Position numbers and translations under genes: made by a program
Shown here: positions 1 through 14,412 of the stretch, in pieces
Numbering within the stretch: the first letter of the stretch is position 1
Layout: each line of letters opens with the position of its first letter
DNA from: Trichormus sp. ATA11-4-KO1
GTDB lineage: Bacteria; Cyanobacteriota; Cyanobacteriia; Cyanobacteriales; Nostocaceae
DNA length: 14,412 nt
Direction: 5' to 3'
NCBI GenBank assembly: GCA_019358915.1
Contig: JAHHIM010000063.1
Coordinates: 1 to 14,412, forward strand
The notes under the pieces: model-generated
What the model was told of the DNA's origin: nothing
Seen by the model: the letters and a program-made list of their open reading frames with translations, nothing else
Databases searched by the model: none

Positions 1-2
1 CG

Positions 3-1385
3 CCACCAATAGAATTAAATTACATTTCAAAAAGTAATCGCCAAGTTCGTACAAGCCATACTCCAGATTTTTTTGTAATCGAAGTCAACTGGGTAGGATG
101 GGAAGAATTTAAACCAATTAGTGAATTAATCAAAAAAGCACAACAACAACCAAACCGCTACGTCCAAAATGAAGCAGGAAATTGGCTTTGTCCACCTGGA
201 GAAGAATATGCTCAAAAATACGGACTTAACTATCGGCTGAGGACAGATATCGAACAAAATGTAATTCGGTTGAGAAATTATCAATGGTTGGAGCCATATT
301 TTCAAGACGAAGAGTTAGATAAAAATCAGAGTAATAATCAAAGAATAGTATCTATAGTCAAAGGGAGTCCTGGAATAACTTGTAGTGAATTGCTATTAGC
401 CATAACTGTAATTAGCCCTGATGAAATCAATAGTTTAATTGCCCAAGAAAAGTTGTTTATCAATTTTAATACTGCCCCATTAGCCGAACCCGACCTTGTT
501 CATATTTTCCCCACATTAGAACAAGCCGAATTTTATGAGAAAGAAGAATTATCAGGTCTAACGAAAGATACCTCAAGTCAGGGCAACAAAGAAGTTCAAC
601 AACTACTGCTCAAAGCACGTTCTGAAGATTTAGAAACCGCTAATGCTCGATATGAAGCCATAAAGCCATACTTAGAAGAAAATTCTCCACCTATTACCAA
701 AGCCAGTCGCAGTATTCGTCGTTGGCGTCAACAATATCAGCAAGCACAAAAGCTATATGGAGAAAATCATGGTTATGTAGGCTTACTCCCTAAACATTTA
801 GATAAAGGGCATCATCAAAAACTAGAACCAGCACTCTTAGATTTTATGGCAGAATTCATTAAAAAACATTACTTTACTGCCAAAAATAGACGAGTGAGTG
901 GAGTTTATCGGGAATTTCAATTAGCCTGTAGTCAACAAGAACCTGTTTTTAAACCCCCCTCAGAAAAAACATTTCGTGAACAGATTAAAAAACAAAAAAA
1001 TTACCAACTCACTCTAGCCCGCCAAGGCTCAAAAATAGCTAAACAAACTAAACCATTTCACTCAAACAGTGAAATACCCAAAGACGGAGAGTTACCCTGG
1101 GAAAATGCTCATATTGACCACACTTGCTTAGATATTAACCTAGTGAGTTCCTTAATTTCTCTAGCAACTTGCAATATTAGTAGTGCTATTGACAGCGAAA
1201 AAATGAGCTTAGGTCGCTGTTGGGCAACTTTTCTAGTAGATGGTTATAGTAAAAGAATTTTAGCAGTGTATCTTTCCTTTGAGCCACCCAGTTACCGTAG
1301 TTGTTTAATGGTAATTCGGATTTGTGTCAAAAGATTTAGTCGATTACCTCTTTACGCCAACGCAAAAAACATAAAGGTCAGGTGA
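3..1385 (+). pseudogene. TnsA-like endonuclease fused to TnsB/Mu-like DDE transposase; 5' end outside the window, internally deleted
   Basis: The frame of ORF 270..1385 is open back to position 3 (PPIELNYISKSNRQVRTSHTPDFFVIEVNWVGWEEFK...CPPGEEYA), giving a TnsA-type TPDF...ExK PD-(D/E)xK motif. It is followed by HTH-like segments (RSIRRWRQQY...GLLP; PPSEKTF) and the start of an integrase core (AHIDHT...GRCWATFLVDGYSKRILAVYLSFEPPSYRS...RFSRLP). Similarity stops at about 1350, before the second Asp and the Glu of the DDE triad. Confidence 0.8.
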
Positions 1386-1522
1386 TGGTTTTATCTAATA
1401 CTGAATTGATGGAGCATTTACAAGGGGTTTATCAAGTCGAGGAAAAACTGCTTAAACAACGCTTACAAGCATTAGAAAATAAAACGGTACTTAATTTGAT
1501 TGAGCGGAAGCTTATTGGCTAA
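1352..1522 (+). pseudogene. Out-of-frame C-terminal tail fragment of the same transposase
   Basis: The -1 frame reads LRQRKKHKGQVMVLSNTELMEHLQGVYQVEEKLLKQRLQALENKTVLNLI... and has no start of its own at the junction. It resembles the basic/helical tail (LR.R...EE.LL.QRL...E) of this transposase family. Confidence 0.55.
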
Positions 1523-1677
1523 TTGATGCGATCGCTTCATATCAAACTCAAAAGTTTCTCTCCAATTCCCAGCTACAAGATTTCCAAATTTGGCACTTGT
1601 TAGTAGAGAATCAATCAGGCACGTTAATTTGTGAGTGGGATACAGATCAGGAAGTAATACGCCAAGAAATTGAATAT
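1504..1677 (+). pseudogene. Internal fragment of a DUF6876-like protein
   Basis: The frame of ORF 1597..1875 extends upstream to a TGA at 1501 and reads AEAYWLIDAIASYQ...LQDFQIWHLLVENQSGTLICEWDTDQEVIRQEIEY. This matches the A.AYWLIDAIASYQ/FQ.W.L/QEI.Y pattern of DUF6876. The usual N-terminus (TDGV..LA) and C-terminus (TDFPL...LPSEY) are missing. Confidence 0.7.
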
Positions 1678-1686
1678 GCAGAAAAA

Positions 1687-1875
1687 ATGAACATTATCGC
1701 ACCACGGAAAACACAGAATTTAGCAGTGTGTCGCCAAAAATTGGAGTCAGTACGACCAGAAATAATAACTGACATCAATTCACCAGAATTACGAGAATTA
1801 GCAGATAGGGAAGCTCTTTGGCAGGAAGAACAAGCTTATTACCATGACAAATTTCTTTATGATGACAGATTTTAG
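1687..1875 (+). CDS. Small acidic hypothetical protein (62 aa, MNIIAPRK...YDDRF)
   Basis: ATG at 1687 after an A-run. It is in frame with the DUF6876-like fragment but unrelated to it in sequence. Confidence 0.55.
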   Translation: MNIIAPRKTQNLAVCRQKLESVRPEIITDINSPELRELADREALWQEEQAYYHDKFLYDDRF

Positions 1876-1984
1876 TCTTCATTTGCCGAATGGCTGACTT
1901 AATTTGGTGTTCAAACGCCAGACAATCCGTACTTATCGCTAACGCGATTAAAGGAATTGATATTGATGATTTGGATCAAAAAAT

Positions 1985-2887
1985 ATGGCAAAAACAATTG
2001 AATTTAGCGCAACTTCGTTTCCTTCTATCGTGCTGCGAGAAGACTTGACTCATACCTGGAACGATATTGGCATCTCTCAACTTTCAAATGCTGAACAAGT
2101 TGCTTTGCTGGATTTTCTCGAACACCTTGGGACAGAGTTATTGCGGGATTTCGACGTTGAGCGAGTGCTGTTGGTAAAAGCAGCTAATGGTGTCCCTCAA
2201 GGTGTGTATGGCCCGGCTATCTTTCGGGATGATGATTCTATAGTCCTGAAGCTGGGAGCTAATCTCTTTGGGGTTCAACAGATGGGCGATCGCCTGATAC
2301 TGGGAAACTTAAAAGGCAAAGTCACGGTGACGGAGGAGAAAGATACCGCCGGAGTAACCTATCCTAAAGCTTTCTGCTCTTTTGTTGCTCCCTCTAGAGA
2401 TGTCTTTAAAATTAATATCTCACTAGCAACAAAGGAATTAAACCTCACATCGGCAGACCTGAATGCAACCTTAATTAACGAAGAATCCCTACTCCCCTTC
2501 TTACGTCAAGTTCCCTGTGGCTCTTGCATGAAAATGCAGGAATTGGGCTTGGGCGAATTCCAGGTTCAAGGTATCACGGAAAGTGAGGGAGAGTACGGCA
2601 CAAGTTACAAACTGCACCTTGCTGATGGTCGGTCTGTATGGGCTAGGGGTAACGCTGCGTTACTACTAGATTCTGGCTGGCGACCTGCTCCTGGGGAAGC
2701 TCTGTGTCTGGTGATTTCTCATATTGAGGAAACGGGAGATAAGTACAGTGTAGATTGCGCTTTAAGATTGCGGCTTCCTAGCTTACCTAATCAAAGTAGC
2801 AGCAATCATCACTATCACAATACAGCGATCACTGTAGAAGCTTCACCTGTAATCAACAACGAACTAGAAGACAATATACCCTTTTAG
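1985..2887 (+). CDS. Hypothetical beta-rich protein with SSB-like acidic C-terminal tail; putative ssDNA-binding protein
   Basis: 300-aa ORF ending in a low-complexity linker and ELEDNIPF (compare the SSB C-terminus DDDIPF). An OB-fold-like strand pattern is present (GEFQVQGITESEGEYGTSYKLHLADGRSVWARGN). Confidence 0.6.
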   Translation: MAKTIEFSATSFPSIVLREDLTHTWNDIGISQLSNAEQVALLDFLEHLGTELLRDFDVERVLLVKAANGVPQGVYGPAIFRDDDSIVLKLGANLFGVQQMGDRLILGNLKGKVTVTEEKDTAGVTYPKAFCSFVAPSRDVFKINISLATKELNLTSADLNATLINEESLLPFLRQVPCGSCMKMQELGLGEFQVQGITESEGEYGTSYKLHLADGRSVWARGNAALLLDSGWRPAPGEALCLVISHIEETGDKYSVDCALRLRLPSLPNQSSSNHHYHNTAITVEASPVINNELEDNIPF

Positions 2888-2937
2888 CAGGTTTATCTCT
2901 GTTCGCCTTCAGTGTTCGTTTCACAACTAGCCCAGAA

Positions 2938-2974
2938 CAAATCACTCCGTTAAGGGCAATAACGGAGTGATTTG
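2938..2974 (+). terminator. Perfect 15-bp stem-loop downstream of the SSB-tail gene
   Basis: CAAATCACTCCGTTA-agggcaa-TAACGGAGTGATTTG, with only a weak T-tract after it. Confidence 0.55.
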
Positions 2975-3043
2975 GTTTGGCGGTGCTTACGCACCAAAGA
3001 TGAGAGAAAATTCTCCTTTCCAGTTAAAAAGTGAGCAATGAAC

Positions 3044-3148
3044 TATAGCAGTCCTAAATGATTTGTGAAATTTCGCATACAGGCTGTTGAATGTTGATTG
3101 TCAACCGCCATTACTGATATTTTTCACAACTGAAATAGGATGGCTATA
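3044..3148. mobile_element. MITE (about 101 bp plus flanking TA), IS630/Tc1-like ends
   Basis: Terminal inverted repeats TATAGCAGTCCTAAATGATTTGTGAAA (3044-3070) and TTTCACAACTGAAATAGGATGGCTATA (3122-3148) match at 21/27 positions. TA lies at both ends and there is no coding capacity. Confidence 0.75.
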
Positions 3149-3210
3149 ACAACACATATGCGCTCACTTTTTGGGGGAATTTTGCTGACTAATTTACAAA
3201 AATCAGAACG

Positions 3211-4344
3211 ATGACACAAGTAATAACCTCCCCCAAATTACCCGAAACTTCATCCAGTTTACTAAATGTTGCTACTGTCAGAAACCATGACCTGAGAACC
3301 TTAAATAAAACCAAGGTGCGATTCAAAATTAGCTTGAAAAATGCCACCAAGAAAAAAGCACCATCCTGGCATCAGGTACTTTCTGGTAAAAGTTTCTTCC
3401 AAGCAGATTCTACTGTTACTACTGACCAAAATACACAATACCTGGAATCAGACCTCGAAAAAGTTACACGCAGTGAAGTAGGTTTGCGTGGTATTCCAGT
3501 ATTCAGAGCTTTAGAAGATGCTGCTGCGGTTTTGCGAACAGAAATTGAATCTGTCAAAGAATGGACTACCCCAGATGGCTCTGTCATGGTTTGTGCTATT
3601 GAATTGGCGCAAATTGTGTGGACTCAACTGCTACGTATTCGTGACGAACTAGCTCCAGCACTTCGCACTGAATTACATACAAAATACGAGCAAGGATTAG
3701 CAGAATATACTGGGCGACTTGATAAGTTCCTTCAGTTACAAGCATGGAGTTTAAGTGCTGAAGATTATGAATTAGCACGCAACGAAATGCTGTCAGCTTA
3801 TCCATCCAAAGAAGAAATTGATGATTATCTTCAAGTTAACATTGCTAGACCGGAAATAGTTAAACCACTAGCAACGCAACTATCAGAAGAACAGGCTCGT
3901 ATTTTAGGAGAAATTAATCGTTATATCGAGCAGTACGACCAAAATCTGGAAAGAAGTTTAGCAACAGCAGCAATCTCATCTGGTGAGCAACTAGCTGGAG
4001 AACTGATTGAGGCATTAGCAGCATGGGAACCGGGAAGAAAGCCAGTGCGGTTTCGCAAGTTCATTGAAAAACAACTTAAGAAAGCAAGAGTATTACTGCT
4101 CAATGCTGATAACAGTGCTGTGCCTTCATTAACTGTCTTAATGAACAATATTGAACAGATAGTTGAGGACACGAATATCTCAGCAAAAGAGCAAGTATCA
4201 AGACGGTCAGAACTGGAAAATAAAATTGCTGAAATTTCAGCTTCGATGCTGCTAGAACAACAAAAACTGAGAGAAATTGCAATTGCTGAAAGTTCCCTAG
4301 ATGACCGTTCTGATTGGGTAGTATTCGCCGCATCTGAAGATTAG
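3211..4344 (+). CDS. Helical/coiled-coil hypothetical protein, DUF3150-like
   Basis: 377-aa amphipathic helical ORF. The segment LLRIRDEL...LHTKYEQGLAEY...SAYPSKEEIDDYLQV recalls DUF3150. C-terminus is LDDRSDWVVFAASED. Confidence 0.55.
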   Translation: MTQVITSPKLPETSSSLLNVATVRNHDLRTLNKTKVRFKISLKNATKKKAPSWHQVLSGKSFFQADSTVTTDQNTQYLESDLEKVTRSEVGLRGIPVFRALEDAAAVLRTEIESVKEWTTPDGSVMVCAIELAQIVWTQLLRIRDELAPALRTELHTKYEQGLAEYTGRLDKFLQLQAWSLSAEDYELARNEMLSAYPSKEEIDDYLQVNIARPEIVKPLATQLSEEQARILGEINRYIEQYDQNLERSLATAAISSGEQLAGELIEALAAWEPGRKPVRFRKFIEKQLKKARVLLLNADNSAVPSLTVLMNNIEQIVEDTNISAKEQVSRRSELENKIAEISASMLLEQQKLREIAIAESSLDDRSDWVVFAASED

Positions 4345-4432
4345 GGATTGGGTATTGGGTATTGAGTATGAGGAAGAGATTTCGCCAGTCCATAGTTATT
4401 CTCCCTCATCTCCCCAGTCCCTAGTCCCCAGT
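4344..4432. repeat. STRR heptamer repeats arranged as the arms of an imperfect inverted repeat
   Basis: GGGATTG-GGTATTG-GGTATTG (4344-4364) and CCCCAGT-CCCTAGT-CCCCAGT (4412-4432). CCCCA(A/G)T is the STRR1-type repeat of heterocystous cyanobacteria. Confidence 0.8.
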
Positions 4433-4490
4433 CTAGGGAGTAAAAACAACATAACGAATAAATCACCAAATGTAAGGATGGAAATAATTT

Positions 4491-4997
4491 ATGAGCCATT
4501 TTTCGAGCATAAAAACAACACTAATAGACAAGCAAGCTCTTGTCGAAGGACTAAAGTCACTATTGGCATATCATCAGATAGATATTCCAGTTGAAATCTA
4601 TGAATCTCCAATGCAACTATTCAATGATTACGACAGGCTGAATACAGATGAGGCAGAAATCATCATCCGTCGCACTTACTTAAAGACTCGCAATCGTGAT
4701 GCTTTAGTTGATGTTGGATTTGCCAAAAATTCAACATCAAATGCCTACGAAATTAAAGTAGATGCTTGGGATTTCAACCAAAATCTATTGGGTAGGGTCT
4801 TTGGCAATGTGCGAAATTTCCAAGAAGAAGTGCAACTTGCTCATAACCAAGCTTACATCAACATCCACTATCCTCCAGAAATTTGGGATTACCAACAATC
4901 CACTCTCGATGATGGCAGCTTACAAACAACTCTTACTAAGAAAGTAAGTTTAACTGTCTCAAATTCAAATAGCAACGATTGGAACAATTGGCAGTAA
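4491..4997 (+). CDS. DUF1257 (Ycf35-like) protein
   Basis: Diagnostic N-terminus MSHFSSIKTTLIDKQALVEGLKSL; also AEIIIRR, DVGF....AYEIKVDAWD and DDGSLQTTL. Confidence 0.85.
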   Translation: MSHFSSIKTTLIDKQALVEGLKSLLAYHQIDIPVEIYESPMQLFNDYDRLNTDEAEIIIRRTYLKTRNRDALVDVGFAKNSTSNAYEIKVDAWDFNQNLLGRVFGNVRNFQEEVQLAHNQAYINIHYPPEIWDYQQSTLDDGSLQTTLTKKVSLTVSNSNSNDWNNWQ

Positions 4998-5009
4998 TAG
5001 GAGTGAAAA

Positions 5010-5207
5010 ATGTCACAAACTCAAATTATTATCAAACAGAAAAAGGGGCAACCTTTACAGGTAGAAGTGGTAGGTGTACCTGACTCTAGTTGCCGAAACC
5101 TCACAGAACCTTTAGAAGCACTCGGACAAGTTGACGTGACACCAAAACCACAGATGTACGTTGAACCTACAATCACCACATTCTCAACCGTTGAAATCGA
5201 AGGGTAA
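5010..5207 (+). CDS. DUF2997 protein
   Basis: 65 aa with VEVVGVPDSSCRNLTEPLEALG...KPQMY. An AGGAG RBS lies upstream, and the gene is adjacent to DUF1257 and the AAA ATPase as is usual for this family. Confidence 0.85.
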   Translation: MSQTQIIIKQKKGQPLQVEVVGVPDSSCRNLTEPLEALGQVDVTPKPQMYVEPTITTFSTVEIEG

Positions 5208-5212
5208 GTAGA

Positions 5213-5254
5213 AGCTAAGAGGAAGCGACTACCTAAGAACGCTTCCTCTTAGCT
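5213..5254 (+). other. Perfect 15-bp intergenic stem-loop without U-tract
   Basis: AGCTAAGAGGAAGCG-12 nt-CGCTTCCTCTTAGCT. Confidence 0.7.
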
Positions 5255-5283
5255 CAATGATGTTTTGAAACCAAACCAAATAT

Positions 5284-6963
5284 ATGACATTTAACACACA
5301 AGAAGTCATCACTTCGTTTCACGCTGGTTGTGCCACAGTTGCAATCAATTCTCCGACAGCCAGCGAAATCAACATCACTAATCAGCTAATTGTTGATATT
5401 GCTCTCCGGCTTGGTATGGAAAGTTACATTTGGGATATAGCTAAGTCTTTGCAGAAAGTAGAACCAAAAATGCGTTCTGGCAAAGTTACGGGACTTCCTA
5501 AAACACCAGCTCCTAATTTTGATACCAAGGGACATCCTATAGAAACACTCCTGAAACACATTGAGGCTGAGTGTGCTAACAACACAACTGTCCGAAAACT
5601 TTTCATCCTCAAAGATATCTACCCTTTTATTACTGGAATCAACCCCAATCCAGTATTTGTGCGTCTTGCGATCGATACTTTCAATGCAGCCAAGCGTAGC
5701 TCCCATCGGCTGGTTATCCTGCATGACAATTTGAGGACACCCAAAGTCTTTCAAGACTTGATTGCAGATATGCACAATCCTAACCCCACACAGCAGGAAA
5801 CGGAACACATATTTGACACACGAGTAGAAGCATTGAGAAAAAGTGCGATCGCTCAAGGTGCAGAACTGCCCATAGACATTAGTCCATCAGATAAGAAACG
5901 CCTCATCCGCGCTTTGCAGGGGATGTCTTATGAAGCAATAGAAGATGCCATTTCTCTATGTGCCACATCCTTAAGAAAGGTTGATGTCGGGGCCATTGAA
6001 TTTCTGTCCAAACACAAGCAAAAGAAATTCGCCGCTAAGGGCATTAGGTATGCAGAATCTCCTGATGTGGCTGTACAAGGATTGCCAGCAGTTACAGAAT
6101 GGGCAGAAACGATGGCTGCACTACTAGAACCAGAGGCTCAAGAGAAATATAACATCCCCTTTCCTTCTGGGGCGTTGTGGGTTGGTGTGGGAGGTACTGG
6201 TAAGACTTTGTGCGTCAAAACCATTTCGCAACTTTGGGGTTTGCCTAGTTTAATTATGGACACTGGCAGTTTGATGAGTCGAGAACTGGGTGCAAGTGAA
6301 GAACGATTGCGGGAATACATTCAAGCCGCAGAAGACCTTGCACCTAGTATTCTGTTCATTGATGAGTTTGACAAGCTCATGCCGGGCGGGAACGCCGTAG
6401 AATCTGACAGTGGTACAAGTGCGAGAATGTTTGGCTATTTCCTCACATGGTTTGAGGAAAAGAAAAGTAGTGTATTTGTAGCAGCAACCTGCAATAGACC
6501 TTGGGGAATTAAAGACGAAACTCTCAGGCGATTCACCAAAATATTCTATGTTGATTTGCCGAATTTGTCAGCCAGAAAAGATATCTGGAATGTACAGCTA
6601 AATTACTGCAAAGTTGCAATTAAGAAACCTGAAATTGAGAGATTAGCTGCTGTGAGCGCGGATTATACGGGTGCAGAAATTAGGAAGATAGTTCAACAAT
6701 GCGCTAGTTACTCCTATGCCAAAACCCGAAAAGTCAATGTGTCTGTTGAAGACTTGTTAGAGGAACTTCATAGGACTCCGGCACAATTTAAAGCTAATAC
6801 CAGAGAGCTGGAAGAACTGCGAAAATGGGCGCGTTCTGGTGGCGCAACATGGGCTGCACCTGAAACCGAAGCTTGCGAGAGAAGTCGCGATCGCTCTGTC
6901 ACCTTTCATTCAACCAGTGAAAATTTGCACAGCGACATCATCGATTTTTCTGATTTCAACTAA
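5284..6963 (+). CDS. Ycf46-like AAA+ ATPase
   Basis: Degenerate N-terminal AAA-like domain (LFILKDIYPF), Walker A GVGGTGKT, Walker B ILFIDEFDK, SDSGTSARMFGYFLTW, sensor-1 VFVAATCN, LRRF...FYVDLP, YTGAEI lid and LRKWA tail. Confidence 0.9.
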   Translation: MTFNTQEVITSFHAGCATVAINSPTASEINITNQLIVDIALRLGMESYIWDIAKSLQKVEPKMRSGKVTGLPKTPAPNFDTKGHPIETLLKHIEAECANNTTVRKLFILKDIYPFITGINPNPVFVRLAIDTFNAAKRSSHRLVILHDNLRTPKVFQDLIADMHNPNPTQQETEHIFDTRVEALRKSAIAQGAELPIDISPSDKKRLIRALQGMSYEAIEDAISLCATSLRKVDVGAIEFLSKHKQKKFAAKGIRYAESPDVAVQGLPAVTEWAETMAALLEPEAQEKYNIPFPSGALWVGVGGTGKTLCVKTISQLWGLPSLIMDTGSLMSRELGASEERLREYIQAAEDLAPSILFIDEFDKLMPGGNAVESDSGTSARMFGYFLTWFEEKKSSVFVAATCNRPWGIKDETLRRFTKIFYVDLPNLSARKDIWNVQLNYCKVAIKKPEIERLAAVSADYTGAEIRKIVQQCASYSYAKTRKVNVSVEDLLEELHRTPAQFKANTRELEELRKWARSGGATWAAPETEACERSRDRSVTFHSTSENLHSDIIDFSDFN

Positions 6964-6973
6964 GTGATTATAC

Positions 6974-7006
6974 CCCGCTCAACATCCGACGAAAGGATTG
7001 AGCGGG
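6974..7006 (+). other. Intergenic stem-loop
   Basis: CCCGCTCAA(ca)TCC-gacgaaa-GGATTGAGCGGG, with no U-tract. Confidence 0.6.
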
Positions 7007-7031
7007 AAACAACTTTATTAGGTGTTTAATT

Positions 7032-7829
7032 ATGGCAGATAAAACTCAAGCACTCAAAGTCCAAAAACTCATCTGTGTCCGCCCTGGAACAAACAATAAT
7101 AAATATTGGTGCGCTTATGTAATGCCCAATGGGGAATTACTGGTAGAGTACGGACGGGTAGGAAATACACCCCGAACTCATGTTTATGCTTGCGGTTCTA
7201 GCAATGCAGCTAATAACAAGCTAGCCACTTTAGTTTGGGAAAAAACTACTCAAAAAGGCTACACTTTTGCAACAGTAGATACTGACACGAATCCTCAGCT
7301 TGATTGGAGTCAATTTCCAGTTGATGCAGTAAATCAACTCCAACAAAAATTATCTCAAATTCAAGCTATAGGAGATAAAATTTCCAGAGATACGCTGATT
7401 AAATTTGACTGCGTTCACGGCTTGTTTATCACTGATTTAGGAGCTATAAATCAATCCACAATCAATAGAGCTACTCTGGCATTAAACGCAGTTGAAAGAA
7501 GCTATAACCAGGATAATAGCAGCTTTAATGATGCTGTAGGTGATTATCTGCGTTGTATCCCGTTACCAGTTGGCAGAAAACTAGATGCTAGAGCAATACT
7601 GGGAACAAGACAATTGATTACTCAGCAGCGACAAATCCTGTCTTTACTACAAAATGGATTAGAAGCAATAGAGAGTTTACGCTTGGAAATGCTCTCCATA
7701 CAAACGCAGTCTTCATCAGATTTATTAAATGACCGTTCTTGGTGGGTAAGGTGGGGAATTGACTCAGTAAGTCCATCATTATCCACCGAAAACTTAGACA
7801 ATCGTTCTTACTATGTCCAATTTCATTAA
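7032..7829 (+). CDS. WGR-domain protein with PARP-regulatory-like helical domain and no ADP-ribosyltransferase domain
   Basis: NNNKYW...LLVEYGRVG...EKTTQKGY is a WGR domain. TDLGAINQSTINRATLALNAVE...YLRCIPLPVGRKL...QQRQILSLL follows the PARP_reg pattern (PLG.LS...I..A...L / Y..IP...G). The ORF ends about 55 aa later. Confidence 0.8.
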   Translation: MADKTQALKVQKLICVRPGTNNNKYWCAYVMPNGELLVEYGRVGNTPRTHVYACGSSNAANNKLATLVWEKTTQKGYTFATVDTDTNPQLDWSQFPVDAVNQLQQKLSQIQAIGDKISRDTLIKFDCVHGLFITDLGAINQSTINRATLALNAVERSYNQDNSSFNDAVGDYLRCIPLPVGRKLDARAILGTRQLITQQRQILSLLQNGLEAIESLRLEMLSIQTQSSSDLLNDRSWWVRWGIDSVSPSLSTENLDNRSYYVQFH

Positions 7830-7898
7830 AGAAAGAGAGAGGTTAAACGTAAATCGATACTTTCTGTATCAATTTATTATACTACTGCTTTAGTGATT

Positions 7899-7938
7899 AA
7901 TCAGGAGTTGGCATAAGAATATGTTTCAACTCCTGATT
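7899..7938 (+). other. Intergenic stem-loop (12-bp stem); a second imperfect one lies at 7850-7876
   Basis: AATCAGGAGTTG...CAACTCCTGATT; TAAATCGATAC-tttct-GTATCAATTTA. Confidence 0.6.
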
Positions 7939-8037
7939 CCTTGAGGGTGGTTTACTTCATGAGAGAATTACTCTAACTTGCACTCTGCTAAAAGCCTTAC
8001 GGCTACAGAATTTCAAACAATTTCAGTAGAAATTTTT

Positions 8038-8319
8038 ATGGCAGAAGTGCTAGTTAACCCACAATTTCAAGTAGTCACTCATCTACAAACTGGGGCTAAA
8101 ACGGGAAGGATTTATTTTCCAGCATTATTTCTAGCTGAGTTTCACAGTAGTGTTATTAAATGGTTACAACGCCAAGAAATCCACTTTAGTGAACAAGACA
8201 TTAAAAAATATGGTGATGGTTCTTTTCGCCTCTATTTTAAAACATCAAAAGACCCAGAAATAGAATATTTTGAGCTAATGGCAATAGTAAAAAATCTAAA
8301 CAATAGCTATTGCTATTAG
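8038..8319 (+). CDS. Hypothetical protein (93 aa)
   Basis: ATG at 8038 (MAEVLVNPQF...) is preferred over the TTG at 7978. Composition is globular and no family was recognised. Confidence 0.7.
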   Translation: MAEVLVNPQFQVVTHLQTGAKTGRIYFPALFLAEFHSSVIKWLQRQEIHFSEQDIKKYGDGSFRLYFKTSKDPEIEYFELMAIVKNLNNSYCY

Positions 8320-8329
8320 TCTCGTTATT

Positions 8330-8404
8330 TTTCCTCATCTCACACAATATAGAGAAGAGTAGTGAATTTTATTTAAACAATTTCTACGAAGTGAGATGAG
8401 GAAA
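8330..8404. repeat. 14-bp perfect inverted repeat with 47-nt spacer
   Basis: TTTCCTCATCTCAC (8330-8343) / GTGAGATGAGGAAA (8391-8404). Confidence 0.7.
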
Positions 8405-8526
8405 TTTCTTGTTAGCAGATGTGGCGTTTAGTGCCTGTACAACTCATTGGTGAAATACCAGTGCCTTGCTTTTTTACGCTTACGCGCTGCTGAGGAATGA
8501 AGTTTAAATAGCCATTGATCGATAAA

Positions 8527-8748
8527 ATGTGCAATATCACCACAGACATCGACCGTGAAATTGACTTTTTGATGCAGGAACGCGATAGGTTAACACTATA
8601 TTGGTTTGAGTTAGGCGAGGCTGACCGTACCAGTAATTTACCACCATCGTATTCAGAAAATTACTGGTATCTGCTTGGCTGGCATGACAGAGATTACCAG
8701 ATAGAAATCGCCTTTCAACCAGAATCCTCAACTTTTGAGCATTTTTAG
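8527..8748 (+). CDS. Small acidic aromatic-rich hypothetical protein (73 aa)
   Basis: ATG at 8527; carries the motif WFELGEAD...LPPSY...WYLLGW. Confidence 0.65.
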   Translation: MCNITTDIDREIDFLMQERDRLTLYWFELGEADRTSNLPPSYSENYWYLLGWHDRDYQIEIAFQPESSTFEHF

Positions 8749-8755
8749 AATCAGT

Positions 8756-8784
8756 AACACCTCTAGCCTGTAGCTAGGGGTGTT
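8756..8784 (+). terminator. Stem-loop right after the 8748 stop codon
   Basis: AACACCTCTAGC-ctgta-GCTAGGGGTGTT. Its single non-Watson-Crick pair is U-G on the + strand transcript. Confidence 0.55.
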
Positions 8785-8865
8785 GAAAAATGTGCAATCC
8801 CTCACGGGGAAAGAACTATAAAAAGCCAGCACACACTTCACGCAATTTTACTGGAGACACGGAAA

Positions 8866-9393
8866 ATGCAAGATATTCAAGACTTTTTGAAAAATGCGAT
8901 TTTGGCGATCGCCACCGTATATGCAATCTTGATGATTGTTGATTTCTTTGCAGGTTTAGTAAAGCTATGGAATGCTTGCACTCAGCAACAGAACAACGAA
9001 GCATACTCGGTTAACGACAAGCAAGTAACAGACAAAACTACTTCACCAGCTTCTTTAGAACCTGTAAATAATCTAGAATCCCTATCAATTCCAATAGCAG
9101 ACAGCACCACACCAAGCACAACAGATAATATTGACACTGAATCTCTAACGCTTTTAATAGAAAAACTGCCCCAGCCTCGCATTCGTACCGCAGCCCGACG
9201 TTTAGGAATTGCAGACAAGGTGAATGGTCATTACCAGCGATTGGCAATTCTGCGAACACAGATGAAAGCCAAGTTAACATCCCAGCCAACGGAAGTGGCA
9301 CGGGTACTGAGTGAAATGACGCTACAAACTTCGACAACACGATTTGCAAATAAAAATCAAAAATTATCTTCTGGCTTGAGCAAAGTAGTTTAA
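8866..9393 (+). CDS. Membrane-anchored hypothetical protein with basic C-terminal helical (Rho-N/SAP-like) domain
   Basis: GGAG RBS; N-terminal hydrophobic helix (AILAIATVYAILMIVDFFAGLV); S/T-rich linker; RIRTAARRLGIADKVNG...LRTQMKAKL. Confidence 0.7.
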   Translation: MQDIQDFLKNAILAIATVYAILMIVDFFAGLVKLWNACTQQQNNEAYSVNDKQVTDKTTSPASLEPVNNLESLSIPIADSTTPSTTDNIDTESLTLLIEKLPQPRIRTAARRLGIADKVNGHYQRLAILRTQMKAKLTSQPTEVARVLSEMTLQTSTTRFANKNQKLSSGLSKVV

Positions 9394-9456
9394 AACTGTG
9401 CGTTCAAAAATCGCCGAAAGCGAGCGTAGTAAGGTTGAGTAGTTATTTGTGGAACA

Positions 9457-9497
9457 GTCGGGATGACAGAAGAATCTTCAGTATTGTCTATCCCGAC
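9457..9497. terminator. Stem-loop between convergent genes
   Basis: GTCGGGAT-GACA...TGTC-t-ATCCCGAC. Confidence 0.5.
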
Positions 9498-9535
9498 AAT
9501 AATTGATCGCCCTGTTGTTAGCAACCTTCAAGTGT

Positions 9536-9916
9536 CTACGATTTTCGCTTGAACCTAAATGTCATAGCTCCTTTACCTCCAGCTTTACCACCAATCCCAA
9601 ATAGGCTGATTTGTCCTTCTCCATTTATTTCCACTGATACCTCGACTTCATCAAGCTGTATCTTAGAATCAGGTTGGTCAGCTTCATCAAGCATTTCCCG
9701 CATTGCTTGTAAAAACCCTTGCATTTCCTGCTTTAGCTTGCCTACCTCAATGGCTTTTCGTCTGGTAATCACTACTTCTGTAGTTTCAGTGATTTCCGCG
9801 CCAAGTCGTCCTCCAATATCACTGCTGCTTCTTGCGCCTGTAGTAGTTGTAGTTGCAGCTTCAGTTTCTTCGGTAATAATCCAAATTGTTTCTGGAGTAG
9901 AAATTCCTGCTGACAT
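9536..9916 (-). CDS. Pepco-like (peptidase-companion, Trypco-related) domain protein
   Basis: LKQEMQGFL...IQLDEVEVSVEINGEGQISLFGIGGKAGGKGAMTFRFKR is the typical pattern of these peptidase-associated beta-hairpin domains. The gene lies next to a caspase gene. Confidence 0.75.
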   Translation of the reverse strand: MSAGISTPETIWIITEETEAATTTTTGARSSSDIGGRLGAEITETTEVVITRRKAIEVGKLKQEMQGFLQAMREMLDEADQPDSKIQLDEVEVSVEINGEGQISLFGIGGKAGGKGAMTFRFKRKS

Positions 9917-10178
9917 AAGATGATTTTTGAAATTGTTTTCGATTTAATTGGTTTGTATTTGTTGAGCTTTTTTAGTCGGTGTGGTCAAATTATGACGACA
10001 ATTTGAGGTTTGGCCATAGTAGAGAAACATTTTAATTTTAGTATTATTAACTGGATAATGTAGCATTACTATATACCAGTATTAGCACGTAATCCTGAAA
10101 AAAAGAAAACCCAACAAGTTTGCAGATGATGGCAAAGTCAAAAACAAAAAGTTACGATCTGTAAGTGACAGCGAAGAA

Positions 10179-12176
10179 ATGGCTAAGAATTGGGCGATCG
10201 CGATCGGCATTAATAACTACAACAATCTTCAGGCACTAAACTTTGCTAAACAAGATGCTGAGGTAATGGGAGCTTGGTTCACAGATGAAGCTAAGTTTCA
10301 TAAAGTTTTTTTATTTACTGAAGACTCTCCTTCCATCCCAGCCAATCCACCAATACCAACTCAACCTACATACGGTAATGTACGACGTTTTTTACGAGTA
10401 AACTTTGAAAAACCACTGTTGGAACCTGGAGATAATCTCTGGTTTTTCTTTGCTGGTCATGGTTGTCGTGAAGGAGACCGAGACCATCTCATGCTTTTGG
10501 ATAGTGATCCAGGAGATGTAGAACATACAGCAATTCCTGTAGATTTTGTTACCCAAAGACTGCGCCGCAGTGGAGCTGATAACGTAGTACTATTTTTAGA
10601 TGCCTGCCGAAATGAGGATAGTAGAAGTGGTTTAGGAATTGGAAGGGAACATCCAGGGGTTGTTACCTTTTACTCTTGCAGTCCGAAAGAGAAAGCCTAC
10701 GAAATCGAACACTTACAGCAAGGATCATTCACTCATGTATTGCTACAGGCATTGCGAATTCAAGGAGAAGGTAACTGTGCCACCGTTGAGCGACTTTACC
10801 AACACTTGCGTTATCAGGTTCCAGAATTAAATATTCGCTACAAAAAGCCTAGACAAACTCCGTATACTGTTGCTGAACCTGCGACGAAGTTGCATTTAAT
10901 TCTGCTGCCTCAGCAAGCAACTCTAACAGATATAACTACCCTAAAAAACAATGCCTTAGAAGCTGAGGCAGAGAAAAACTTAGAGTTAGCTGAACAACTT
11001 TGGATTAGAGTTTTAGCAGTTTCACCAGCAGATCGTCAGGCTATTAAAGCGATTAAACGTCTAGCATTAGGATTAGCTTCTAATTCGGAACCTTCAGTTA
11101 CAAGTCAATCAACAGTAGATACTGTATCCGATTCCAGCAGGGATGCAGGAGATTATAAACGCATATCAGAGCAGAAATTAATTGAATTTAAAAGTAGTGA
11201 GAATAAACATAAACAGGAGCGCCTTAAATTTGAACTAGAAAGTCAGATTCTGGAAGCAGAATATCAAGGATTTTTGAGTGCGTTTCAACAACAAGATAAT
11301 GTTTCTCCCGCCGAAAAAACAGCACCATTATCCACAAATCCAGTCTTAGACTTTGAAGTAGTAACAGTTGATGTTCGAGGCAATGAGAGTAGCAGATATA
11401 AAGGACAAGCCCAATATTTCATTGAAGACCTTGGCAATGGGGTGATGTTAGAAATGGTATACATTCCTGGGGGAAAGTTTTTGATGGGTGCGCCGGAAAG
11501 TGAGGAAAGGCGACTTCCAAATGAAGCACCACAACACTTAGTGAATATCAAACCATTTCTTATAAGCAAATACCCAGTAACTCAGGCACAGTGGAAAGTT
11601 ATTGCCTCTTTTCCTAAAGTGCATCAAATTCTTGAAACAGACCCTTCACATTTTAAAGGTGAAAATCTTCCTGTTGAACAAGTTTCTTGGCATGATGCAG
11701 TTGAGTATTGTAGTCGCCTTGCCAATAAAACGGGACGTGAATATCGGCTACCAACAGAAGCTGAATGGGAATATGCCTGTCGTGCTGGAACCACAACCCC
11801 ATTTCACTTTGGAGAAACCATAACTCCCCAGTTGGCAAATTATGACTGCAACTTTAGCTATCGATCTCGCCTCAAAGGAAGCTCTAGAAATCAAACAACT
11901 CCAGTTGGTTATTTTTCCTTTGCTAATCCGTTCGGACTGTTTGATATGCACGGAAATGTCTGCGAGTGGTGCTTAGACGATTGGCATGAAAGTTACAATG
12001 ATGCACCCACAAATGGTAGTGCTTGGTTAATGGAAAGCAAGAATGATTTGCGGGTATTACGGGGTGGTTCTTGGTTTCATGATCCGAGAGACTGTCGGTC
12101 AGCTTTTCGTCACAAACGAGATTCCAACGACAAACTCAACCGCAATGGTTTTCGTATTGTCTGTGCGCTTACGTAA
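10179..12176 (+). CDS. Caspase-family (Peptidase C14, orthocaspase-type) protein fused to FGE-sulfatase/CLec-fold domain
   Basis: NWAIAIGINNY; FFFAGHG (His at 10458-10460); FLDACR (Cys at 10605-10607); a TPR-like helix pair and linker; then IPGGKFLMG, YPVTQAQW, LPVEQVSW, RLPTEAEWEYACRAG, NPFGLFDMHGNVCEW, RGGSW and GFRIV. Confidence 0.93.
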   Translation: MAKNWAIAIGINNYNNLQALNFAKQDAEVMGAWFTDEAKFHKVFLFTEDSPSIPANPPIPTQPTYGNVRRFLRVNFEKPLLEPGDNLWFFFAGHGCREGDRDHLMLLDSDPGDVEHTAIPVDFVTQRLRRSGADNVVLFLDACRNEDSRSGLGIGREHPGVVTFYSCSPKEKAYEIEHLQQGSFTHVLLQALRIQGEGNCATVERLYQHLRYQVPELNIRYKKPRQTPYTVAEPATKLHLILLPQQATLTDITTLKNNALEAEAEKNLELAEQLWIRVLAVSPADRQAIKAIKRLALGLASNSEPSVTSQSTVDTVSDSSRDAGDYKRISEQKLIEFKSSENKHKQERLKFELESQILEAEYQGFLSAFQQQDNVSPAEKTAPLSTNPVLDFEVVTVDVRGNESSRYKGQAQYFIEDLGNGVMLEMVYIPGGKFLMGAPESEERRLPNEAPQHLVNIKPFLISKYPVTQAQWKVIASFPKVHQILETDPSHFKGENLPVEQVSWHDAVEYCSRLANKTGREYRLPTEAEWEYACRAGTTTPFHFGETITPQLANYDCNFSYRSRLKGSSRNQTTPVGYFSFANPFGLFDMHGNVCEWCLDDWHESYNDAPTNGSAWLMESKNDLRVLRGGSWFHDPRDCRSAFRHKRDSNDKLNRNGFRIVCALT

Positions 12177-12198
12177 ACTATACATTTATTTGTCTATC

Positions 12199-13590
12199 TT
12201 ACTCGTCTTCTTCGTCAAAATCGTCCTCGTCCCATGAGGGTGTATAAGTTGATTCTAGAGGTTGAGCTTCACCACTTTCTATAGCTAAAGTTTTACGATA
12301 CTGTTCTGCTTCAGCAATCTTTGTAAATTTAATCTCAGCCTTGTTTACATTTCTTGTGTCTTCAGCAATATTAGCTAATGCCGATGCGATTTCATCTAAA
12401 GAAACTTTAAAAAATTCTTTACGCTCATTTACTTTATTGACACTCTTATCTATAAAATATTGGTGTAGTAAATTTTCTGTTTCTGGTGCATTTTCAGAAA
12501 AAATAATTGCATGAACATCAAAGGGAAAAGGAACTGCTGCCCCACTTAGTTCTCTGACACGCTCATAGGGATCAAGCCGCCGTGTCATGCCAATTTTATA
12601 GATATTCTCGCCAAAAGAACCAATGTTTGAAATGACATATATATGTCCCGATTTTGTCATTTGAGCGCGAGATATTGCTCTTTGTTCATTAGCACGAGCT
12701 TCTTCAAGCTGTTGCATTAAATGTTGTATCTTCAGTTCTAATTTCTGTTTTTGCTTACCTACAACTTGTTCAACTTCTTTGCGAGCTTGTTCTAATGCCT
12801 GTTCACGGCGTTTGACTTCTTTTTCAGCATCTTCCTTTGCTTTTTCTATTTCTCGTAAAGCTCGTTGTTCTTCACGCATTTGCTCTTGTATTCTTCTTTG
12901 TTCTTCTCTTTCTTCCTGTTTCTTTTCTTGAAATTCATGTGTAAGATATAGTTCTTGTAGCTTTAAATTAAGATATTCACGAGTAATTTCACAGCGATTT
13001 ACTTCTGACAATTTATTTAAAACTTCAAAAGTCTTATTAATTCTTTTTTCTAAAGATTGAACATTATCATATTTGACCTTAGTCACAGCAACGTCACACT
13101 CACCATTAAAAGCTCTTAGTAAGAGTTTGAGAAAGTCATTTGTCATTTTTTCGCCTTTTTTCTTGCTGCCTTCTACTTCCCACGGCACATGGCATATAGC
13201 AGCTGTATGACTTTTGATCATGACCTTTTGTCTTTCTCTAATATGGTTAAGCCTAAGCTTATATTCCTCAGAGTTGTCAAAGTTATATTTCGCTTTATAG
13301 AATCCGAATGATCGAATATACTCAGATTCTTCTACCTCACGTAATTTCTGTTGGAGTTTTCTAATTTGAAACCTGAGTTCTTCTTCTGTTTTTGCTAACT
13401 TATCAATTTCACTTTGTTTTGATTTGATACTTAAGTTTAATTGCTTTTCAAAATCTTCTTTATTAATAAGCCCGTCATATTTATGCAATCGCTTTTTTAA
13501 TTTAGATTCTTCAATCTTTCCCTGTATAAATACAACCAGTAATGTTACTATTACTATTAAAAAGACTATAGTTAATATAAAATTAGACAT
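12199..13590 (-). CDS. TM-DUF4041-GIY-YIG (T5orf172/MUG113) nuclease; SNIPE/PD-lambda-1-like anti-phage protein
   Basis: N-terminal TM helix and coiled coil; DUF4041 (FGFY...RQKVMIK...LLLRAFNGECD...YLNLKLQELYL..E...KKQEEREEQRRIQEQMREE); GHIYVISNIGSFGENIYKIGMTRRLDP.ERVREL...VPFPFDVHA...RKEFF. Confidence 0.88.
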   Translation of the reverse strand: MSNFILTIVFLIVIVTLLVVFIQGKIEESKLKKRLHKYDGLINKEDFEKQLNLSIKSKQSEIDKLAKTEEELRFQIRKLQQKLREVEESEYIRSFGFYKAKYNFDNSEEYKLRLNHIRERQKVMIKSHTAAICHVPWEVEGSKKKGEKMTNDFLKLLLRAFNGECDVAVTKVKYDNVQSLEKRINKTFEVLNKLSEVNRCEITREYLNLKLQELYLTHEFQEKKQEEREEQRRIQEQMREEQRALREIEKAKEDAEKEVKRREQALEQARKEVEQVVGKQKQKLELKIQHLMQQLEEARANEQRAISRAQMTKSGHIYVISNIGSFGENIYKIGMTRRLDPYERVRELSGAAVPFPFDVHAIIFSENAPETENLLHQYFIDKSVNKVNERKEFFKVSLDEIASALANIAEDTRNVNKAEIKFTKIAEAEQYRKTLAIESGEAQPLESTYTPSWDEDDFDEEDE

Positions 13591-13705
13591 TGATAACTCT
13601 AGAGTGGTTACTAAGTGTTATTTGTTAGTTTAAAAAGTATTACTATTAACATTATAATCACGTAAGTTGCCAACAGAAAAGAAAAAATCAGCCAAACTGA
13701 TACAG

Positions 13706-14286
13706 TTATATAAGTCCATACTCTTGTTCTACATCAGCCAGCAATTTTTCCTGCAACGGCGACAGGTACGGCTTGAGTTGTTTCCCTAACCCTAAACAAA
13801 GCCAATCTACTGCATTATCTCGATTTTCAATTTCTTGCAGCCGCCGCAGTCTCAGGCATAGTTGTTGCATAAATTGGCAGTCATTGTCCGACAGTTCTAG
13901 GGACTTGAGATGTTCTATTTTCACGGCATACTCAGCATCCCAAGTCTCAAGAGTGCAACTATAGTCCCCAAGGTGAGTGATGACACCCCAACAACCACTT
14001 TTGCCTTTAAGTTCTGGGTTATCTTTGGGCAGTAGAGTACATATTTCCCCAAGGCGGTAAGGATTAGGCACTTTGGTTCTGTCTCGAATTTTGTCCACAA
14101 TATCCTGAACAATCCGACCGGAGGGAATTTTACCACCAGCTTGCTCTATTGCCTGTTGCCAAGCAAGACGTTGTTGTTCTGGTTCTAAGGGAACTAATGG
14201 TCTAACTTGGCGTTCGCTCGTTGGTAAGATTTGGGAACCAATGGTTCCCATTTCATCTAGGTTTTCAATTTGGGAACCATTGGTTC
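13706..14286 (-). pseudogene. 5'-truncated conserved cyanobacterial mobile-element protein (ILPTSERQVRPL family) with C-terminal KOW/SH3-like domain
   Basis: The frame continues upstream of the ATG at 14251 as RTNGSQIENLDE-MGTIGSQILPTSERQVRPL, then loses similarity at 14287. The N-terminal helical domain I recall for this family (G.AL..IRD.RLYR...TFE.YC) is absent. Confidence 0.65.
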
Positions 14287-14412
14287 TGTGACTTGAAGAA
14301 GATTTTGGACAGGTTGTCCAACTTTACCTTCCAAAACTAGATGTCCAACTTTACCTTCCAAAAACATGAAAAAGATAACATCTAGAAAAATTAAAGAAAA
14401 AGTTGACGAGGA
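14287..14412 (+). mobile_element. Probable end of a Tn7/Mu-like transposon extending beyond the window
   Basis: Starts with TGT exactly at the gene breakpoint. A degenerate inverted site at 14293-14311 (13/19 match) is followed by two perfect 22-bp direct repeats TGTCCAACTTTACCTTCCAAAA (14315-14336, 14342-14363). Confidence 0.65.

Follow-up and report, generated by a model that had tools for sequence, protein, structure and literature searches.

The peptide shared by the C-terminal regions of three unrelated proteins in the window (the whole 14,412-nucleotide stretch of Trichormus sp. DNA that we analysed) is probably a short linear docking motif belonging to a Ycf46-like AAA+/DUF1257/DUF2997 module carried on a plasmid, and it appears to be tuned to the lineage of that module. 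Its most likely role, judged from the sequences, would be that of an address tag that plugs partner proteins, including a PARP-like protein devoid of a catalytic domain, into a Cdc48-like motor. In a literature search that had subscription journals and bioRxiv supplements outside its range, we found no paper describing the acidic D-R-S-aromatic tails on this plasmid module.

Operon layout and the C-terminal motif

The features of the operon are as follows.

3211..4344, + strand: 377-aa helical protein (ORF), with a body of the Nostoc-plasmid lineage and a tail of the window-type module
4303..4326, + strand: long-form tail motif DRSDWVVF of the helical protein
4491..4997, + strand: DUF1257/Ycf35-like protein of 168 aa with an MSHF start, motif absent
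5010..5207, + strand: DUF2997-like protein of 65 aa, motif absent
5284..6963, + strand: Ycf46-like AAA+ ATPase of 559 aa, with a degenerate D1, an intact D2, no N-domain and a disordered tail (residues 529-559), as predicted
5764..5883, + strand: ATPase residues 161-200, first D1 lid helix, a candidate docking surface suggested by charge
6604..6723, + strand: ATPase residues 441-480, D2 lid helices, a possible second, weaker region of opposite charge
6889..6906, + strand: short-form tail motif DRSVTF of the ATPase
7032..7829, + strand: WGR protein, a WGR domain with PARP regulatory-like helices, catalytic domain absent
7731..7754, + strand: first motif copy of the WGR protein, DRSWWVRW (L. boryana counterpart ERSFWMNW)
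7800..7823, + strand: second motif copy of the WGR protein, NRSYYVQF (L. boryana counterpart TRSDCVLW)

Conservation of Ycf46, Ycf35 and DUF2997 extends from cyanobacteria to the red-lineage plastids, and they occur also on plasmids and phages; we know of no established mechanism for them. With its Ycf46-like ATPase and the adjacent DUF1257 and DUF2997 genes, the module is of the Ycf46/DUF1257/DUF2997 type. The DUF1257 assignment is by homology: the protein has no direct Pfam match, but is 43% identical to a Leptolyngbya boryana protein that passes PF06868, and 28-32% identical to Nostoc-type DUF1257 proteins. The DUF2997-like protein reaches an E-value of 0.0098 with PF11211, which is short of the cut-off, and is 46% identical to an L. 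boryana protein that passes this profile. The helical protein had been called DUF3150-like in the initial annotation, and of this label only indirect links remain. Neither the window protein nor 17 representatives match the DUF3150 profile (PF11348), and a distant relative (C052F) scores an E-value of 0.015 with DUF3150, below the cut-off for a match, while an Atlas lead for the helical protein points to a cluster with 14% DUF3150 members (score 0.94). A PADLOC run on the module returned generic ATPase matches only and no specific defence system.

The three peptides from which the initial annotation started are indeed found where it placed them (LDDRSDWVVF at 4297-4326, LNDRSWWVRW at 7725-7754 and LDNRSYYVQF at 7794-7823), except that the helical protein does not end at its motif but five residues further on (FAASED). 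The consensus derived from them captured the motif but was too narrow, as the L-[DN] prefix is not kept in relatives, which read GLDRS, GIDRS, LTERS, QTERS and SDTRS. The long-form core, present near the end of the helical protein and twice in the WGR protein, is [DENT]-R-S-x-[WYC]-[VM]-x-[WF], and a shorter form, [DE]-R-x-[VI]-x-[WF], makes up the end of the ATPase. The ATPase echo SRDRSVTF was correctly located at 6883-6906, but the suspicion that it is incidental because of an overlapping HIP1 site was misplaced, and DRSVTF is a genuine member of the family. A second ATPase echo, STSENLHSDIIDF (STSENL), turned out to be unsupported: it reads STSENSHSDIIDF in close relatives and is absent from distant ones. 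The motif was present in 30 of the 30 ATPase relatives returned, as the short form in 20 and as the long form in 10, and hence the two spacings appear to be interchangeable.

The motif is real, is selected as protein, and resides in flexible C-terminal stretches, at a distance of 1 to 24 residues from the C-terminus. The initial annotation had made its case depend on conservation in orthologous tails, and such conservation extends across two cyanobacterial orders. The motif is kept with altered codons in a metagenome locus and on an L. boryana plasmid, the ATPases of which are 57% and 45% identical to that of the window. DRSDWVVF is identical in locus L101 and in L. boryana pLBX, where the codon changes are synonymous only, and conservation accompanied by synonymous changes alone was seen in three lineages.

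These observations bear on whether the similarity is a repeat at the DNA level (recent copying, a recombination site or HIP1) that leaves the peptide functionless, which we consider very improbable. Such a repeat would fit the identity of the DNA at 4301-4320 and 7729-7748 in 17 of 20 positions, which we confirmed, and the sharing of D, R, S and V codons by the two copies, for which the chance is about 0.006 under genome codon usage, calculated after the fact. The ATPase copy also overlaps a HIP1 site in four of the five lineages shown. However, between orthologous octapeptides 4 to 6 third-codon positions are changed while the amino acids stay the same, and local copying may account for the 17/20 match, but not for this conservation. 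The HIP1 overlap is uninformative, as HIP1 encodes 965 of the 1,224 [RSG]DR tripeptides in the genome anyway, and the E-R variants lose HIP1 but retain the motif. A DNA-only repeat and HIP1 as its cause are thus largely refuted by the synonymous changes and the E-R variants.

Outside the operon the motif occurs at background frequency, as the scan proposed in the initial annotation shows: the host proteome has 2 tail matches (6,064 ORFs in the host genome) where 1.83 are expected. The pattern L[DN][DN]RS.[WY] has three matches, all in the operon, among the host six-frame ORFs (19,989 ORFs of 60 aa or more, 2.84 million residues), but it was fitted after the fact and the orthologue tests carry the weight instead. 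Scanning three plasmids whole, with patterns derived from the module's own tails, gave no further tagged clients: there were no additional matches on G306:C3 (138 ORFs) or G417:C5 (204 ORFs), and one weak match on pLBX (537 ORFs; 0.17 expected). A search of the viral_contigs set gave no ATPase relative, and the back-translated octapeptide had a single match there, in an unrelated phage region.

Association of the tail with the ATPase core

The comparison of the module's genes indicates that the tail travels with the ATPase/DUF1257/DUF2997 core and not with the gene that carries it. The body of the helical protein is 45-47% identical to Nostoc-type proteins, whose tails are basic, whereas with the L. 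boryana protein, whose octapeptide is identical, it shares only a local match of 102 aa (26% identity, E-value of 0.016). In contrast, the ATPase, DUF1257, DUF2997 and WGR proteins are each nearer to L. boryana (45, 43, 46 and 33% identity, respectively) than to the Nostoc type (26-27, 28-32, 35-39 and 26-27%). When the tails were left out, the test rejected a clade uniting the motif-bearing helical proteins (AU p 5e-8), but its result is weakened by the long branch of the L. boryana helical protein. The motif-bearing ATPases form one branch in their tree. Hence, the notion of an operon-specific address code is strengthened by a natural swap, in which the tail follows the ATPase core, but the tail is not unique to this operon. 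Tails of the same module are found in other plasmids and in phages as well, and what is seen here is a lineage-specific form.

The sister Nostoc-type module carries R/K-x3-F and R/K-x5-F spacings with basic flanks on the same three proteins. Furthermore, on Paenarthrobacter, Bacillus cereus and Comamonas plasmids the ATPase and its neighbour have common tails. Besides the present module, the host genome has one of the Nostoc type and a chromosomal Ycf46, and the ATPase tail differs in each. Among 401 phylum-wide genomes, a sample that missed the L. boryana plasmid, the helical family was found in 10, all within the window's family, and the window-type ATPase in 3. A search for the DUF2997 family gave 232 of 371 genomes, mostly with chromosomal copies.

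Window-type tails are acidic (net -1 to -6); over the last 20 residues of the three tagged proteins the net charge is -1 to -5 in the window and -5 to -6 in L. boryana. C-terminal signals for type IV secretion are often basic, with a net positive charge. It is highly unlikely that the tail is such a signal for conjugative transfer, even though the module is on plasmids, 19 of the 37 plasmids with a helical-protein relative are typed as conjugative, and Nostoc-type tails are basic. Against it are the acidity of the window-type tails, the confinement of the tag to the module on three plasmids, its association with the ATPase, the presence in phages of related ATPases with Arg-hydrophobic tails, and the typing of pLBX as non-mobilizable.

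Candidate receptor of the tail

According to its predicted model, the ATPase would fold like the D1-D2 part of Cdc48 without the N-domain, with a degenerate first and an intact second domain. The Pfam profile PF00004 matches residues 298-424 only, but the model contains two AAA domains from residue 1 onwards, and its best structural matches are Cdc48, p97 and Rix7. The protein is 30% identical over 417 aa to the host chromosomal Ycf46, which ends in QRMEF, and matches phrog_8638 with an E-value of 2e-76. In the monomer model the tail (residues 529-559) is predicted to be disordered and undocked, with pLDDT under 50. The D2 pore loop reads E-L-G and lacks an aromatic residue, which makes substrate threading uncertain.

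The pore loop is pertinent to a quite unlikely alternative, namely that the tail is a substrate tag, a degron or pore-engagement signal that would make the three proteins short-lived, as targets of either the ATPase or a host protease. The tail is unstructured, lies near the C-terminus and has a hydrophobic end, and the ATPase belongs to an unfoldase clade, all of which would suit such a tag. However, the distance from the motif to the C-terminus varies, the ATPase itself is tagged, the pore loop is without its aromatic residue, and the match between the tail and the module's lineage speaks against a host protease.

Charge covariation gives a hint that the ATPase is the receptor of the tail and favours it over DUF1257. 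Across 21 ATPase clusters, some of which include ATPases without checked DUF1257/DUF2997 neighbours, the charges of the tail and of D1 are opposite (rho -0.58, p 0.005), and independent contrasts give r -0.68 (p 0.0008). The best segment, residues 161-190, reaches rho -0.71 with a family-wise p of 0.007 and exceeds all 49 control windows. Part of these data had already given the first sign of the signal; for whole D1 in the 12 held-out clusters it was not significant (rho -0.43, p 0.16), and clustering at 40% gave rho -0.52 (p 0.07). A docking site on the D1 beta-hairpin (residues 50-85) was unsupported (rho -0.23).

If the receptor were instead the DUF1257/DUF2997 pair, then the ATPase, the helical protein and the WGR protein would all plug into that scaffold, an arrangement that we regard as possible but doubtful. 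Alone among the module members, DUF1257 and DUF2997 carry no tag, and in one module the two are fused; a site on another protein would also make it easier to explain why the ATPase has a copy of its own. The predicted DUF1257 model weakly resembles TBP/helix-grip folds (best Z 6.1 with VIA), a class that includes the peptide-binding adaptin appendages, with Z of 4-5 only, and a Foldseek search with it gave nothing clear (best E-value 0.2). The charge of DUF2997 flips between the two main clades, from -1 to +3 in the window type to -7 to -9 in the Nostoc type, and DUF2997 is thus still a candidate receptor, but among the five further modules that were scored its charge does not track that of the tail. 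Modules with acidic tails also have an acidic DUF1257 (-7 to -11), and it is the ATPase's own lid regions that do covary with tail charge.

Proposed mechanism and comparison with known systems

In the docking-motif reading, the conserved Arg and the closing aromatic residue would bind one site, for which the outer rim of the ATPase hexamer, at the D1 and D2 lid helices, is the likeliest place, and specificity would be set by the flanking charge. The ATPase's own short-form copy may fill this site until displaced by the copy of a partner. The WGR protein would be a PARP cut down to its DNA-end-sensing half, whose two motif copies may guide the motor to plasmid DNA with nicks or breaks, and there the motor could remodel or remove bound protein. 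Differing tail flavours would keep the modules within one cell apart.

A bolder and tentative version, which in its entirety we hold to be unlikely, is that of a ubiquitin-free bacterial Cdc48-like segregase with a re-programmable code. A C-terminal Arg-aromatic tag would dock on the outside of the lids of a hexamer that has no N-domains, the charges of tag and surface would co-evolve so that host Ycf46 and plasmid modules avoid cross-talk, and a PARP would have swapped its catalytic domain for two tags, converting DNA-break sensing into motor recruitment. If true, the tag-docking site would be a functional handle on the orphan plastid gene ycf46.

Apart from this bolder version, a tag of 6-8 residues that exists in two natural versions of opposite charge, together with a gene that changed its tag along with its module, makes the machine directly testable. 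The tails also offer a way to find clients, and they suggest how PARP-type DNA-end sensing could lead to AAA+ remodelling with neither ADP-ribosylation nor ubiquitin.

The N-domain of Cdc48/p97 is the binding place of the VIM, VBM and SHP motifs. According to PMC5389986, these are short sequences with an Arg, found on unrelated proteins, and they compete with one another for a single site on an AAA+ motor of two rings; their consensus, taken from the same paper and compared by eye, is not matched by the present motif. The likeness is in the arrangement, an Arg-containing short motif on unrelated proteins beside a Cdc48-like motor, but here the ATPase has no N-domain, its D1 is degenerate, the motor itself bears the motif, and the operon has no ubiquitin gene.

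Vps4 and ESCRT-III likewise combine an AAA+ ATPase with a long helical partner that ends in a short MIM tail. The helical protein, too, ends in a short tail and adjoins an ATPase of the same broad clade, for which CdvC is the top NCBIfam match, weak and far below the cut-off. Unlike Vps4, this ATPase has no MIT domain and has two AAA domains. The portion of the ESCRT survey PMC11188069 that was accessible makes no mention of the present module under the terms searched.

The Ycf46 (slr0374)/Ycf35 (DUF1257)/DUF2997 set comprises the same three families as the present module, which differs in being plasmid-borne, in its separate ATPase lineage, in the added helical protein and truncated PARP, and in the acidic D-R-S-aromatic tail on three proteins. 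PMC7496141 describes the slr0374 operon of Synechocystis as stress-induced and of unknown function.

Like bacterial PARPs, which consist of WGR, regulatory and catalytic parts, the WGR protein has a WGR domain (E-value of 1e-7) and regulatory helices (PARP_reg E-value of 0.002, below the cut-off for a match). It is 31% identical over 217 aa to the full 420-aa cyanobacterial PARP of L019, but the alignment stops at residue 210 of 265, and PF00644 matches the full PARP only. The place of the absent catalytic domain is taken by about 50 residues with the two motif copies, and by this comparison the WGR protein appears to be a PARP in which two tags stand in for the catalytic domain.

The WGR gene is not a fixed part of the module: a different gene stands in its place at L101.

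Tail peptides in the operon and its relatives

The 14.4-kb window is a whole contig of the host's cyanobacterial genome (5.97 Mb). Its operon, and the corresponding helical-protein gene of a sister module in the same genome, are as follows:

3211-4344, +, 377-aa helical protein
4491-4997, +, DUF1257-like gene
5010-5207, +, DUF2997-like gene
5284-6963, +, AAA+ ATPase
7032-7829, +, WGR protein
10640-11608 of L016 (host contig C28), 322-aa Nostoc-type helical gene, which stops before its tail

The module corresponds to the Ycf46/Ycf35/DUF2997 set. The passages of PMC7496141 that concern its Synechocystis operon describe it as stress-induced and of unknown function and, citing a 2015 study, report a link to carbonic anhydrase activity; a passage of PMC13060386 terms ycf35 functionally uncharacterised.

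All three peptides described in the initial annotation (near the end of the helical protein at 4297-4326, and in the WGR protein at 7725-7754 and 7794-7823) were confirmed, as was the 17/20 DNA match between the first two. Across the six-frame ORFs of the host genome (2.84 million residues), the pattern L[DN][DN]RS.[WY] has three matches, all in the window operon. Because this pattern was fitted to its own matches, relatives were tested. In a metagenome locus (L101), whose ATPase is 57% identical to that of the window, the helical protein ends in GLDRSDWVVFNPQH and the ATPase carries DRQVSW. On the Leptolyngbya boryana plasmid pLBX (ATPase 45% identical) the corresponding peptides are EGIDRSDWVVFGE and DRTVVW, and the WGR protein has two copies as in the window, ERSFWMNW and TRSDCVLW, lying 23 and 1 residues from the protein end (24 and 1 in the window). 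The motif is thus conserved in orthologous tails. Neither its L-[DN] prefix nor the second echo in the ATPase tail is conserved.

All codon differences between lineages within the octapeptide fall at third positions, and selection therefore acts on the protein. That the tail is simply a DNA repeat, a reading to which the 17/20 match might lend itself, is very improbable. The codons shared between the window copies (chance about 0.006 by codon usage, computed after the fact) may record local copying; both tails are nonetheless already present on pLBX.

The ATPase echo DRSVTF had been considered possibly incidental, as it overlaps a HIP1 site. It proved genuine: reading by eye, we found the motif in all 30 ATPases (42-97% identical) returned at E 1e-100 or better among the 8,000 best candidates. 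Twenty carry a short form, [DE]-R-x-[VI]-x-[WF], and ten D-R-x-x-A-V-E-F, which has the spacing of the partner-protein copies; hence, the two spacings are interchangeable and the echo is real. The overlap itself says little, because, across the host genome's long ORFs, HIP1 writes 965 of the 1,224 [RSG]DR tripeptides, and the E-R variants break HIP1.

The motif had also been called operon-specific, and in the host genome it occurs at background outside the module (2 matches, 1.83 expected). One weak match outside the module was found among all 537 ORFs of pLBX (0.17 expected), and whole-replicon scans of two further plasmids, G306:C3 (138 ORFs) and G417:C5 (204 ORFs), found no tagged protein outside it. 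The tail code here joins three proteins. Literature searches returned no published account of these tails.

Lineage matching of the tails

Of 389 genomes from the window's family, 142 encode a relative of the helical protein, as do 37 plasmids, every one from Nostocales. The majority belong to the sister Nostoc type with identical gene order (e.g. pCC7120alpha). Five genomes of the family, the window's own counted, carry the window type at ≥95% identity; it also occurs in L101 and on pLBX. The host genome holds a module of each type and a chromosomal Ycf46.

The Nostoc type retains the spacings on the same three proteins, with basic flanks (ATPase L-R-T-S-R-F, helical K-A-T-V-M-S-F, WGR K-T-I-S-K-N-F). 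The last 20 residues have a net charge of +2 to +4 in one such module, whereas window-type tails range from -1 to -6.

The window's ATPase, DUF1257, DUF2997 and WGR proteins are each nearer to pLBX (45, 43, 46 and 33% identity) than to the Nostoc type (26-27, 28-32, 35-39 and 26-27%). The helical protein shows the reverse: it is 45-47% identical to the Nostoc type across about 350 aa but matches the pLBX protein only locally (102 aa, 26%, E 0.016), although a family profile does recognise the latter (E 2e-29). In a helical-protein tree of 23 rows with the final 22 residues cut off, the window and L101 adjoin P0009, a protein with a Nostoc-type tail, in a 99/99 group that includes the four Nostoc-type rows. 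The AU test rejects a clade uniting the three motif-bearing proteins (p 5e-8), with the caveat that pLBX is a long branch. In an ATPase tree of 21 rows with the final 45 residues cut off, the nine motif-bearing ATPases form a single branch (100/99 as drawn). These trees and identities imply that at least one gene body was exchanged and the module's tail kept or re-imposed.

Tails of the ATPase and a neighbour are also alike in Paenarthrobacter (GGRRIDF/GGRTLDL), Bacillus cereus (GGRTIDF/SGRMIDF) and Comamonas (PRRQVLG/RRRNILI). In mycobacteriophage Corndog (gp96/gp95, L182 3920-6509), a related ATPase ends in KVRVLDL and is followed by a gene with two stretches resembling this tail, GRAIDF and GYALDF; phages of the Corndog cluster are in culture and would be suited to tests of the tail.

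Protein anatomy and a candidate receptor

The model of the ATPase (pLDDT 84.6) shows two AAA domains, starting at residue 1, followed by a disordered tail (529-559); its best structural matches are Rix7, Cdc48 and p97. D1 is degenerate. Walker A, Walker B, sensor 1 and arginine fingers are all present in D2, whose pore loop lacks an aromatic residue. Alternative readings of the tail are a degron, which we consider unlikely, and a secretion signal, which is less likely still. For the DUF1257-like protein the model resembles a TBP/helix-grip fold, and fold searches gave no clear match.

Residues 8-210 of the WGR protein align with a full 420-aa PARP (31%), up to the point at which a catalytic domain would start; the WGR protein has lost that domain. 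WGR domains of PARP1/2 bind DNA breaks, and by analogy the window protein may do so.

In 12 modules, the D1 charge is +1 to +4 with acidic tails and -9 to -13 with basic ones, D2 is steady at -1 to -8, and DUF1257 moved in the wrong direction. The comparison was extended to 101 distinct ATPases, selected as ORFs of 440-680 aa that matched the profile at E 1e-40 or better with nearly complete coverage; failing rows were dropped, uncounted. They fall into 21 clusters at 50% identity, some with unverified neighbours. Tail charge ran opposite to that of D1 (rho -0.58, p 0.005; independent contrasts r -0.68, p 0.0008) and of the D2 lid (rho -0.64), and gave rho +0.31 against the D2 large domain. 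The signal is maximal at ATPase residues 161-190 (rho -0.71, family-wise p 0.007 by permutation), exceeding all 49 control windows. For whole D1, the 12 held-out clusters not used to form the idea gave rho -0.43 (p 0.16), and 13 clusters at 40% identity gave p 0.07. The covariation is a moderate pointer to lid helices on the outer rim of the ATPase hexamer as candidate receptor. Counting against this, the DUF2997 charge also flips between the two main module types; DUF1257/DUF2997 as the receptor instead is a less likely reading.

We conclude that the tail of this unstudied AAA+ module is real, is maintained at the protein level and matches the module's lineage. It is probably a docking motif for the module's ATPase, a reading that we favour with some reservation. 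The ATPase has lost, or never had, an N-domain; its own short copy would occupy the docking site until displaced by partner copies; the truncated PARP would bring the motor to DNA ends by its two copies; and flanking charge would insulate co-resident modules. The tail would work as do the p97 cofactor motifs described in PMC5389986, but it falls outside that system, as the module's ATPase has no N-domain and the motif consensus is different.

Module variants and neighbouring genes

On plasmid G306:C3 (L017 7703-9670) the WGR gene is doubled in tandem; the two genes are 94-96% identical to that of the window, and both encode the pair of motif copies. An 890-aa Nostoc-type ATPase with Hint-domain matches (L022 11235-13907, G162) likely holds an intein. 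DUF1257 and DUF2997 are naturally fused on plasmid F of Nostoc sp. C052 (L126 4068-4634), which suggests that the two work as a heterodimer, and some Nostoc-type modules have two different tandem DUF1257 paralogues (L020 4393-5283, L114, L067). On pLBX (L125 7174-10911), an RRXRR-domain gene lies between the helical gene and DUF1257, a Ycf34-family gene between ATPase and WGR, and, divergently upstream of the module, an O-acetyl-ADP-ribose deacetylase gene, notable beside a PARP-derived one. In L101 (6260-9773) the ATPase is not followed by a WGR gene; in its place come a DUF6166 gene and genes resembling those of a primase-polymerase and PRTRC-type proteins.

Just upstream of the window operon, a 300-aa protein (1985-2887, +) has an acidic tail, ELEDNIPF (DDDDIGF in relatives), resembling the SSB C-terminal docking motif. 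It had no Pfam, PHROG or NCBIfam match and only weak phage clusters in the Atlas; it may bind ssDNA and have a docking tail of a second kind. An open-ended Tn7-like transposase (3-1385, +) with a weak TnsA N-terminal match is 35% identical to a copy on contig C28 and appears to stop early. Further downstream are a divergent pair, a Pepco domain protein (9536-9916, -) and a caspase-FGE-sulfatase fusion (10179-12176, +), and a DUF4041 + T5orf172/GIY-YIG protein (12199-13590, -) with a strong PADLOC match to the anti-phage gene PD-Lambda-1 (E 1e-159).
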